Origin: Candidatus Bathyarchaeota archaeon
GTDB taxonomy: Archaea > Thermoproteota > Bathyarchaeia > Bathyarchaeales > Bathycorpusculaceae
Length of the DNA stretch: 64,000 bases
Reading direction: 5' to 3'
NCBI GenBank assembly: GCA_963782525.1
Contig: CAWAKC010000005.1
Location: forward strand, 1 to 64,000
In this document: in pieces, positions 1 through 64,000 of the stretch
Layout: each line of letters starts with the position of its first letter
How positions within the stretch are numbered: position 1 is the first letter of the stretch
Notes under the pieces: model-generated
Seen by the model: only the letters and a program-made list of their open reading frames with translations
Databases searched by the model: none
Told to the model about the DNA's origin: nothing
Translations under genes and position numbers: made by a program

Positions 1-28
1 GCGCGGGATGTTAGATTTACACCCACGC
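1..28 (-). repeat. Degenerate direct copy of the 3' end of tRNA-Ser(GCT), putative att remnant
   Basis: gcgcgggatgt-tagatttac-acccacgc matches 2191-2218 gcgcgggatgt-gggaattga-acccacgc; may extend beyond the window start. Confidence 0.65.
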
Positions 29-117
29 TTAAATTCCACACGAAAAAACTCGTGGATTAACGGAGTTTGGTGGACCAGCCGGATTGCATAATAAAAGGGT
101 TTAAAACCAGACCCAAA

Positions 118-303
118 TTAGGCTGATCCATACAGCCTTTTGTTTAGATAGCCAATAACTATTCCAAGAGCAAGAATCCTTGGAATGTTCATTAGTGTGT
201 CGACCAGAAGGTAGACATAGGCATTGCTTGGATTGCCTAAAGTTGAAAGTACTTCGATAACGACTAAGGCAACAAAGCTAAGGATCAAGGTTAAGCTTAA
301 CAA
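118..303 (-). pseudogene. Possible C-terminal fragment of a membrane protein
   Basis: Two hydrophobic stretches; overlaps the 3' end of the ADH gene; no convincing start. Confidence 0.3.
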
Positions 304-1258
304 TTATGACAACTTTTCCTTTGACAAGTCCTTCACCAAGATACTGAAGCGCTTCAGGAACCTCAATTAACGAATACCGTTTATCAATAAATGGAACGAT
401 TTTGCCGGCTTCACAAAGCTCCGTTATATGAACCAAATCTTTTAGATTTGGTTGAACCGCCAGGATTCGTATTTTCTTGCCTGATGTTCTTCTAATCCAT
501 GGTCCCAGGAGCAAAATCTGGAAAAGTCTAGCTGCAGAACCTCCGACAGCAAAATAGCTTCCATTAGGCCTTAGCGCCCGCTTATAGGCGAAAACCGAAC
601 GATTCGCAATAACATCAAGTATCAGATCATACTGCTGTCCATTTTTGGTAAAGTCTTCCTTAGCGTAATCAATGACATGGTCAGCACCAAGCGAACGCAT
701 AAAATCCAGCTTGCCGGCGTTATCCACTCCAGTCACCTCAGCCCCGTATAACTTGGCAAGCTGCACTGCAAACATACCAGCACCGCCGCCAGCACCATTA
801 ATCAAAACCTTTTGCCCCGGCTGGACTTGTCCTTTATCTCGAATCCCCTGCAAAGCGATCACAGCACCTTGTGGAATTGTCGCTGCCTCCTCGAATGTCA
901 TACTGGTTGGTTTCAGCTCCAAGGTTTCTTCAAGAGCGCAGACATACTCAGCAAAACCACCCATACGAAACGAAGTGTCTCCGAAGACCTCATCCCCTAG
1001 TTGAAATCGACTTACGTTTCTGCCAATCATTTCAACGCGCCCAGCTATGTCCGATCCAAGTATTTTGCGCCGCGGTCTTAGAATACCCCCGAACCGCGCA
1101 AATAACGGTGTACCTGTCAATCCCTCCCAGTCAGATCTATTAACGGATACCGCCTGGACCTTAATCAGTACTTCATTGTCCTCGGGAAGAGGTCTCTCTA
1201 CCTCTTTGAGTTGAAGAACATCAGAAGAACCGTATTTTGTGTGGACAATCGCTTTCAT
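278..1258 (-). CDS. NAD(P)-dependent alcohol dehydrogenase/quinone oxidoreductase (MDR family)
   Basis: MKAIV...YGS.DVLQL start, GSDIAG, VLINGAGGGAG, GKVVI end; start taken at MKAIV. Confidence 0.92.
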   Translation of the reverse strand: MKAIVHTKYGSSDVLQLKEVERPLPEDNEVLIKVQAVSVNRSDWEGLTGTPLFARFGGILRPRRKILGSDIAGRVEMIGRNVSRFQLGDEVFGDTSFRMGGFAEYVCALEETLELKPTSMTFEEAATIPQGAVIALQGIRDKGQVQPGQKVLINGAGGGAGMFAVQLAKLYGAEVTGVDNAGKLDFMRSLGADHVIDYAKEDFTKNGQQYDLILDVIANRSVFAYKRALRPNGSYFAVGGSAARLFQILLLGPWIRRTSGKKIRILAVQPNLKDLVHITELCEAGKIVPFIDKRYSLIEVPEALQYLGEGLVKGKVVIIVKLNLDP

Positions 1259-1465
1259 TTGATATTCAGGAATAATTACTCTTAAGGATAATAGCATTTT
1301 GCCTTAAAAGTAAAACAGAAATTTTTTCGCACGCGTAAGTAAAAGCAGTTACTTCACATTTTCTGGGAAGAGTCTCTTTCCTTTCTCAGAATATTCGAAC
1401 ACAAGTCTTAAATCCAAATCCACAGATAACCCCCTAAAATGTCAATATGGGAGAGAGATAAGTCT

Positions 1466-1867
1466 ATGTTAGAAGATGTGAAAATAAATGTGAAGATAAA
1501 GCTTTCAGCATTATGGGTAGCTTTAATGTTTTTTTATTTATATAACGATGTTTTCGGATTCTATAGGCAAGATATAGTAGAGAAAGTACTATCAGGAGAA
1601 AAAGCGCTTAATCAAGTATTTTTGGTTGGAGCTGCAATATTAATGGCGATTCCGATTTTTATGATTTTCTTGTCCCTGGCATTGCCGGCTAAAGTGAATC
1701 GCCGGGTAAACATCATTGTAGGTATAGTCTATGCTGGTATTTTGGTCCCTGCACTGCTTGCACCAGGAGAGACTTGGGCTTATTATCTATTTTATGAGAT
1801 TTTAGAAGTTGTGTTTATTGCACTAATTGTTTGGCATGCATGGAAGTGGCCTAAACAGGAAGGTTAG
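1466..1867 (+). CDS. Four-TM membrane protein (DUF6326-like)
   Basis: KIKLSALWVALMFFYLY.D...AWKWP pattern; alternative start at 1439. Confidence 0.75.
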   Translation: MLEDVKINVKIKLSALWVALMFFYLYNDVFGFYRQDIVEKVLSGEKALNQVFLVGAAILMAIPIFMIFLSLALPAKVNRRVNIIVGIVYAGILVPALLAPGETWAYYLFYEILEVVFIALIVWHAWKWPKQEG

Positions 1868-2188
1868 CCTTCTCCTTCTCTTTTCAGAATCAGGTGCGCT
1901 CTATTCCCATTTTCCACTGCTTTGCTTAAACTGCATCTGAACCACACGGCAATCCTAACGCCAAAGCGTTCTAGAGCCTTGTATCTCTTAGTTGCTGACC
2001 CCAATAAGAGGTACGGGACTGATCTCTTACGAATTTAGGGACAAACTTGCGGCTATTTCATTCCGCCAGTACCTCGCGTGGAATCTAAACGCTAGAACAA
2101 AAGGGGCAACCATCAAGATTTATGGACAAAAATTTAGCCCGATAAGCTGAAACAAACCAATTTTGAGGGTGAATTGAGAAAAGGAGCG

Positions 2189-2275
2189 TGGCGCGGGATG
2201 TGGGAATTGAACCCACGCGGCCTTTCGACCACAGACTTAGCAGGCCTGCCCCATACCAGGCTTGGGGAATCCCGC
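2189..2275 (-). tRNA. tRNA-Ser(GCT), long variable arm, encoded CCA
   Basis: Acceptor GCGGGAT/ATCCCGC, G discriminator plus CCA, anticodon arm CAGGC-CTGCTAA-GTCTG, T arm GTGGG-TTCAATT-CCCAC. Confidence 0.95.
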
Positions 2276-2528
2276 ACACGCTGGAAAGTATCTTCTAAGC
2301 CTGTTTCAGCCAAACCATTATACTGTATTTCAATTAAACCTTTCTGGAAATAAAAACTAGTGGCTTGACGCTCTTTGCATTAAGCATCACATTTGGCTGT
2401 GCGAAAACTTTCTGGTTTTCTCTGCTTTTCGTTTTTTGATGGAGAAGGTATCAACATGGTTTAAAAGGTTGACTTTGTTAAGTATTCTTTGCAGGGTTTT
2501 CCTGCGTTATGAATCGATTGGTGGTTGA

Positions 2529-2960
2529 ATGGGGATTAAGCTTTCAAAATCTGATATAGCGTTCATTAAGCAGTTACCAGTTTGCCGTCTTGCAACAGCG
2601 ACCGAGGAATGTGAGCCTGTTGTTAGGCCTGTTTGGGCTATTTTTGATGGGGCAAACATCTACTTTGCATCTGACCCAGACACCCCTAAACTGGAGCATA
2701 TCGAAGCAAACCCGCAGGTATCATTGGTTTTTGATGATTATGACGAAAAGAACTGGTCCACCATCAAAGGCATCCGCGTGCAGGGCGAAGCGGAAATTAT
2801 GTGGAACGGCAAAGAATACCGCTACGCGCACGATCTGCTCAAGGAAAAGTATCCTGAGTATGCTAGTCCTGAAGGCAGCTGGAAAGAAGGCGACGTACCA
2901 ATAATCAAGGTTACGCCGATATCTTACAATAAATGGTCTTCGGGGCAATGGAAAAAATAA
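2529..2960 (+). CDS. Pyridoxamine 5'-phosphate oxidase-like flavin/F420-binding protein
   Basis: CRLAT...P.VRPVW...K...I.ANPQVSLVFD...V.GEA split-barrel pattern. Confidence 0.85.
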   Translation: MGIKLSKSDIAFIKQLPVCRLATATEECEPVVRPVWAIFDGANIYFASDPDTPKLEHIEANPQVSLVFDDYDEKNWSTIKGIRVQGEAEIMWNGKEYRYAHDLLKEKYPEYASPEGSWKEGDVPIIKVTPISYNKWSSGQWKK

Positions 2961-2990
2961 ATCGCCCTAAACCACTTTAGCGCTTTTTTG

Positions 2991-3281
2991 TTAGGGAAGG
3001 ATTTGGTATAGCGCAAAGTAAGAAGTGTAGTATATTCCCACTAGCATGAACACGACTCCAAGAATCACTATCCATAATCCTCGGTTGCGGGTTGTACCGC
3101 AGTCAAGCCTGTAAACGTGTGCACCAAGCGCTATTGATGCGGCACCGAAAATTTCTGGAAGAATAAACAAGGCGATGACCGCACAGAAAATGCCTATGTA
3201 CGAATACAGTCCAGCGTTTTGTTTTGGCTGGGTATTATACGTCGGATAATTTGGGGTTTGATTGCTGCTTTTTAAAAACAA
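2991..3281 (-). CDS. Small membrane protein
   Basis: Hydrophobic helices; RBS-like ggtga upstream. Confidence 0.65.
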   Translation of the reverse strand: MFLKSSNQTPNYPTYNTQPKQNAGLYSYIGIFCAVIALFILPEIFGAASIALGAHVYRLDCGTTRNRGLWIVILGVVFMLVGIYYTSYFALYQILP

Positions 3282-3408
3282 GTTTTCACCATTATGCAGT
3301 GAATTATTTTTTGTATAATAACTTTCCGATGCTTGGACAAGAAGTAGCTTTTAAGTTTAAAGATGCCTAACCCCAAAATTTTATAGCTCAGGCAGCTTAA
3401 CGGGGATT

Positions 3409-4188
3409 GTGCAGAACATCGATCCCCTCTTTATAATTCAACCCGTCATCGTCATCATTGTAACCTCAGCTCTGATGGTATATTGGTACTTTAAACGGCA
3501 CTTTCACAAACAAGTTTGGCTTTACTCGCTGTTAGCCTACGGAGCTGCAATCGCCTTGAAGTATGCAGCGCAGATTCCAACAATCACCCCAGTAACAAAT
3601 ATGTTTGGAGCCCACAGTGTTGGATTGGGCATCTATTATGGCTTGCAAACGGTGGTTTTTGAGGTTGGCTTAGCTTTTGTAGTTGCCTGGTGGGCGGTTT
3701 CATACGGAAAACTCGCAAAGAAGGATGCTGAAGCTTATGGTTCTGGGCTGGCGTTTTGGGAAAACGCCGCTTTCCTAAGTGCGCTGTCCCTGGTCAATCT
3801 GGTTTCCTATTACGTTATTCTGTCGAACAACAGCTCTCTTGCACAAACTCTCTACAACCAGCTGAATACTAATGCGCCTGGACTTTTTGCACCTGCTTCC
3901 GAGGCGTTGCGTTCGGTGGCTTTGGGCACTGTTGAGCGGGTTTCATCAATCATGATTCATTTTGCCTGGGGCTACCTCTGCATAATGGCTGCAGTCTACC
4001 GTAAAAAATGGTTGTTCCTAATCGCATTGCCCATGGGGTTTGTGGATTTTCTGGTTCCTTTTGCTCAGAACTCTTTAGTTGTGTTTGAGGCTGTAGTTTT
4101 TGCGTTGGCGGTAGTCTCTGTTGCAGTGGCGTGGTATGCGACAAGACAAGTAAGAAAAAACATTAAAAACCAACTACCCGTATCCTGA
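3409..4188 (+). CDS. YhfC/PrsW-like intramembrane glutamic protease family protein
   Basis: Multi-TM; VFE, G.GLAFWEN and ERVSSIMIH motifs. Confidence 0.7.
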   Translation: MQNIDPLFIIQPVIVIIVTSALMVYWYFKRHFHKQVWLYSLLAYGAAIALKYAAQIPTITPVTNMFGAHSVGLGIYYGLQTVVFEVGLAFVVAWWAVSYGKLAKKDAEAYGSGLAFWENAAFLSALSLVNLVSYYVILSNNSSLAQTLYNQLNTNAPGLFAPASEALRSVALGTVERVSSIMIHFAWGYLCIMAAVYRKKWLFLIALPMGFVDFLVPFAQNSLVVFEAVVFALAVVSVAVAWYATRQVRKNIKNQLPVS

Positions 4189-4268
4189 GTCAGCTGTCAG
4201 CCCCAATTTTTGGGTTATCGAAAAGCTTATCCCTAACTCGCTTAAAATAGATTCTGAGGGGTTAAGAG

Positions 4269-5060
4269 ATGGCACTAGTATCGGGCAGAAAATTAGGATT
4301 AATTTCAAGTTTACTATTCGTCATTTTGCCAATCGCTTCAATAGTGGTGTTCGCGGGGTTTTTTCTCTCATTAATCTCTGCTTTTCAAACCGGAACCATC
4401 ACCGGCGCGCTTCCCTCAGGAACTTTTGCGTTAATGTCTTTCGGAATATCAATCCTCGCCATAGCTGTTCTATCTATAATTGGGCTAATTCTACTCATTT
4501 TGGCAATGTATTACCTCTCAAAGTATTATAGTGAACCCGCCATCTTCAAAAACATAGTCTACGCCATAATCATAGCGATCGCCACCGGCGTCGGTGTCAC
4601 AGCGGCATATGTTGCCCTATTAATTCCAGTATCTCGAACCGTTACTCAAGTCGGCACAACCCCATCGCCTACACAACTTTTCGGGCAATTTCTAATAGGC
4701 ATCATAATAATCCTCTTTGCTACAGTCGTAATGGGGATAATCTCCTCAATACTAATCATGCGTGCCTTCAACAAGTTAGGCGAAAAATCAGGTGTAGACA
4801 GTTTCAAGACTGCAGGATTGCTCTATCTACTGGGTGTACTCCTATCCATAGTTGGCATCGGTGCAATATTGTCTTGGATAGCGTTCATTTTTGCAGCAAT
4901 CGGATTCTACAGGCTAAAACCAACCGCGGCTGCGCCAGCCGTAACTTACCCAATTGTATCTCCACCTGTGACGCTGCATGCTAAACGTTGCCCCTACTGC
5001 TCCACAGAAAACAAACTTGACGCAGCCTACTGCAGGTTCTGCGGCAAACCCCTACAGTAA
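4269..5060 (+). CDS. DUF996-like membrane protein with C-terminal zinc ribbon
   Basis: LSKYYSEPAIFKN and SGVDSFKTAGLLY motifs; CPYC...YCRFCG. Confidence 0.8.
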   Translation: MALVSGRKLGLISSLLFVILPIASIVVFAGFFLSLISAFQTGTITGALPSGTFALMSFGISILAIAVLSIIGLILLILAMYYLSKYYSEPAIFKNIVYAIIIAIATGVGVTAAYVALLIPVSRTVTQVGTTPSPTQLFGQFLIGIIIILFATVVMGIISSILIMRAFNKLGEKSGVDSFKTAGLLYLLGVLLSIVGIGAILSWIAFIFAAIGFYRLKPTAAAPAVTYPIVSPPVTLHAKRCPYCSTENKLDAAYCRFCGKPLQ

Positions 5061-5166
5061 ACCCCACTGACCACGCAAGCAAGAACTTTTTTAAGCTCCG
5101 AATTACAGTTTTACAAAAAATCTTATATCTCAGAGACTTCTCCTTTTAAATACAAGTTGTGATTAT

Positions 5167-6147
5167 ATGGCAGTCAAAATTTCTCCAGACTATATTGACC
5201 TTTTAAACAAGGCCGTCGAACGCGAAATTCAAGTTTCTCTCCAGTATATTCTCCAGCATGCAAAAATGGAGAAGTTGGTCCGTAGAACCATCCCTGAAAA
5301 CATACTTTTAGATAAAACAACATACGACGCGGTTGGAAAATTCCTAAAAGAAATCTCCATCCAAGAAATGAAACATGCCGCCTCGATAATTGAGCGCATC
5401 TACTACCTTGGGGGACAAGCATCAACCAAATCAGCTAAAGTCACCATTGGCGATAGTTTAAGCGAATTCGCTAAACTTGGCGTGAAAGCAGAGGAAGAGG
5501 CCTTAATGCTCTACCGTCAAATAATCGAGACCGCTGGCCAAATGGGTGATTGGGAAACACGTGAAGTCTTCGAAAAAATCTATGGCGAAGAAGAAGCGCA
5601 TCTCTTCAAATTCCAGGAATACACCAAGTTCCAAGACGAAAAAGATGAACTAAGTAAAGTGCCGCTGCCTGAATGGCGAAAAATCTACACAAACGACTAT
5701 TTTGCACTCCTAAACAAAGCAGTCTCAGCTGAAATCACAGGAATTATCCAGTACACTAACCAGCATGAGAAAATGGCGTTCCTTGAACTCAGAATGAAAA
5801 ACACCGCGTTAGAAGCAATCACGGAAACCAACAAAGCCTCAGTCGTAAGCAAAATCCTCAAAGAAACCTTCATGCAGGAAATGGACCACCTAGAAAAAAT
5901 CAGCGAACGCATCTACCTCCTCGAAGGCGAAGCAACATGGAAACCAGACCCACTTCCAGTCGTCGGCAACACAGCTCAAGAATTCCTAGTCTTGGATCAC
6001 GCACTCGAAAGCAGCGCAATAATGCTCTACCGTCAAATCATCGCTGAAGCACTCAAACGCGGCGACACAACCACAAGACGCATGTTTGAAGACATCATCA
6101 TCCAAGAAGAAAACCACTTCTGGACCTTCGACGACTTCGTAAGATAA
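5167..6147 (+). CDS. Tandem two-domain ferritin-like (bacterioferritin-like) protein
   Basis: Two repeats of LNKAV.xEI...QY...EMxH...ERIY.L.G...E..A..LY...EExH. Confidence 0.88.
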   Translation: MAVKISPDYIDLLNKAVEREIQVSLQYILQHAKMEKLVRRTIPENILLDKTTYDAVGKFLKEISIQEMKHAASIIERIYYLGGQASTKSAKVTIGDSLSEFAKLGVKAEEEALMLYRQIIETAGQMGDWETREVFEKIYGEEEAHLFKFQEYTKFQDEKDELSKVPLPEWRKIYTNDYFALLNKAVSAEITGIIQYTNQHEKMAFLELRMKNTALEAITETNKASVVSKILKETFMQEMDHLEKISERIYLLEGEATWKPDPLPVVGNTAQEFLVLDHALESSAIMLYRQIIAEALKRGDTTTRRMFEDIIIQEENHFWTFDDFVR

Positions 6148-6312
6148 AAACCAAATTCCTTCCCTACTTTTTTAGGGCTTAATTTTCCTTTTCAACTATC
6201 TTTAAATATATTAGTGGGTTAAAAAACCGCCAACAAGGATCTACCCTCTTAAGATTTTGGGAAAACTTAAAATCTCTTTAACTCCACACAGTAGGTAGCA
6301 GAGGCGAAGTTG

Positions 6313-6450
6313 ATGCGTCAAGAAAATCAGCCTCGTTGCTTGAACTGCGGTAACTTTATCGATGATTGCAATTGCGTTTGCCCGTACTGCGGTGAAACCG
6401 CAAAATACACCTGCTGTATAGGACACGATAAAGTAACTGGTGGCGGATAG
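6313..6450 (+). CDS. 45-aa Cys-rich small protein (not in ORF track)
   Basis: MRQENQPRCLNCGNFIDDCNCVCPYCGETAKYTCCIGHDKVTGGG; gagg upstream; ends 35 nt before korA. Confidence 0.75.
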   Translation: MRQENQPRCLNCGNFIDDCNCVCPYCGETAKYTCCIGHDKVTGGG

Positions 6451-6485
6451 TTCAGCAAACAAAAAAATTTTCAGTGTGAGACAAA

Positions 6486-9369
<2,884 letters not shown>

Positions 9370-9468
9370 CGTCTCTTTTTTAGAAACGTGAAGAGCTTCT
9401 CCTTTCTCCTCAACACACATATCATTAGCTTAGCTTATAACCGCTATTTCAACAATCGACATATATCT

Positions 9469-9837
9469 TTAGGGCATTTCGGGTTCGTCATCAAAGTAGC
9501 AGGCTTCAGTAAACCGAGGAGTGCACACGCAGTAGAAAATCAGGTCTGTTTGGCCTGTGTTGGTTATTTTTTGCGATGCATCAGCGGGAATAACGATAAC
9601 ATCGCCAACACTTACCCTAGTTGGTTCTAAACCGCTAAAAGTTACCTTTCCCTCTCCAGCAGTTATAATGTAGATTTCTTGGATGCCTTTGAGATGGTGT
9701 GCTTTAGTTGTGACGCCTGGTTTTACTTTGGCGACCGCTATTGAGACATCTTTGTCGCTGTAGTTTTCGGCTATGTAGCAGCGTTCGGGGGTTAAATAGG
9801 GGTTTAGGGTGTTGGATTTTACGATTTTTGGTTGCAA
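9469..9837 (-). CDS. Cupin domain protein
   Basis: PG..T.AHH....EIY.I..GEG...GDVIVIP cupin motifs. Confidence 0.85.
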   Translation of the reverse strand: MQPKIVKSNTLNPYLTPERCYIAENYSDKDVSIAVAKVKPGVTTKAHHLKGIQEIYIITAGEGKVTFSGLEPTRVSVGDVIVIPADASQKITNTGQTDLIFYCVCTPRFTEACYFDDEPEMP

Positions 9838-10071
9838 TTTTTCACCGTTTTAACGTGTTTAGTGTAGTAAGATATAAGGTGACTGTTGTTTTTGGGGTTT
9901 TTTAATTATATTGCTTGCGCAAACCTTAACCAAAGATGAATTTGCTTGAAAACGAGGGTTTTTGGTGAAGAGGGGCTTGTTTTGGTTTTTTTTATTTTGT
10001 GTTTTTTGTTTAAACTTCATGGTCTTGCTGATGGGATTATCCGTTGTATTGTATGTTTAATGTGAAAATAC

Positions 10072-10128
10072 CTTATATATGCGCTAAATATAGTGTGTAG
10101 ATTAACTCGCTAACACTATACCTATATC
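10072..10128 (+). promoter_or_regulatory. TATA box followed by two NrdR-box-like sites
   Basis: cttatatat at 10072-10080; gcgctaaatatagtgt at 10081-10096; acactatacctatatc at 10113-10128; 32 bp start-to-start. Confidence 0.65.
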
Positions 10129-10150
10129 CCGGAATGAGTATGTATAAACT

Positions 10151-10600
10151 ATGAGATGCCCCTTCTGCAACTCCGAAAATTCAAAAACCCTTGAAACACG
10201 CGACTCCCCGGAGAACACCACACGCAGACGCAGAGAATGCATCAACTGCGGCAAACGCTACACCACCTACGAATACCTTGAAACCGTCGAACTCATGGTA
10301 AGAAAAAAAGACGGGGAACTCCAACGCTTCGACGTCAACAAAATAATACGCGGCTTACAGAAGGCGTGTGAAAAAAGACCGGTAGACATGAGCCAAATCA
10401 ATGAGTTAGCAGATAAAGTACGCCAAGACCTCATGCTAAAAGGCACTGAGGAAATTACATCTGGAGAAATTGGCGACTTAATCATGAAATACCTCAAAAA
10501 CGTGGACCGTATCGCATACATTCGGTTCGCTTCAGTTTACAAGCAATTTGAAGAGCCTGAAGATTTCAGGAAAGTACTCTTGGAAGTGAAAAAACAATGA
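10151..10600 (+). CDS. nrdR: Transcriptional repressor NrdR
   Basis: MRCPFC...RRRRECxxC zinc ribbon, ATP cone, AYIRFASVY. Confidence 0.97.
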   Translation: MRCPFCNSENSKTLETRDSPENTTRRRRECINCGKRYTTYEYLETVELMVRKKDGELQRFDVNKIIRGLQKACEKRPVDMSQINELADKVRQDLMLKGTEEITSGEIGDLIMKYLKNVDRIAYIRFASVYKQFEEPEDFRKVLLEVKKQ

Positions 10601-12723
10601 AGTTCGTACTAAAACGTGATAGTAAATTAGAACCCTTCGATCAAGAACGAATTACAGTTGCTATATGGAAAGCAGCCAAAGCAGTAGGCGGCAAAGACAA
10701 AGAACAAGCAAAACGTATCAGCGACGAAGTCGTAGTCCTACTAAACAATCAGTATAGTGACGACGGTGTCCCCACTGTTGAGGAAATCCAAGACCTCGTT
10801 GAAAAACGCTTAATTGAAAATGGCCATGCCTCAACGGCGAAAGCCTACATCCTCTACCGCAAACAACACACAGACATGCGTGAGTTAGCTTCGCTGCTTA
10901 GTTCTTCAGACATGGTAGACCAGTATCTTGAAGTTGAGGACTGGCGTGTAAAAGAAAACAGCAACATGAGCTATTCATTGCAAGGCTTAAACAATTATCT
11001 CTCTTCCACAGTCATTGCCAAATACTGGATAGCCCGCATTTATCCACAGAAAATTGCAGAAGCACACTTCTCGGGCGATATACACGTCCACGATTTAGGG
11101 GTACTGGGACCTTACTGTGTCGGCTGGGATGTAAGCGACCTGTTACTTTCAGGCTTCGGAGGCGTATCAGGTAAAATAGAGAGTAAGCCAGCAAAACACT
11201 TCCGTACAGCACTAGGCCAAGTCGTAAACTTCTTCTACACCTTGCAGGGAGAGGCGGCAGGTGCACAGGCATTTAGCAACTTTGACACCTACCTTGCCCC
11301 GTTCATACGCTATGACCACTTAAACCAGAAAGATGTGGAGCAGGCGCTGCAGGAATTCTTTTTCAACATGAACGTGCCCACTCGCGTCGGGTTCCAGACA
11401 CCGTTCACTAACCTGACATTGGATTTGACGGTTCCGGACTTCATGAAGAACGAAGCGGTTCTCTATAACGGCAAAATTACCCAAGATACCTACGGCGACA
11501 TGACTAAGGAGATGGAGATGTTCAACTTAGCCTTCGCTGAAGGTATGCGCCAAGGTGACTCAAAGGGCAGAGTCTTCACATTCCCAATTCCAACCTACAA
11601 CATCACCAAAGACTTTGACTGGGATTCGCCAGTTTCTCAGGCAATCTTTGAAGTCACCGCCAAATACGGTGTCCCATACTTCAGCAACTTCGTTAACAGC
11701 GACATGAAGCCTGAAGATGTCCGCAGTATGTGCTGCCGCTTACGCATCGACAACCGTGAACTTCGCAAGCGAGGCGGAGGCTTCTTCGGTGCCAACCCCT
11801 TAACAGGAAGCATAGGCGTCGTTACCCTAAACATTCCACGAATCGGCTACCTATCCAAAGACGAAGATGAATTCTTCGAACGCTTGGAGAAGTTGATGGA
11901 GACTGCTAAATCCAGCTTGGAGATTAAGCGTAAAGTGCTCGAAGCCTTTACCGACAACGGCTTATACCCGTATTCACGCCGCTACCTGCGCCATGTTAAA
12001 GAGGGCTATGACAAGTACTGGAAGAACCACTTCTCTACTATCGGCATAGTAGGCGTTAACGAAGCAATCATTAACCTGCTGGGAACCAACATCGCCTCCA
12101 AAGATGGACAAGCCTTCGCCCAAAAAATGCTTACGTTCATGCGTAACCGCTTAGCAGATTATCAAGAAGAAACAGGCTGCATCTACAACCTCGAAGCCAC
12201 TCCGGCAGAAGGCACCTCTTATCGGCTTGCACGCATAGACAAAAAACGTTACCGCGATATCATCTTCGCCAACCAAAAACAAATCGCTTCAAACCACGCT
12301 GAACCCTTCTACACCAACTCATCTCAGCTGCCAGTAGACTTTTCAGGCGACCTCTTCGATGCACTTGAGCACCAAGAAACTTTGCAGTCACTCTACACAG
12401 GCGGCACAGTGTTCCATATATTCCTTGGCGAACGCATGCAATCCTGGAAGTCTGCCGCAGAACTTATCAAGAAAGTCGCTTGGAACTCAAAGCTGCCCTA
12501 CTTCACCTTGACACCAACGTTTAGCATTTGCCCAACCCACGGTTACACAACCGGCGAACATAAACAATGCCCAGTCTGCGGAGCACCCAGCGAAGTCTAC
12601 TCACGAGTCGTCGGGTACCTGCGGCCAGTTGACCAATGGAACGATGGTAAACAAGCAGAATTTGATATACGCAAAACCTTCGACCGCTCAACCATCATAT
12701 CTTCAGCCCCACTAACAAGCTAA
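10597..12723 (+). CDS. nrdD: Anaerobic (class III) ribonucleoside-triphosphate reductase
   Basis: ATP cone, HDL...PYC, RSMCCRL, EATPAEG, YSRVVGYLRP glycyl-radical motif. Confidence 0.96.
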   Translation: MKFVLKRDSKLEPFDQERITVAIWKAAKAVGGKDKEQAKRISDEVVVLLNNQYSDDGVPTVEEIQDLVEKRLIENGHASTAKAYILYRKQHTDMRELASLLSSSDMVDQYLEVEDWRVKENSNMSYSLQGLNNYLSSTVIAKYWIARIYPQKIAEAHFSGDIHVHDLGVLGPYCVGWDVSDLLLSGFGGVSGKIESKPAKHFRTALGQVVNFFYTLQGEAAGAQAFSNFDTYLAPFIRYDHLNQKDVEQALQEFFFNMNVPTRVGFQTPFTNLTLDLTVPDFMKNEAVLYNGKITQDTYGDMTKEMEMFNLAFAEGMRQGDSKGRVFTFPIPTYNITKDFDWDSPVSQAIFEVTAKYGVPYFSNFVNSDMKPEDVRSMCCRLRIDNRELRKRGGGFFGANPLTGSIGVVTLNIPRIGYLSKDEDEFFERLEKLMETAKSSLEIKRKVLEAFTDNGLYPYSRRYLRHVKEGYDKYWKNHFSTIGIVGVNEAIINLLGTNIASKDGQAFAQKMLTFMRNRLADYQEETGCIYNLEATPAEGTSYRLARIDKKRYRDIIFANQKQIASNHAEPFYTNSSQLPVDFSGDLFDALEHQETLQSLYTGGTVFHIFLGERMQSWKSAAELIKKVAWNSKLPYFTLTPTFSICPTHGYTTGEHKQCPVCGAPSEVYSRVVGYLRPVDQWNDGKQAEFDIRKTFDRSTIISSAPLTS

Positions 12724-12738
12724 GGAGAAACATTTGAA

Positions 12739-13416
12739 ATGAAGTTTAGTGGATTACAAAAAATCAGTCTAGTGGATTATCCCGATAGGATAGCGTCAGT
12801 TCTGTTTACGCCAGGTTGCAATCTCCGCTGTCCATTCTGCCACAACTGGCGCATCGCCGTTGACCCGCAACCGCCGTTTCTACAGGAAGGCATCGCATTG
12901 GAGATTTTGGAGAGCCGCAAAAATTACGTCGACGCAGTAGTGGTCACGGGCGGCGAGCCATGTATGCATAAGGAGTTGCCGAAGTTTTTGGCTAAACTCA
13001 AAGAACGAGGGTTTTCGGTAAAGCTGGATACAAACGGTTTCTTTCCCGATACACTCGAGGAATGCTTAGGCTACGTGGATTATGTAGCTATGGATGTGAA
13101 GACCTGCACTGACAAATACAAGTTGCTCGGCGCCAAAGACACCGCTGGCTTCATACGTACCCTGGAAATCCTGAAAACAGGCAAAGTGCCATACGAATTC
13201 CGCACAACCGCCGTTCCTGAACTCGTTACAGCCCAAGATGCAACATGCATCGGCGAGTTGGTGAAGGGTTCAAAAACTCATGCTCTTCAACAATTCATAC
13301 CGACGGATACTCTTGACAAAAAATATCAGGCGCTCAAGCCCTATGCGCCCGAAACAATTGATGAATTCGCAAAAATAATTCAGCCGTTCACAGAGAAAAT
13401 TGTTTTTAGAATCTAA
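12739..13416 (+). CDS. nrdG: Anaerobic RNR activating radical SAM enzyme
   Basis: GCNLRCPFCHN, VTGGEP, KLDTNG; follows nrdD. Confidence 0.95.
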   Translation: MKFSGLQKISLVDYPDRIASVLFTPGCNLRCPFCHNWRIAVDPQPPFLQEGIALEILESRKNYVDAVVVTGGEPCMHKELPKFLAKLKERGFSVKLDTNGFFPDTLEECLGYVDYVAMDVKTCTDKYKLLGAKDTAGFIRTLEILKTGKVPYEFRTTAVPELVTAQDATCIGELVKGSKTHALQQFIPTDTLDKKYQALKPYAPETIDEFAKIIQPFTEKIVFRI

Positions 13417-13578
13417 ATTTCTTTTTTTGTATCATGCTTTAGGACTGCAAACTGTCTCCATTTTAATTGACAAGTTGCTTCTTAACACTTAAACCGATGT
13501 GATTGTAAATCGACAATAATAAACAGCCAAAACAACTATTGTAATCTTAACGCTTTAAATAACTAATTATGGCTAAAA

Positions 13579-14028
13579 TTGATACAAGTGAAGAATCATA
13601 TGAGTCAGCGTCTACTGATTTATTCTGATGGCGGTGCGAGAGGTAACCCTGGACCAGCAGCCATAGCTTTCATAGCCTTAAACGAGAGAAATGAAACTGT
13701 GAAAGCGGATTCTTGCTTCATAGGCGTTCGTACAAATAATCAAGCGGAGTACGAAGCGTTGCTGTTCGCGTTAAACTTTGCCATAGCCGAAAAAACAGAG
13801 GACGTAGTTTGCCATTTGGATAGTGAATTAGTTGCAAGGCAAATAAATGGAGAATACGCAGTTAAAAACGACCTGTTGTGGCAGTTGTGGCGGAAGGTGC
13901 AGAAGTTGAAGGTGTGTTTTAAGAAAATCATTTTTGTTAATGTTCCAAGAAGCAACCTCCAAATTGCGCTGGCAGATGCACTAGTAAACAAAACGCTCGA
14001 TGAACAAGCCAAGAAAAGCATAAGCTAA
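13579..14028 (+). CDS. rnhA: Ribonuclease HI
   Basis: YSDGGARGNPGPA, TNNQAEYEAL, DSELV. Confidence 0.92.
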   Translation: MIQVKNHMSQRLLIYSDGGARGNPGPAAIAFIALNERNETVKADSCFIGVRTNNQAEYEALLFALNFAIAEKTEDVVCHLDSELVARQINGEYAVKNDLLWQLWRKVQKLKVCFKKIIFVNVPRSNLQIALADALVNKTLDEQAKKSIS

Positions 14029-14069
14029 ACAATTATAACAAGCAACACCAGAAATATCACGGTGAAAAA

Positions 14070-14456
14070 ATGTTTGTCCACACAAGCATACGCACAAGCA
14101 ACATGGAGCGCTCCATCGATTTCTATTCACGTTTCTTCGGTTTAAAACTGCAACGACGCAGCGAAATCAAACAAACTAACGCTGAAATCGCTTTTTTACA
14201 AGACGTTGACCGAAAGGGCAGCATACTTGAATTAACCTACTATCACGGCCAAAACAAGTTTCTTCAACCCCAATACGAAGAGAGATTGTTTGACCATTTG
14301 GGATTTGAAGTTGCCGACATAAACAAAACCATTGCAGAATTAAAAAAAGAGAACGTAACCGTGACAGATGAACCCTTCCAGTTAAACGAGCATACAACGA
14401 TCGCTTTTGTCGAAGACCCTGACGGAACCCTAATTGAGCTAATAGAACGTAAATAA
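14070..14456 (+). CDS. VOC family / lactoylglutathione lyase-like protein
   Basis: HTSIR..MERSIDFY, LELT, HLGFEV, FVEDPDGTLIELI. Confidence 0.9.
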   Translation: MFVHTSIRTSNMERSIDFYSRFFGLKLQRRSEIKQTNAEIAFLQDVDRKGSILELTYYHGQNKFLQPQYEERLFDHLGFEVADINKTIAELKKENVTVTDEPFQLNEHTTIAFVEDPDGTLIELIERK

Positions 14457-14460
14457 AAGT

Positions 14461-14898
14461 TTACTCGTAGAATTTGGGTCTGCCGCGTTTAGTGTATTCT
14501 TCGATGGCTTTGGATCTTTCTTCTTCCTCTTGGTCTTTCTCCTCAGCTTCTTTCTCAGCTGGTTGAGCTACCGTTTTGTCAAAGTCGCCGTCTATACTCT
14601 TGTAGGACCCTTCCAAGGCTTTAATGTAAATCTTGAAGTCGTCAATTGAGCTTTCTGCTTGCCGATGAGATGCATGAACCTGGTCGGATAGAAGAATTAT
14701 CAAATCGAGCATGCTTCTGAGGGTCTGTTTTTCACTATCTGGTGCATGGTCATAATACCGTTGAAATACACTTAGAAGGTCCATGAACATGTCGTCGACT
14801 TCTCTGGTTTCTCGTTTGAAGAGGTTCTCAGACGTTAATGATTTAGTCTTTAGAATAAGCATCAAGTTTTTCAAAATTGCAGTGTCACTATTAGACAA
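14461..14898 (-). CDS. Hypothetical helical protein
   Basis: 145-aa ORF with charged C-terminus; no motif recognised. Confidence 0.65.
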   Translation of the reverse strand: MSNSDTAILKNLMLILKTKSLTSENLFKRETREVDDMFMDLLSVFQRYYDHAPDSEKQTLRSMLDLIILLSDQVHASHRQAESSIDDFKIYIKALEGSYKSIDGDFDKTVAQPAEKEAEEKDQEEEERSKAIEEYTKRGRPKFYE

Positions 14899-15634
14899 AA
14901 CAAAAACCCAACTTTACTATTTGTGGGGGCTCAGTTATATTTTTTGGTTGAATGTAAAAAATAACTAAAAGTCCTGAGCTAAAATAAATAAAAAAGCACT
15001 TCCAAGTCGCAAAAATTATCCTCAAATTAGCTCTAATTGCGCCACCGATGCGAGGTTTACTGCGTCTGGGCGGAGGCTCGTATGTTATTTCACCAATCAT
15101 AAAACCTCTCTTCTTAGCGGTAACTAAGAGTTCTCCGCCGAAGGTTTCACCGCCCTTGAGGTCGTTGGCAAGGGTTTCTTTTTTGTAAGCCCTAAAATTG
15201 GAGTAGAAATCTGAAACACCAAACTTTTTGCCTAAGGTTTTAGAAGCCCATCGCTCAGAAAACCTTGGAACGACTTTTCGTGATGCAACCACTAAATCAT
15301 AAATTTTCATTTTCTCGATGAGCGCTGGGATTAGTTCTGGAGGATTCTCTAAGTCGGAGTCGATAGTCACAATCAAAGGAAACTTGGCAAGTTTTGCTCC
15401 GAACAACAGTCCCTTCGTTTGTCCTTCCCGAACCTTTCCAACTGCTACATCAGCAATTAATTTGGCGGCTCCGAGGGTTCCATCTGAAGAGCTATCGTCA
15501 ACAACGATTATCTCATGCGGAACGCCCTGAAGTGTTAACCTGACTCTGCGAACCAGCTCTTGTATATTTTCTTTTTCATTCCAGGTAGTTGTAACCACTG
15601 ATATACCCTGAACTGTTCCAGCGCTGGCACTCAT
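14891..15634 (-). CDS. GT2 glycosyltransferase (dolichol-phosphate mannosyltransferase-like)
   Basis: ISVV.TTWNEKENI, IIVVDDSSSDGT, TIDSDLENPP; start taken at MSASAG. Confidence 0.88.
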   Translation of the reverse strand: MSASAGTVQGISVVTTTWNEKENIQELVRRVRLTLQGVPHEIIVVDDSSSDGTLGAAKLIADVAVGKVREGQTKGLLFGAKLAKFPLIVTIDSDLENPPELIPALIEKMKIYDLVVASRKVVPRFSERWASKTLGKKFGVSDFYSNFRAYKKETLANDLKGGETFGGELLVTAKKRGFMIGEITYEPPPRRSKPRIGGAIRANLRIIFATWKCFFIYFSSGLLVIFYIQPKNITEPPQIVKLGFCFV

Positions 15635-15849
15635 GAGTAGGCAATAACCTCTATGGGTTATAAGCTGTTTTGCACTCTTGAACAAAACTAAAACACGTTT
15701 TTGCAGAAATCACCTGTTTTTTTTATCTGTGTTAGGGTTTTTTTAGTCATATTTCAAACCAAAACAACATCGCAATATTAAAATAAAGGGAAGGACTGAT
15801 GTGTTAACGAATTTCAAAAATCAGGATAAACTAATAGAGGATATGAAAA

Positions 15850-17154
15850 ATGAGCAAAAGTGACAAACCCCACCTAAACATTATCATCATGGGGCACGTT
15901 GACAACGGAAAATCAACAACTACAGGGCACTTACTGTACCTTGCAGGCGTTATCGATCAACGAACCATCGATGCTTACAAAGCAGAAGCCGAACAAATGG
16001 GCAAAACAACATTCCACTTCGCCTGGGTTTTAGACAACTTGAAGGAAGAACGAGAACGAGGTGTCACAATTGACCTTCGATTCCTGCAATTCCCAACCAA
16101 GAAATACAACATGACCGTTATTGATGCGCCAGGCCACAGAGACTTCATCAAGAACATGATTACTGGAGCAAGCCAAGCCGATGCAGCAGTTCTCTTCAGC
16201 TCAGCTAAGAAAGGCGAGTTCGAAGCAGGAATTGGAGCAGGTGGTCAAACTCGTGAGCACGCATTCTTAGCATTCACACTAGGTATACGCCAACTAATCG
16301 TTGCAATTAACAAGATGGATGATGCCTCCGTTAACTGGAGTAAAGATCGTTACGATGAAATGAAGAACGAAATCACAAGAATGATCAAGATGGTCGGCTA
16401 CAAGGTTGACAAAGTTAACTTCGTCCCGGTTTCTGGCTGGACAGGCGACAACTTGATCAAAAAGAGCGATAAGATGCCATGGTATACTGGTCCAACTTTA
16501 ATGGAAGCATTCGATCTTCTTGAGATTCCAGCAAAACCAACCAACAAACCTCTACGTATTCCTATTCAAGATGTATACAGCATTACAGGTATCGGTACGG
16601 TCCCAGTTGGCAGAGTCGAAACAGGTATACTCAAACCAGGTCAAACCCTAATCTTTATGCCATCGAATAAAACTGCTGAAATCAAATCAATCGAAATGCA
16701 CCACACACAAATCCCAATGGCTGAACCAGGCGATAACATCGGTATGAACGTTCGCGGCATCGCAAAAACTGATGTCCACCGCGGAGACGTCGCAGGCCCA
16801 GTTGACAACCCACCAACCGTTGCAAAAGAATTCATCGGACAAATCATCGTCATCTACCACCCAACAGCAATCGCAGCAGGATACACACCAGTACTCCACT
16901 ACCACACAGGACAAATTGCAGTCAAATTCACCGAACTCATAAAGAAAATCGACCCGCGCACAGGCCAAGTATCAGAAGAGCACCCAAGCTACCTCAAAAC
17001 AGGAGACGCAGCATGGGTACGCATGGAACCACTCCACCCAATCGCAGTCGAAGCATTCATTGACTTCCCAGAACTCGGCAGATTCGCAATCCGAGACATG
17101 GGCACCACCGTCGCAGCAGGTGCAATTAAAGAAATAACCAAAAAGGGACCATAA
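15850..17154 (+). CDS. tuf: Translation elongation factor EF-1alpha
   Basis: GHVDNGKST, ERERGVTID, DAPGHRDF, NKMD, GRFAIRDMG. Confidence 0.98.
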   Translation: MSKSDKPHLNIIIMGHVDNGKSTTTGHLLYLAGVIDQRTIDAYKAEAEQMGKTTFHFAWVLDNLKEERERGVTIDLRFLQFPTKKYNMTVIDAPGHRDFIKNMITGASQADAAVLFSSAKKGEFEAGIGAGGQTREHAFLAFTLGIRQLIVAINKMDDASVNWSKDRYDEMKNEITRMIKMVGYKVDKVNFVPVSGWTGDNLIKKSDKMPWYTGPTLMEAFDLLEIPAKPTNKPLRIPIQDVYSITGIGTVPVGRVETGILKPGQTLIFMPSNKTAEIKSIEMHHTQIPMAEPGDNIGMNVRGIAKTDVHRGDVAGPVDNPPTVAKEFIGQIIVIYHPTAIAAGYTPVLHYHTGQIAVKFTELIKKIDPRTGQVSEEHPSYLKTGDAAWVRMEPLHPIAVEAFIDFPELGRFAIRDMGTTVAAGAIKEITKKGP

Positions 17155-17694
17155 ACTCCCTTAATTTCATTTTTTGTTTCTTTAATTTAAATGATATTTT
17201 AAGCAATAAAGTTGTTCAATGCTCACTATAAACTGTATTGAATTTGAAGATGTTGCTCTAGTTTAACAGCATTTTGTGTGGCTTGTTGTTGTAGTTAGGC
17301 AGTCACAAGTATTTTTATCGCATGGACGGAAGTGCTAACATAAGGCTGGGTGGAATTATGGATTATAGAAATGGAAAATCCGTTTACCTCAAAAAAAGAC
17401 ACGTTAAAATTGAGGCAAGTTTGGCTCAGGTGACTCTCAAAGATGTCCCCTTGGAAGCTAGGCGAAAAGAAGCCAAAAAACCCCTTTTCCTAATAAGATA
17501 TGAATAAAAAGAAAATTATCCAACGTCGTTAGTAGAGTAGACATTTTGGTAATTTTTAGTCAAAGGGTAGTGTGCATTTCCTTTTCCTCTGCAATAAACT
17601 AATTTTTCAAAGGATTTTTTTAACGCTTCAAAAACTTGAATCGAAAACAAAATTAACCGCTTCACCATAACCGCCCTTCTAAAGAGTTGACTGT

Positions 17695-18426
17695 ATGTCT
17701 GGTACGGAAACGTTGGTTCCTTTCATCAGCGAAAAAAAGAAACCTGGCGAAGAACTAACCATCATTATGGACAGCCGCGAAGCAAGCAGCGCCAAAAAAA
17801 TTGCAACGGGTTTAATCGAGAAGGGCGTCAAAGTTAAAACGGAGATGCTGGAAAAAGGCGACTACATTCTCAGCGACCAATGCGCGGTTGAACGCAAAAC
17901 AGTCAACGACTTCGTCTACACCTTGACGAGGCGTTATCTTTTCGAGCAGCTTTTTCGGTTAAAGGATGTTTACCCAAAATCCCTCATCGTACTCGAAGGC
18001 TACATGCCTATAATCTACAAATACAGCAGCATTAACCCTGCTTCCGTTTGGGGCGCCATTTTTAACCTCGCCAAAAACGGCATCGCAATCGTCAACACTG
18101 CCTCCCAGAAAGAAACCATAGATTTCCTCTACACTGCCGCACGGCAGGAACAAATCGTTGAAAAGCGCAGTGCCGTAGTGCATGCCTTCAAAAAATGCGA
18201 TACCCTATCAGATGCTCAGGTATATTTTGTAGCAAGCTTGCCCAGCATTGGACGGGAGAAGGCTACGGCGATTTTGGATTCTTATCAGACGCCGCTTAAT
18301 GCGTTGATAAATGTGGATGATTGGGAGAAAGCGGTTCATGGGTTGGGTCCGGTGATTACGAATCGGGTGAAGGATGTTTTGAGTACGCCGTATAAGGATA
18401 AGAAATGTGAAGAAGCTCCGCCTTAA
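17695..18426 (+). CDS. XPF/ERCC4 structure-specific nuclease with HhH domain
   Basis: DSRE, GDY, VERKTxxD, LPSIG..KA HhH. Confidence 0.92.
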   Translation: MSGTETLVPFISEKKKPGEELTIIMDSREASSAKKIATGLIEKGVKVKTEMLEKGDYILSDQCAVERKTVNDFVYTLTRRYLFEQLFRLKDVYPKSLIVLEGYMPIIYKYSSINPASVWGAIFNLAKNGIAIVNTASQKETIDFLYTAARQEQIVEKRSAVVHAFKKCDTLSDAQVYFVASLPSIGREKATAILDSYQTPLNALINVDDWEKAVHGLGPVITNRVKDVLSTPYKDKKCEEAPP

Positions 18427-18507
18427 CCTAACCTCCGGTATAGTTTCTGCGGTGAGTTTCTATTAGTACACAAACAGATCGCACAAGCCCCTGCCTTAGG
18501 GAACATT

Positions 18508-18867
18508 TTAAGACAAACCCTGACCGCTAAAGTTTAAAGCCAAGCCAACATTAATGATAGAAACCACCAAAAACAAAGCGAAAAAGCGATGTAGGGGCCG
18601 TCGGCTAGTTTGGTCCAGGCTTGTAGCCTCGGGCGCTATAGACCCCGGTTCAAATCCGGGCGGCCCCACCAAGCTACTTTTAAATTCACTATAATTAGCG
18701 TTATTTTGAATAGAAACAAGTGAATATCCGTTAACTAGCAGTTTTAGGTGGTTTTCAAACGTTTTACTTAAGTTGAAGCCTAATTCCTTCGACTTTAAAA
18801 CTAATTCTTTGTCCAGATATACTACAACATTACCTTGGTTGGCAATTGCATTCGCATCCAAGCGCAT
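18508..18867 (-). mobile_element. Putative N-terminal fragment (intN) of a tRNA-split SSV-type integrase with RHH/CcdA-like N-terminus
   Basis: ORF reads antisense through the tRNA-Pro 3' half (LVGPPGFEPGS); N-terminus VVVYLDKELV.KSKELGFNLSKTFE resembles an RHH fold. Confidence 0.5.
18594..18671 (+). tRNA. tRNA-Pro(CGG), encoded CCA
   Basis: GGGGCCG/CGGCCCC acceptor, GTAGC-CTCGGGC-GCTAT anticodon arm, CCCGG-TTCAAAT-CCGGG. Confidence 0.96.
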
Positions 18868-19047
18868 TCGATTGGAACGAATTGTTATAAAGTTGGTCTT
18901 TTGTTTAGTTACTCATTTCATAATTTATTAATTTTCGATTTTTGAAGAATTACCTGAATTTTCTAAGCTTCTCATTTTTAGCGCAATGTCAATATTATTC
19001 GAAAAAGCTATAACTTCTATTGTGAATTAGATATAGAGGGACTTCTT

Positions 19048-19533
19048 TTGATAACAAAAATTCTTGTGGGAGTAGATGGTTCTAAAAATTCGGAAAAGGC
19101 TTTGGATTATGCTCTTGAAATTGCTGAAAAGTTTTCTGCGTCTGTTTTAATCCTTAACGTTTTTCAGCCGCCGCCAGAATTTGGATACCAGGCAAACACG
19201 TTTTCGCAGTTTCCAATGTCTGGATATCCCCAAGATACAATTGGTAACCAGTCGAACAATTCCGCATTTATAAAAGACCTTCGAAAAGCGCATGAAGCAG
19301 TTTTGTCCAAAGCCGCTGAAAGGGCGATTAAACTAAAACCCGTGCTTAAAATCACCACTGAACTAAAAGAAGGAAACATATCATCTCAGATAGTTGAAAC
19401 TGCTGCAAATGGAGCCTTTGATTTAATAGTCGTGGGTCATTTTGGGGAAAGTGAAATCAAGGAATTCTTTCTTGGTAGCACAAGTGAAAGAGTTGTCCAC
19501 CAGGCAAGATGCGCGGTGCTAATTGTCAAATGA
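19048..19533 (+). CDS. Universal stress protein (UspA family)
   Basis: KILVGVDGS, DLIVVG, FLGSTSERVV..A.C.VLIVK. Confidence 0.93.
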   Translation: MITKILVGVDGSKNSEKALDYALEIAEKFSASVLILNVFQPPPEFGYQANTFSQFPMSGYPQDTIGNQSNNSAFIKDLRKAHEAVLSKAAERAIKLKPVLKITTELKEGNISSQIVETAANGAFDLIVVGHFGESEIKEFFLGSTSERVVHQARCAVLIVK

Positions 19534-19907
19534 TTCGAGCACTAAAGTTTTTCAATTTTCTAATTTCTCGAAATTAGGTGGGAAGTATAAATTTCGAAAT
19601 TGTGTGCAAAAAAAAGAAAGCACTGACAGTTAGTTATAGGTTACTTGTTTGTTTACGTAAGTTTGGTGCCGCATTCGCCGCTGAAATTGGTTGAGTTCTG
19701 TTGTTTACATTGGTTATGTAACAATGTGGAAAGCGGATGGGTTAGCTCTTTTGAGGTAGAGACGGCATTAAGTTTTGAATCCTCTCCGTAACTACGCGAA
19801 TTGGAGATTGGATTGAAACTTAAGAGGTGTGAGGCGTTAGCCGAATGTTGACTATCTTTCAATCTCTTTGTTGTTGAGTGGTCCCAGCATTACAGCTTTT
19901 TTAATTC

Positions 19908-19927
19908 TCAAATCGGGCGGCACCCCA
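19908..19927 (+). repeat. Degenerate copy of tRNA-Pro 3' end (attR-like)
   Basis: tcaaatcgggcggc versus tcaaatccgggcggc at 18650-18664 (one-base deletion). Confidence 0.55.
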
Positions 19928-20083
19928 AAAAAATCCATTTTAATTTGTGTACTGTATTTGTGTTGTACCGTTGTTTCGTTGGTTTGTTGTATTGTTGAAT
20001 AAGTTTGTGTGGTCGATTGTTTCAATGTTGACTTATATATTACGATTCATTATTCGATGCATTGAAGAGGAAAAGGGAATAAA

Positions 20084-20929
20084 ATGAAAACATCCAAGAC
20101 CGCGACGTTAATCACCATATTGGCAATAATCGCCTTATCAGCATTCTGCTCAACAACCTACGCTATAACAGGAAACAGTCAACCTGACTCAACCCCGCAC
20201 ATCGGCGTCGTAGTGCTTTTCAACGATGCAGCCATGACACAGCCAATCAGCGTAAGCAGCGGCGTCCTCATTTCGCCAACCGTTGTATTAACCGCCGGCC
20301 ACAGCGTCATAGGCGGAGTAGTTGCATGCGTCTGCTTTGACAAAGGGCCAATCACCTACGCAATCGACGAAACAGGCAAAATTCATTGCAACACCAACCA
20401 ACCGATTTACTCCGGCGTTCCAATACCCTTCCCAACATATCTTGCAAGCATAGTAGCCGGGGCAAAAGACAGCAAACTCCTCCAAACAAGCGACGTTGGC
20501 ATAATCATTCTAAACACGCCCGTTCAAGAAGTACAGAGTTATCCCGCACTTCCTACCCCTGGATTAGCAGATACTTTACCTGTGAAAACTGCTTTGCAAG
20601 TGACTGGTTACGGAGTCCAAAATCCATTTAAAGTAAATGATCTCCCACCATTAGCCGGAAGTATTTCCCGCAACTCAGCCACTGTAAACTTGCTGTCAAC
20701 TCACTTTCAAGGAAGCGACAACTACCTCAAATGCTCATCGAATGCTGCCCAGGGCAAAGGCGGAGTTGCCTACGGCGACTCAGGCGGACCAGTGCTATAC
20801 AATGACAATGGACAAGCAACCGTTTTGGCTGTAAACGCATACGTTAACAACGGGAATTGTGCAGGCGTTACTTTCCACACGAGAATTGACAACCCAGAAA
20901 TCCTCGATTGGATCAAGGGTTACATCTAA
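20084..20929 (+). CDS. Secreted S1 (chymotrypsin/trypsin-fold) serine protease
   Basis: Signal peptide; catalytic triad motifs VLTAGH, SDVGII, GDSGGP. Confidence 0.92.
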   Translation: MKTSKTATLITILAIIALSAFCSTTYAITGNSQPDSTPHIGVVVLFNDAAMTQPISVSSGVLISPTVVLTAGHSVIGGVVACVCFDKGPITYAIDETGKIHCNTNQPIYSGVPIPFPTYLASIVAGAKDSKLLQTSDVGIIILNTPVQEVQSYPALPTPGLADTLPVKTALQVTGYGVQNPFKVNDLPPLAGSISRNSATVNLLSTHFQGSDNYLKCSSNAAQGKGGVAYGDSGGPVLYNDNGQATVLAVNAYVNNGNCAGVTFHTRIDNPEILDWIKGYI

Positions 20930-20969
20930 ATTAACATTGATAATTTGAAAAAAAATAGAGGTGAAACAA

Positions 20970-21026
20970 ATGAACCAAAAACGTGCAATAAAAGCTAAAG
21001 GAAACATCAATTGGGGCGGCTGGTAA
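20970..21026 (+). CDS. 18-aa Trp-terminal peptide MNQKRAIKAKGNINWGGW, putative prenylated-peptide precursor (not in ORF track)
   Basis: GAGGTGA RBS at 20958-20964, ATG at 20970, TAA at 21024-21026, followed by a stable hairpin. Confidence 0.75.
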   Translation: MNQKRAIKAKGNINWGGW

Positions 21027-21039
21027 AATAGATTCAAAC

Positions 21040-21065
21040 TGGTGCCTTCGTTGGCACCAATTTTT
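21040..21065 (+). terminator. Stem-loop plus T-tract after the peptide gene
   Basis: tggtgcc-ttcgtt-ggcacca then a-ttttt. Confidence 0.75.
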
Positions 21066-21129
21066 AATTTTTAATCTTAATTTTAGATTCTTAACTTACA
21101 AATACATTGGATTATGATTATTAATAGCT

Positions 21130-22131
21130 ATGAAAGAGACTTCGTTAACACAGAATGCAATGAGCATTATACAAAGCAGAGGGCAATTTGGACTATTACA
21201 CGCTTGCAAAAAAATAATGGCAAACCAGTATGACAACGGAACAGTCTGTGAAGCACTACAATATTATGCCCAAACAGTCCTTCCAAATGTTCTCCCGATT
21301 TTTCCAGCCTTAATTTATCTCTCCAGCAAAGCTAGTGGTGCTATCCCCAAAAACTTGCAACCAATAGCCGCTGCGATGTTGCTCATAACGTCATCAGGCG
21401 ACATCCACGACGACATAGTGGATAATTCAACACGAAAATTTTCAAGAAAAACGGTTGTTGGCAAATACGGCAAAGACATTGCCCTTTTGGCAGGCGATCT
21501 GCTGCTAATTCAAGGAATGTCAGCACTTCAATACGAATGCAACCTGTCGAATAAGCAAAAGAAAATACTTTTAGATTTAGTTGCTGCATCTATGGTTGAA
21601 ATTGTGAAGGCTGAAGCCCGCGAGGCATCGCTGTGGCAGAAGGTAGATGTGACGCCAGAAGAGTATTTTGAGGTAATTAAGCTAAAGGGCGGCGTTGCAG
21701 AGCTTCATTGCAAAATCGGCGGGATAATCGGCGGCGGAGACGAAGAAATCATCGACGATTTGGCGCGTTATGGTAGGGTAATAGGAATATTATCTACCTT
21801 AAAGGAAGAGTTTGTAGATATGTCAAGTTCTGTCGAGCTTGATCATAGAATTAAACGTGAATTGCCACCTTATCCGATGCTTTGTGCCCTGCAGAATAAA
21901 GCATCAAATTACGCGCTCGCATTCTCCAGAAGAGCAAAGTTTTCCTTGACGGATCTGCGGAGAGTTTCAGAGACGGTGCTGTGTTCCTTGGCGGTTGAAG
22001 AGTTAAACGCTGAGTTCAGGGAATTTGGAAGAAAAGAATTAGAGGATAACCAGCTGTTAAAGGGCAATGAGCGGGCGGGGGAGTTAGTGGTGTTGCTTGA
22101 AGCTTTAACAGAAGAATTGGCTATTGTTTAG
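21130..22131 (+). CDS. Divergent polyprenyl-synthase-fold (class I isoprenoid) enzyme, putative ComQ-like peptide prenyltransferase
   Basis: DIHDDIVD first Asp motif and ALLAGDLL retained; GKxxRP absent; second motif degenerate (LKEEFVD). Confidence 0.8.
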   Translation: MKETSLTQNAMSIIQSRGQFGLLHACKKIMANQYDNGTVCEALQYYAQTVLPNVLPIFPALIYLSSKASGAIPKNLQPIAAAMLLITSSGDIHDDIVDNSTRKFSRKTVVGKYGKDIALLAGDLLLIQGMSALQYECNLSNKQKKILLDLVAASMVEIVKAEAREASLWQKVDVTPEEYFEVIKLKGGVAELHCKIGGIIGGGDEEIIDDLARYGRVIGILSTLKEEFVDMSSSVELDHRIKRELPPYPMLCALQNKASNYALAFSRRAKFSLTDLRRVSETVLCSLAVEELNAEFREFGRKELEDNQLLKGNERAGELVVLLEALTEELAIV

Positions 22132-22223
22132 TTGCTGATTGGGAATATGTATTCATTGTATTATGTATTACTTCTTAGGATTTATAATCAATCAGGGCTA
22201 TCTGTTAAATCAGCCTGCCCAAA

Positions 22224-23471
22224 ATGCTAAACAACCCAATCACTAAAATAGCGTCACTCCCAAAGGAAGCGTTAGTAAGCACCTTTTTGGTGGCGAACGC
22301 TTTTGTCTGGTATCTCAGCGGATACAGCTTTCTGCAAAATGCCACAATCTCAAGATTCGGGAATACTTCTCTGTTGATTATTGCTACTGCCAATTTCGCA
22401 AGCCTTGTTTTATCCGCTTTTGCAGTTTCGTTAGTAACAAGCAAATTCAAGAGACGACCTGTCTTTCTCAAATACTGGATCCTCGCAGGCGCATTACTTT
22501 CGGTCTTATTTGCGATCATCAACTTAGCAGACTTTGTCGGCTTACTAGTTTTGGCAAGCCTAATAGGCGTTTACTTCGGCATAGGCATGCCAGTATGCAT
22601 GGGCTATTACGCTAAGTCCACAGCTCCACAAAACCGTGCCAAATTAAGCGGAATAATAATTCTGTTAATTGGCTTAGGTTATCCATTAATTTCGATAATC
22701 GGAAGGAACGAAACCATCCTTTTAGCCGCCTCTTTAGGTGTTTGGCAAATCCTTGGCTTGATTTCTGTATTATTTATTAAATCTGTCGAACCACTTGTGG
22801 AGCAAAAAGAACGCGTATCATACCGTTCAGTAATTTCAAACAAAACCTTTCTTCTTTACGCTGCTCCCTGGCTGATGTTTTCTCTAATCAACCAGTTAAC
22901 AATGGAGTTGAACACTCATTATTTTAGCAGCGGCACATTTCCAGCGGTGTTAGGGCAAAACTTCCTCCTAATCGAAAACATTTTGGCTGGTGCCTCCGCG
23001 ATAATCTGCGGGTTTTTAGCTGATAAGAAGGGTCGAAAGCGTTTGGCGCTGGTAGGTTTCGTTCTTCTAGGAGTTGGCTATGCATCTTTAGGGCTTTTCA
23101 GCGGCAACTATTTTGCAGTATGGTTCTACGTTTGCGTCGACGGCGTTGCCTGGGGTGCCTTCTCCATGCTGTTTTTAGTTACAATCTGGGGGGACATAGC
23201 GCAAGAAAAAAGTAGCGAAAAATACTATTTTCTTGGGGTACTGCCGTACTTACTCTCTAATTTGGCGGGCGTGTTAACAGGAACGTACGTTTCGGCTAAT
23301 GTTCAAGAACGTACGGTTTTCTCGTTTGCAAGCTTCTTCCTTTTCGTGGCAGTATTGCCGTTGGTTTATGCTCCAGAAACCCTGCCCAATAGAATACTGA
23401 AAAATCTTGACTTAAACAGCTATGTGAATAAGGCTTTGGAAAAAGTAAAGGAAAGTAATATAAAAACTTGA
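22224..23471 (+). CDS. MFS transporter
   Basis: About 12 TM helices, GFLADKKGRKR motif A, PETL C-terminal motif. Confidence 0.9.
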   Translation: MLNNPITKIASLPKEALVSTFLVANAFVWYLSGYSFLQNATISRFGNTSLLIIATANFASLVLSAFAVSLVTSKFKRRPVFLKYWILAGALLSVLFAIINLADFVGLLVLASLIGVYFGIGMPVCMGYYAKSTAPQNRAKLSGIIILLIGLGYPLISIIGRNETILLAASLGVWQILGLISVLFIKSVEPLVEQKERVSYRSVISNKTFLLYAAPWLMFSLINQLTMELNTHYFSSGTFPAVLGQNFLLIENILAGASAIICGFLADKKGRKRLALVGFVLLGVGYASLGLFSGNYFAVWFYVCVDGVAWGAFSMLFLVTIWGDIAQEKSSEKYYFLGVLPYLLSNLAGVLTGTYVSANVQERTVFSFASFFLFVAVLPLVYAPETLPNRILKNLDLNSYVNKALEKVKESNIKT

Positions 23472-23582
23472 GAATCTTGATTGAACTCGTCTGAGTGTTG
23501 GTTAACAATCACTACAGCTTTTATCGGTTAAACGATACTGAAATATAAGTTTTCGAATCGCTTGCTTAATGGAGGGATATTT

Positions 23583-23987
23583 GTATCAAAAATACAAACG
23601 ACTGAAGCGCATCACGAAAAACTAGTCAAGGACTCTATGAACAGATGAAGACAATCCTAGACAAATCTGAACAGCTCATATCCATCTACATTGAAATCAA
23701 CCACAAAGCATACAACCAAAAATTTTGCTTCCATGTTAGGGTTCAATTCGCCACATGAATGGGCTGAAAAACAAGGTTTTCTTGAAGTCTCTGTAACAGA
23801 GAAAAGCCGAGAAGCCCTATCGACTGCTTACTGGAATGCCATGCAGAAAATGGTTGCATCAACAATTCCGATGACTTGGATGAAAAAAGACGGTGCAACA
23901 ATAGATTCAACCATGATACTTGTTCCAATGCCTTTCAAAGGCCACATTTTCTCAGTTCACTTCGTAACGAGCACTGCAAACAAGTAA
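23583..23987 (+). pseudogene. Frameshifted PAS-domain-like protein
   Basis: Three frames join to ...HHEKLVK/GLYEQMKTILDKSEQLISIYIEINHKAYNQKF/ASMLGFNSPHEW...WMKKDG. Confidence 0.65.
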
Positions 23988-24054
23988 AATCGGGTAGTTT
24001 TTGAACAAACGATTTTTTGTTTTTTCCACTTTTTAAAAATAAATCAAGGTTAGT

Positions 24055-24321
24055 TTAGTTTTCCCAAACGGTTAAACTGGACGGCTTTAATGCATCCGTA
24101 GAAATAAAGTAGCAATCGCTGTCCAACAGCAAACTGAGTTTATGTTGACTAACAAAATCTTTTATGAAATCAAGGTTGGCGAGGTTAACTAAATTTTGTT
24201 CAATAGATAAAACGATACCGTCTTTTAGAGTATCAAGCATCTTTACATTTAAACTGCAGCTTGCCCCAATTTCCCGTTTAAACACCATAGCCTCAAATAT
24301 CTTCATTTTTCCATTCCCCAT
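24055..24321 (-). CDS. Hypothetical protein
   Basis: 88-aa ORF with protein-like composition. Confidence 0.55.
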   Translation of the reverse strand: MGNGKMKIFEAMVFKREIGASCSLNVKMLDTLKDGIVLSIEQNLVNLANLDFIKDFVSQHKLSLLLDSDCYFISTDALKPSSLTVWEN

Positions 24322-24523
24322 CCAAATTAGCTGCTCACTACGCCAAAAATATCTGGACAGGTGACTGGCAAACTTGGGATATTTAATATATGTGAATTTA
24401 GGCTCTTAAGGGTTCGCATAAATAAACCGATTTTTGCCTTAACACTTTTTAAACGCGCACTTTAATTACTTTAAACTTCATAGAATTACCATTGTTTTTG
24501 ATATTATAAGAGGAAGTGCACTC

Positions 24524-24979
24524 ATGAAAAAAATAATAGTAGCTTATTATTCTAAAACTGGAAACACAGAAAAGATTGCATGCTTAATCGTTGAAGGAGT
24601 CCAAAAAATTCCTGATGTTACAGCCGAATTGAGGCATGTTGAAACCATAGATGCCAAAGAAGCTGCTGAAGCCGACGGATTCGTTTTCGGTTCGCCTTCC
24701 TACTTTAGTATGATGGCTGGGCCAATGTTGACTTTGCTTACCGAATTTTATTTTGTGCGTGACAAATTAGCCGGGAAATCCATGGCGGTATTTGCGACTG
24801 GCGGCGGAAGTCAAACAAAAACCATAGAGAACATTGAGAGCGTTCTTAAAGCGTTTAATCCCAAATTGATCCAGCCGGGTCTAGCTGTTGGTCCTGCTAT
24901 TTCTGAGACAGACGAGCAGCAAGCAAGGACATTCGGAGAAAACTTTGCCAAAGCCGTTAAAGAGTCAAAAACAAAGTAA
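24524..24979 (+). CDS. Flavodoxin family protein
   Basis: YYSKTGNTEKIA, GSPSY, FATGG. Confidence 0.92.
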   Translation: MKKIIVAYYSKTGNTEKIACLIVEGVQKIPDVTAELRHVETIDAKEAAEADGFVFGSPSYFSMMAGPMLTLLTEFYFVRDKLAGKSMAVFATGGGSQTKTIENIESVLKAFNPKLIQPGLAVGPAISETDEQQARTFGENFAKAVKESKTK

Positions 24980-25088
24980 CTTAAAAGAAAAATAGTACCT
25001 CAAGGGTTACCAACCCCTTCTTTTATTGTTTTAGAGTGTTATGCCTAAGCGTTCTTACCATTGACACATGTCAATGTTCTTATTCGAA

Positions 25089-25430
25089 TTAGAAGACGCC
25101 AAGTACTTTAACTAACATGACCGCAACGGAAGCTATAGTTATGAGAAACATGATTTTTCCTTTAGATTTACCTAAGCCGCCCGATTCCGCTTCGCTCTGC
25201 TGGAACTCGTATTCTTTGATTTCTTTAGATTTAGAATTTATCTGAACTTTCGTCGCCAATTTCTGAAAAGTCATTTCCACAACGTAGAGTTCCCCATCTA
25301 AAGAAACCTTCATGGGCACCCAAGTGCCTTTGTAGCCTAATCGCTTTAGGAAGTCAGCTGTCAAAGACGTAGCATTTTCGGCGTCAAACCGTGAAATCTC
25401 TGGGGAAACCTCTGTTTGGACAGTCGACAT
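25089..25430 (-). CDS. Hypothetical protein with C-terminal membrane anchor
   Basis: PepSY-like pattern Y.VE....KVQIN..S.EI plus a C-terminal TM helix. Confidence 0.65.
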   Translation of the reverse strand: MSTVQTEVSPEISRFDAENATSLTADFLKRLGYKGTWVPMKVSLDGELYVVEMTFQKLATKVQINSKSKEIKEYEFQQSEAESGGLGKSKGKIMFLITIASVAVMLVKVLGVF

Positions 25431-25561
25431 GAATCTTCCCTTTGGAATATAGTGTTCCCTATTTTAGGGGTTATGAAGCCAAAAACAATATTTCTAATCA
25501 CCAAAGAATCTCAAATAGAGAAAGCTCGATTAAGTGCGAAAAATTGGGTTGGAAAATGGCT

Positions 25562-25789
25562 TTATGGATTAGGTGGCGGAGTTGGCGACGGTAGATCTGG
25601 TTGAGTTTGATTGTATAAGCTGTATGTTTGGTTTTGAATTCCGTTTTCTATGTATCTTAGTTTGGCAAGTTGAGGTATATTATCAGCATTAAGGGTTGTT
25701 TGGACGATGCCCACGGCGTAATCTATGACTACGCAGGCAAGAATAACTGTGGACGTAACCAAAAGTAACGTAGCTACGGTTGACTGCAA
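25562..25789 (-). CDS. Small pilin/archaellin N-terminal-like protein
   Basis: STVATLLLVTSTVILACVVIDYA resembles the N-terminal helix of the pilins at 40118 and 40774. Confidence 0.6.
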   Translation of the reverse strand: MQSTVATLLLVTSTVILACVVIDYAVGIVQTTLNADNIPQLAKLRYIENGIQNQTYSLYNQTQPDLPSPTPPPNP

Positions 25790-25907
25790 ATCTTCTCCTT
25801 CTCCAACAATTAATCACTAAAAAATTGTTTAATAGGTTGTTCTTGTTTGGAAATATGTCCTGAAAAGAACTAACCTTTTCTTGTGAAATACCAAAAACGT
25901 TTAGTAG

Positions 25908-26447
25908 TTATTTTTTCTCTGCAGTTGGCGCTGATGGAGCCGCAGCGGCTTGGGCAGGAGATGCCGCAGAAGTTGAGTCCGTTTTCTCTAGTGCTGGCTG
26001 ACTTGTTGATGCGTTAGATAGTATCTGTATCTTCTCCGCCATTGGATGAAGCAGGTCAGGTGGTGGATAAGGGGTGTTCAGGTTTGACGATAGTATGTAG
26101 ATTGAGTTGAAAACGTGTTGGTAGATAGTGAATAGAATTTGGGGAATTTTGGTTTTAGGATTAACTTCAAGTTTTTTCTTGATGTCATCGGGTTTACCCG
26201 ACATGGTTACGATGCCCGACGTTGAATATTTCACGACGTTCGGTTTAGTAGAAATTAATAGGTTAAAAGAAAGCATTACCTGGTTGTTCTCTTTTTTCTG
26301 CTCCTCAATCTTAGCGTTGATATCAAAGAACAATTCTTCTGTTGCAGAGTAAATACCTGTTCGTTCAGCCTGTAAACTAGTCAGATTGATGGAAACGGTG
26401 ACTCCTGCTACAGAATACTGCGGATTTACGGCTGATTCCTCTTTACT
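25908..26447 (-). CDS. Hypothetical protein (start ambiguous or frameshifted)
   Basis: Frame stays open 38 codons upstream of the track start; ATG at 26451 is out of frame by one base. Confidence 0.65.
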   Translation of the reverse strand, partial: SKEESAVNPQYSVAGVTVSINLTSLQAERTGIYSATEELFFDINAKIEEQKKENNQVMLSFNLLISTKPNVVKYSTSGIVTMSGKPDDIKKKLEVNPKTKIPQILFTIYQHVFNSIYILSSNLNTPYPPPDLLHPMAEKIQILSNASTSQPALEKTDSTSAASPAQAAAAPSAPTAEKK

Positions 26448-26525
26448 TCATTTCTGCTATTTTCATATTTAACTTTTGTATTCTACTAATCCATATAACA
26501 GTCATAAAAACCGATTGTTTTCGGT

Positions 26526-27125
26526 TTACAGGTTATCTGAGCTGTTGTAGTAGGCTGGCACGGAAAGCTCAGCCATAAATTTAAATGCTTCATCTCCTTT
26601 AGCGTTGGCTTTTTGCTTTAGAACAATTTTTTTGGGAACATCCTCTTCAATGTACACTATGTAGTTGATTGTTGTTCCAAGTCCCAACCGGGCCAGCTGT
26701 TGCACGGTGCCCTTGAATTTTTCGAATTCCTGGATTTTTGTGTTGATTTTCTCGATGGCCAAAAACAAGATTTCGGTTTGACCCTGCTCTGTAAAAGAGA
26801 TTGCGATGTCTCCTGATTGAATCCAGCATGATTCCTCTTTTTTGCCTTTTCCACCTTTGCCGCCTTTCTTCGACTTATCAGTTTCAACTGGTTTTTTGGC
26901 AGTTGCTTTAAGGGTTTTTTGTAGGGCAGCTGATTTTTGGAACCACTCGTCGTTTTTGTGGGTGCTCTCAGCGTCTCTTAGGACTGTGCCTAACCATTGG
27001 CTGTAATCTTCGAAGGTTGCTTTGTACTGGCTTGTTTGGACTGCTAAGTATTCGGTTAGGTCTTTAAGAGACGTGAAAGTATGTATTTCTGTGCCCAAGG
27101 TGTTCACTTCATCAGCCATTAACAA
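26526..27125 (-). CDS. Hypothetical protein
   Basis: 199-aa ORF with K/G-rich linker KSKKGGKGGKGKK. Confidence 0.75.
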   Translation of the reverse strand: MLMADEVNTLGTEIHTFTSLKDLTEYLAVQTSQYKATFEDYSQWLGTVLRDAESTHKNDEWFQKSAALQKTLKATAKKPVETDKSKKGGKGGKGKKEESCWIQSGDIAISFTEQGQTEILFLAIEKINTKIQEFEKFKGTVQQLARLGLGTTINYIVYIEEDVPKKIVLKQKANAKGDEAFKFMAELSVPAYYNSSDNL

Positions 27126-27228
27126 TTAATCTTGTTATGGATAACAATGGCTGGTTTTTGGGATAATAGGGTTTGTCTATCGCAGAAATTACATACTGTT
27201 TTGTGTTCAGTTTGTCGTTATGTTTTGG

Positions 27229-28293
27229 TTATTGGCTTTTTGATTTCTCGTATGCATTAGCGATGGCTTCACTGGTTAAGACACCAACTATCTTCGTTGG
27301 GTTTTCTTTATCAACGACTGGAATGAGGTCAATTTTTTCTGTAGACATTATTTTGTTTGCTTCAAGAATCGATTCATCTTCGAAAACTGATATGTTCTTG
27401 AGGGGCATCTGTTCAACCCTGAGTCCGCTGCGTTCTTCAGATTTAATCTTCATGAGCTCTGACCACGTAATTATGCCTTGAAACACGCCTTCTTTTTCAA
27501 CCAAAACGTCGTGGTATCGGTTTTTGAACATCATTTCCAACGCTTCGGAGAGGTTTTGCCGGGGATTGACGGAGCCGATTTCGGATTGCATTACATCCTT
27601 TACGCGCACGCCAGCCAATGTGGTGGAGACTATGGTTTGTTCTGCTTCTTCACTGGCGCCAATGTATACAAAAATTCCAACCAAAATAAGAAGAAAATTA
27701 AACAGGAAGCCTATGAGAACCATGGCTATACCGAATATTTTTCCCAAGTAAACAGCGTACCTTGTTGCATCAGAATATTTTAGGCGTTCAGCCAACAGTG
27801 CCCTGAAGACTCTGCCGCCGTCCATGGGGAAGGCTGGGATTAGATTGAATGCTCCTAAAAGTATGTTTAGGGTGGCAAGGTCTGTCACAAAGTTGCCTGT
27901 GATAGTTGTGAAAGTGTAGATGGTGAATGTTTGTTGCAGGACAACCAAGCTGACTCCGAGAAGTGCAACTCCCAAAACTACGCTTGTGAGAGGACCAGCA
28001 ATCGCCATTCGCCATTCCTGTGAGGGGTTGTCTGGGATTTCTTCTATTTCGGAGACTCCACCGATGGGGTATAGAATGATTTTTCGAACTTTAAATCCAT
28101 AATGGTGTGCGACAACTGAGTGGGCGAGTTCATGGAAAACTACAAAGACGAACAGGAATAGAACGATGAAAAATGTGTAAAACTGCTGCGTTGGTATAGA
28201 TAGGACCAGAACTGCAGTGATTAAAAGTATGAATGTTATGTGCAGTTCGATGGGGATGCCCCAGACTGAGGCTATCTTAAAAGAATATCTCAT
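27229..28293 (-). CDS. Site-2 protease (M50) with tandem CBS domains
   Basis: HELAH, AGP, FNLIPAFPMDGGR, CBS pair. Confidence 0.95.
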   Translation of the reverse strand: MRYSFKIASVWGIPIELHITFILLITAVLVLSIPTQQFYTFFIVLFLFVFVVFHELAHSVVAHHYGFKVRKIILYPIGGVSEIEEIPDNPSQEWRMAIAGPLTSVVLGVALLGVSLVVLQQTFTIYTFTTITGNFVTDLATLNILLGAFNLIPAFPMDGGRVFRALLAERLKYSDATRYAVYLGKIFGIAMVLIGFLFNFLLILVGIFVYIGASEEAEQTIVSTTLAGVRVKDVMQSEIGSVNPRQNLSEALEMMFKNRYHDVLVEKEGVFQGIITWSELMKIKSEERSGLRVEQMPLKNISVFEDESILEANKIMSTEKIDLIPVVDKENPTKIVGVLTSEAIANAYEKSKSQ

Positions 28294-28459
28294 ATATTAA
28301 AGTTGGAAAGGTCGGCTTTTTAAAGTTTCGACCATTTGATATTTTGTTTTCTGCAAGTCCTCGAGTTACAAAGAAATGTGTGGTTGTTTCCAAAAATTAT
28401 AATAGACCAGTCATGACCTGAAGGCTGGATAGCAATGGCTTGCTTAATGGTAAGTAGAT

Positions 28460-28953
28460 ATGAATAAAAAAGTTTTAGCATTAATCGTCGTTGTTCTCGT
28501 CGTCTTCGCTTCAGTTGCAGCCTTTATGGTTGCGTCTTCAATAGCTCCAGCCCGGCAACCCACTGAACCTTTGGATTTTACTGTTAGCGGCACAAGTGAT
28601 TGCCTAAGGTTTCTCAACAGTTCGGTCCCAGCGGTTTATGTGCCCTTTACCATTGCAGCTAACCAGCATTGGCAGTTAACCATAAACTGCACCGAAATCT
28701 CAGGCGGCCCCCAAGGCTATACCGACGTCTACATCTACAACGACTATTGGAACATAGGAGCCAACTACACCTGCACCTTAGCCGAACTATACCCAATCTT
28801 AAACAACATCCAAAGCACAGGCCAAGAAATACGCCAAAGCACCCATTCATAGAAACTTTCGGCGGCACAACGCAACACAGCTACACCATATTCTTCGTGC
28901 TTCCACCTGGCGGACAACAATCAACATTCCATGTTACACTAAAGCAAGTGTAA
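28460..28953 (+). pseudogene. Secreted/membrane-anchored protein split by a single frameshift near 28843
   Basis: 28460-28852 continues in another frame as PFIETFGG...FHVTLKQV. Confidence 0.6.
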
Positions 28954-29131
28954 CGATGTGCATACAATAAACCAATTGTTCATACAAGTTGTTTTAACAG
29001 TCTAAATTTATTAGTGGTTTGGTTAAAATCAGATTAGACTTGACAAAAGATTGAATGTCGATTTTTCAAAATATTGCTTTACACTAATGTTATATAATTG
29101 CTTAAAGATAAGTTATTTGTGGTTTGTCGGC

Positions 29132-29491
29132 TTGTCTGAATTTGTTTGGAATAAACCCGTTTTGAGTTTATACAGAGAGAATAATGAGCAGCCTGAAAGG
29201 GAAGCCTTCGTTGTCATTAAAGCTAAAAAATTGGTTGTTTCCACAAATGAAAATGGGGGATTTGTTGGGAAGATTGAAGATTTCTTCTGTTTAATGGGTG
29301 ACATAGACGAAGTTCAGTCTGAGCGTAAATATGTTGTATGCTGGTTTGACGATTCAGTCGCAGATTTCTATTCGGGGTTCAGACGCCTTTCTGGAGTAAC
29401 TTTTCCTGCAAAGCTAAGTTACACCATTGATAAACGAGATAAGCGAACCTACAACACGGATTTGCAAGCTAAACACGCTAAGCTAAAATAG
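29132..29491 (+). CDS. Hypothetical protein
   Basis: Globular-looking ORF; TTG start (LSEFVW) preferred over 29051. Confidence 0.65.
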   Translation: MSEFVWNKPVLSLYRENNEQPEREAFVVIKAKKLVVSTNENGGFVGKIEDFFCLMGDIDEVQSERKYVVCWFDDSVADFYSGFRRLSGVTFPAKLSYTIDKRDKRTYNTDLQAKHAKLK

Positions 29492-29633
29492 CCTCTTGGG
29501 TTTTTAGCCCAAAATCCTCCTTTTAAAAGATAATTTTTATGTTCTGAGTTCATGCTTTAACCTTGAATTTTATGGGTTTTTTAAACTCACTCTTAAATAT
29601 AACTCCATAAACTACAATTGTAAGGTCATAGTC

Positions 29634-30035
29634 ATGGTTGAGCAAAAGTTAAACGTAACTTTGCTTACAGGTCGCACGATTGAGCAAGGTGTCGGCAAAG
29701 AGAAGGGTAAAGCATCCAAAGAATATTTTGATGCTTGTTCAATGTGTTACATGGATGCAGACGACATGAAGAAACTTGGCGTTAAAAATAACACTAACAT
29801 TTTAGTATCCACTCCCGACGGCTCCGTCGTTTTGAAAGCCGTCAAATATCCGCGTTCTGCAACTCCTGGTTTAATCTACATTCCTTATGGGCCCTGGGCG
29901 AACGCAATTTGCAGCAATAGAACAACCAGTATCGGTATGCCATCGTTTAAAGGCACTCCAGCTGAAGTTGAACCGGCACCTAACCTGCCCGTTTTAACCA
30001 TAGAAGAGCTCTTAAAAGAAGAATTTGGGAGATAA
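29634..30035 (+). CDS. fwdD: Formylmethanofuran dehydrogenase subunit D
   Basis: LLTGRTIEQG, IPYGPWAN, GMPSFKG. Confidence 0.95.
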   Translation: MVEQKLNVTLLTGRTIEQGVGKEKGKASKEYFDACSMCYMDADDMKKLGVKNNTNILVSTPDGSVVLKAVKYPRSATPGLIYIPYGPWANAICSNRTTSIGMPSFKGTPAEVEPAPNLPVLTIEELLKEEFGR

Positions 30036-30039
30036 GAAA

Positions 30040-31512
30040 ATGACCGTAATTAATTCTGTAACTTGTCCAATCTGCGGTTGCCTATGCGATGACATCGAAG
30101 TCACAGTTGAAAACAACGAAGTCGTCAAAATCAAAAACGGATGTGCCATATGCGAATCTAAATTCATTGGTTACCGCAGCGAACACAGAATCAAAACGCC
30201 CCTGATGAGAAAAGACGGCAAACTCGTACCCGTCTCTATGGGCGAAGCAGTTCATGCAGCTGCGGAAGTTTTGGCAAACGCAACTTACCCAATACTCTAC
30301 GGTTGGAGCTCCACAAGCTCAGAAGCTCAACGTGTCGGAGTAGAATTAACTGAGGAAGTCGGCGGCATCATGGATAACACAGCCGTCGTATGCCACGGCC
30401 CCTCTATCTTAGGTGTCCAAGAAGTCGGTATACCCACCTGCACTCTCGGCCAGATACGCCACAGAGCAGACCTAATTATCTACTGGGGCTGTGATCCATG
30501 GAGTGCGCACCCAAGGCACCTTGAAAGATACACCAGCTTCACCGAAGGACGCTTCGAGAAAAGCGAGTGGAAAGCATACATCCAAAAACTCAAATCTCAA
30601 GCGGGACAGAAAAAGATGCAGAGCGCCATGAGGATTGAAGCAGCAAACCCAAAGATGAGACCCCAAACATGCGCTGTCCCAGGCATGCCTCAAACGATGA
30701 GTGGAGATGGACGAAAACTAATCGTCATCGACGTACGAAAAACCATGTCGGCGGAAATGGCAGATTATTTTATCCAAGTTCAACCCAACAAGGACTACGA
30801 GTTAATGCAGGCGCTACGCGTCTTAGTCACGGATGGAGAACTCGATGTTGACACAGTGGCGGGTGTTCCAGTTGAATACCTCAAACAAGTCGCCGATGCC
30901 CTTGTAAACTGCGAGTTTGGTGTTATCTTCTTCGGTATGGGCTTAACTCAAACCGCAGGCAAATTCCGCAACATCGAAGTCGCAATCCAACTGGTTCGCG
31001 ACTTAAACACAAAAACAAAATTCACAATCATGCCTATGAGAGGCCACTTCAACGTCACAGGTGCAGACGTGGTTTCCGCTTGGCAAAGCGGTTACCCTTA
31101 CGGCGTTGACTTCTCCTTGGGTTATCCACGATACAACCCAGGCGAAACCACCTGCACGGATGTGCTTTTGCGTGAAGAAAACGACGCTTCACTGGTTATA
31201 GCAGCGGATCCAGGTTCAAACTTCCCCAAAAAAGCTGTCCAAAACATGGTTAAACACCCATTAATCGTCATCGACCCACACATGAACGCAACTTCAATGC
31301 TCGGCGACATAGTGTTCCCATGCGCGTTCGTTGGCATAGAAGTCGAGGGAACAGCCTACCGCATGGACCATGTACCCTTGCCATTAAAGAAAGTGGTTGA
31401 GCCCCCAAAAGGTGTATTCTCAGACGAGGAAATTCTGACAAGAATTCTAAAGGAAGTTAAGGAAATTAAGGCTAAAAAAACCACAAAAACCGCAAAGAAA
31501 GTGAAGGTTTAA
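30040..31512 (+). CDS. fwdB: Formylmethanofuran dehydrogenase subunit B
   Basis: CPICGCLCDD, VCHGPS, HPRH, PMRGHFNV, YRMD. Confidence 0.95.
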   Translation: MTVINSVTCPICGCLCDDIEVTVENNEVVKIKNGCAICESKFIGYRSEHRIKTPLMRKDGKLVPVSMGEAVHAAAEVLANATYPILYGWSSTSSEAQRVGVELTEEVGGIMDNTAVVCHGPSILGVQEVGIPTCTLGQIRHRADLIIYWGCDPWSAHPRHLERYTSFTEGRFEKSEWKAYIQKLKSQAGQKKMQSAMRIEAANPKMRPQTCAVPGMPQTMSGDGRKLIVIDVRKTMSAEMADYFIQVQPNKDYELMQALRVLVTDGELDVDTVAGVPVEYLKQVADALVNCEFGVIFFGMGLTQTAGKFRNIEVAIQLVRDLNTKTKFTIMPMRGHFNVTGADVVSAWQSGYPYGVDFSLGYPRYNPGETTCTDVLLREENDASLVIAADPGSNFPKKAVQNMVKHPLIVIDPHMNATSMLGDIVFPCAFVGIEVEGTAYRMDHVPLPLKKVVEPPKGVFSDEEILTRILKEVKEIKAKKTTKTAKKVKV

Positions 31513-31514
31513 AA

Positions 31515-33209
31515 ATGACTGAACTAATCATAAAAAACGGGTTCGTCTTTGACCCCATAAACAAGGTTAATGGCGAAAAGATGGATATAGCCATCAAAAA
31601 CGGCAAAATCGTTGAAAAAGTCTCTCGCAAAGCCCAGGTGATAGATGCAGCGGGCTTAACAGTTTTTCCCGGCGGCGTTGACATTCACACACACATTGCA
31701 GGAGGAGAAGTTAACACTGGGAGAATGGTCCGACCCGAAGACCACATTAAAGATGTTGTAAACAAAACTGCAATTACTCGTTCTGGAACTGGCTATTCGA
31801 TCCCATCCACATTCGTCACAGGTTACCGCTACTCAAAGATGGGTTACACCACAGTGATGAACCCTTCGATGGCGCCGCTTGAAGCAAAACACACTCATGA
31901 AGAATTAAACGACATACCACTCCTAGACAAAGCCACATACCCCTTGCTGGGTGACTGGTGGTTTGTTCTGGAAAACCTTGCTAAAGGCAACATCGAAGAA
32001 TGCGCAAGACACGTAGCATGGATGATGAATATAACCAAAGGTTATGCCATAAAAATCGTTAATCCAGGCGGTTTAGAATCTTGGGGTTTTGGACACAACG
32101 TTCACAGCATCGACGATCAAGTACCAAACTTCTGTATTACCCCACGCGAAATCGTATGTGGCTTAGCTAAAGTTAATGCAATGCTAAACTTGCCTCACTC
32201 GATTCATCTTCACACAAACAACCTTGGACTACCTGGCAATTATACAACAACACTGGAAACGATGAAAGCGCTAGAAAGCGTCCCGCTTCAAAACGGCAGA
32301 CCCGTTGGCCACATTACTCATTTACAATTCGCCAGTTTCGGCGGCGATGGCTGGGGCAACATGAAATCGGCTGCAGAAGAAGTCTCAAGTTACATTAATG
32401 CCCATAACCATATGACTTTTGACATGGGACAAGTCATTTTCACAGACACCACAACCATGACAGCCGACGGACCCTTCGAGTTTACTCTCTACCAGCTCAG
32501 CGGACACAAATGGGTAAACAGCGACGTCGAAACGGAAACCAGCGGCGGAATCATACCCTTCCACTACAAAAAGAACAACGCCGTAAACGCAAAACAATGG
32601 TCAATCGGTTTAGAATTAGCCCTCCTAATCAAAGACCCCTGGAAAATGTTCCTGTCAACCGACCACCCCAACGGCGGACCATTCTTCTCTTACCCCAGAG
32701 TTCTCGCCTGGCTATATAGCAAGAATGCGCGTGCAGCAACTCTCAAGCGTTGCCACAAGAAAGCTCAAAGAGCAAGCCTACTCACCTCAATAGACCGCGA
32801 GCTTTCACTCTACGAGTTAGCTATAATGACCCGCGCTGGGCAAGCCAAAGCGTTAGGTCTCAAAAACAAAGGTCACCTTGGCGTAGGCGCAGACGCAGAT
32901 GTTGCAATTTACGCAATTAACCCTGAAACAACCGACATAGCCCGCAAGTACAAGACAGTGCGAAGAGCGTTCAAACATGCGGCTTATACAATTAAAGACG
33001 GACAAGTCGTCGTTAAAGACGGCGAAGTAGTTGGGCAAGCTGATGGTAGAACCATGTGGATAGATGTCCAAACAAAGGAACCGTGCATAATTGATGACCA
33101 AATGAAGAGTAAATTCAGACAATACTGGACCGTTGACTACGAAAACTACCCAGTAAGCGACCACTACGTAAAAGTTAAAGACCCAATAATCATCAAGGCG
33201 AGCGTCTAA
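31515..33209 (+). CDS. fwdA: Formylmethanofuran dehydrogenase subunit A
   Basis: DIHTHIAG, KIVNPGG, HLHTNNLG, TDHPNGGPF. Confidence 0.96.
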   Translation: MTELIIKNGFVFDPINKVNGEKMDIAIKNGKIVEKVSRKAQVIDAAGLTVFPGGVDIHTHIAGGEVNTGRMVRPEDHIKDVVNKTAITRSGTGYSIPSTFVTGYRYSKMGYTTVMNPSMAPLEAKHTHEELNDIPLLDKATYPLLGDWWFVLENLAKGNIEECARHVAWMMNITKGYAIKIVNPGGLESWGFGHNVHSIDDQVPNFCITPREIVCGLAKVNAMLNLPHSIHLHTNNLGLPGNYTTTLETMKALESVPLQNGRPVGHITHLQFASFGGDGWGNMKSAAEEVSSYINAHNHMTFDMGQVIFTDTTTMTADGPFEFTLYQLSGHKWVNSDVETETSGGIIPFHYKKNNAVNAKQWSIGLELALLIKDPWKMFLSTDHPNGGPFFSYPRVLAWLYSKNARAATLKRCHKKAQRASLLTSIDRELSLYELAIMTRAGQAKALGLKNKGHLGVGADADVAIYAINPETTDIARKYKTVRRAFKHAAYTIKDGQVVVKDGEVVGQADGRTMWIDVQTKEPCIIDDQMKSKFRQYWTVDYENYPVSDHYVKVKDPIIIKASV

Positions 33210-33210
33210 A

Positions 33211-34023
33211 ATGATAGTATTAACTCCACTCAAAAAATTCACTTTCCCAATCAATGCTGAATGCATAAACCCGGACATATTCCAGGGCAAAGACACCGCT
33301 GAAATAGGCAACCTCACCGTTTTCGAAGGCAACAAACAGAGAAAACTAAGTGACCTCTTCAAAATCGAAGAAGACAACGTTGAAGCAACTATCACCATAA
33401 ATGGCGACGTTAGCGAGGTCCGCAAGATTGGTGCGGGAATGAAAAACGGCGAAATCATAATCAATGGTGATGTCGGCATGCACCTGGGTGAAAAGATGGC
33501 AGGTGGCAAAATCACAGTCAACGGCGACGTATGCCAATGGGCAGGCGCATCAATGAAGAAAGGCTTAATCGAAATCCACGGCAACGCAGGAGACTATTTA
33601 GCTTCTCCGTACCGAGGAAGCACCGAAGGTATGAAAGGCGGCAAAATAGTTGTCGATGGCGATGTTGGAAGCGATTCCGGCGCTTATCTTCATGGAGGAT
33701 TAATCAAAATCAAAGGCAACAACGTCGGCCAGTTTTTAGGGTACCACATGAGCGATGGGACTATCCATGTTGAAAAGAACGCCACTACACGAGTAGGTGC
33801 AAACATGACTGGTGGAAAAATCATCGTTTCAGGTTACGTGGAGGAAGTCATGCCGAGCTTCACTATCGATAGTGTAAAACCAAAAGTCAAAGTTGATGTC
33901 ACCGAGTCTGCAGCTGGACCCTTCTACGTGTTCTTCGGCGACCTCGCAGAAAAAGGCACAGGCAAACTCTTCGTTTCAAAAACGAACAACCCACAAATGA
34001 AATCGTATGAAAAATACTTATAA
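33211..34023 (+). CDS. fwdC: Formylmethanofuran dehydrogenase subunit C
   Basis: Repeated G..M..G.I.I.G beta-helix motif. Confidence 0.95.
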   Translation: MIVLTPLKKFTFPINAECINPDIFQGKDTAEIGNLTVFEGNKQRKLSDLFKIEEDNVEATITINGDVSEVRKIGAGMKNGEIIINGDVGMHLGEKMAGGKITVNGDVCQWAGASMKKGLIEIHGNAGDYLASPYRGSTEGMKGGKIVVDGDVGSDSGAYLHGGLIKIKGNNVGQFLGYHMSDGTIHVEKNATTRVGANMTGGKIIVSGYVEEVMPSFTIDSVKPKVKVDVTESAAGPFYVFFGDLAEKGTGKLFVSKTNNPQMKSYEKYL

Positions 34024-34295
34024 TTTCTTTTTTGTTTGTTTTTGAAAGCTTTTTAAAACTTTTCTTTTATCCAAATAGCTTATGAGTATCACTATTAGGA
34101 ATGCAAGTAAGATTACGGTACCTATTGTTGAGATAATAGCGAGGTATATGTCGATGTATATTTTTAGAACTATGTACCCGTAAAAATTGCTCGCTGCGCC
34201 AAAAATAAAAAATGCTTCTAAAGCTAAGAGTCCTATTACGGCTAATCGGTCTTTAGTTTTTTGGTTTAGTGGTGTTATTTTTCTTTGCTCCTCTG
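34018..34295 (-). pseudogene. Possible frameshifted two-TM small membrane protein
   Basis: ...KDRLAVIGLLALEAF / IFGAASNFYGYIVLKIYIDIYLAIISTIGTVILLAFLIVILISY... joined across the A-tract at about 34201-34212. Confidence 0.35.
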
Positions 34296-34527
34296 AGAAC
34301 CTGGCATTTCAAGGTAAATGGATATTCTATTTTGTCATTGTAATAGATATATTAAAATGGATTTCTTAAGTCGTTTGAATCAGACATTTGATTTCTAACA
34401 AAACAAAAATCATGACGAAAACTTGAACAAATTGATTTAGAATTTTTGATTTTAGTTTCTTTCAAGAAGCCGAATGCCTTATCAACAGGGCTGAGTTCAA
34501 AACACAACAACACAAGAGGACAACATT

Positions 34528-35313
34528 ATGTGTCAAGTTGACATCGTAAAAATTGATTTGTCCAGTGGAAAAGCTCAAAAAATAGTTGATTACGTCGCAG
34601 AAGAATTTCCTCTCCAATTATTTGTTAACACAACTTTTTGGGCAACCATCCTTTGTTCACCAACCAACCTTAGGGAACTCGCTGTTGGGCACTTGCTCTC
34701 AGAAGGCATAGTGAAGTCGATAGGTGAAATAGAGGAAGTCACCCTCAACGAAAAAGAGCAATCCTGCACTGTTAAACTCATGCCCACGATCAAGGTAGAA
34801 GACAGAATCCAGATTTCGAGGCTCCATGCCCGCGTTATCCTGTCCGCATGCGGCAGCGGCTCACCCTATCAGTACAAAGGCAAAACCCCAAAAGTAGGAT
34901 CAACCTTGACAGTTAAAGCTCAAGTAATTTTCGACAGCGTTAACCAACTGAACTTTAAAGCTGAAGGCTTTAGGAAAACAGGGGGTTTGCATGTTGCAGC
35001 GATCTACAAGAGTGATGGCACACTCGTTTCTTTGGCTGAAGATGTTGGCAGGCACAACGCTGTGGATAAGGTGATCGGGATGGCAGCTTTGGGAAAGGTG
35101 GATTTTGGCGGCTGTTTTGTGGCTTTGAGCGGACGCATATCTGGCGATGTCGCGTTCAAGGCGGCTAAAGTTGGGTTGCCCATAGTAGCTTCACTGTCAG
35201 CTGCGCTTTCTTCAGGAATTGCCACTGCACAGGAATCGAACGTGACTTTAGCTGGGTTTGTACGTGGAAAACGCCTAAACGTTTACACCAACCCCGAACG
35301 AATAATCATCTAA
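34528..35313 (+). CDS. fdhD: Formate dehydrogenase accessory sulfurtransferase
   Basis: TGGLH.A, EDVGRHNAVDKVIG, SGR. Confidence 0.94.
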   Translation: MCQVDIVKIDLSSGKAQKIVDYVAEEFPLQLFVNTTFWATILCSPTNLRELAVGHLLSEGIVKSIGEIEEVTLNEKEQSCTVKLMPTIKVEDRIQISRLHARVILSACGSGSPYQYKGKTPKVGSTLTVKAQVIFDSVNQLNFKAEGFRKTGGLHVAAIYKSDGTLVSLAEDVGRHNAVDKVIGMAALGKVDFGGCFVALSGRISGDVAFKAAKVGLPIVASLSAALSSGIATAQESNVTLAGFVRGKRLNVYTNPERIII

Positions 35314-36364
35314 CTTTTAACTTTTCGATTTGGGTTTCGCACCATGACTTGTCTGCCCTTGCCCTCTCAGCCAACATGTAACAGCCGTTTTTCTCGTAGA
35401 TTTCTGCTTCTGAAATATAATTGCGGGCAGCTTTTCCTAGAATTTCTTTGATTTCCTCAACTAATTCTTGCCTGCCACATTTCTCAAGAGTACTTAACAG
35501 ACTTTTGGCTTCATACTCACGGCTAATTGCAGCCCAAAATGCTGCGTCTTCGGTTTCAAACTGAACAGCACATTCTAAAAACTCCTTTGTTGCTCCCAAA
35601 AAATCAGAATTGTCTCGTTTCAGGGATGCTTCAGCTAGGCGCTGAATTTCCCCAGTGGCTAATGCCCCAAGGTTTAATTGTACATTTTCACCGAGTGCTC
35701 CTTGCCCTTGACGGGGAATCAGTCGACTTAGATCTTCTTGACAGTTTATGTTTATGAAACTTTTGAGTTCGGGGTCTATGTTTTTGATTTCGCCAAGTGG
35801 CGATAAGAGCAAAGTTTTCATAGCGCCTCTAATGATGTCGTCTGGGTGTGAGCGTCCCAGCAGGCAGAGAACAGTTGTGATCTCTAAAGCGCTCTTTCGT
35901 TCTAAAACCATGAGTAGTGTTTCGAGTCTTCCGTTTGGCCACATTGGAACTGCAACAATAGAACCGTCGATTTCGTTAAACATATATTCAGCGACTTTTG
36001 GGTTAAGCTTGGGGACATCACATGGAATTGTGATGCAGTGATCTGCGGTGGTCGCATTCAAGCCTGTTAAAATCGCAATTAAGGGACCGCTTAGGTCCTT
36101 GATTTTTAGGTCGGTTACAATTCTTGCTTTTTGTATATTATACTTTTCTAAAACTTCCCGATACTGAGATATCCTTATTTCATTCTCATTAACTACCACG
36201 ACTATCTCGTCAATGGTACCTTGAATGTTTTCGATGACATGAATTAAAAGGGGTTTGCCGTCCAGTTCAGCGAGTGCTTTATCCTGCCACTTGTCATTTG
36301 TGGTTTGGAATCTTTTGGCTTTTCCCCCCGCAAGAATGATTGCTGCCCGCTTAGTCATTAACAC
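35306..36364 (-). CDS. mobA: Molybdenum cofactor guanylyltransferase with C-terminal helical extension
   Basis: ILAGGKAKRF, DKAL, GPL.AI, PCDVP, FININ. Confidence 0.88.
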   Translation of the reverse strand: MLMTKRAAIILAGGKAKRFQTTNDKWQDKALAELDGKPLLIHVIENIQGTIDEIVVVVNENEIRISQYREVLEKYNIQKARIVTDLKIKDLSGPLIAILTGLNATTADHCITIPCDVPKLNPKVAEYMFNEIDGSIVAVPMWPNGRLETLLMVLERKSALEITTVLCLLGRSHPDDIIRGAMKTLLLSPLGEIKNIDPELKSFININCQEDLSRLIPRQGQGALGENVQLNLGALATGEIQRLAEASLKRDNSDFLGATKEFLECAVQFETEDAAFWAAISREYEAKSLLSTLEKCGRQELVEEIKEILGKAARNYISEAEIYEKNGCYMLAERARADKSWCETQIEKLKVR

Positions 36365-36429
36365 TCTTGATAGTAGAAATCAGGGCAGTTTATCTAATTT
36401 TCTTGGAGCATACTCACTTTTGGCTCGTC

Positions 36430-36957
36430 TTAGATGGTTTTTTTTACTATTTCCAGCAGCTTAGCGCCTTCGTCAGGCAAGTTAATGAAAGGTATATCGC
36501 TGGGAGGCTGCTTGGCTTTAGCGATTAGTCCAGTAATTGCAATTATGGGTGGAACAGTCATGTTTAACGTCGTTTGGAGGTCTTCAGGCGTTTTTGCGGT
36601 TATGATTTTTAGGATTTCTGGTCTTTTGGAAATTTCTCCCTTAAATCCCTCGACGAAAATGATGTCTAATTTTTCATTTTCTAGATATTTAATGACTTTG
36701 TTTAAATCGTTTAGGGCTGCGGTTGTTTTTTCTATTATTGCTATTTCTTCAGGAGAAATAGCTACAGTAATTCTCGACCCTGCTTTGCTGAATCTCCAGG
36801 TGTTGGTGCCTTCTTTATCGATGGTGAAGCCTTCGCGGTGAATATGTTTTATTGAACCGATTCGGTAACCCTCACTGCTAAGATGGGAAATTAGATATTC
36901 TAGTGTGGTTGTTTTTCCTGAACCACTTATTCCGATAGCAGCAATTATAATAGCCAT
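36430..36957 (-). CDS. mobB: Molybdopterin-guanine dinucleotide biosynthesis protein B
   Basis: GISGSGKTT, IKH, D.EG..T, VEGFK. Confidence 0.92.
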   Translation of the reverse strand: MAIIIAAIGISGSGKTTTLEYLISHLSSEGYRIGSIKHIHREGFTIDKEGTNTWRFSKAGSRITVAISPEEIAIIEKTTAALNDLNKVIKYLENEKLDIIFVEGFKGEISKRPEILKIITAKTPEDLQTTLNMTVPPIIAITGLIAKAKQPPSDIPFINLPDEGAKLLEIVKKTI

Positions 36958-37685
36958 TTGGCAGGTTACCTCTTCTGAAAAACTATTTGATGCGCTTTAA
37001 TAAACTCGGCGATTTAGCGCTCAACAAACCATTTATGTCTCGTATTCTTTGAGTTTTACCCGTATCTCGACTGGTTTTACTTCTTCCAATCAGTTCGTTG
37101 TTTCCTGCAACTAACCTTTCAAAGGTTTCTAGAATTAAGTGCTTAACCGCCCCGGATTGATTAAGAAAACGGGATTAAAGACGGGCAAGGAAGAAGTTGC
37201 TGCTGCTGATGCAACACCTTTTTGTACCTCGACTATTGCATCTTTCAGAACTAAACCCAAATTAGAATATTGAATTTTCCGAAGGTCTAATTGATTCGCG
37301 CCGGATAGGAGCCAGAGAAGTTGTTGTTGTTGTTGCAACTGCTTTCTGCAGACCGGTTGCAACAACAATCAAAGACAAACCCAATTGTAAAATTTGGCCT
37401 AATGAAAGAACAACAACAGCCAAAAAATTCAGCGTGTTGTTGTTCTACCACAGACTTGCCTGCATTCACAAGCAATAAACATACTCATCAACAAAAACGA
37501 CAAACAACTACAGCTACGCCTTCAGCCCTTTATAGAAAGCTGTTTCCTATCAATATTTTATGAAATTCTATCGATACCTTTCCCACTTTTGAATAACAAA
37601 GGAAAAGCCATAACAAATAATGAGAATACTTTTCCTTTAAAAAATGTGATTCAAAACTAACTATCGCACGCTCTACTGATTAAGC

Positions 37686-38060
37686 CTACTCCGTGTCTTC
37701 TTCAAGTTTAACCCAGATTTTTCCAGATTTAATCTTCCAATCATACATAGTTAATTTAAAACCAGGCGCTTCCTCGTACTCACCTATCGTTAAATCGAAT
37801 CGCCAATCATGGCAGGGACAAACAATAACCAAGCCGTCAAGTGTGCCGCCTGATAAACTACATGCCATGTGGGGGCAACGGTTGTTTATAACGAAGATTT
37901 CGCCCTGTTTTTTAATGAATAGAACCGGCGTGCCTTCGACAGAGACGAGTTTCATTTTTCCTTCCTGCAACTCTTTTTCATCTAAGACCGGCACAAAACT
38001 ATTAGGGACTTCCATTTCAGGTACTCCATAAGTCTGATTAATAATTTGCTGAACAGACAT
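37686..38060 (-). CDS. Rieske [2Fe-2S] ferredoxin
   Basis: CPH...CPCHDWRFDL..G. Confidence 0.92.
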   Translation of the reverse strand: MSVQQIINQTYGVPEMEVPNSFVPVLDEKELQEGKMKLVSVEGTPVLFIKKQGEIFVINNRCPHMACSLSGGTLDGLVIVCPCHDWRFDLTIGEYEEAPGFKLTMYDWKIKSGKIWVKLEEDTE

Positions 38061-38177
38061 TTAGAACTTGCCCATGGTCTCACCCAAAAAACAAAAGTAA
38101 CCCAATCCACAACAAAAAGCTGAAAAACCAACACCGCCAACAATCGAGCACAAAAAAATTTTAAATTGTGTAAACAA

Positions 38178-39824
38178 CTATTTTTCTCTGAACTTCACAA
38201 ACCAAACTGCGCCGCCAACCGCCGACGCCACAACCAAACCAATAATGATAAACAATGAATATTTCACGTAGATGGGCGGTTCATTTACTGTTATGGTTAA
38301 GGGTTCGCTGTCGCATCTCCAGGAACTTTGCGTTTCAGGAACGGTTGCGCTGACAGACCAAGCACCCGAAGAATCAGGCTTAAAGTTGGCTGTAAAATTG
38401 CCATTCTGGGTTACTGTGGCATTTACTGTTTGAGTGGAGTTGCTTGTAGAAAACTGCACCTTGACTTTTGAGTTGTTGTCGTTGGGTGTTATTTTCCCTG
38501 TTATAGTGATGTTTTCGCCGAGGCGTATGGGGTCTTTGATAACGTTGATGTTTAACGTAGGCTGCGCCTTCACTTTGTAGTTGCCTGTTGCCGTCATATT
38601 ATTGTTCAAAACGTCGCATGCATTTATTCGGTACTGCACAATTGAACCAGCCGTTTGTCCTGGAAGAGTAGCGTTGCATGTTTGGTTGCTGATTGCCATG
38701 TCAACGTTGGTGGTACTGGTCCAGTTGTTGGTGGTGTAGGATAGTTGAGCTGTTTGTAAGCTGGCGTTATTGGATAGATAAGAGATTTTTGCTGGGGTCT
38801 CGGGGTAAACTCTTGTTGGAATAACAAGTGGCGTCATCGATGTGTTTCCAAACTGGGTTTTAAGCATGAATTGGATGATTCCGCTACCTACTTCGCCGAT
38901 GAGAACTAAATGGTAGAGGTTTGCGCATGTGTTGGGTGATGTGTAGTTTAGAAACATTGATTTTCCCATGTATTCGCAGCTTGCATAAGCGACGCCTCGG
39001 TACCCGTTGCTTTCAAAATTGTAGCCACCCACCGAACCCGTCAAGTTACCGTACAATCCAGATTCCAGGGGCAATGGAAAAGAGTTTAAAGTGGGTGATT
39101 TAGCGTTGTTCATAAGGTAAAGTCTTGCTTCATACATATCTAGCGTTTGAGGAACATTGACGTACAACTCAACTTTGGATGCGTTGGTGGCGAATTCAAA
39201 GGCCCAGTTTGTGTAGAAACTTGAGTCAGGGCCGCTGGCTCCTTCCATGGGCGTTGTGTACCATTGGTCAGTTTCAAGATTTTCAATAATCATAAATGTT
39301 GCTTGCTGAGCACTTTCGCTGTCGTTGGGGTTATTTATTATGACAAAAGAGTAGTTTCCCGTTTGGGTGGGCGTAAAAAGTGCGTCGTTTACGGTTGTGC
39401 CTAAATGTTCTGGGAGCCCTGCTGCTTCGGTGTGTGTGCTCTCCAAGTTTCCAGATGGATCATAAACGTAGATGTCGTAGTCTGTTTTAGCTTGGGAGGA
39501 TATGTTTATGCAGGCTCCATAAAAGTACACGTGGTAGTTATGGTCTGCTTTTAAGGGGCAGGTGATTGTCCAGTTTGCGCCAATCTGTATTTGAGAATTG
39601 TTTATCATAACAGGGAAGATGGGTTTTTCAATGTAAGTGTAGTTTCCAGAGGCAGAGTTGACGTTGGTATGAACGTAGTTGGTGTATTCTGAGGCGGTGG
39701 TTAACTGTAGAACTGAAGCTTGCGCCAGAAATATAGGGCTGAACGCTAACACTATGATTGTAATCAACGATAGGATTTTTGTTTGGGGATGGGTTTTTGG
39801 GGGCATGGATTGCTCAGCTTGCAA
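38178..39824 (-). CDS. Cell-surface protein with Ig-like domains and C-terminal TM anchor
   Basis: Signal peptide, many NxS/T sequons, beta-rich repeats, C-terminal TM followed by a basic tail. Confidence 0.8.
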   Translation of the reverse strand: MQAEQSMPPKTHPQTKILSLITIIVLAFSPIFLAQASVLQLTTASEYTNYVHTNVNSASGNYTYIEKPIFPVMINNSQIQIGANWTITCPLKADHNYHVYFYGACINISSQAKTDYDIYVYDPSGNLESTHTEAAGLPEHLGTTVNDALFTPTQTGNYSFVIINNPNDSESAQQATFMIIENLETDQWYTTPMEGASGPDSSFYTNWAFEFATNASKVELYVNVPQTLDMYEARLYLMNNAKSPTLNSFPLPLESGLYGNLTGSVGGYNFESNGYRGVAYASCEYMGKSMFLNYTSPNTCANLYHLVLIGEVGSGIIQFMLKTQFGNTSMTPLVIPTRVYPETPAKISYLSNNASLQTAQLSYTTNNWTSTTNVDMAISNQTCNATLPGQTAGSIVQYRINACDVLNNNMTATGNYKVKAQPTLNINVIKDPIRLGENITITGKITPNDNNSKVKVQFSTSNSTQTVNATVTQNGNFTANFKPDSSGAWSVSATVPETQSSWRCDSEPLTITVNEPPIYVKYSLFIIIGLVVASAVGGAVWFVKFREK

Positions 39825-40117
39825 GTTCAGTAAACTAAGTGATGCGTGCTAAACAATAATGGTTATGAAGGCTGAATCAATATTTCCACGACGTAATTGA
39901 CCGCCTGCGCTTTTTTGGAGTTTTTTGGGGAAACTTGGCAACTTTAACTATTTTCATTTTGGGTGATTTGGTGATTTTGGGACCTTATTTTTGATTTAGA
40001 TTGGTGAAGTGGCTTTAGCTTATGTAGTTGTGAGCAGAAGAGAGCGTATTGAATCTTGCTACGGAATACATTAATAAGGAATTGTCTGTCTTAACTGCTA
40101 CAGGTGAAAATAATCGC

Positions 40118-40642
40118 ATGAACCGCCTATTAAAAAACCGCCTCGCACTAAGCACAGTCATAACAACACTCATCATTCTAGTTGTATCCATCTTGCTCGC
40201 AAGCGTCCTAACATACTTCGCCATAAACGTAGTCAGCACAAGAGTTCAGGAAGAAAGTTTACACGTTTCTAATCAGCACATCTGGGTCGATCAAACAACA
40301 GGCAGCGCAGTAGGTGCAATAACGATAGCTAATATTGGTGGACGTGACGTAGTCATTAACAAAATTGCTGTACGTGGACAAGCAAGCGCATGGACAAATG
40401 TATACACCAATTCATCAGCTCTTGCCTCTAGCGGCGACATAGATTATGCCGCAGCCGCAGCACAGACAGATTTCACAGTAGCTTCAAAGGATTTGGTGCT
40501 ACCATCAGGTTCAACCATAGGTATAGTGATTACTGCACCAGACAGCATCACCCTCAATGACATCGGCCTAACAGTAAGCATCGGCGTTAACAGTGCTCAA
40601 GCCGTGTACTATAGCGAGACAAACATACAAGCAAACCCATAA
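40118..40642 (+). CDS. Type IV pilin/archaellin-like major subunit 1
   Basis: Class III-like signal KNRLA/LSTVITTLIILVVS; aggtga RBS-like site upstream. Confidence 0.85.
   Translation: MNRLLKNRLALSTVITTLIILVVSILLASVLTYFAINVVSTRVQEESLHVSNQHIWVDQTTGSAVGAITIANIGGRDVVINKIAVRGQASAWTNVYTNSSALASSGDIDYAAAAAQTDFTVASKDLVLPSGSTIGIVITAPDSITLNDIGLTVSIGVNSAQAVYYSETNIQANP
40368..40570 (+). repeat. 203-bp exact direct repeat, copy 1
   Basis: Identical to 41024-41226 by direct read-through. Confidence 0.92.
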
Positions 40643-40773
40643 AACTCAAAAACATATCCCGAAGACCTCTATTTTTTTATTTTTAATTATTTTTTGTAGA
40701 GTGTATTTTTTTTTACGCACAAGGTTACTTATTCAAAAATAGTGTAATTGCTCTTTCAAGGAGTAAAAAAATA

Positions 40774-41298
40774 ATGAGAAACATAATGAAAAATCGTTTA
40801 GCTCTAAGCACAGTCGTAACAACGCTGATCATTCTCGTAGTTTCAGTGCTACTCGCAGGTGTCGTTACATACTTTGCAATCAACGTAACAAGCACAAGAG
40901 TTCAAGAAGAAAGCCTATCTGTTTCAAACCAGCACCTCTGGGTTTCTGGAACTGATGGTTCTGCAGTAGGCGCAATTACGGTGACTAACACTGGCGGACG
41001 CGACGTAGTCATTAGCAAAATCACTGTACGTGGACAAGCAAGCGCATGGACAAATGTATACACCAATTCATCAGCTCTTGCCTCTAGCGGCGACATAGAT
41101 TATGCCGCAGCCGCAGCACAGACAGATTTCACAGTAGCTTCAAAGGATTTGGTGCTACCATCAGGTTCAACCATAGGTATAGTGATTACTGCACCAGACA
41201 GCATCACCCTCAATGACATCGGCCTATCAGTTGCATTCACCGTCTTCACCTCGCAAGCGATGTACTATAAAGAAACAAACATACAAGCAGCGCCATAA
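40774..41298 (+). CDS. Type IV pilin/archaellin-like major subunit 2
   Basis: KNRLA/LSTVVTTLIILVVS; paralog of the 40118 gene. Confidence 0.85.
   Translation: MRNIMKNRLALSTVVTTLIILVVSVLLAGVVTYFAINVTSTRVQEESLSVSNQHLWVSGTDGSAVGAITVTNTGGRDVVISKITVRGQASAWTNVYTNSSALASSGDIDYAAAAAQTDFTVASKDLVLPSGSTIGIVITAPDSITLNDIGLSVAFTVFTSQAMYYKETNIQAAP
41024..41226 (+). repeat. 203-bp exact direct repeat, copy 2
   Basis: Identical to 40368-40570. Confidence 0.92.
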
Positions 41299-41506
41299 TC
41301 ATAGGTTAAAATAAATAACCTAAGAAAAATCCCCCCCCACTTTCTTTTCTCTTTTTAAAAAACTTTTTCAATAACATTAATTATGAGGCAATTTGATTTT
41401 TCACCCAATTTTTCCAAAACAATCTGTCTATTGTTTTACACACAAACGGCTTAATCCAATTTTTCCCATGTATTACAAAATAAGCGTTTATGTGTGAGAG
41501 GATAGC

Positions 41507-42340
41507 ATGAAGGTAAGTTTACGCCATTTCAAGAGATTTGCCCGTTCCAAGTACGCTATGGCCTTACCTGTAACTTTCCTGATTCTATTCGTGTCAACTC
41601 TAAGCATAGTATCATTCACTTACTATTTTTCAGTTGAAAAAATTAATTCACAAGGGCAAACCCTTAAAGTTTCCACATCTAAAGAAAGTCTCATTGCTTT
41701 GAACGATGAAATTATTTCGACTCTGGGGCAGCCTGGGTCCTCAACCACGTTTGATTTGAGCGATTCAGGCGGATTACTAAAAATCCTGCCCAATAGCAAC
41801 GTTCTAACCCTACGCATCAACGGTAACTCAGAGGTTCAAGACACCATCTTTAACATTTCAATCGGCAAAATAATTTATGAACTACCATATTCAAGCACCT
41901 CAGAAACAGGCTTATACCTCGCAGGTGACAGCCGAACAATAACCAACCAAAGCGGATCCTCAACAAGCCAACTTTGCATAGCGCAGGGCTCTGAACACCC
42001 CGAAATCCAGCTGCAATACCGACCAACAGTGACGTATGCAGTTTCGGGCGAAGAAGGCGGCAAAGCAGTCAACAACATACGCGTCTACATCGTTAACCTG
42101 AACTCTTCAATGGAGATAGCGGTGCAGGGTGAGCTTCCACTTCAAATATCCTGCACAAGCACGCAGCTTGAATCGCAAAATTATGCGGTTTCTTATGCAG
42201 TAGGAAACTTAGCGTTAACTTCAGTCTTAAATGGTTCAAGCGGAAGCGTTTCAGTTCCAATTTCAAGCACAAGCGAAGGCGCCATTATTCATATAGAGAC
42301 AGTTGTTTCCAACGTTTCGATCCAGAGGTGGATCCGCTGA
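41507..42340 (+). CDS. Minor pilin-like protein
   Basis: Basic N-terminus, hydrophobic helix, beta-rich body; within the T4P operon. Confidence 0.72.
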   Translation: MKVSLRHFKRFARSKYAMALPVTFLILFVSTLSIVSFTYYFSVEKINSQGQTLKVSTSKESLIALNDEIISTLGQPGSSTTFDLSDSGGLLKILPNSNVLTLRINGNSEVQDTIFNISIGKIIYELPYSSTSETGLYLAGDSRTITNQSGSSTSQLCIAQGSEHPEIQLQYRPTVTYAVSGEEGGKAVNNIRVYIVNLNSSMEIAVQGELPLQISCTSTQLESQNYAVSYAVGNLALTSVLNGSSGSVSVPISSTSEGAIIHIETVVSNVSIQRWIR

Positions 42341-42784
42341 ATGCCTTCGATAATTCCTGGCTACGTATATTCCATTTTTGCTGCCCTTATAGTTGGAGCA
42401 ATCATTGTTTACGCCTGCAGCATCGCCACTTTGAACTTAAAAAACCAAGCAAGTACCCAGCAGCTCAAGAACATCGATGAGTACGTAGCAACCCAAAGCC
42501 TAACACTACTTTCGCACACCACAATAGACAATCAGAACATAACCCAATACCTCGATATTCCTTCATCGATTGGAAACCAACGTTTCTGGATACAAATAAC
42601 CAACGACTCGTCAGGTGCATGGGTTGAATCAGGATTTGGAACAGCAGTTAGTTTAAACAACTTTCAGATGAGTATACCCGCCAACGTTGCGGCGTCAGGC
42701 TCATTTATTAGCGGTTCAGGCAGGGCAAAACTGCAATGCACCTTCGAAAACCAAATTGCAAATTTAACATTAACCAGCGAGTGA
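42341..42784 (+). CDS. Minor pilin-like protein
   Basis: N-terminal TM helix; abuts neighbouring genes in the operon. Confidence 0.7.
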   Translation: MPSIIPGYVYSIFAALIVGAIIVYACSIATLNLKNQASTQQLKNIDEYVATQSLTLLSHTTIDNQNITQYLDIPSSIGNQRFWIQITNDSSGAWVESGFGTAVSLNNFQMSIPANVAASGSFISGSGRAKLQCTFENQIANLTLTSE

Positions 42785-42788
42785 TAAA

Positions 42789-44372
42789 ATGAAGCTAGGG
42801 AAAAAGAACAAAGAAGAAATCAAAGAAAAACAAGAAACCCCCGACGAAGAAATGATAGCGTACCTGGGAATTCAAGGCTATCAAGTTCCGGAAGGTTTCA
42901 CGCAAATTGAAAGTTACCCCCTCAATCCGCCTTTCTCTTACGCTTGGATATTCCAGGATGAGTCGGAAGGCAGTTACTTTTACGTCGTTGACGACTTACC
43001 CATGTCGCGAAACGAGCGAGACGCCTACAAACGTTTAAAGAATATTCTTGAATACGAACTAAAAGCTCCACGAATAGATGAGACACTTGTTGATTCATTC
43101 CGTCGGCAGCTCCCAGTCATACTTGAAGACCACAAGGAACCTTTCGGCGACACCAACCAAGTCGGTTTAAGAAAAATCGTATATTACCTCGAAAAAGATT
43201 TGATTGGATACGGAAAAATCGACGGGCTCATCAGCGACCCATACATAGAAGACATAAGTTGCTTGGGCATAAACAAACCCGTCTACATTTACCACAGAAA
43301 ATACGCAAGCACACGCACCAACATAATTTTTAGCGATGAAGAAGAACTTGACGATTTCATAACCCGCGTGGTGCACAGGCAAGGTAAACACGTCAGCATC
43401 GCCCACCCCATAGTTGACTTAACATTGCCTGGAAAACACAGACTCGCCGTATCCTTCGGAAAAGAAACAACCCCAGCAGGAACAAGTTTTACCATAAGAA
43501 AATTCCGCGACGACCCCCTAACAATCGTGGATTTGATAATGAACGAAACCATCGATGAATCCATCGCCGCTTACCTTTGGATGCTGATGGAGAACAAAAT
43601 GTCCGTTATGGTCGTTGGACCTACTGGAGCGGGAAAAACAACAGCGTTAAACGCCATTGCATGTTTGGTGCGACCGGATTTCAAGATGATTTCTGTAGAA
43701 GAAGTGCAGGAAATCAACTTGCCACAGGAAAACTGGGTATCCACGATAGCGCGTACAGGTTTTGGTGGAGACAGCGACGGCGAAGTCACCCTATACGACC
43801 TAATCAAGTCCGCTGTTCGACATAGACCTGCATTGATTCTTGTAGGCGAAATCAGGGGCGAAGAAGCGTACGTGTTATTCCAAGCGTTAGCCACAGGCCA
43901 TGGCGGCTTATGCACTATGCACGCTGACGACGTCGAAACCGTCATTAAACGATTAACTCAGCCGCCCATGAACATTCCCCAGAACATTCTGTCCCTGATG
44001 AACTGCGTTATCGTAGTCAAACAAGTTAACACTGCAAGCATCAACCTTTTGGAACGGAAAAAATCCATGAGAAAATTTGTTAAAGTCTCAGAAATCGACA
44101 GCAACGGCACCCCACATGAAGTATTCAACTGGAACCTATCCTCCGACACTTTCCACCAAGACCTGGAAAAAAGCTACCTCCTCAACAAAATCGCCCAAAA
44201 CCTAGATGCCCCCTTAAGCGTTGTCCAGCAAGAGTTTGAACGCCGAAAACAAATCCTCCTCCGCATGGTTGAACAAAACCTACGCGATTTCCGAAGCGTC
44301 CACAAAGCACTTAACAGCTCTCTTAACTTGCAAGCTTTAGCAGCAGCAAACGAAAAATCAAAGGTGCAATAA
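42789..44372 (+). CDS. Type II/IV secretion ATPase (FlaI/VirB11-like pilus assembly ATPase)
   Basis: GPTGAGKTT, ILVGEIRGEEA, TGHGGLCTMHA, FTIRKF. Confidence 0.95.
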   Translation: MKLGKKNKEEIKEKQETPDEEMIAYLGIQGYQVPEGFTQIESYPLNPPFSYAWIFQDESEGSYFYVVDDLPMSRNERDAYKRLKNILEYELKAPRIDETLVDSFRRQLPVILEDHKEPFGDTNQVGLRKIVYYLEKDLIGYGKIDGLISDPYIEDISCLGINKPVYIYHRKYASTRTNIIFSDEEELDDFITRVVHRQGKHVSIAHPIVDLTLPGKHRLAVSFGKETTPAGTSFTIRKFRDDPLTIVDLIMNETIDESIAAYLWMLMENKMSVMVVGPTGAGKTTALNAIACLVRPDFKMISVEEVQEINLPQENWVSTIARTGFGGDSDGEVTLYDLIKSAVRHRPALILVGEIRGEEAYVLFQALATGHGGLCTMHADDVETVIKRLTQPPMNIPQNILSLMNCVIVVKQVNTASINLLERKKSMRKFVKVSEIDSNGTPHEVFNWNLSSDTFHQDLEKSYLLNKIAQNLDAPLSVVQQEFERRKQILLRMVEQNLRDFRSVHKALNSSLNLQALAAANEKSKVQ

Positions 44373-44374
44373 AA

Positions 44375-45883
44375 ATGAAGGCTCCTGGAGGTTTTCTCGG
44401 TAAAATCTTCGGTTTCCTAGATAAAGCTACGAGTGAGGAACGGGAGAAAACTGAGCAGGAACTGCCCTTCGCAGTCATGATTTTTACTCTCATGGCAGCA
44501 AGCGGGATCTCTCCTTATGAAAGCTGGAAAAAAATGCGCCGACTCAGCTTTCTTCCAGCTTTCAAGAAAGAAGCAGACGAAGTTGTGCGTCAAGTTGAGG
44601 TGCTGGGCAAAGACCCACTGACCGTGATGCAACAACGGGGCGAACAGACTCAATCGAAACTATACCGCAACTTCCTCGGCGGCTTTGTTTCCTCAGTCAG
44701 AAGCGGTGGAAAACTGCCGGATTACATGAAAAGCCAGCTGAAATCGATTTTCGAACTCAGATACATCAACTTGAACCGTTCCATCGAAAGGATAGCTGCG
44801 TTAGTTGAAGCTTACTCAGTCATGTTAATCGTTGTTTTATGCACTTACATTCTCTTCGTTGTTTTCTCCTCATCCAGCGTTATGGATTTGATGTCAAGCA
44901 GTTCAATCTCGATTTCCCCAGTCATATCTTACCTGATAGCATTCGTAGCCATGCCAGTTATGTCGGGAATTTTCATATTAATGGCGCATAACATGCAGAG
45001 AAGCGCATTCCCTGACCTCAAAGACCTATACAAAAAAGCATTAATCTTCATAATTCCAGTATTCGCCGTCATAGGCGTTTTCGGAATGATTGGCACAGAC
45101 TTCATCAAACCTATCGGACTACCCGAAATCGCAACCATTGGATTAGTCGCTGCCTCTCTGCCGCTTGCCTACCAATACTACCGCATCTCAAAAATCAACT
45201 ACAATGCCGAAGAATCCATCCCCAGCTTCATCCGAGACATTACAGAATCGCAGAAAACTGGTCTTTCACCAGAAAAAAGTATAGTGCAAGCAACAAAACG
45301 CAAAGATTATGGTCCATTCTCTAAATTCTTGGATTTAATTCGTAGCCAGATCGAATGGGGTATACCTTTGAGACGAACCTTCGATAATATGCGTAAGGAA
45401 ATCCGCAGCTGGTTTGTCATCGTAAACTTTGCCATGATGGTGGAAACAATTGAGGTCGGAGGCAACTCAATTCAATCATTGGAAATTCTCTCGGAGTACA
45501 GCGAGAAGGAAAGGGAGATGCAGGTTAACCGTCGTGCTCTCTTGAAGCCGTACATTCTGTTGGCTTTCATGTGGAGTGCCTTAATTGCTGTTACAACGAC
45601 TATTGTGGCTCTGACCACATCTATGATGACAGGTGTTGTAAGTTCAGACCTTTCTTCAGTTGCCCAGATTGCAATGCAAGGACAACTCAATGTGTTCTCT
45701 GTAGGCATAATTATTCAATGCTGGATTTCCGGGTTCTTCATTGGAAAAATCAGTGAAGGCAATTTTGGCGCAGGATTCAAACACTCCGCTTTGCTGGCAG
45801 CAACCGCTTACCTATCTTTGGTTGTATCTCAAATCTTGCTTTCGGGTATCTTCTCAATGAGTTCAATAAAACCGATGACTTAA
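44375..45883 (+). CDS. Type II secretion system F / FlaJ-TadC-like membrane platform protein
   Basis: Two T2SSF repeats (ELPFA...ASG; IPSFIRDI.E...GL). Confidence 0.9.
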   Translation: MKAPGGFLGKIFGFLDKATSEEREKTEQELPFAVMIFTLMAASGISPYESWKKMRRLSFLPAFKKEADEVVRQVEVLGKDPLTVMQQRGEQTQSKLYRNFLGGFVSSVRSGGKLPDYMKSQLKSIFELRYINLNRSIERIAALVEAYSVMLIVVLCTYILFVVFSSSSVMDLMSSSSISISPVISYLIAFVAMPVMSGIFILMAHNMQRSAFPDLKDLYKKALIFIIPVFAVIGVFGMIGTDFIKPIGLPEIATIGLVAASLPLAYQYYRISKINYNAEESIPSFIRDITESQKTGLSPEKSIVQATKRKDYGPFSKFLDLIRSQIEWGIPLRRTFDNMRKEIRSWFVIVNFAMMVETIEVGGNSIQSLEILSEYSEKEREMQVNRRALLKPYILLAFMWSALIAVTTTIVALTTSMMTGVVSSDLSSVAQIAMQGQLNVFSVGIIIQCWISGFFIGKISEGNFGAGFKHSALLAATAYLSLVVSQILLSGIFSMSSIKPMT

Positions 45884-45895
45884 GGAGAACAACAG

Positions 45896-46936
45896 TTGCC
45901 GACGAGCTCTTTTGATACCTTCTTCGCATGCACAATCATTGTAGCAGTGGCGCTGATAAGTATGGCTTTTTTGGGCTCAACGATGCAAACCAGAATAGCC
46001 AGTACCCAAGACATCAACAAAGACAGTTACCTAAAAGCCATAGCTGACCACATCTTAACAAACCCGGGGTCGCCAGCAGATTGGGGAACCAACGATGTCT
46101 TGCCCGTTGACTTCGGATTAGCTGCAAGCAACTCCAACAGCGCCTACGAATTAGACATAGACAAAGTCTCTAGATTAAACAACCTCAACAATTTCTCAAT
46201 TTCTTATCCTGAGCTATCAAACGCTGCAAAACTAAACATAGCGTTAGGCATTAAGGTCTCCCAACTCATGACAGTAAATGTGTTGCAATCGAGCAACTCT
46301 ACAGCTGGAAGCAACACCATTTTCACGTTCCAAGTTTCAACGAACATCGACTCAAAGCCGACGAGTGCAAACTTACACTGCTATGTTGCCGCAGACACTT
46401 ATCTAACTGCGGTTAACGCCTCAATTCCCGACACCGGAATTGTCCAAATTACCATCCAAATTCCAACAGCAGAAACCGACAACGCTCTACTCATTACCTT
46501 TGCTCGAGCGTCAATCGATGACCGAATAACCTCATACGCAATCTACAATTTCGCTGACTCAGCGCAGGAGTCAACACCCAGTAGCACAGAGTTGGCTTTA
46601 AGCCAACTTGATTACACCTTAAGCCTCAACGATAGCGTGCCAGGTTTAACAGTTCAAAATGGTTATGTTTTCTCCTATTCATACCCGCAAAACCTCCCAT
46701 CCATAGGAGAGTCACAAACATCTATTCCAAAATTACTCGACAAAAGCCCAATAATTCTGGTTGTCGCAGGTTCCAACGGCACAAACCATTTCCAGGAATG
46801 GACCACTTACCCTCAGGTTCCTTTGAAGGCAGGCGCAAACTTTGGTGGTTCAGAACAGAACATCTTCAGTTACATAGTCACAGTCAACGGTGTCCTCTAT
46901 AGGCTTGATTTAAGTTTAGGAGACCTACCCCAATGA
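45896..46936 (+). CDS. Minor pilin-like protein
   Basis: N-terminal TM helix; PGSP.DW...FGLA motif; operon position. Confidence 0.7.
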   Translation: MPTSSFDTFFACTIIVAVALISMAFLGSTMQTRIASTQDINKDSYLKAIADHILTNPGSPADWGTNDVLPVDFGLAASNSNSAYELDIDKVSRLNNLNNFSISYPELSNAAKLNIALGIKVSQLMTVNVLQSSNSTAGSNTIFTFQVSTNIDSKPTSANLHCYVAADTYLTAVNASIPDTGIVQITIQIPTAETDNALLITFARASIDDRITSYAIYNFADSAQESTPSSTELALSQLDYTLSLNDSVPGLTVQNGYVFSYSYPQNLPSIGESQTSIPKLLDKSPIILVVAGSNGTNHFQEWTTYPQVPLKAGANFGGSEQNIFSYIVTVNGVLYRLDLSLGDLPQ

Positions 46937-47355
46937 GGTTGCTTAGCAACAAGAAAGGACAAGTAAGGGTTATAGAAGCATTTTTTGCTTCTATGCTAAT
47001 ATTATCATGTTTAGCGCTCATTCCCGCGCAGGCAGCGCCGAAAAGCTCACAGGTTAACCTCGCCTGGAAAGCCCAAAATATTCTGTTAGCTTTGGACAGC
47101 GACGGTCAACTGGCAAGTCTAGTCGACAATCATGAATGGACAAAACTTGGCGAATGCATCGAATCTGCCCTGCCGCTTACAACATGGTTTAACTTAACAG
47201 TCTACGATAAAAACCAAAACGTTCTAAATGATTTTCCTATTTCTAACGGCGGCTCTGTCAGCGACAGAATCACTTCGGTCAACTACGTTTGCGTCAGCCA
47301 AAACAGCACTTACTCAATCTATGTTTTACAGTTGCAACTGGCGGTGATGGACTAA
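46933..47355 (+). CDS. Minor pilin (class III signal peptide)
   Basis: KKG/QVRVIEAFF. Confidence 0.78.
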   Translation: MRLLSNKKGQVRVIEAFFASMLILSCLALIPAQAAPKSSQVNLAWKAQNILLALDSDGQLASLVDNHEWTKLGECIESALPLTTWFNLTVYDKNQNVLNDFPISNGGSVSDRITSVNYVCVSQNSTYSIYVLQLQLAVMD

Positions 47356-47356
47356 T

Positions 47357-48115
47357 ATGACGAAACGCAATTTTAAATCCGATAAATCTGGTCAAGTGAT
47401 AATCGTTACTGCTTTACTCGTGTCCGCTCTATTGTTGTCCACGGCGCTCTATGTCATCGAGGTTGGGAAAGAAGTGCCAACTATTGACGAAAGCCAAAGC
47501 GATGTTTTCTCAGTTTACAAGCAGTCAACGACGAGTACCCTGATTAGTGCATTAGCGAACGCATCTTGCGGCGGCAATTTAAATGTTTTAGGTGTGGATT
47601 TGGATGCCTTGAAAACAGTGATTCTCTCCAATTCATACCAAGCCCTACTAACTATGGATTACAACACCCTGAACTCGAACAGTTGCCAGAATGGACTGTT
47701 AATTTCTTGGGGCGACAGCGGCTTCGGCATCTCAAGTGCTTGTTCCTCTTTTGTTTTTGCTTCATCAAGCCCCACTGCAACATCTAATTTAGAATACACA
47801 TTAAACGTGACTTCAACTGTTTACTTGAGCGGAAACTACCACCAAATCGACGACACCACAAAACAAGTTAACCTAACATTTACCGTTCAAAACGACGGTA
47901 AAGCAGCGTTAACCCAAAGCTTCAGCGTTTCGTACCGAAATGGAACCGACTGGATACAAGTCAATTCATCAAACACGACAGATTTTGGCAACGGAACATA
48001 CACCGTAACCTTTAGCGCTGAATCCCAAGTCAGCGACCCAATGGCTGTTTCACTACTGTGTCAGGACCAACGAGGAATATTTGTAGGAGCAAACCTTACA
48101 TGCACAAGCACATAA
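47357..48115 (+). CDS. Minor pilin (class III signal peptide)
   Basis: DKSG/QVIIVTALL. Confidence 0.75.
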   Translation: MTKRNFKSDKSGQVIIVTALLVSALLLSTALYVIEVGKEVPTIDESQSDVFSVYKQSTTSTLISALANASCGGNLNVLGVDLDALKTVILSNSYQALLTMDYNTLNSNSCQNGLLISWGDSGFGISSACSSFVFASSSPTATSNLEYTLNVTSTVYLSGNYHQIDDTTKQVNLTFTVQNDGKAALTQSFSVSYRNGTDWIQVNSSNTTDFGNGTYTVTFSAESQVSDPMAVSLLCQDQRGIFVGANLTCTST

Positions 48116-48149
48116 CACGCGATAGAGCGTCAAACAGGAGGAACGCGGA

Positions 48150-49490
48150 GTGAATCAATCTAAAACCGTAAAAATAATCGTGACGCTACTCGCAATCCTA
48201 ATTATTTTAACAATAAGTTTTAGTGCAGCTCAAACCCCCACCCCCCTAAAAGTCAGTGACGGCACCGAAATGAGCGTATTACCTGCCAACCTAATTTGGG
48301 ACAAAACCTATGGCGGGCCATCTGACGACCGCGCATTTTTTGCTGTGCCTGCAGGAGATGGTTATTTGGTTGTCGGTTCAACCAGGTCGATTGTGGTAAA
48401 CACGACTGTCGGCTGGGTTTTAAAGCTCGACGAAAACGGCAATGAGGTGTGGAATAAAACCTTCCTCGAAGGCTTTGGTATGGAGCTCCGGTATGCTGTA
48501 AATTTAACTGATGGTTTCCTGCTTGTAGGCAACCAGTTCTTGGCGTCAGGAGACGTCAACGGCTATGTTGCAAAAATAGATGACGAAGGTAACTTGTTAT
48601 GGCAGACTTTCTTGGATGGGGGAAGCGTCAACAAACTCTTCTCAGGGATCGTCACATCAGACGGATTTGCAGTTTTCGGGTTAACCCAATCCAATGACAA
48701 CAATCCATCGGCTGCCTGGGTCGTCAAATTAAACGATGATGGAAACGTTGTTTGGAGCGGAACCTATGGGCAACCAAACGAAACTGCCCTAAGATCAGGA
48801 GTTTTAGCTCAAGACGGCGATTACGTCGTTGCAGGCTACATAGATTTACCTAACGTCAACAACTATGACTTCTACTTATTGAAAATTCACCCTGACGGCA
48901 GCTTAGTTTGGAATAAAACCTACGGCGGAGTACAGAGCGAAAAAGCATATTCGATGACCAAAGCTGCTGATGGATACGTTTTAGTTGGTGAGGTTGAGTC
49001 TCAAATCACGTCAACCGATGCTTGGGTTTTAAAAGTTGACGAGAACGGAAATAAAATTTGGGATATAACTTTGGGTGGCAAAGAAGCCGATTCCCCCGCA
49101 TACGTAACTCAGTCGAAAGATGGCGGCTATTTGGTTGCTGGTTTCACTTTCTCTTTTGGAGCAGTAAACCGAGATTTTTGGCTCTTCAAAATAAGCGACC
49201 AAGGACAAGTCCTCTTTAGTTGTACTCAAGGCGACGCTGGTTACCAAGAAGCTTACGGCGTCATCGAAACAAAGCACAATTCGTATGTTATGGTAGGCTG
49301 GACGGATCCACTTGGTCAGCCTGCTTTAATCGGTAAAAAAATGTATGATTTCTATATAACAGAACTCACACTACAGAAAGGCGTGGGAGCTTCGAGTCTT
49401 CCTCTGACAGATTATGCGGTAATAATTATTCCCATTTTGGCTGTAATTTCGCTTTTGCTCTTTAACTTCGCACTAAAAGTGAAAAAATAG
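48150..49490 (+). CDS. Surface beta-propeller repeat protein with C-terminal TM anchor
   Basis: About 7 repeats of W.KTYGG...DGY.VVG...WVLK.D..GN. Confidence 0.85.
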   Translation: MNQSKTVKIIVTLLAILIILTISFSAAQTPTPLKVSDGTEMSVLPANLIWDKTYGGPSDDRAFFAVPAGDGYLVVGSTRSIVVNTTVGWVLKLDENGNEVWNKTFLEGFGMELRYAVNLTDGFLLVGNQFLASGDVNGYVAKIDDEGNLLWQTFLDGGSVNKLFSGIVTSDGFAVFGLTQSNDNNPSAAWVVKLNDDGNVVWSGTYGQPNETALRSGVLAQDGDYVVAGYIDLPNVNNYDFYLLKIHPDGSLVWNKTYGGVQSEKAYSMTKAADGYVLVGEVESQITSTDAWVLKVDENGNKIWDITLGGKEADSPAYVTQSKDGGYLVAGFTFSFGAVNRDFWLFKISDQGQVLFSCTQGDAGYQEAYGVIETKHNSYVMVGWTDPLGQPALIGKKMYDFYITELTLQKGVGASSLPLTDYAVIIIPILAVISLLLFNFALKVKK

Positions 49491-49512
49491 TTAAAATTTA
49501 AAAAAAGGTTGC

Positions 49513-50439
49513 TTATTCTTGCAATAGCTTCGAGAAAAGCATTTGCAAAGTGTTAACTAGTGCGCTGTAGTTCGTCCAAATTGCAGCTGTCCTGGGCTTC
49601 TTTTTTACGTCGTCTTCACTGTCGTTGTCTTTTTCGTGAAAGGCAATTAGCACTTCTTTGTTGTCTGAGAGCATGAAGCAGGGCAAATTTTGTTCGTCAG
49701 CTATTTTGTGTGATTCACTAAGCCACTTCATTTGGCCGATAAAATAAGCGCTCTTCAACGAATCGTCAGTTACCAACGTTACTTGAACTTTGTCAGCTTG
49801 ACCTTTTAGGTTGTCGGAGAAGTCGTTGTAGAATAGTTCTGAGAGGTAATCTGCTGAAGCGAAGACGTGGAATTTTTCCTCGGTTTTTTCGAGTAGTTCG
49901 TTGGCTTTCATGAGTACTTGTTGTTCACCTTCGAGCATTTGGAAGAGTTCTTTTTTGGCGTTTTCACCTTTTGGTTGAGGCATCGATTGCCAGAGTTCAA
50001 CGAGGCTTGTTTTTTCTTGTTCTAAGAGTTTAATTTTGATTTTCTGAGCATCCACGAGCAAATCTATTGCTTTGTCCAATGGGACTGCTGTGAATTTTAG
50101 TGGTTTCTCGAAGATTGAGAAAACGATTCCTTTCTTTTCCAAATCGCGAAGGATTCGGTAGGTCTCTGTCCGGTGAAGCGAGATTGCTTCTGCTATTTCT
50201 CCCGCTTTCTTTTCTCCTGCTCGTGCAAGGTACATGTAAACTCTGATTTCGTTCTTGAGTAATCCGAACCTTGCAAGGGTGTCTTCTATGGTTGAGAGTT
50301 GCTTGATGTAATTTTGGTCTTTTTTAGCAACCTTCCATGCATCAGTTTGTTTATCGTAAATTTTCATTAGTTCGTCGTTTTCTAATGCGAGTGCCATTTT
50401 GAGTTCATCCTTTCCTGTATTTTGGGTATTGCTACCCAA
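49513..50439 (-). CDS. TrmB-family transcriptional regulator
   Basis: FGL..NE.RVY.YL...A.EIA....HRTETYRIL..LEKKG HTH; PLD-like C-terminal domain. Confidence 0.9.
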   Translation of the reverse strand: MGSNTQNTGKDELKMALALENDELMKIYDKQTDAWKVAKKDQNYIKQLSTIEDTLARFGLLKNEIRVYMYLARAGEKKAGEIAEAISLHRTETYRILRDLEKKGIVFSIFEKPLKFTAVPLDKAIDLLVDAQKIKIKLLEQEKTSLVELWQSMPQPKGENAKKELFQMLEGEQQVLMKANELLEKTEEKFHVFASADYLSELFYNDFSDNLKGQADKVQVTLVTDDSLKSAYFIGQMKWLSESHKIADEQNLPCFMLSDNKEVLIAFHEKDNDSEDDVKKKPRTAAIWTNYSALVNTLQMLFSKLLQE

Positions 50440-50678
50440 TTCTGACTAATTATATATAATATCATTACGACTTGAGAATCTGAATTCATAATTCATGTTT
50501 ACCAGGCTGCTTATTTTGAATCAAAATCAACATAGTTTATCCATAGTAAGCAACGGCTTTTTGATTCTTTAATGACTAGCAAAAGACAGTTTGGATTTTA
50601 CTACGAGGTTCCATGGTGGTAGGTCCTATTTGCGATTTTCAAGGACATTGGCATGTTGAAATTCAATGATGTGGAGTA

Positions 50679-50960
50679 TTATTGCATTTTATCTTTGGTT
50701 TTACGTTTATTTTCAGTTTTCTTTGTGGGTTCATCCCAATACTTATCAAATTCCTTTGGTAGCATGAGGTTCAGACTCCTGAGCTGCTGGCTAAAGGCAT
50801 CCAATGCGCAGGGGTTGTTGAGGTGGGCACGGTAAATCTCCATAAGCAAATCCACAGCCATCGAGACGGAAATGGGTTTTTTAGCCATCAACGTAAGTTC
50901 TTCAGAAACCTTAACTAAATCCTCATGAACACGCAACGGCAAAACAACGGTCTTAGTCAA
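50679..50960 (-). CDS. Hypothetical small protein, possibly RHH-like DNA binding
   Basis: TKTVVLPLRVHEDL beta-alpha N-terminus. Confidence 0.6.
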   Translation of the reverse strand: MTKTVVLPLRVHEDLVKVSEELTLMAKKPISVSMAVDLLMEIYRAHLNNPCALDAFSQQLRSLNLMLPKEFDKYWDEPTKKTENKRKTKDKMQ

Positions 50961-50973
50961 TCCAACACTTCCA

Positions 50974-51507
50974 TTACACGCTTTTAGCTATTTGCTGAGC
51001 ATCCTTTTTAATTTTCGCCAACTCATCCGCAGTCGGTTTCCCCCGTATGTCGCCACGTTTGCCCTGTGTGCTCAAATCTTCTCGACCACGAAACTCACTT
51101 GGGACGTACCACTCGCCAAGTATGTTAAAGCCGAAATGCTCAAAATACTCCTCATAGTTTTTCCCGCTGGGATAGCCTCATCAATCCTTGTGTGTGGTCC
51201 GGAGTAGGTGCAGAAAATCAAAGCGTTTTTGCCAGCCACTTTTGGGCGCATGGCTTAATTTTTCCTTGGTTGCGGTTTAGGGTCAGTTTAGCTCTCAGTA
51301 AATCAGCTATGATTTTGCTGGCTGCCACTCAATCGAGGGCGAACCCACGCAAAACAAATCATAATCGTAAAAATCAATGTTGGCTGCTTCTTGAGGCTTC
51401 TTCAATTCTACGTCTAAACCTCCCCTTTCCAACCCCACACAGATTGAAGGTGCAACTTTCTGAGTGTTCCCCGTTCGAAAAATAAATTATTAACGCTTCT
51501 TGAACAT
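50974..51507 (-). pseudogene. Flavodoxin-domain pseudogene with multiple frameshifts
   Basis: Fragments TGNTQKVA, YDLFCVGSPSIEWQP, ALIFCTYSGPHT, FEHFGFNILGEWY, GDIRGKP are spread over different frames. Confidence 0.8.
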
Positions 51508-51640
51508 GGTCATTATTTTATCTTTCTTAAAATAAAAGCATTTAACCTAAATGCAAAAAATTTTTGATTGATTCAAAATCAGTAGTTCACTGTATTAAGG
51601 TATAAATAACATTCAAGCAATAGATAAATGCAAGTTACAG

Positions 51641-52888
51641 GTGACTTTTTTGAGAATAGGCTTCTTTGTTTACGAATATCCGCCTCAACTAGTCGGCGGC
51701 TTAGGAACATACGCCGAATACATCACTCAACAATACGTTGATCTTGGACATGACGTTTCAGTTTTCACATTAAACAATAACGGATTAAAAACAAGAGAAA
51801 TAATGAGGGGCGTTGAAGTTCACAGACCCTTAATAGCTGACGCAAGCAACGTATGGCCGTTCTTTGTTGCTGACGACCTTAAAAAATGGGGCACCAACAT
51901 CAAATTCTTCAACGACATATTCATTTACAACATTTTGAGCGCCACTAAATTCATCAACGGCTTAATTAAAAAAGAAGGCTACAAATTTGACGTGGTTTGC
52001 TGTCACGATTGGTTAAGCAGCATCGCAGGCTTAGTTATCAAGAATGAAACCAAAATCCCAGTTGTCTTCCATACGCACAGCACTGAGTGGGGCAGAAGCG
52101 GGGGGCAAGGCTCCGAAACAGTTTCCCACTTTGAAAGTGCAATGGCTCAGAATGCTGACAAAATAATAACCGTAAGCTACGCCATGCAAGAAGACCTCAT
52201 AAAACACGGTTGGCAACCCTCAAAAATCAGCGTGGTTTGGAACGGCGTGGACCCAGACCGTTATGACCCGGTACTTGTTCAAAAACAAGATGTCACTACA
52301 ATCAGAAGGAAATATGGCATTCCAGACAATTGGAATATGCTGCTTTTTGTGGGAAGACTAACATGGGTAAAAGGTGTACGTAACCTCCTACAAGCAATGC
52401 CCCTTGTTCTAAAAGAATACCCCAACACCAAACTGGTCATTTTAGGCAAGGGTGACGAACAAAACGACATAGAAGAAACAGCGGAAAGACTAAACATAAA
52501 AAACAATATTGTTTACAGATTTGACTTTGTTTCAGAAGAAGAAAGAATAATTCATTACGCCGCCTCAGACGTGTGCATTTTTCCTTCTATCTACGAACCT
52601 TTCGGAATTGTCAGTTTGGAAGCGATGGCCATGGAGAAACCTGTCGTGGTGGGCGCCCGCGGTGTAGTTGGTTTTAAGGAGCAAGTTGTAAATGGGGGAA
52701 CTGACCAAACAGGCGTGCACATTAATGGTGAAGACCCCGCTGACATCGCTTGGGGCATAAAAGAAACTTTGCGTGACCCTGAAAAAGCAAAGAATTGGGG
52801 CGAAAACGGCGGGCGAAGAGTACTGGAATATTTCACTTGGCAAAAAGTAGCTGAACAAACTGCTAAAATCTATGAATCATTGTTGTAA
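51641..52888 (+). CDS. GT4 glycosyltransferase (glycogen synthase-like)
   Basis: EYPP..VGGLG, CHDW, FVGRL...KG, PSIYEPFGIVSLEAMA. Confidence 0.92.
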   Translation: MTFLRIGFFVYEYPPQLVGGLGTYAEYITQQYVDLGHDVSVFTLNNNGLKTREIMRGVEVHRPLIADASNVWPFFVADDLKKWGTNIKFFNDIFIYNILSATKFINGLIKKEGYKFDVVCCHDWLSSIAGLVIKNETKIPVVFHTHSTEWGRSGGQGSETVSHFESAMAQNADKIITVSYAMQEDLIKHGWQPSKISVVWNGVDPDRYDPVLVQKQDVTTIRRKYGIPDNWNMLLFVGRLTWVKGVRNLLQAMPLVLKEYPNTKLVILGKGDEQNDIEETAERLNIKNNIVYRFDFVSEEERIIHYAASDVCIFPSIYEPFGIVSLEAMAMEKPVVVGARGVVGFKEQVVNGGTDQTGVHINGEDPADIAWGIKETLRDPEKAKNWGENGGRRVLEYFTWQKVAEQTAKIYESLL

Positions 52889-52910
52889 AAAACAAAGGAA
52901 ATTATGGATT

Positions 52911-53876
52911 TTAGATAGATAACATTTCAGCCACTTTAAGCAGCCTCAAATCCAACGTTTTCTTCTTAGTCGCTGCTTCCTCAAGATTTAAACTATTGAC
53001 TGCACCCTTCTGCAATCCCACGGCCATGTTGCCCTTCCCTTCGCAAATCAACTCCACTGCTCTCTCCGCAAACAAACTAGCCAGCAATCTGCTGCGAGCT
53101 GTCGGGCTTCCTCCTCGTTGCGCATAACCGATTATGGATAGTCTTACTTCGGAGTCTGTTTGCCGCTGTATGTCCTGTGCCAATTTGCTTGAGTCGCCGA
53201 AACCTTCCGCGGTCACGATTATCCCTGCTTTTTTGCCCTTTTTGGCGTTATCATCCATGATGTTGCATACGTCTGCGGTTGCTAACGGTTTTTCAGGGAT
53301 CAAAATAACCTCTGCACCGACGCACATTCCTACTTCTAAGGCTAAGAAACCTCTTTTGCGACCCATAACTTCCACAATAAAAATTCGTTCGTGGGAAATG
53401 GCGGTGTCCCTGATTTTGTCGATGGTACCCACCGCTGTGTTGACTGCCGTGTCAAAGCCGATGGTTTCGTCGGTGCCGTAGACATCATTGTCGATGGTGG
53501 CTGGGATTCCAACCATCAAAGCGTCACTTTTCTTGCCCAAAGCTAAGGCTCCGCGGAGTGAGCCATCTCCACCAATAACGACTAAACCGTCCACAGAGTT
53601 AATTTTCAGGGTTTCAGCGCCTGTTTCAACACCGCCGGGCTGCTCAAATGCGGGGCAACGTAACGTGTGAAGCATGGTGCCGCCAACCTGAATTATGCCG
53701 CCGACGCTACGGGGCGTCAACTTCTTGCAACTGTTAGACAATAACCCATCCCAGCCGCGTTCAAACCCAACTACTTGGAAACCCATCGAGTGCCCAACAC
53801 GGGTGACTGCACGGATAGCTGCATTCATGCCTGGTGCGTCTCCTCCGGAGGTTACGATGCCGATTGTTTTTGTCAA
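52911..53876 (-). CDS. pfkA: ATP-dependent 6-phosphofructokinase (PfkA family)
   Basis: TSGGDAPGMN, GGDGS, PATIDND, EVMGR, QRGG. Confidence 0.93.
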   Translation of the reverse strand: MTKTIGIVTSGGDAPGMNAAIRAVTRVGHSMGFQVVGFERGWDGLLSNSCKKLTPRSVGGIIQVGGTMLHTLRCPAFEQPGGVETGAETLKINSVDGLVVIGGDGSLRGALALGKKSDALMVGIPATIDNDVYGTDETIGFDTAVNTAVGTIDKIRDTAISHERIFIVEVMGRKRGFLALEVGMCVGAEVILIPEKPLATADVCNIMDDNAKKGKKAGIIVTAEGFGDSSKLAQDIQRQTDSEVRLSIIGYAQRGGSPTARSRLLASLFAERAVELICEGKGNMAVGLQKGAVNSLNLEEAATKKKTLDLRLLKVAEMLSI

Positions 53877-53995
53877 TTAAATTATGCCTCTTCTCTAACA
53901 TTTCTTGCTAAAAGATTAAAATGTTTAGTATGGCATAAGATCGTGGAAAATGCCAAAACACATAAATTCTTTTGGTTTGTCTTTATGGTCTTTGT

Positions 53996-54149
53996 CGGGA
54001 GGTAGCTCAGCCTGGCAGAGCTCTCGAGCTGGCTAACATGCTTAGCTGGTGGAGAAGCTGTAGAGGTCTACCCATGGTGGGCTTCATTCTAGCCTGTCTA
54101 GGCCACAGATACCGAGCTGTCGCAGGTTCAAATCCTGCTCTCCCGACCA
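53996..54149 (+). tRNA. tRNA-Tyr(GTA) with two BHB introns (54027-54056 at 30/31; 54064-54110 at 37/38)
   Basis: C1:G72 and A73; spliced anticodon arm CTCGG-CTGTAGA-CCGAG; BHB central helices CTCT/GGAG and CTGT/ACAG; encoded CCA. Confidence 0.9.
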
Positions 54150-54218
54150 AACTTAATGACTAAAAAAAGGAAAATTGAGTTTTTAATTGAAAATGAAAAT
54201 AAGGTTATGCCTTTTTCC

Positions 54219-54671
54219 TTAGGGCCCTGGTGCAGTGGCTACAGTGGCTTGTACCAGTGTCTGAGTGAAGTATGTGGCTTGGCTTGTGGAAATTACTATG
54301 GTGACAGGGCGTCCTATGTCGTCTACATTAATAAAGTTTCCAGTGAACTCTACGGTTAAAGTTGTTTCCGCTCCTTTTGCAAGGCCAGTTGTGCTGATGT
54401 CGGGTGCGCTTGTGTAATTGAGTTTTTCTCCTTTGATTATTACTTGGTTAACCATGATGGATGTTGGGCCCGTGTTCTTGATTGTAATGGAGGCTTGGGT
54501 TGTATCCATTGTTGTTCCTGAAATGTAGAGGCTTTCTTTTTGGACTTGGTTAGCGGTTACGGTTGTGGCATAGAGTACCACCGTTGTCGACAGAATAACG
54601 GCTGCCAACAAAATAATAAGATTGCCAACGGGTGCACCTAACCCACGTTTATTCTTTAGGAATCTTATCAT
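54219..54671 (-). CDS. Orphan type IV pilin/archaellin-like protein
   Basis: KRG/LGAPVGNLIILL class III signal; VQKESL...IKNTG similar to the 40118 and 40774 pilins. Confidence 0.82.
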   Translation of the reverse strand: MIRFLKNKRGLGAPVGNLIILLAAVILSTTVVLYATTVTANQVQKESLYISGTTMDTTQASITIKNTGPTSIMVNQVIIKGEKLNYTSAPDISTTGLAKGAETTLTVEFTGNFINVDDIGRPVTIVISTSQATYFTQTLVQATVATAPGP

Positions 54672-54913
54672 TGGTTTTTCCCTCGGGGGGCTACTTCAAT
54701 CGCAAGGTTGGGGGTTTCTACGGCGAATTTTACGCCTTCGTTTTTCTCTACATGCAAGTAAGTGAGTGATTTGCACTGGTAAATTACCTTTGCACCGTTG
54801 CGGTTGTTCACATACTTTAGCAAGTTCACGTACTGTTTTTCTGAACCCTTCAAAACTAATGCTATGTAGTAGAATGGCTCAGCAGATTTGGATTCGGTTT
54901 CTTTGTTTTTCAT
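54668..54913 (-). CDS. Hypothetical protein
   Basis: 81 aa; 4-nt overlap with the pilin gene. Confidence 0.65.
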   Translation of the reverse strand: MKNKETESKSAEPFYYIALVLKGSEKQYVNLLKYVNNRNGAKVIYQCKSLTYLHVEKNEGVKFAVETPNLAIEVAPRGKNQ

Positions 54914-55021
54914 TCTTTCAATTCACTCGTTCCCTCGTTTCAAAGCGAAGTATTGAGTAGTGAGTATTGCTATATAATAAGTATTTTGACTAAAGATGCA
55001 AAATACACAAAAACTAACAAA

Positions 55022-55531
55022 CTAAATATGCATTAAAACAACTTCACCTGGAGCAAACCAAATATCACTATAAAAACTAAAAACACGCCAACCAAACAGC
55101 CGCCACAACCCCAAAAAACCCACCCGCACAAACCCTGCCCTGCCCAAAGTTGCCAAAGCAGCCTTATTTCCTCTTTGGGTAGAAGCAAAAACCGCATATG
55201 ACCCATCTTTATTTAGGGAATCTGCACCTGCTTTTGTTAAGCTGAGAGCAATTCCACGGCGTCGATGTGAAGGGTGAACTGCAATCCAAAGAATACAGCC
55301 GTATTTGGCTGCGCCGATGTTGAATTCGATGAGTTTAGCAAATCCAGAGATTGTACCTTGCGTTTCGGCAACGATGACTTTTCCTTCTTCGGAGTTTACG
55401 CTGTGGCTGGCGAAGAATCGGAAGAACCTTGGAAAAGATAAATCGATTATTTCTTTAATTTTTGCGTTGTCATCTGTTGTAGCTTCCCTTATAGTTGGTT
55501 CATTGTACACTTTGGCCACTCCCAATTCCAA
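55022..55531 (-). CDS. GNAT acetyltransferase
   Basis: IAVHPSHRRRGIA acetyl-CoA motif; N.AA......GF. Confidence 0.88.
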   Translation of the reverse strand: MELGVAKVYNEPTIREATTDDNAKIKEIIDLSFPRFFRFFASHSVNSEEGKVIVAETQGTISGFAKLIEFNIGAAKYGCILWIAVHPSHRRRGIALSLTKAGADSLNKDGSYAVFASTQRGNKAALATLGRAGFVRVGFLGLWRLFGWRVFSFYSDIWFAPGEVVLMHI

Positions 55532-55573
55532 CTTGTGCGATGTAAAGAATAAAGCTGTCTCAGAATTCAGGGC

Positions 55574-56686
55574 TTAAAGCGGCGTTGCGGGCGGTGGTAG
55601 TGTTGTTGTTTCAGCTGGTTTTTTGCGAGTGAAGATTAGGCTCGTGGATTTCACTATCTGAGGTACTCCTGCAAGATCCTCCACTATCAACAGACCTCGT
55701 GCTAAGATTGCGAATGCCAAGATAGCGCCGGTGTTTGGATTAACAAAAAGTAAACTCATAATCCCAACAATCCCAAATTCTTGAACACCTGCTCCTGCTG
55801 GAGTAATTGGAACAAACGCCAACGCAGTTACTAATGGATGGATCAAGAAGAACCCCAGCCATGCGATTGCAAAGTTGCTGTTGAGAGTTATTCCTAATGC
55901 GGCTCCTAAGAAGTACCATTCAAATCCTTTTAGAACCCAGCAAATCATGGTTAACCCAAATATTTCTGGAATTGCCGACCTAGTTTTCTGAGAGCTGTCT
56001 TTGTATTCTTCAAGTTTGCCCAGTAATCCTCCGGTAAATCTTTTAAGATATCTGGAATTAGCTATCCGGTCAAAAATGGATATGGCTCTCTCTGACCAGG
56101 AAAATGCAGCTAGCAAAAGTGCACCAGTTAACATTAGGGCGATGCCCAAACCTATAACGAAGAAGGTTACGTTAATTCCCAAGATAGTGGTTGAAGGCCA
56201 GTTGCCTGCTGGAACCATGTAGATGAGGAAAATGGCTGCGCCGATTCCCCCGATAACTTTGACTAGAAATTCTATTGTTTGTATGCCTAAGATACTGGAT
56301 AATCCTTTTGAAGCGGGCACGTTTTGGTCTCGAAGGTAGACTGGCGTTAAAATGTAGCCTGAGCGTCCAGGGGTAACGTCGCTTGTTAACATTCCTGCAT
56401 ATTGAGCAAGAAGTGTTTTGCCAAAAGATGTTTTTACCCCTCCTTTTGCAAGAACTCTCCTAAGTCTTACAGTGAAGAAGATGTTTATTCCAAAATACAT
56501 CAGAAAAGCAAGAGCCAAATATTCTACTTTTATGGTGAGTAGGGCGTTATAGAGAGAACCAATTCCTATATACCAAAACAAAGCCGCGAAAATAGCGACC
56601 ATAACCACTACTTGAATGAGAATTCTTAGGATTTTTTTCGAGGAGCTTTGAGGTTTAGGAACAGGGCTGGCTTGGGGATTTGTCAT
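55574..56686 (-). CDS. Lysylphosphatidylglycerol synthase TM (flippase-like) membrane protein
   Basis: Multi-TM; VTPGRSG and PITPAGAGVQE. Confidence 0.85.
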   Translation of the reverse strand: MTNPQASPVPKPQSSSKKILRILIQVVVMVAIFAALFWYIGIGSLYNALLTIKVEYLALAFLMYFGINIFFTVRLRRVLAKGGVKTSFGKTLLAQYAGMLTSDVTPGRSGYILTPVYLRDQNVPASKGLSSILGIQTIEFLVKVIGGIGAAIFLIYMVPAGNWPSTTILGINVTFFVIGLGIALMLTGALLLAAFSWSERAISIFDRIANSRYLKRFTGGLLGKLEEYKDSSQKTRSAIPEIFGLTMICWVLKGFEWYFLGAALGITLNSNFAIAWLGFFLIHPLVTALAFVPITPAGAGVQEFGIVGIMSLLFVNPNTGAILAFAILARGLLIVEDLAGVPQIVKSTSLIFTRKKPAETTTLPPPATPL

Positions 56687-56799
56687 GTTAGTTTAGGAAA
56701 TCGCCTATGAAGGTTAAATGGATTGTGGAAATACCCGTTGAATTATTCCATTCATTTTTTTGATGAGATTTACTTTCTAAATGGTTCTCCAAAAAACAT

Positions 56800-56982
56800 T
56801 TATGGTCTCACGCATTCAACTTTAGGTCTATACGAGCGTTTTGAGGTTCTTCTGCGTTTGTGGTACCCGCATTCATTTACTCTGGTAAGCATCCAACCTT
56901 TGTCCTGGTATACGCAGCCGCATGGCAAATGTATTTCTTTTAAAGCGACGTTTTTTTCGTTGTTTTTTTGGGTTTCAGCCAA
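56800..56982 (-). CDS. Small putative zinc-binding protein
   Basis: LPCGC...ECGYH with a basic tail; gaggga RBS-like site upstream of the TTG. Confidence 0.55.
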   Translation of the reverse strand: MAETQKNNEKNVALKEIHLPCGCVYQDKGWMLTRVNECGYHKRRRTSKRSYRPKVECVRP

Positions 56983-57348
56983 TTGTCTCCCTCAAAGGAT
57001 TCTAAGACAAATCACAGTATTAACTTAACGTTGACTGTTTGGTTTTAGACTGATGGACAAAAAGAAGAAGGGCAAGTTGTTTTAGCTTTTTTACAAGTTA
57101 GATGCGGCTGTTGGTCCGCTATGTCTATTTTGTAGTGACCGCAGAAATCCATTCTGGCGTCATAGTTGTCCCAGTCTGGTGCTTGTGTGCCATCGGTGAC
57201 TTTGAACGGGTTGAATTGGATTGTCTTTGAATTGATCGGAATACTGACACTGTCTATAGGAAAAAACTAACTAAAGTTCCATTCGTTCTTCCATTTTTGG
57301 CGGGTTGCTACTTTTATATAGTCTTTTAGCGTATTTTGCGTTACGGTA

Positions 57349-60300
57349 ATGAATTTGAATGCTCAATCTGAAGCTGACCAAAACCAGAGTTTGCCAACAA
57401 ATTATTCTCCGCTTGTGCTTGAAGTTGAAATGCGTGAATTCTGGATAAAAAACGACATCCGCAATAAATTGGAGCTTCTTGAAAAAGACGCTAAGGGTTT
57501 GTTGGGCTATGTGGAAGGTCCACCCACACTTAATGGCATCCCGCATATTGGGCATGCACGCGGCAGAATAATGAAGGATATTCGTTACCGCTGGAAAACT
57601 ATGGAAGGCTATTACATGCCGTTTTGGGCAGGATGGGATTGCCAAGGCTTACCTGTGGAACTCGAGGTTGAAAAACTCCTCGGAGTCCGCAACAAACGCG
57701 AATCCATCGAGAAATTCGGCATGGAACGCTTCATTGAGGAATGCAAGAAAGCCATCATGCGTTATCACCAGATGTGGCTTGAAGCTGACAGCCGATTGGG
57801 CATATCGATTAATCAGGATAAGGCATATTGGACCTACAAGGACAGTTACATTGAACGGGAATGGTTTTATCTTAAGCGAGCTTGGGAACAAAACCTCCTC
57901 GAAGAAGGCCACTATGTGGTTGCTTATTGTCCGGGATGCCAAACCAGCTTGAGCAGCGCCGAAGTTGGGTACGAAGGCAGCTACAAAGAAGTAGAAGACC
58001 CATCAGTTTACTTCAAATTCAAGGTCACAGGAACACAAAACGAGTATTTTCTAGTTTGGACCACCATGCCCTTTACAATCATAACTGACACGATGCTGGC
58101 GGTTCAGCCAAAAGCCGAGTATGTGAAAGTGAAAGTTGGCGAAGAAGTTTGGGTAATGATGCGGCAACGAGTCGAACCAGTCATGGCAGAACTAGAAATC
58201 ACCAACTACCAAATTACCGGATCCATGACAGGCAAAAGCTTGGAAGGAACAGCCTACGATTATCCACTCAAAGATATCATTCCTAAGCAGGCGGAACTTG
58301 AAACCAAACATCCCTTAGTCCATAAAGTCGTAGCGGAAGACTTCGTTGACGTCGAAACCGCAACGGGTGTGGTACATCTTTCTCCTGGTAACGGTGAAGA
58401 CGATTTTTGGGCAGCAAACCGCAGGGGCGTTCCAATCTTTGTTCCCCTCGATGACGAAGTGAAGTTTACAAACGACGCAGGTATCTTCACAGGTGTGTTT
58501 GCTCGCGACGCAGACATGTTAGTGGTCGAGGAACTCCGCAATCACAATGCTTTCGTCAAAGTAAAAAAAATCAAACATGAGTACCCAACCTGCTGGCGTA
58601 GTCACCATAAACTGGTTTGGCTGGCACGGAAAGAGTACTTTCTGCGAACCGATAAAATAAACAGCAAAGTATTGGAAGCAGCTGGAAAAATTGATTATTT
58701 CTTTGATGAACCCAAAAACCGTTTCTTGGGCTTCCTAAAAGAGGGTAAGCCATGGTGTATCAGCCGCGAACGCATCTGGGGCACACCTTTGCCGATGTGG
58801 ACCTGCGAGAAATGCGGCAATAAACGCTTAATCGCAAGCAAAAAAGAACTCTTCCAAAATGCCCAAGAACCTATTCCAGAAAACTTTGAGTTGCATAAGC
58901 CATGGGTTGACCGAATCACACTCAAATGCGATAAATGCGGCGGCAATATGCGGCGGGAAGACTTCGTTTTAGATACTTGGCACAACAGCGGAGCTTCGCC
59001 ATACGCACGTTTCACTGATGAGGAGTTTGAGAAGTTTGTTCCGACCGCCTTTTTGACTGAAGGTATCGATCAAACTCGTGGTTGGGCAAATTCATTGCTC
59101 CTAGAATATGTTATTTTGACGGGGAAACCTGTTGCTCCGTACAAGGCTTTTCTATTTCAAGGTTTAACGCAGGATGCGAAGGGCAGAAAAATGAGCAAAA
59201 GCCTCGGCAACGTCATCGAAACTAATAAACTCCTCGAAAAGAACAGCGCAGACCTTTGCCGGTTTTACATGACACGCAAATGCAGCCCAGTTGACTTCAT
59301 GAGCTTTGACATGCAGGAACTAACACGCAGACCCTACCAGGTACTCTCAACACTCTACCACCTAAGCCGCTTTTTCTTGCAGAATGCAACTTTTGACGAG
59401 TTTAACCCTGAAAAATACAGTTTGGATTGGGCTTTTAAGGGAGGTAAACTTCAAGCTGCCGACCTATGGCTGCTGTCTAAGTTGCAGCAGAAAATCGAGG
59501 AATACACCCAAAAACTCGAAGCATGCGAATTCAACGTTGCATTAGCGGTTTTGGAGGATTTCGTGATTGAAACCCTAAGCAGACTCTATGTTCCGATGAT
59601 TCGCAAGGAACTTTGGACTGATGAACCTGAAACGTTTGAGCGACGGCAAACCATCTACGCACTACTGCACCACACCTTAAAGACTGTCACGTTGCTGTTC
59701 AACCCAATTACACCATTCCTCAGTGAAGCACTCTACCAAAAAATCTATCGCCCATTGGAAACAGACTTGCCTGAATCCGTCAATTTTGCAGCTTGGCCAA
59801 CTCCGAACGAAAAAATGCGCAACAAACCGCTGGAAGAAGATTTCGATATGCTTCTTAAAGTTGTTTCAATCTCATATGCTGCAAGAGGACAGGGAAAACT
59901 CAAGCGTCGCTGGCCACTAGCCAAAACAATCGTAATTGCACCAGAAAAAACTCTGCAAGCCCTCAAAAGCCTCGAAGCACTGCTTCTGGAACAAACCAAC
60001 GTTAAATCTGTCGAATATGCAACGGTGGTTCCTGAATATGTTGGGGGCGAAAATTGGGTTTTCAGCCAACAAGACGAAGTCACCGTGTTCCTCAGTGGAC
60101 AACGTGACGACAAACTGCTGGGCGAAGGCATTATGCGGGACTTGGCAAGGCGTGTGCAAGCCTTGCGTAAGGAGATGGGGTTTGTGCCGACGGAAACCTT
60201 GGAGTCTGTTCATATTGCTGATTTAGACAACGAAAGCATGGGGCTTTTGGAGCCGTATTTGGAGGAGATGGCAGGGTTAGTTCGAACACGGAAAGTCTAT

Positions 60301-60384
60301 TTACACAGCAGCTGCCGCGAAGTTGAAGCACAATGGAATGAATCCGAATTAGACGGCAAAAAAATCAACATAAACATCCACTGA
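57349..60384 (+). CDS. ileS: Isoleucine--tRNA ligase (archaeal/eukaryote type)
   Basis: GPP...PHIGH, GWDCQGLPVE, WTTMP, WCISR, EGIDQTRGW, KMSKS. Confidence 0.97.
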   Translation: MNLNAQSEADQNQSLPTNYSPLVLEVEMREFWIKNDIRNKLELLEKDAKGLLGYVEGPPTLNGIPHIGHARGRIMKDIRYRWKTMEGYYMPFWAGWDCQGLPVELEVEKLLGVRNKRESIEKFGMERFIEECKKAIMRYHQMWLEADSRLGISINQDKAYWTYKDSYIEREWFYLKRAWEQNLLEEGHYVVAYCPGCQTSLSSAEVGYEGSYKEVEDPSVYFKFKVTGTQNEYFLVWTTMPFTIITDTMLAVQPKAEYVKVKVGEEVWVMMRQRVEPVMAELEITNYQITGSMTGKSLEGTAYDYPLKDIIPKQAELETKHPLVHKVVAEDFVDVETATGVVHLSPGNGEDDFWAANRRGVPIFVPLDDEVKFTNDAGIFTGVFARDADMLVVEELRNHNAFVKVKKIKHEYPTCWRSHHKLVWLARKEYFLRTDKINSKVLEAAGKIDYFFDEPKNRFLGFLKEGKPWCISRERIWGTPLPMWTCEKCGNKRLIASKKELFQNAQEPIPENFELHKPWVDRITLKCDKCGGNMRREDFVLDTWHNSGASPYARFTDEEFEKFVPTAFLTEGIDQTRGWANSLLLEYVILTGKPVAPYKAFLFQGLTQDAKGRKMSKSLGNVIETNKLLEKNSADLCRFYMTRKCSPVDFMSFDMQELTRRPYQVLSTLYHLSRFFLQNATFDEFNPEKYSLDWAFKGGKLQAADLWLLSKLQQKIEEYTQKLEACEFNVALAVLEDFVIETLSRLYVPMIRKELWTDEPETFERRQTIYALLHHTLKTVTLLFNPITPFLSEALYQKIYRPLETDLPESVNFAAWPTPNEKMRNKPLEEDFDMLLKVVSISYAARGQGKLKRRWPLAKTIVIAPEKTLQALKSLEALLLEQTNVKSVEYATVVPEYVGGENWVFSQQDEVTVFLSGQRDDKLLGEGIMRDLARRVQALRKEMGFVPTETLESVHIADLDNESMGLLEPYLEEMAGLVRTRKVYLHSSCREVEAQWNESELDGKKININIH

Positions 60385-60393
60385 GGCAAGCAG

Positions 60394-60573
60394 ATGACGA
60401 CCCAAGAAACCAACCAAAACAAACACTACAAATGCCCAAACTGCGCCTGCATCTTTCTAACCCAAGCAGACCTTCAAAAACACATGACCATCTTCGGCAC
60501 CTCAAAAGAACAACATGAATTCGCCTACAAAAAAACTCATGGCCGAATGGAACATGGATACGGCGAAGAATAA
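60394..60573 (+). CDS. 59-aa C2H2-like zinc finger protein (not in ORF track)
   Basis: YKCPNCACIFLTQADLQKHM...H; gagg RBS; starts 9 nt after ileS. Confidence 0.72.
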   Translation: MTTQETNQNKHYKCPNCACIFLTQADLQKHMTIFGTSKEQHEFAYKKTHGRMEHGYGEE

Positions 60574-60691
60574 TCCTTCCTAAAACAGTTATTTTATTTT
60601 ACGGCTGCTTTTGGGGGCGGTCATTTTAATTATAAAAGATAGCCCTTATATGCAAACCATTTTACATAGTTAAAAGTGAAAGGTACAAAAA

Positions 60692-61882
60692 ATGGGGAAA
60701 TTCCATTTAGCCGTCTTTAACACGCAACCGCCTTACCTGTACTTTGGGGGAGTTGAACGGCGCATAATGGAAACGACAAAGCGGCTGCAAACCGAAGCAG
60801 ATATAACAGTTTACAGTGGAACCAAAGCAGGCTTCAAAGAACCCACAGCCATAGATGGCGTAAACTTTGTTCCCTGCTACTCAACAGACAGGCTCTTTCC
60901 ATTGGATAATTGGTTTTTTAATCGAAGCCTTACCAGAAAAGCAAGCGAGGTCTACGCCGAAGTCTACGAAGCCCATGCGGTAAGCGGGTATGGTTTTCCA
61001 AAAGCGCTCAAAAAACGCGGAATACAAAAACCTTTCATACACACCATACACGGCGTCTTAGCCGATGAGTATGAGCAAGCAAAGAAAAGCGGATATGAAT
61101 CGTTTAGGGGCAGAATAGCAAATAGTTTCATGTATAGACTTGCCAAATTGGAAAAGCAAATGGCCCATGACGCAACATTAATTGTGACGATAAGCAACTA
61201 TTCGGTCGAAAAAATCCAAAGACATTACGGTATCGAGCCACAAAAAATAAGGATTGTTCCAAACGGCGTGGATGTAGAAAAATTCAAACCAATCCAGAAC
61301 TCCAATGAACTCAGGCACCAATTCGGATTGGGCAACGGTCCCGTTGTGCTTTTTGTAGGCAGTTTGATTCCCCGAAAAGGGTTACCTTATCTGGTTGAAG
61401 CAGCCAAAAAAATAGTCAAAGAACAACCAGACATCACTTTTTTGATTGTTGGGGAAGGACCACTAAAACAACAAACAACTGCCTCCATAGAAGCTGCAAA
61501 TCTTTCAGTCAACTTCAAATTTTTGGGCACTCTCAAAGACGAGACCCTTAATGCAGTCTATAATTGTACTGACATGTTTGTTTTACCGTCCATTCAAGAG
61601 GGACAAGGCATTGTACTGCTTGAAGCGCAAGCGTCAGGTAAGCCGATTGTGGCTTTTGACATCGGCGGAGCAAACGAAGCAGTTCGCAACAATGAAACAG
61701 GCTTGCTGGTTAAGCGGGGCAACACGGATGAACTGGCGGATGCCTTACTTCGATTTCTTTCTGATGACGCTTTGAGGGAGAAAATGGGAGCTAATGGCCG
61801 CAAGTTTGTTAGTGAAAACTTTACTTGGGATATATGCGCTCAAAAAATGCTTAAAGTCTATCATGAAGCGTTAGGCAACTGA
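60692..61882 (+). CDS. GT4 glycosyltransferase
   Basis: GGVER, HTIHG, VPNGVD, EGQGIVLLEAQASGKP. Confidence 0.92.
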   Translation: MGKFHLAVFNTQPPYLYFGGVERRIMETTKRLQTEADITVYSGTKAGFKEPTAIDGVNFVPCYSTDRLFPLDNWFFNRSLTRKASEVYAEVYEAHAVSGYGFPKALKKRGIQKPFIHTIHGVLADEYEQAKKSGYESFRGRIANSFMYRLAKLEKQMAHDATLIVTISNYSVEKIQRHYGIEPQKIRIVPNGVDVEKFKPIQNSNELRHQFGLGNGPVVLFVGSLIPRKGLPYLVEAAKKIVKEQPDITFLIVGEGPLKQQTTASIEAANLSVNFKFLGTLKDETLNAVYNCTDMFVLPSIQEGQGIVLLEAQASGKPIVAFDIGGANEAVRNNETGLLVKRGNTDELADALLRFLSDDALREKMGANGRKFVSENFTWDICAQKMLKVYHEALGN

Positions 61883-62398
61883 GACGTTAACTGACTTGGC
61901 CAACCGCTTAAAGTCATCTTCGCCCATCCACTCTGTCCAAAGGTAACAGCGAATTCGCTCCTCACTTAAACCCAGTCGCCTAGCTTCTTTAATGCAGTAA
62001 CGGTATGCTTCAATCTCTGTGGGGCGGTCAACATAGTCGTAACGGGGGTCGAAGAGTTCTTTCCCTTCCATGAACTGTTTAACATGGCAAAGCTCGTGGA
62101 TAATGTCCAGGTAAATGTCGGTTTTGTCGCCGTTGTTGAGGTAGCCTTTACTTATCACAAGGTGCCCATCTGAGCCGTCAACGTACATGTAACCCATAAC
62201 CCAGCTAATCTCCACAGTAAGATTACTCAGAATTTCAGCGGTCTTTTCACCAAAAATACCTTTTACAGCATCAACTTTTTCGAAGCCTTTGAAAAACTCG
62301 GTGAAAATAACCTTCTTGTTTCCAACACCAAGAATGTTGACTGGGAGTTTCCTAAATAAACGCAAGATTCTAAACAGGGTGAATTCTATAGCCGTCAA
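61871..62398 (-). CDS. Putative zinc metallopeptidase-like protein
   Basis: IIHELCHVKQ plus downstream Y...PTEIEAY. Confidence 0.75.
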   Translation of the reverse strand: MTAIEFTLFRILRLFRKLPVNILGVGNKKVIFTEFFKGFEKVDAVKGIFGEKTAEILSNLTVEISWVMGYMYVDGSDGHLVISKGYLNNGDKTDIYLDIIHELCHVKQFMEGKELFDPRYDYVDRPTEIEAYRYCIKEARRLGLSEERIRCYLWTEWMGEDDFKRLAKSVNVSVA

Positions 62399-62413
62399 AT
62401 CGCAAGCCTGCTA

Positions 62414-63775
62414 TTACTTGAAAGTTGGAAGGTACTCAAGCCTCATACCTCGATGTGCCAAGTCAGGTAGGTCTTCTACGCTGCCGATGCTAGCGTCGAT
62501 GTTGCGGTGGATTGGGTGGCTCCATATACCTTCGGGCGCCAGGTTAAACTGCAGGGGGACATCCACTTTTATGTTGTATTTTTCGCTTAAATTCTTAATT
62601 AATCTTCCCTCTTTGCAGGCTATTCGGCCAGAACGGTAGCTCTGGAGCAGTTGTGGTGCCGCGAAAGCTCCTATTCCATGCCAAAGCGTTGCGTCTTCGG
62701 GGGACCCAATCGAGTACAAGAAAAATTGGGGTGAAGATGGCGTTTCTGCGTAACTGTAGTCGGAGAGTTTCTCGCCGGGAACAGTAAAGTCATCTTCGCA
62801 TACCGCGACTGCTATGTCTTCAGGGTCCATGGCGTTGGGGTAGAGTGGCGTGGTCTTGTATTTGACGACGGCGTCGAGTAGTTTGCCGTCTTCAAAGTGC
62901 AGTTTACCTCGCGCGGCACGTTTAGAGCCAAAGCCCTTTTTGGAATGGGGTATCGTCAAGAGTGTTGTGCGGTTTTTCATACTGCGTCCCATGCAGGTGT
63001 ACGCCTCTTCGACAGATGCATAGTCGCGGTTGCTCTCTTGAATAATGTAATGTAGCAAGTCATCTTTATTCTCGGTTTTCAAAGTTGAAAGCGGCATACG
63101 CAGCGTATATAGCGAAAGATCCATCCCAAAGAACGCCGACAACTCCACCAACTGCACATACTTGATGGAATCGACCAAATCAAGGTATGAACCATTGTTG
63201 GTTTGCAAGCTTTCTGTAATAAGTTCGGTTTCTTTTTTAGAAATCATACTGCCATCGTATTTTTTGCAGTACGCGTCATCGATTTTAAGCCCCTCGGTTT
63301 TGACGTTGGCTGCTGGAAAAGCGCTTTGCCCACTGTCAACAATGGACTGTTTTAGGGGGTTCATAGAGTAGCGGTCTGCTTCAACATCGTCGGTGTTTAG
63401 AAGAAAGGGAACGATGTAACCTTGCGTGGGTTTCTTAAGTAACTCTGCCAGTGTAGCAACATCGCCGTCGTCTGGCTGGCGTAAGCCATGTTCGTAGAAG
63501 TAGTTAGCGCAGGTTTCAAGCAGTCGTGTGCCGAGGATGCCTTGGATTTCTTCAACGGTTAATTGCGGATTAGTGTATTCAACTGAGCCGCGGAGGTAAA
63601 ATCGTTCATCTATGAAGGGGAATGATACTTTTTTGCCGTTTACATAACGGAACAGGGCAACCTTGCGATTGCTGTTTTGACCCTTCGAAGCCGTGGCTCC
63701 TTCAACTAGGACCTTCACGGTTGAAAAAGAGGTCTTTAAAAAATCCACGAGCAAAAGTCTGCAATAATCTTCCAT
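62414..63775 (-). CDS. Hypothetical protein (453 aa)
   Basis: Long ORF tightly packed between the GNAT and HExxH genes; no family recognised. Confidence 0.8.
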   Translation of the reverse strand: MEDYCRLLLVDFLKTSFSTVKVLVEGATASKGQNSNRKVALFRYVNGKKVSFPFIDERFYLRGSVEYTNPQLTVEEIQGILGTRLLETCANYFYEHGLRQPDDGDVATLAELLKKPTQGYIVPFLLNTDDVEADRYSMNPLKQSIVDSGQSAFPAANVKTEGLKIDDAYCKKYDGSMISKKETELITESLQTNNGSYLDLVDSIKYVQLVELSAFFGMDLSLYTLRMPLSTLKTENKDDLLHYIIQESNRDYASVEEAYTCMGRSMKNRTTLLTIPHSKKGFGSKRAARGKLHFEDGKLLDAVVKYKTTPLYPNAMDPEDIAVAVCEDDFTVPGEKLSDYSYAETPSSPQFFLYSIGSPEDATLWHGIGAFAAPQLLQSYRSGRIACKEGRLIKNLSEKYNIKVDVPLQFNLAPEGIWSHPIHRNIDASIGSVEDLPDLAHRGMRLEYLPTFK

Positions 63776-63778
63776 AAA

Positions 63779-64000
63779 CTATCCTCTTTCTAGAGATTCA
63801 GCCAAGTATATACAATTTCTTGCAGTACTTGGACCAAAATACATTCTTACTACAGAGAAATCCTCTTTAAACCCCGCCTTAAGGAGCGTTGCAATTAGCG
63901 TGGTTTCTTTTTTCGGCAGCGCTGCGAAGGCTGTCTTGCCTGATAATTCCCCAAGAACACATTTAAGCAATTTGACCGCTTCGTCACCATTGGTTTCTTT
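63779..64000 (-). CDS. 3' end of a probable GNAT-family (YitH-like) protein, truncated by the window edge
   Basis: GF.E.F.VVRMY.G...IYLAESLERG terminus. Confidence 0.55.
   Translation of the reverse strand, partial: KETNGDEAVKLLKCVLGELSGKTAFAALPKKETTLIATLLKAGFKEDFSVVRMYFGPSTARNCIYLAESLERG

What the first reader, a model, noticed from the sequence alone, without database searches (positions are those of the whole stretch)
20084..23471. Candidate archaeal ComQ/ComX-like prenylated-peptide system: protease, Trp peptide, prenyltransferase, MFS exporter
Seen: four co-oriented genes encoding a secreted S1 protease, an unannotated 18-aa peptide ending WGGW, a polyprenyl-synthase-fold enzyme with broken chain-elongation motifs, and an MFS transporter. 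Established: Bacillus ComQ is an isoprenyl-diphosphate-synthase-fold enzyme with a degenerate second Asp-rich motif. It prenylates a Trp 3-4 residues from the C-terminus of the adjacently encoded ComX precursor. Inference: this locus makes, exports and matures a Trp-prenylated peptide (signal or RiPP). I know of no described archaeal example. No ComP/ComA-like receptor is visible in the window.
Basis: partly seen in the sequence, partly recalled or inferred. Interest (0 to 1): 0.92.

Follow-up and report, generated by a model that had tools for sequence, protein, structure and literature searches.

The report
Archaeal tiny Trp-peptide prenylation gene module
A tiny gene for an 18-residue, positively charged peptide ending in tryptophan sits beside a remodelled prenyl-synthase-like enzyme and a membrane transporter, a trio repeated across Bathyarchaeia and related archaea, and it most likely makes an exported lipid-tagged peptide of a kind so far described only in bacteria.

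Summary
Four co-oriented genes are present: S1 protease 20084-20929, an 18-aa ORF at 20970-21026 (not 20971), a polyprenyl_synt-fold enzyme 21130-22131, and an MFS transporter 22224-23471.

The small ORF is a real, conserved gene. In 79 related loci, 72 carry a cationic small ORF with Trp among its last four residues, either upstream of the enzyme (type A) or, on the opposite strand, between enzyme and MFS (type B). An MFS gene is adjacent in 70 of 79. The protease is present in 19 of 79 and is always followed by a type A peptide. Where A and B coexist, their C-terminal tails match.

The enzyme keeps the first Asp-rich motif. It has lost the IPP-binding GGKRxR, the RRG motif and a canonical second Asp-rich motif. 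The genome also holds a normal GGPP synthase elsewhere.

The best reading (about 0.6) is prenylation of the C-terminal Trp (W18, not W15) of a leaderless ribosomal peptide, followed by MFS export. This works like bacterial PalQ/ComQ/StheQ systems but looks independently derived. The chemistry is untested. My literature searches found no archaeal precedent. I rate it a new variant of a known kind, of high interest.

The parts
20084..20929 (+). S1 (chymotrypsin-fold) serine protease with an N-terminal signal-like segment. It is an accessory part of the module.
   Evidence: Pfam Trypsin E 1.6e-10. The motifs for His, Asp and Ser (LTAGHS, SDVGII, GDSGGP) are read. PDB matches are only remote: urokinase and kallikrein at E about 4e-4. 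Homologs occur in 19 of 79 related loci, and each is followed directly by a type A peptide ORF.
20958..20964 (+). Shine-Dalgarno-like GAGGTGA, 5 nt before the ATG of the peptide ORF.
   Evidence: Read. GAGGTGAAA is invariant in the 7-locus DNA alignment, while the sequence upstream of it is only 47% identical.
20970..21026 (+). Type A precursor peptide gene: 18 aa, MNQKRAIKAKGNINWGGW. It has a basic N-half and a conserved C-terminal GGW. W18 is the predicted modification site.
   Evidence: It is conserved upstream of the enzyme in homologous loci. It is the only significant genome-wide hit of the family HMM, E 7.8e-6 among 172,543 ORF tails. Differences concentrate at the third codon position, 47/54/92. 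RNA-library contigs of a 90-99% similar relative cover it, for example X3 record 13 at 20969-21119 (weak evidence).
21040..21069 (+). Hairpin (stem TGGTGCC/GGCACCA) followed by a T-rich run. It is a terminator-like element after the peptide gene.
   Evidence: Found by the scan. In relatives the stem is kept with altered sequence. Its function is inferred.
21130..22131 (+). Trans-isoprenyl-diphosphate-synthase-fold enzyme, proposed to be a peptide Trp prenyltransferase. FARM HDDIVD is intact. SARM is replaced by KEEFVD. GGKRxR, RRG and the C-terminal GK loop are missing.
   Evidence: Pfam PF00348 E 8.5e-18. It scores far below every NCBIfam synthase cut-off (best 90.5 bits against a cut-off of 468). 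The AF2 model has pLDDT 92.8. The Foldseek top hit is 1wy0 at TM 0.82, and Ord1 ranks 31.
22224..23471 (+). MFS transporter, proposed exporter of the modified peptide. It is the constant partner of the enzyme.
   Evidence: Pfam MFS_1 E 5.7e-13. A homolog is adjacent to the enzyme in 70 of 79 loci and in 35 of 39 genus loci. It is also adjacent in another class of the phylum.

Best explanation
The locus encodes a minimal ribosomal lipopeptide pathway.

**Proposed steps:**
1. The 18-aa peptide is translated from its own short gene (20970-21026).
2. The trans-IDS-derived enzyme binds an allylic prenyl diphosphate through its intact first Asp-rich motif and Mg2+. In place of IPP it accepts the C-terminal Trp of the peptide and alkylates the indole. 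This is the PalQ/ComQ/StheQ type of reaction.
3. The MFS protein exports the cationic prenyl-peptide.
4. The secreted S1 protease, which always travels with the longer type A peptide, trims it outside the cell.

**Shown here:**
- The genes exist and the small ORF is under coding constraint.
- The trio of peptide, enzyme and MFS is tightly and widely linked.
- The enzyme has lost its IPP-binding elements.
- The genome has a separate canonical GGPP synthase.

**Inferred:**
- The chemistry (prenyl transfer to W18).
- The donor length.
- Export and proteolytic maturation.
- The biological role (signal or antimicrobial).
For: **(1) Peptide conservation.**
- In 79 GTDB-species loci, 72 have a cationic ORF with Trp among its last four residues in the two expected zones. 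Density is 1.18 per kb there against 0.16 per kb elsewhere in the same loci.
- Type B peptides align as M-K-x-x-K-[PILV]-[IV]-R-x(1-4)-G-W-x(0-2).
- An SD-like 4-mer precedes 46 of 59 type B starts, against 679 of 5000 random start codons.

**(2) Matching tails.** Where types A and B coexist, their last 5 residues match 4-5 of 5 while differing between loci (SFGGW, AGWH/TGWH, SSGWV, SAGWM, SMGWW, WSGWL and others). In a permutation test, 0 of 10000 shuffles reach the observed sum.

**(3) Enzyme remodelling.**
- FARM and K186 are invariant.
- GGKRxR is deleted, RRG is lost, SARM is [DE]EFxD, and the C-terminal GK loop is deleted, compared with the genome's own GGPPS.
- That GGPPS sits with IPP isomerase and isopentenyl phosphate kinase.

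**(4) Literature** (passages and sections read):
- Trans-IDS-like enzymes ComQ, PalQ and ChrPC-P all prenylate peptide Trp.
- PalQ needs a C-terminal Trp.
- The GW and GGW endings are described as favourable to PalQ (PMC13290415 sections 2.4 and 3.4; PMC10853753).
- StheQ modifies the Trp second from the C-terminus (preprint 10.64898/2026.08.29.745113).

**(5) MFS linkage.** An MFS gene is adjacent in 70 of 79 loci. The trio recurs in another class of the phylum with peptides ending ..PVRLWVPG, sometimes in tandem.

**(6) Kinase-linked paralogs.** One paralog class has a HisKA/HATPase_c kinase directly upstream of the enzyme. This echoes ComP and PalP.
Against: - No biochemical or mass-spectrometric evidence exists.
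- Sequence does not place the enzyme with ComQ or PalQ. The conserved Gln before the SARM (PalQ Q197, Ord1) is Thr, Ser or Gly here. The ComQ-type NDxxx is absent. Ord1 scores no better than ordinary synthases.
- The peptides are far shorter (12-21 aa) than ComX, PalX or StheX and have no recognisable leader domain.
- Peptide and enzyme could not be co-folded, because the tool requires chains of 30 residues or more.
- The module is so widely conserved, and in many genomes syntenic with leuS and a widespread radical SAM gene, that a housekeeping role unrelated to signalling is possible.
- The loose peptide rule is unspecific genome-wide (3212 rule-based candidates; 134 by a stricter regex). The case for type B therefore rests on position and alignability. 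Its HMM ranks the expected C4 site first of 172,543 tails but only at E 0.21.
- Related loci are not independent, so the permutation test overstates significance.
Confidence: 0.6

Rival explanations
1. The enzyme prenylates a small molecule, such as free tryptophan or indole as Ord1 does, or another metabolite. The MFS exports that product. The small ORFs have a different role, for example regulation, immunity or a chaperone-like partner.
For: Ord1 is a trans-IDS-fold enzyme acting on free Trp or indole. It is among the PDB matches: 9v4h at E 7.5e-12, 100.5 bits with the profile, Foldseek rank 31. Its function is taken from PMC13290415 and the StheQ preprint. Loss of the IPP site fits any non-IPP acceptor.
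Against: This reading does not explain why the invariant feature of the adjacent peptides is a Trp at or next to the C-terminus, preceded by Gly. It also does not explain why A and B tails co-vary within a locus. The Gln used by Ord1 is absent as well.
Confidence: 0.12
2. The peptide is a scaffold or substrate for different or additional chemistry. One option is cross-linking by the TIGR04084 radical SAM/SPASM enzyme encoded after the MFS in many loci. Another is release of a small Trp-derived molecule by the protease, as in mycofactocin or pearlin-type pathways. The IDS-like protein would then play a non-transferase or secondary role.
For: A TIGR04084 protein (304 bits against a cut-off of 225) follows the MFS in 52 of the 79 loci, two of them only end fragments. 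It also follows the MFS in the genome's own second locus. Its other NCBIfam hits are peptide maturases such as PapB and DynA.
Against: The radical SAM gene is absent from the window locus. It is present over cut-off in 82 of 201 genomes of the phylum. In 12 of 13 sampled neighbourhoods of other families it is not next to an IDS-like or MFS gene. It is also far from the enzyme in the other-class genomes that do have the trio (coordinates). The constant partners of the peptide are therefore the IDS-like enzyme and the MFS.
Confidence: 0.1
3. The small ORFs are regulatory leader peptides or conserved non-coding elements, and the enzyme-MFS pair acts in lipid or quinone metabolism.
For: A terminator-like hairpin lies between the type A ORF and the enzyme. 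That arrangement could serve attenuation. The module is near-universal in the genus and syntenic with leuS in many genomes. This fits a core function.
Against: Type B ORFs are convergent with the enzyme and divergent from the MFS, so they cannot act as upstream leaders. Conservation is at the peptide level, with SD sites and third-position changes. Rfam finds nothing. The enzyme lacks the IPP site needed for chain elongation, and a canonical GGPPS exists elsewhere in the genome.
Confidence: 0.06
4. The enzyme is an ordinary geranylgeranyl or polyprenyl diphosphate synthase, as public annotation says.
For: Sources name homologs 'geranylgeranyl pyrophosphate synthase'. The fold and the FARM are those of trans-IDS.
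Against: Every NCBIfam synthase model scores far below its cut-off. GGKRxR, RRG, DDxxD (SARM) and the C-terminal GK loop are missing or altered in all 75 aligned members. The family sits on a long branch away from the genome's canonical GGPPS.
Confidence: 0.04

Closest known systems
PalQ/PalX of Paenibacillus alvei (trans-IDS-like C-terminal Trp prenyltransferase; PMC10853753, results sections read)
   Same: The enzyme has an isoprenoid-synthase fold. The acceptor is a Trp at the very C-terminus of an adjacently encoded ribosomal peptide. A Gly before the Trp is reported as favourable, with GW and GGW motifs named in PMC13290415 (passages read). The first and last acidic positions of the SARM are kept. 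In a paralog class, a histidine kinase gene is adjacent.
   Different: PalX has an NHLP leader domain and is much longer (cleavage between T72 and D73 leaves an 8-residue core). Here the whole precursor is 12-21 aa. PalQ's conserved Gln three residues before the SARM is Thr, Ser or Gly here. The host is an archaeon. A dedicated MFS is the constant partner. No sequence-level grouping with PalQ could be tested, because no PalQ sequence was available to the tools.
ComQ/ComX(/ComP/ComA) of Bacillus (IPR033965)
   Same: A small ORF beside a trans-IDS-like enzyme with FARM retained and SARM degenerate. Trp lies near the C-terminus. The product is an exported prenyl-peptide.
   Different: ComQ modifies an internal Trp (third from the end in ComX168, abstract of PMC13731918). 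Its pseudo-SARM is NDxxx (StheQ preprint, passage read). ComX has a long leader. Here there is no ComP/ComA on the contig. The conserved Trp is the last or next-to-last residue.
StheQ/StheX of Sphaerobacter thermophilus (bioRxiv 10.64898/2026.08.29.745113; abstract and passages read)
   Same: A ComQ-like enzyme with an adjacent short ORF. The modified Trp is second from the C-terminus, as in the ..GW[YFH] peptides of many loci here. A single Mg2+ site lies at the FARM, with no metal at the pseudo-SARM.
   Different: StheX is 69 aa. StheQ keeps N215/D216/D219 and Q212. It is bacterial. No MFS partner is described in the passages I read.
Ord1 (PDB 9V4G-J), trans-IDS-fold indole/free-Trp farnesyltransferase
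   Same: Same fold. The region aligned to GGKRxR is also non-canonical (alignment). It is among the PDB matches.
   Different: It acts on a free small molecule. It keeps RRS-KP after the FARM and a Gln-centred relay. Identity to the model is 16-19%.
Canonical archaeal short-chain trans-IDS (GGPP synthase; 1WY0; the genome's own L120:1692-2762)
   Same: It is the closest solved relative by sequence and fold. FARM and the KT lysine are conserved.
   Different: 15% identity to the genome's own GGPPS. The IPP-binding GGKRxR, RRG, DDxxD and the C-terminal GK loop are lost. The partners are a peptide and an MFS rather than mevalonate-pathway genes.
Microcin C (MccA heptapeptide, MccB, MFS pump MccC); recalled from knowledge, not from a call
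   Same: A very short ribosomal peptide is modified at its C-terminal residue by one enzyme and exported by a dedicated MFS pump.
   Different: The chemistry is adenylation of Asn, not prenylation of Trp. The enzymes are unrelated. It is bacterial.

Membership tests
Trans-IDS-like peptide Trp prenyltransferases (functional class: ComQ, PalQ, ChrPC-P, StheQ) | All-alpha trans-isoprenyl diphosphate synthase fold | tested here: met
   Pfam PF00348. AF2 pLDDT 92.8. Foldseek TM 0.82 to 1wy0.
Trans-IDS-like peptide Trp prenyltransferases (functional class) | First Asp-rich motif DDxxD retained for binding the prenyl donor | tested here: met
   HDD[IV][IV]D is present in all 39 genus loci except the frameshifted L007. 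D94, D95 and D98 are invariant in 75 sequences.
Trans-IDS-like peptide Trp prenyltransferases (functional class) | IPP (acceptor) site of the synthases remodelled, with a non-canonical SARM | tested here: met
   GGKRxR aligns to a gap, RRG is lost, and SARM is [DE]EFxD.
Trans-IDS-like peptide Trp prenyltransferases (functional class) | Adjacent small ORF whose conserved feature is a Trp at or near the C-terminus | tested here: met
   72 of 79 loci. Alignment. Genome-wide specificity.
Trans-IDS-like peptide Trp prenyltransferases (functional class) | Demonstrated prenyl transfer to the peptide Trp | not testable with these tools
   This needs an enzyme assay or mass spectrometry. Co-folding was not possible because the peptide is under the tool's 30-residue minimum.
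ComQ family proper (IPR033965) | Pseudo-SARM NDxxx and the residues essential in ComQ (as stated in the StheQ preprint) | tested here: not met
   The motif here is K/I-[DE]-E-F-x-D, with no Asn.
ComQ family proper (IPR033965) | Linked ComP-type histidine kinase and ComA regulator | tested here: not met
   tblastn with an HATPase_c domain finds 18 hits in the genome and none on contig C5. A kinase is adjacent only in another paralog class.
PalQ cluster | Conserved Gln three residues before the SARM that contacts the indole NH | tested here: not met
   That position is Thr, Ser or Gly (LSTLKEE, LMTIRDE, NSIIIEE and similar).
PalQ cluster | NHLP-type leader on the precursor | tested here: not met
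   Precursors are 12-21 aa in total.
Chain-elongating trans-IDS (GGPP or polyprenyl diphosphate synthase) | Second Asp-rich motif DDxxD plus basic IPP-binding residues (GGKRxR, RRG, C-terminal GK). The roles of these residues are recalled from the prenyltransferase literature. | tested here: not met
   Alignment with the genome's own GGPPS. Every NCBIfam equivalog scores far below its cut-off.
RiPP gene cluster (generic) | Precursor gene with a modifying enzyme, a transporter and (optionally) a protease in one locus | tested here: met

The most novel reading that the evidence does not exclude
Thermoproteota (Bathyarchaeia and at least one other class) carry an independently evolved, near-universal system of leaderless 12-21-residue peptides. 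The C-terminal Trp is prenylated, perhaps with long archaeal donors such as GGPP. The product is exported by a dedicated MFS and acts as a diffusible lipopeptide signal. This would be the first archaeal peptide pheromone or quorum-sensing system. The kinase-linked paralog class would be the receptor-bearing version. The protease-linked type A peptide, as in this window, would be a second, processed signal.
Probability: 0.25. Interest if true: 0.92.

Novelty: new variant of a known kind. Interest (0 to 1): 0.8.

Why it matters
- **Domain gap.** Peptide Trp prenylation by synthase-derived enzymes is known from a handful of bacterial systems (ComQ, PalQ, ChrPC, StheQ). In the papers I searched and read I found no archaeal trans-IDS-like peptide prenyltransferase. 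The 2025 survey of archaeal RiPPs (PMC12144867) contains no occurrence of 'prenyl', 'Bathyarchae' or 'tryptophan' in its main text; its supplements were not seen.
- **Scale.** If the chemistry holds, this would be a very widespread archaeal RiPP or lipopeptide class. It would be hidden because its precursors fall below gene-calling length and its enzyme is annotated as GGPP synthase.
- **Open question made testable.** It would give an entry point to peptide signalling in uncultured Bathyarchaeia.
- **Biocatalysis.** It would offer natural enzymes tuned to G-W C-termini for peptide lipidation.
- **Annotation.** Hundreds of 'geranylgeranyl pyrophosphate synthase' labels would need correcting.

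Tried and rejected
**Leads that went nowhere or were set aside:**
- **Rfam** on the locus and five paralog loci gave no match.
- **A 'conserved upstream element'** in L006, L008, L009, L013 and L017 turned out to be the 5' end of leuS read in the wrong frame.
- **Radical SAM/SPASM (TIGR04084)** after the MFS looked like strong RiPP evidence. The family is widespread in the phylum (82 of 201 genomes over cut-off). In 12 of 13 sampled neighbourhoods of other families it is not linked to an IDS-like or MFS gene. I keep it only as weak support.
- **Sequence and fold searches of the PDB** do not separate 'peptide prenyltransferase' from 'synthase'. 1wy0 is best and Ord1 is mid-list.
- **Loose peptide rules** are unspecific genome-wide (3212 and 134 candidates). 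I did not use them as evidence without the positional constraint.
- **The type B HMM** ranks the expected site first in the genome but only at E 0.21.
- **RNA.** Seven metatranscriptome runs hold 5-8% of the sampled words. Contigs of four runs, 90-99% alike, cover parts of the protease, the peptide ORF, the enzyme and the MFS. They are contigs from RNA libraries, so DNA carry-over is not excluded. They belong to a relative, not this strain. The uncovered parts (for example 22628-22999) say nothing.
- **Complex prediction** was not used. Its text asks for chains of 30 residues or more and the peptides are 12-21 aa.
- **Supplementary files** of the papers were not seen. They may hold family alignments of PalQ and ComQ, or lists of archaeal clusters, that bear on the novelty claim.

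**Corrections to my own notes:**
- The ORF is 20970-21026, not 20971-21027.
- In the genus set the protease is in 17 of 39 loci and the MFS in 35 of 39 (recount), not 19 and 34.

Full report
**1. What is in the window.**

Four ORFs lie on the + strand:
- 20084-20929: 281 aa, Pfam Trypsin E 1.6e-10.
- 20970-21026: a small ORF.
- 21130-22131: 333 aa, Pfam polyprenyl_synt E 8.5e-18.
- 22224-23471: 415 aa, Pfam MFS_1 E 5.7e-13.

The small ORF reads MNQKRAIKAKGNINWGGW. GAGGTGA lies 5 nt before its ATG. A 7-bp hairpin and a T-run follow it at 21040-21069.

The enzyme matches 14 NCBIfam isoprenyl-diphosphate-synthase models. All fall far below their cut-offs; the best is 90.5 bits against a cut-off of 468.

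Names given by sources to homologous proteins place the organism in Bathyarchaeia.

**2. The small ORF is a conserved gene.**

A search of 61 related genomes and then 120 genomes of the genus gave 39 loci. Upstream of the enzyme, on the same strand, the same kind of ORF recurs down to 38% enzyme identity. It has a basic N-half and then [WF]-G-G-W or A/T/S-G-W-[YHV].

In a 7-locus DNA alignment the SD, the start, the N-terminal codons and the last six codons are conserved. The flanks are not: 77% against 47-48% identity among the six ungapped sequences. Differences fall mostly on third positions, 47/54/92.

An HMM of the family was run over all 172,543 stop-to-stop ORF tails of the window's genome. 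It finds the window ORF at E 7.8e-6 and nothing else below 0.5.

The Trp that never varies is the last one (W18). W15 is Phe or absent in relatives.

**3. A second, more widespread peptide position.**

Many loci carry a 12-15-aa ORF on the opposite strand, in the gap between the enzyme's stop and the MFS start. I call this type B. Its pattern is M-K-x-x-K-[PILV]-[IV]-R-x(1-4)-G-W-x(0-2) (alignment of 59).

I fixed a rule in advance: Trp in the last four residues, at least 3 Lys/Arg before it, and a start codon giving 9-30 aa. In the 79 species-representative loci from the GTDB scan:
- 72 have a candidate in one of the two zones.
- 60 have one in the type B zone.
- Density is 1.18 per kb of zone against 0.16 per kb elsewhere in the same loci.

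Three of the seven misses (L076, L078, L085) do have such an ORF. It uses a conserved ATA start after GGTGGGG.

SD-like 4-mers precede 46 of 59 type B starts, against 679 of 5000 random start codons.

The rule alone is loose genome-wide. The argument therefore rests on position, strand and alignability.

The window's own genome has a second locus on contig C4. It contains the enzyme paralog, the type B ORF MKKPIRPIRGYWW with a GGAG site, an MFS and a radical SAM gene. A type B HMM trained on other genomes ranks that ORF first of 172,543 tails, though only at E 0.21.

**4. Within-locus agreement of the two peptide tails.**

Where types A and B coexist, their last five residues agree 4-5 of 5 while differing between loci. 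Pairs include SFGGW/SFGGW, SAGWH/STGWH, SSGWV/SSGWV, SAGWM/SAGWM, SMGWW/SMGWW and WSGWL/WSGWL.

The loose rule also picked false A candidates, which add noise. Even so, no shuffle out of 10000 reaches the observed agreement.

Related loci are not independent, and gene conversion could contribute. Either way, the tail behaves as a functional unit read by locus-specific machinery.

**5. Constant and accessory partners.**

An MFS homolog is adjacent in 70 of 79 loci; most of the nine without it are cut contigs or the kinase class. In the genus set it is adjacent in 35 of 39.

The protease occurs in 19 of 79 loci and is always followed directly by a type A peptide. It is thus an accessory part tied to the longer peptide. 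Type A differs from type B mainly by an inserted x-K-P segment.

A TIGR04084 radical SAM/SPASM gene follows the MFS in 52 of 79 loci, two of them only end fragments. That family is widespread in the phylum: 82 of 201 genomes score over cut-off. In 12 of 13 sampled neighbourhoods of other families it is unlinked to an IDS-like or MFS gene. It is absent from the window locus.

One paralog class (L014, L076, L078, L085, L101) has a membrane HisKA/HATPase_c kinase directly upstream of the enzyme. No kinase hit lies on the window's contig.

PadR regulators flank the module in 11 loci.

The trio also occurs outside Bathyarchaeia. In genomes labelled 'same phylum', enzyme relatives score 206-283 bits over their full length. 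Seven of the 16 loci L145-L160 carry peptides such as ..NPTPVRLWVPG, in tandem in three of them. Ten of the 16 have MFS hits.

A FastTree of 92 sequences puts the whole family on one long branch away from the genome's canonical GGPPS. The window clade is nested inside it.

**6. The enzyme is not a chain-elongating synthase.**

The genome has a canonical GGPP synthase beside IPP isomerase and isopentenyl phosphate kinase. It carries GGKRWRP, DDIED, RRGKP, KT, FQMQDDILD and GDITEGKRS.

Aligned against it, the IDS-like proteins:
- keep the first Asp-rich motif and the KT lysine;
- have a gap in place of GGKRxR;
- have x-K in place of RRG;
- have [DE]-E-F-x-D in place of DDxxD;
- lack the loop with the C-terminal GK.

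These traits hold in all 75 aligned members and in 38 of the 39 genus loci; the exception is the frameshifted L007.

That the lost residues bind IPP and its diphosphate is recalled from the prenyltransferase literature, not taken from a call.

The AF2 model is confident (pLDDT 92.8) and has the trans-IDS fold. Its best match is P. horikoshii GGPPS 1wy0 at TM 0.82. The indole prenyltransferase Ord1 is at rank 31.

**7. Comparison with what is known.**

From the review PMC13290415 (section 2.4 and passages of 3.4 and 4.1 read):
- Trans-IDS-like prenyltransferases (ComQ, the ChrPC P domain, PalQ) all target peptide Trp.
- The SARM is repurposed for Trp recognition.
- PalQ requires the Trp at the terminus.
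- GW and GGW endings are described as more favourable recognition motifs for PalQ.

The PalQ paper (results read) shows C3 prenylation of the C-terminal Trp of the core DNVRRFFW with C5-C15 donors. It names Q197 as the indole contact.

The StheQ preprint (abstract and passages) shows prenylation of the Trp second from the C-terminus. It reports a single Mg2+ at the FARM and none at the pseudo-SARM.

The archaeal peptides end in G-G-W, G-W or G-W-x. That is the kind of acceptor these enzymes take.

Against membership in the ComQ or PalQ families:
- The Gln and the NDxxx motif are absent.
- The precursors have no leader.
- The nearest relatives are archaeal synthases.

I therefore read this as the same kind of mechanism reached on a separate branch. 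That is an inference, because I could not obtain ComQ or PalQ sequences for a joint tree.

**8. Expression.**

Seven metatranscriptome runs from wetland or peat hold 5-8% of the sampled words. Contigs from four of them are 90-99% alike. They cover the protease into the peptide ORF (X2, 20118-21005), the whole peptide ORF and hairpin (X3, 20969-21119), and parts of the enzyme and MFS.

This shows that a close relative's locus is present in RNA libraries of four studies. It is only weak evidence of transcription.

**9. Verdict.**

The chemistry remains inferred, and ComQ-family membership is not met.

Confidence in C-terminal Trp prenylation of the peptide is about 0.6.

My searches of the held literature found no archaeal example (supplements not seen).

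I rate it a new variant of a known kind, with high interest. The module is widespread, it is invisible to standard annotation, and it is directly testable.

Noticed in passing
G000 contig C4, locus L119:4357-8146 (minus strand) and about 7075-7116 (plus strand): There is a second, fuller copy of the module in the same genome. A divergent leuS is followed by an IDS-like enzyme (336 aa), a convergent 13-aa ORF MKKPIRPIRGYWW, an MFS (442 aa), and a TIGR04084 radical SAM/SPASM gene (376 aa, 304 bits).
   Followed up: yes
L014:1150-3756; L076, L078, L085, L101: This paralog class has a membrane histidine kinase (HisKA + HATPase_c) directly upstream of the enzyme and no MFS. Its W-terminal small ORF (..KPSGWY) appears to start at a conserved ATA codon 4-5 nt after GGTGGGG or GGAGTGGGG in four of the five loci.
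   Followed up: partly
L147, L148, L150 (genomes of another class of the same phylum): Two tandem copies of the small ORF (..MK[SN]YNPTPVRLWVPG) lie between the enzyme and the MFS.
   Followed up: partly
L007 / L058 (G029:C8:43091-44084) and G010:C1:67058-68065: These enzyme copies are broken. One is split into 149- and 238-aa ORFs with the type A peptide ORF still intact. The other has several in-frame stops.
   Followed up: no
L004, L029, L031 (L047, L049, L053): In this clade the type A peptide ends WGGWG and the protease gene is missing. A short ORF upstream still reads like the protease C-terminus (..TFVTRIDTEQVLG in L004), which suggests a decayed protease gene.
   Followed up: no
window 18594-18671: tRNA-Pro (CGG) lies about 1.4 kb upstream of the locus, beyond a universal stress protein gene (19048-19533). 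I did not check whether the protease-peptide-enzyme-MFS copy was inserted here.
   Followed up: no
L066 and L101: Two contigs carrying the archaeal module are filed under bacterial MAG names (Limnocylindrales, Sulfotelmatobacter). This is probably a binning error.
   Followed up: no
L015, L016, L020, L081 and 7 further loci: A PadR-family regulator gene lies next to the enzyme in 11 of the 79 loci, mainly in other families of the order.
   Followed up: partly
TIGR04084 hits: The AF0577-type radical SAM/SPASM family scores 400-610 bits in many other families of the phylum, with one copy per genome. It has no IDS-like or MFS neighbour in the 12 other-family neighbourhoods I sampled. Its substrate remains unknown.
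   Followed up: partly

Follow-up and report, generated by a model that had tools for sequence, protein, structure and literature searches.

Tryptophan-ended micro-ORFs beside a divergent isoprenyl diphosphate synthase-like gene as candidate precursors of prenylated peptides in Bathyarchaeia

Introduction

ComX is about 55 amino acids (aa) long and its pherotypes vary between strains, and the clusters of ComQ carry a sensor kinase and a regulator of the ComP-ComA type. According to the accessible part of PMC13290415, all characterised trans-isoprenyl diphosphate synthase-like (trans-IDS-like) peptide prenyltransferases are directed at tryptophan, and PalQ requires a C-terminal Trp and prefers tails ending in GW or GGW. 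PalX is described in the accessible part of PMC10853753 as a precursor of the NHLP type, the leader of which is cut between residues 72 and 73 and the core of which has 8 residues. PalQ was found to accept the short core peptide alone and donors from C5 to C15 (accessible parts of PMC10853753 and PMC13290415). StheQ modifies a penultimate Trp (available text of the preprint 10.64898/2026.08.29.745113), and in the available portions of the PalQ, StheQ and Ord1 papers a Gln before the second Asp-rich motif is tied to indole recognition.

No report of such a system in archaea was found in the literature searched, as far as the accessible texts go; the supplements of PMC10853753 and the network data of PMC13290415 might include archaeal members. 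The terms Bathyarchae, prenyl, radical SAM and tryptophan do not occur in PMC12144867, nor does the term archaea in the StheQ preprint (10.64898/2026.08.29.745113). In the accessible text of PMC13290415 both non-reference passages on archaea concern lipoproteins, and that of PMC12352652 reports no such archaeal system.

Here we describe a locus in a stretch of 64,000 nucleotides from Candidatus Bathyarchaeota archaeon (assembly GCA_963782525.1, contig CAWAKC010000005.1, positions 1 to 64,000 of the forward strand), hereafter called the window. An earlier note on this DNA had proposed a hidden 18-aa micro-ORF with its own ribosome binding site and hairpin in a RiPP-like setting, and we followed its claims in the window, in related genomes and in the neighbouring genes.

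Results

The candidate precursor micro-ORF consists of 18 codons and a stop, is unannotated and encodes MNQKRAIKAKGNINWGGW (Table 1). The three elements that the earlier note had described, GAGGTGA 5 nt before the ATG, the 18-aa product and a 7-bp GC-rich hairpin with a T-run, are all present in the window, with coordinates off by one base. The hairpin begins 13 nt past the micro-ORF stop and has the stem TGGTGCC/GGCACCA (21040-21046 and 21053-21059) with a 6-nt loop, followed by T5 runs at 21061-21065 and 21068-21072. It folds with -13.6 kcal/mol (z = -3.26; 2 of 200 shuffles were equally stable) and was also among the results of the terminator scan.

Table 1. Features of the micro-ORF locus in the window.
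Feature	Position	Strand	Evidence or remark
Secreted trypsin-fold (S1) serine protease, candidate processing protease	20084..20929	+	PF00089, E 1.6e-10
Shine-Dalgarno-like GAGGTGA	20958..20964	+	5-nt spacer before ATG
Micro-ORF (MNQKRAIKAKGNINWGGW), candidate precursor peptide	20970..21026	+	ATG 20970; TAA stop 21024-21026; conservation, codon pattern
7-bp GC-rich hairpin and two T5 runs, likely terminator of micro-ORF transcript	21040..21072	+	Folding, terminator scan
Conserved A/T-rich box TTACAAATAC, possible enzyme-gene promoter (inferred)	21095..21104	+	Alignment of 11 closest loci
Divergent trans-isoprenyl-diphosphate-synthase-like protein, 333 aa, candidate peptide prenyltransferase	21130..22131	+	PF00348, E 8.5e-18
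MFS-type membrane protein, 415 aa, candidate exporter	22224..23471	+	PF07690, E 5.7e-13

Of the 11 closest loci aligned, 10 have GAGGTGA at identical spacing, the exception being L062, where the micro-ORF lies further upstream. Shine-Dalgarno-like 4-mers precede 510 of the 1882 long ORFs of the window genome versus 1738 of 20000 random positions, and this enrichment makes Shine-Dalgarno-led translation plausible in the organism. The 16S rRNA 3' end motif, searched for as an anti-Shine-Dalgarno check, was not found in the assembly of this genome. As we read the alignment of the 11 closest loci, 10 of them retain, in slightly varied form, the A/T box TTACAAATAC, which sits 26-35 nt 5' of the enzyme ATG and is possibly the enzyme gene's own promoter. 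A sigma-70 promoter scan of the window was rejected as not applicable, the host being an archaeon.

The GC-rich hairpin is limited to the closest relatives, with z < -2 at 5 of 21 upstream micro-ORFs; hairpins of differing stem sequence occur at L002, L035 and L038 and a weaker one at L003. A run of at least five T within 45 nt past the stop follows 15 of 25 upstream micro-ORFs versus 13% of random windows, and it resembles the oligo-T tracts that are the ordinary terminators of archaea. The hairpin might also set the ratio of precursor to enzyme, as the earlier note had suggested.

Contigs from RNA libraries that are 90-99% identical to the window reach the micro-ORF in 3 of 4 runs. One (X18, 20969-21119) covers the whole micro-ORF and two (X16, 21001-21151; X17, 20118-21005) cover part of it. 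These are Logan contigs of relatives (shares 0.06-0.08) that carry no transcript ends, strand or level and are uninformative in the parts left uncovered; they weakly support transcription of the micro-ORF, with DNA carry-over being possible.

For the comparison of related loci, 132 loci were reduced to 97 unique family loci. Dropped were 16 loci in which the enzyme ORF was incomplete, interrupted by a stop or shorter than 280 aa, or for which there was no tblastn match, 15 duplicates of other loci, and four loci of Dysgonomonas and Legionella (L049, L050, L052 and L053) that encode canonical synthases by their GGKR-type motif. Micro-ORFs were defined by a length of 9-30 aa, at least three Lys or Arg in the first ten residues and a Trp in the last three. 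At 26 of 94 loci such an ORF precedes the enzyme gene on the same strand, and at 65 of 96 one follows it closely on the other strand; the two remaining orientations gave 1 of 94 and 0 of 96. Shuffled regions gave 1.6-2.0% and random genome windows 2.4% (with loose criteria, 144 of 6000 random 266-nt windows of the window genome). At least one Trp micro-ORF is present at 73 of the 97 loci and none by the strict criteria at 24, counts that overstate the independent support because the genomes are related.

The 78 unique micro-ORFs encode 10-27 aa. In 27 of them the last Trp ends the peptide, in 48 it is the second-last residue and in 46 it follows a Gly, and the last Lys or Arg lies 3-9 residues from the C-terminus in 73, a position from which a putative leader/core boundary can be placed. 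The type of peptide tracks the enzyme clade. At 12 of 15 loci examined in one enzyme clade, the micro-ORFs have the same basic leader with a P-[IV]-R motif and cores without Trp, so that Trp cannot be the acceptor for the whole family.

Five 18-codon orthologues were compared pairwise. The C-terminal five codons, which encode NWGGW, have 8 synonymous and 0 non-synonymous differences, and codons 11-13, encoding the three residues before NWGGW, are hypervariable with 5 synonymous and 21 non-synonymous differences. At loci with a micro-ORF on either side of the enzyme gene, the two peptides have 4-5 identical C-terminal residues in 13 of 18 pairs versus 16 of 306 pairs between loci, and in the permutation test of tail sharing within loci the observed sum was reached in 0 of 10000. 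Among 14 pairs chosen as sharing at least three residues, 30 of the 51 identical residues other than Trp and Met use different codons. Tail identity within a locus is therefore not a DNA repeat, since identical residues often differ in their codons. By these codon patterns the micro-ORF is a real gene that is under selection at the level of the peptide.

The enzyme scores 64.9 bits against PF00348 (cut-off 27), which places it in the trans-isoprenyl diphosphate synthase superfamily. Its 14 matches to NCBIfam synthase models (chain-elongating IdsA, GGPPS, HepT and others) all fall far below the cut-offs, the best being IdsA_Meth with 90.5 bits versus 468. No ComQ-named NCBIfam model matched, in a library in which the presence of a ComQ model is uncertain. 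The ESM Atlas listed only Bathyarchaeota 'polyprenyl synthetase' clusters for the enzyme. Its AF2 model (pLDDT 91.9) gave a TM of about 0.8 to many trans-IDS structures in a fold search that returned generic synthase matches only and does not distinguish transferases from synthases. Fused or longer library matches (P0009, P0015, P0016, P0120 and P0145) were set aside as uninformative, Pfam giving only polyprenyl_synt for them, except that P0145 combines a canonical synthase with SQS_PSY.

The first Asp-rich motif, DDxxD, is found in 97 of 97 family proteins. The second reads [DE][ED]xxD, with the last Asp in 97 of 97; its first position is D in 51, E in 38 and N in 6 proteins and its second is E in 82 and D in 15, and the window protein has EEFVD. 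In the column before this motif the five commonest residues among the 97 proteins are T (48), I (21), L (7), A (7) and S (4), and Gln is not one of them. Compared with the canonical enzyme of the genome, which lies on contig C7 (PF00348, E 1.4e-63), the 97 proteins are missing GGKRxR. Their RRG has Lys for the first Arg in 96 of 97 and has lost the second Arg, another sequence stands in place of the GK..G.D..GK.T loop, and FQ before the second motif is absent. GGKRxR, the second Arg of RRG, FQ and the GK loop are the basic IPP-binding motifs of true, chain-elongating synthases, and they are lacking here. By its sequence the enzyme is not an ordinary chain-elongating synthase.

The S1 protease has a hydrophobic signal-like segment at its N-terminus and a GDSGGP motif in its translation. 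Homologues occur in 23 of the 97 family loci, upstream on the same strand in 21 of these 23, and they accompany 20 of the 26 loci with an upstream Trp micro-ORF versus 3 of the 71 other loci. Homologues of the MFS transporter occur at 90 of the 97 loci, and at 88 of these 90 they follow the enzyme gene on the same strand. Among the ten neighbouring ORFs scanned in the window we saw no receptor gene and no sensor kinase or regulator of the ComP-ComA type, and no remnant of a convergent micro-ORF was found between the enzyme and MFS genes of the window. A profile search across the class matched 203 of 301 genomes at E <= 1e-30, the values being bimodal. At E <= 1e-55 it retained 91 genomes, namely G000 together with 23 members of its genus, 38 further members of its family, 23 further members of its order and 6 genomes from elsewhere in the class. 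Across one order of Bathyarchaeia the micro-ORF has a genomic link with both the enzyme and the transporter.

The features that are general to RiPP clusters, a precursor gene beside an enzyme and an exporter, a conserved recognition part and a variable core, are all found, and the RiPP-like setting proposed in the earlier note was borne out by the adjoining prenyltransferase-like enzyme. Loss of the ORF or its Trp from syntenic loci, which would have spoken against a gene, is clearly not what is seen, as both are conserved there, and the cores differ between loci as the suggestion of pherotypes had anticipated. The division into a basic leader and a Gly/Trp core holds for the conserved basic N-terminal and Gly/Trp C-terminal parts, the boundary between them staying putative. 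Paralogous peptides, also suggested, were not recovered by a pattern scan of the window genome, in which only the window peptide resembled the family; a second copy of the system was found on contig C4 through its enzyme, and many peptides occur in relatives.

Discussion

We consider it probable that the micro-ORF is the precursor of a C-terminally Trp-prenylated and exported peptide that works like PalX/PalQ or ComX/ComQ. Translation of the micro-ORF would give a very small ribosomal precursor peptide, and its transcript, which may be a short one of its own or begin in the protease gene, would end at the hairpin and oligo-T tract. The trans-IDS-like enzyme, which is predicted to have kept the allylic diphosphate/Mg site and lost the IPP site, would move a prenyl group (C5 to C20) from a prenyl diphosphate onto the C-terminal Trp of the ...GGW tail. 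Export of the prenylated product would fall to the MFS protein, and trimming of the basic N-terminal part possibly to the secreted S1 protease. Outside the cell the product would serve as a signal that is specific to the strain, or else as a cationic lipopeptide. Prenyl transfer, Trp as its acceptor, export, proteolysis and the biological role are steps that we infer.

It is rather unlikely, but deserves the most weight among the alternatives, that the precursor is real and its Trp is not prenylated by the trans-IDS-like enzyme. Another modifier could act, for instance a radical SAM/SPASM protein in trans from the C4 cluster, or the acceptor atom could be another one, or the enzyme could make a separate isoprenoid. 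Such a reading would suit the Trp-less cores of one clade and the indole-recognition Gln missing from the commonest residues. It would also suit a radical SAM/SPASM gene (TIGR04084, 304 bits versus a cut-off of 225), the product of which could act on the aromatic residue. This gene comes after the transporter gene at 6 of 12 loci with sufficient flanking DNA, including L036, whose peptide is likewise of the NWGGW type, and it has sub-threshold matches to the maturase models PapB, YhhB, DynA and WgkB. However, no radical SAM gene lies near the window locus or L035, the nearest relative with long flanks, and yet the Trp is strictly kept there. The trans-IDS-like enzyme is the one gene that always stands beside the micro-ORF, and a Gly-Trp at the last or penultimate position matches the tails accepted by known Trp prenyltransferases, as far as the accessible parts of their papers describe them.

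The peptide could also be an unmodified small protein and not a substrate, which we regard as improbable. It would then partner the enzyme or the MFS protein, for instance by regulating it, by forming a small subunit of it or by mimicking a transported ligand. The evidence is one of linkage and selection and not of modification, and small proteins that regulate transporters are known in bacteria. These peptides, however, are basic and not membrane-like, they combine a hypervariable middle with a fixed Trp tail, and the occurrence at one locus of two differently led copies with an identical tail better suits a substrate or product.

Two Trp codons near its end, and a hairpin with a T-run between the micro-ORF and the enzyme gene with all of them on the same strand, would fit a regulatory leader peptide of the kind known from Trp-codon attenuation, or an upstream ORF acting on the enzyme gene by way of the hairpin. 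A Trp-sensing leader, which the earlier note had itself named as evidence against its proposal, can be ruled out in the greater part of the family, since at 65 of 96 loci the micro-ORF is on the opposite strand and convergent to the enzyme gene. Moreover, the hairpin is not conserved past close relatives, no anti-terminator pairing was seen in the fold of the window hairpin, the ten neighbouring ORFs scanned include no gene of Trp biosynthesis, and the conserved A/T box suggests that the enzyme gene has its own promoter, so that this explanation is very improbable. A chance ORF beside a real Shine-Dalgarno-like word, for which the comparable short ORFs in about 2% of random windows might speak, is refuted by the conservation and the pattern of synonymous substitutions and can practically be dismissed.

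Starting from the prenylated and exported peptide that we favour, a wider proposal can be made tentatively, and we think it more doubtful than not. In it, minimal peptides of 10-27 aa across the order would be prenylated at a terminal Trp by an independently evolved, synthase-derived enzyme and exported by the MFS protein, and their hypervariable, locus-matched cores would be strain-specific pherotypes. This would be the first peptide quorum sensing and the first class of prenylated RiPPs to be described in archaea, convergent with ComX/ComQ and not a bacterial transfer.

Few uncultured archaea of sediments, peat and soils are as abundant as the Bathyarchaeia, and to our knowledge almost nothing is known about their communication or conflict with neighbours. 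If the favoured reading is true, unannotated genes of 12-20 codons that are missed by gene callers encode secreted peptides carrying a lipid in much of one order, and enzymes annotated as heptaprenyl or polyprenyl synthases are actually peptide-tailoring enzymes. Trp-directed peptide prenylation would then have arisen more than once from primary isoprenoid synthases, and the family would offer compact new biocatalysts. The hypothesis is directly testable in vitro without culturing, because the natural substrate peptides are short enough to synthesise.

Comparison with known systems

In sequence the enzyme is closer to an archaeal GGPP synthase than to Ord1. The GGPP synthase of Pyrococcus horikoshii (1wy0) is the best sequence match (E 1.9e-20) and ranks third in structure, with the highest TM of the top ten (0.82), and both of its Asp-rich regions are recognisable in the window enzyme, which differs from it in lacking GGKRxR, RRG, FQ and the GK loop. 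Ord1, a free-tryptophan farnesyltransferase (PDB 9V4G-J), has the same fold (Foldseek rank 27, TM 0.71-0.77) and is more distant in sequence (9v4h, E 7.5e-12); archaeal and plant synthases outscore it against the window protein, and unlike the activity proposed here it acts on a free amino acid, with a Gln-Asp relay. The radical SAM/SPASM RiPPs of the streptide, triceptide and dynobactin types, which the NCBIfam matches point to, resemble the family in their aromatic cores and in the SPASM maturase-like gene of half of the informative loci, whereas the window locus has no such gene and its defining partner is the IDS-like enzyme.

ComX/ComQ of Bacillus subtilis and StheX/StheQ of Sphaerobacter thermophilus, as described in the accessible parts of the sources, share with the window family a short ORF adjoining a trans-IDS-like gene, a Trp in the last three residues, a kept DDxxD and a mature part that varies strongly between strains. 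The gene order differs, the archaeal peptide being encoded upstream or convergently, and the window peptide has 18 aa versus 69 aa for StheX (available text of 10.64898/2026.08.29.745113). ComQ and StheQ have a pseudo-second motif NDxxx in the accessible descriptions, whereas the window family has [DE][ED]xxD with N first in only 6 of 97. Of the features of the ComQ family (IPR033965), the adjacent short ORF with a Trp near its end is present here, whereas NDxxx is not, nor are ComP-ComA partners among the ten neighbouring ORFs scanned.

PalX/PalQ, from the bacterium Paenibacillus alvei and again as far as the accessible texts describe it, likewise combines an enzyme of isoprenoid synthase fold with a precursor ending in Trp, and the window peptide ends in GGW. 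Enzymes of the PalQ type are characterised by prenyl transfer to C3 of Trp with closure of a ring. PalX/PalQ differs in that the window precursor, of 18 aa overall, is too short for the NHLP domain of PalX, as are the 10-27 aa peptides of the family. The cluster of PalQ has a histidine kinase, where the window locus has an MFS transporter and an S1 protease instead, and Q197 of PalQ, beside the second Asp-rich motif, has no counterpart among the five commonest residues of the archaeal family; the window host, moreover, is an archaeon. The window system is probably not a member of the PalX/PalQ or ComX/ComQ families. Because a large conserved family of Trp-tailed peptides lies beside a prenyltransferase-like enzyme and a transporter, the window peptide has the look of an archaeal equivalent to the lipid-tagged peptide signals known from Bacillus and Paenibacillus.

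The micro-ORF and its neighbourhood

Based on the sequence alone, the earlier note had described an 18-aa micro-ORF that is absent from the ORF track, starts 5 nt after a GAGGTGA motif and is followed, 13 nt past its stop codon, by a 7-bp GC-rich hairpin with a T-run. All of these elements were seen in the window, and the hairpin (fold -13.6 kcal/mol, z = -3.26) was also listed in the output of a terminator scan. The micro-ORF, a candidate precursor peptide gene, lies between the genes for a secreted protease and a 333-aa protein resembling trans-isoprenyl-diphosphate synthases (IDS), hereafter the enzyme, which is followed by an MFS transporter gene. EF-1alpha and an ERCC4 nuclease, which indicate an archaeal host, are also encoded in the window, and the genome totals 2.87 Mb with a GC content of 42.9%.

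Features of the micro-ORF locus, of the second cluster on contig C4 of the same genome, and spans of RNA-library contigs of relatives (X16-X18) in window coordinates
Feature	Position	Strand	Remarks
ORF, 119 aa	18508-18867	-	weak CcdA antitoxin match (19.7 bits), under the 22.4-bit cut-off
Secreted trypsin-fold protease gene	20084-20929		PF00089; upstream of micro-ORF
TTG-started ORF, 80 codons	20795-21037	-	antisense to protease 3' end and micro-ORF; probably chance
Shine-Dalgarno-like GAGGTGA	20958-20964	+	5 bases before ATG
Micro-ORF, 18 codons	ATG 20970, TAA 21024-21026	+	product MNQKRAIKAKGNINWGGW
GC-rich 7-bp stem, 6-nt loop	21040-21046 / 21053-21059		13 bases past TAA; two T5 runs after stem
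A/T-rich box	21095-21104		TTACAAATAC-like; 26-35 nt before enzyme ATG
Enzyme gene, 333 aa	21130-22131		weak polyprenyl-synthetase match, PF00348, E 8.5e-18; downstream of micro-ORF
MFS membrane protein gene	22224-23471		past the enzyme gene
X18 contig	20969-21119
X16 contig	21001-21151
X17 contig	20118-21005		further piece from 21041
Second cluster	C4:95356-99145 (L133:2357-6146)		IDS-like gene 336 aa, MFS gene 442 aa
Convergent micro-ORF, 13 codons	C4:98066-98107	+	two terminal Trp

Linkage and selection

Loci encoding relatives of the enzyme were gathered from 61 related genomes and a species-level genome collection. Out of 132 collected loci, 116 had a complete enzyme ORF and 101 of these were unique; four bacterial canonical synthases were dropped, leaving 97. 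Candidate micro-ORFs were required to encode 9-30 aa and to have three or more K/R among the first ten residues and a Trp in the last three. Such ORFs occurred on the same strand within the 260 nt 5' of the enzyme gene (upstream type) in 26/94 loci and on the opposite strand just past the enzyme stop codon (convergent type) in 65/96, compared with 1/94 upstream on the opposite strand, 0/96 downstream on the same strand, 1.6-2.0% of shuffled versions of the same regions and 2.4% of random windows of this genome. At least one candidate is present in 73/97 loci (a few more under relaxed criteria), contrary to the lack of conservation of the ORF or its Trp in syntenic loci that the earlier note had named as refuting its reading. 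The note had also proposed a search for paralogous peptides; the second cluster of this genome carries a convergent micro-ORF. Family members number at least 78 different peptides, 10-27 aa in length.

Among the five closest 18-codon orthologues, the last five codons (NWGGW) showed eight synonymous and no non-synonymous pairwise differences, compared with five and 21 in the three codons before them and 19 and 16 in the ten-residue basic head. Ten of the 11 closest loci keep GAGGTGA with unchanged spacing. On these sequence comparisons the micro-ORF is almost certainly a real gene.

An MFS homologue is encoded in 90/97 loci, of which 88 have it 3' of the enzyme gene in the same orientation. The S1 protease was found in 23/97 loci, with few exceptions upstream in the same orientation. 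It accompanies 20/26 upstream-type micro-ORFs vs 3/71 other loci, an association that the Fisher test overstates because of the kinship of the genomes. A match to the TIGR04084 radical SAM/SPASM family reached 304 bits (cut-off 225), and a TIGR04084 gene follows the MFS gene in half of the 12 loci with enough flanking DNA, as well as in the second cluster; the window cluster has no radical SAM/SPASM gene. A functional tie of the micro-ORF to enzyme and transporter is very probable. The second cluster is adjoined by a divergently transcribed 960-aa ORF, presumed from its sequence to be a leucyl-tRNA synthetase.

The enzyme

Three PF00348 genes are encoded in the genome. The copy on contig C7 is canonical (E 1.4e-63), and those in the window and on contig C4 are divergent. 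The enzyme scores far under all curated synthase cut-offs (best 90.5 vs 468 bits), and its AlphaFold model (pLDDT 91.9) has an ordinary synthase fold, with TM about 0.8 to many synthases and Ord1 at rank 27; by sequence it is nearer archaeal GGPP synthase than Ord1. In true synthases the Asp-rich motifs bind the allylic diphosphate via Mg2+, and the GGKRxR, RRG, FQ and GK loop motifs bind the diphosphate of IPP. All 97 family proteins have DDxxD as their first Asp-rich motif, and the second reads [DE][ED]xxD with an invariant final Asp. Compared with the canonical set, GGKRxR is absent, RRG has become K-x, FQ is mostly S/M-T/I, and a family-specific E...R...E..P.P segment stands in place of the GK-rich loop past the second motif. 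Because the IPP-binding motifs are lost and the Asp-rich motifs kept, we infer that the enzyme would ionise a prenyl diphosphate and pass the prenyl cation to an acceptor other than IPP. A public source labels a member of its 90%-identity cluster 'heptaprenyl diphosphate synthase'; given the motif loss, this label is questionable throughout the family, for which a profile search of 1.84 billion representative proteins gave 562 clusters (50% identity) at E <= 1e-30.

Transcription signals and RNA libraries

A significantly stable hairpin past the stop codon was found for only 5 of the 21 upstream micro-ORFs with a Shine-Dalgarno-like motif, namely those of the window and its close relatives, with unlike stem sequences. 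A run of at least five T within 45 nt past the stop codon is present in 15/25 upstream micro-ORFs vs 13% of random windows. The A/T-rich box before the enzyme gene is conserved, with matches in loci L002-L005, L035, L036, L038, L059 and L060, and is possibly the TATA box of a leaderless or short-leader mRNA. We read the micro-ORF as forming a short transcription unit of its own, with an oligo-T terminator that the hairpin may reinforce, and the enzyme gene as having its own putative promoter after this unit. The suggestion in the earlier note that the hairpin could leave precursor in excess over the modifying enzyme is a reasonable hypothesis. In three of four metatranscriptome libraries examined, which are from different studies, contigs 90-99% identical to the window cover the micro-ORF wholly (X18) or in part (X16, X17). 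These contigs are from relatives and may reflect DNA carry-over, and they indicate no more than a likely presence in RNA libraries.

Paired peptides and peptide types

Upstream and convergent micro-ORFs occur together in 18 loci. The last 4-5 residues are identical in 13/18 within-locus pairs (L005, L011, L025, L059, L062, L080-L082, L086, L089, L108, L114 and L129), with unlike heads, and in 16/306 between-locus pairs; none of 10000 permutations attained the observed sum of tail sharing. An inverted DNA repeat as the source of the matched tails was ruled out, since among 14 pairs selected as sharing at least three residues, 30 of the 51 identical non-W/M residues use different codons, which argues for selection at the protein level.

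The peptide type tracks the enzyme tree. The window's clade has only an upstream peptide with the NWGGW tail, and neighbouring clades have FGGW tails, tails of G-W plus one residue with two peptides per locus, or tails that are led by P-I-R and contain two aromatic residues. In one clade the cores lack Trp, often having Phe or Tyr plus Pro, in 12 of 15 loci examined (L021, L041, L042, L044, L046, L047, L100, L109, L113, L118, L120 and L123); these convergent micro-ORFs retain the Lys-rich head of the family and carry a P-[IV]-R motif. In L041, L042, L044 and L046 the transporter gene is followed by a radical SAM/SPASM gene, most of the other Trp-less loci having too short flanks.

Distribution

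Strong matches (E <= 1e-55) were found in 91 of 301 genomes sampled across the class, 85 of them in the window's own order. In the ESM Atlas, the neighbouring clusters are from Bathyarchaeota and carry just the name 'polyprenyl synthetase'. A few loci (L074, L106, L122, L087 and L108) are in MAGs titled Limnocylindrales, Sulfotelmatobacter, Nanoarchaeia, Baldrarchaeota or Crenarchaeota, and could be mis-binned Bathyarchaeia contigs or real spread. The literature searched, with subscription papers and supplements outside it, held no report of an archaeal trans-IDS-like peptide prenyltransferase or ComX-like peptide, or of these micro-ORFs in archaea.

Comparison with known tryptophan prenyltransferases

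A 2026 review (PMC13290415) groups ComQ, PalQ and the ChrPC P domain as 'trans-IDS-like' peptide prenyltransferases, with Trp as the target of all characterised members, and states that PalQ requires Trp at the extreme C-terminus, GW and GGW tails being preferred. PMC10853753 describes the PalQ precursor as an NHLP-type peptide whose eight-residue core ends in Trp. It reports prenyl donors from C5 to C15 and a tricyclic product, and proposes the conserved Q197 as the residue holding the indole NH. StheQ prenylates a penultimate Trp, and the ComQ-type pseudo-second motif is NDxxx (preprint 10.64898/2026.08.29.745113).

The window peptide has a GGW tail. Among the 78 family peptides, 27 have the last Trp in terminal and 48 in penultimate position, with Gly before it in 46, a pattern favoured by the known Trp prenyltransferases as described in these sources. 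However, the column of the conserved Gln most commonly holds T, I, L, A or S here, the second motif is not ND, an NHLP domain would by far not fit into such short peptides, and a family scan of ten neighbouring ORFs found no kinase. Together with the closer sequence match to an archaeal GGPP synthase than to Ord1, these traits speak against membership of the PalQ or ComQ family. By analogy, we conclude that the window system would work like PalX/PalQ from outside both families, the enzyme probably having arisen independently, out of an archaeal synthase. That the micro-ORF peptide is a substrate for Trp prenylation is somewhat favoured, our confidence being held at this level mainly because of the Trp-less clade; the product may be either a signal or an antimicrobial lipopeptide. 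A synthase-derived Trp prenyltransferase acting with a ribosomal peptide is already known in bacteria; what is new is the domain of life, the clade of the enzyme, the minimal size of the precursors, the pairing of peptides whose tails match and the set of partner genes.
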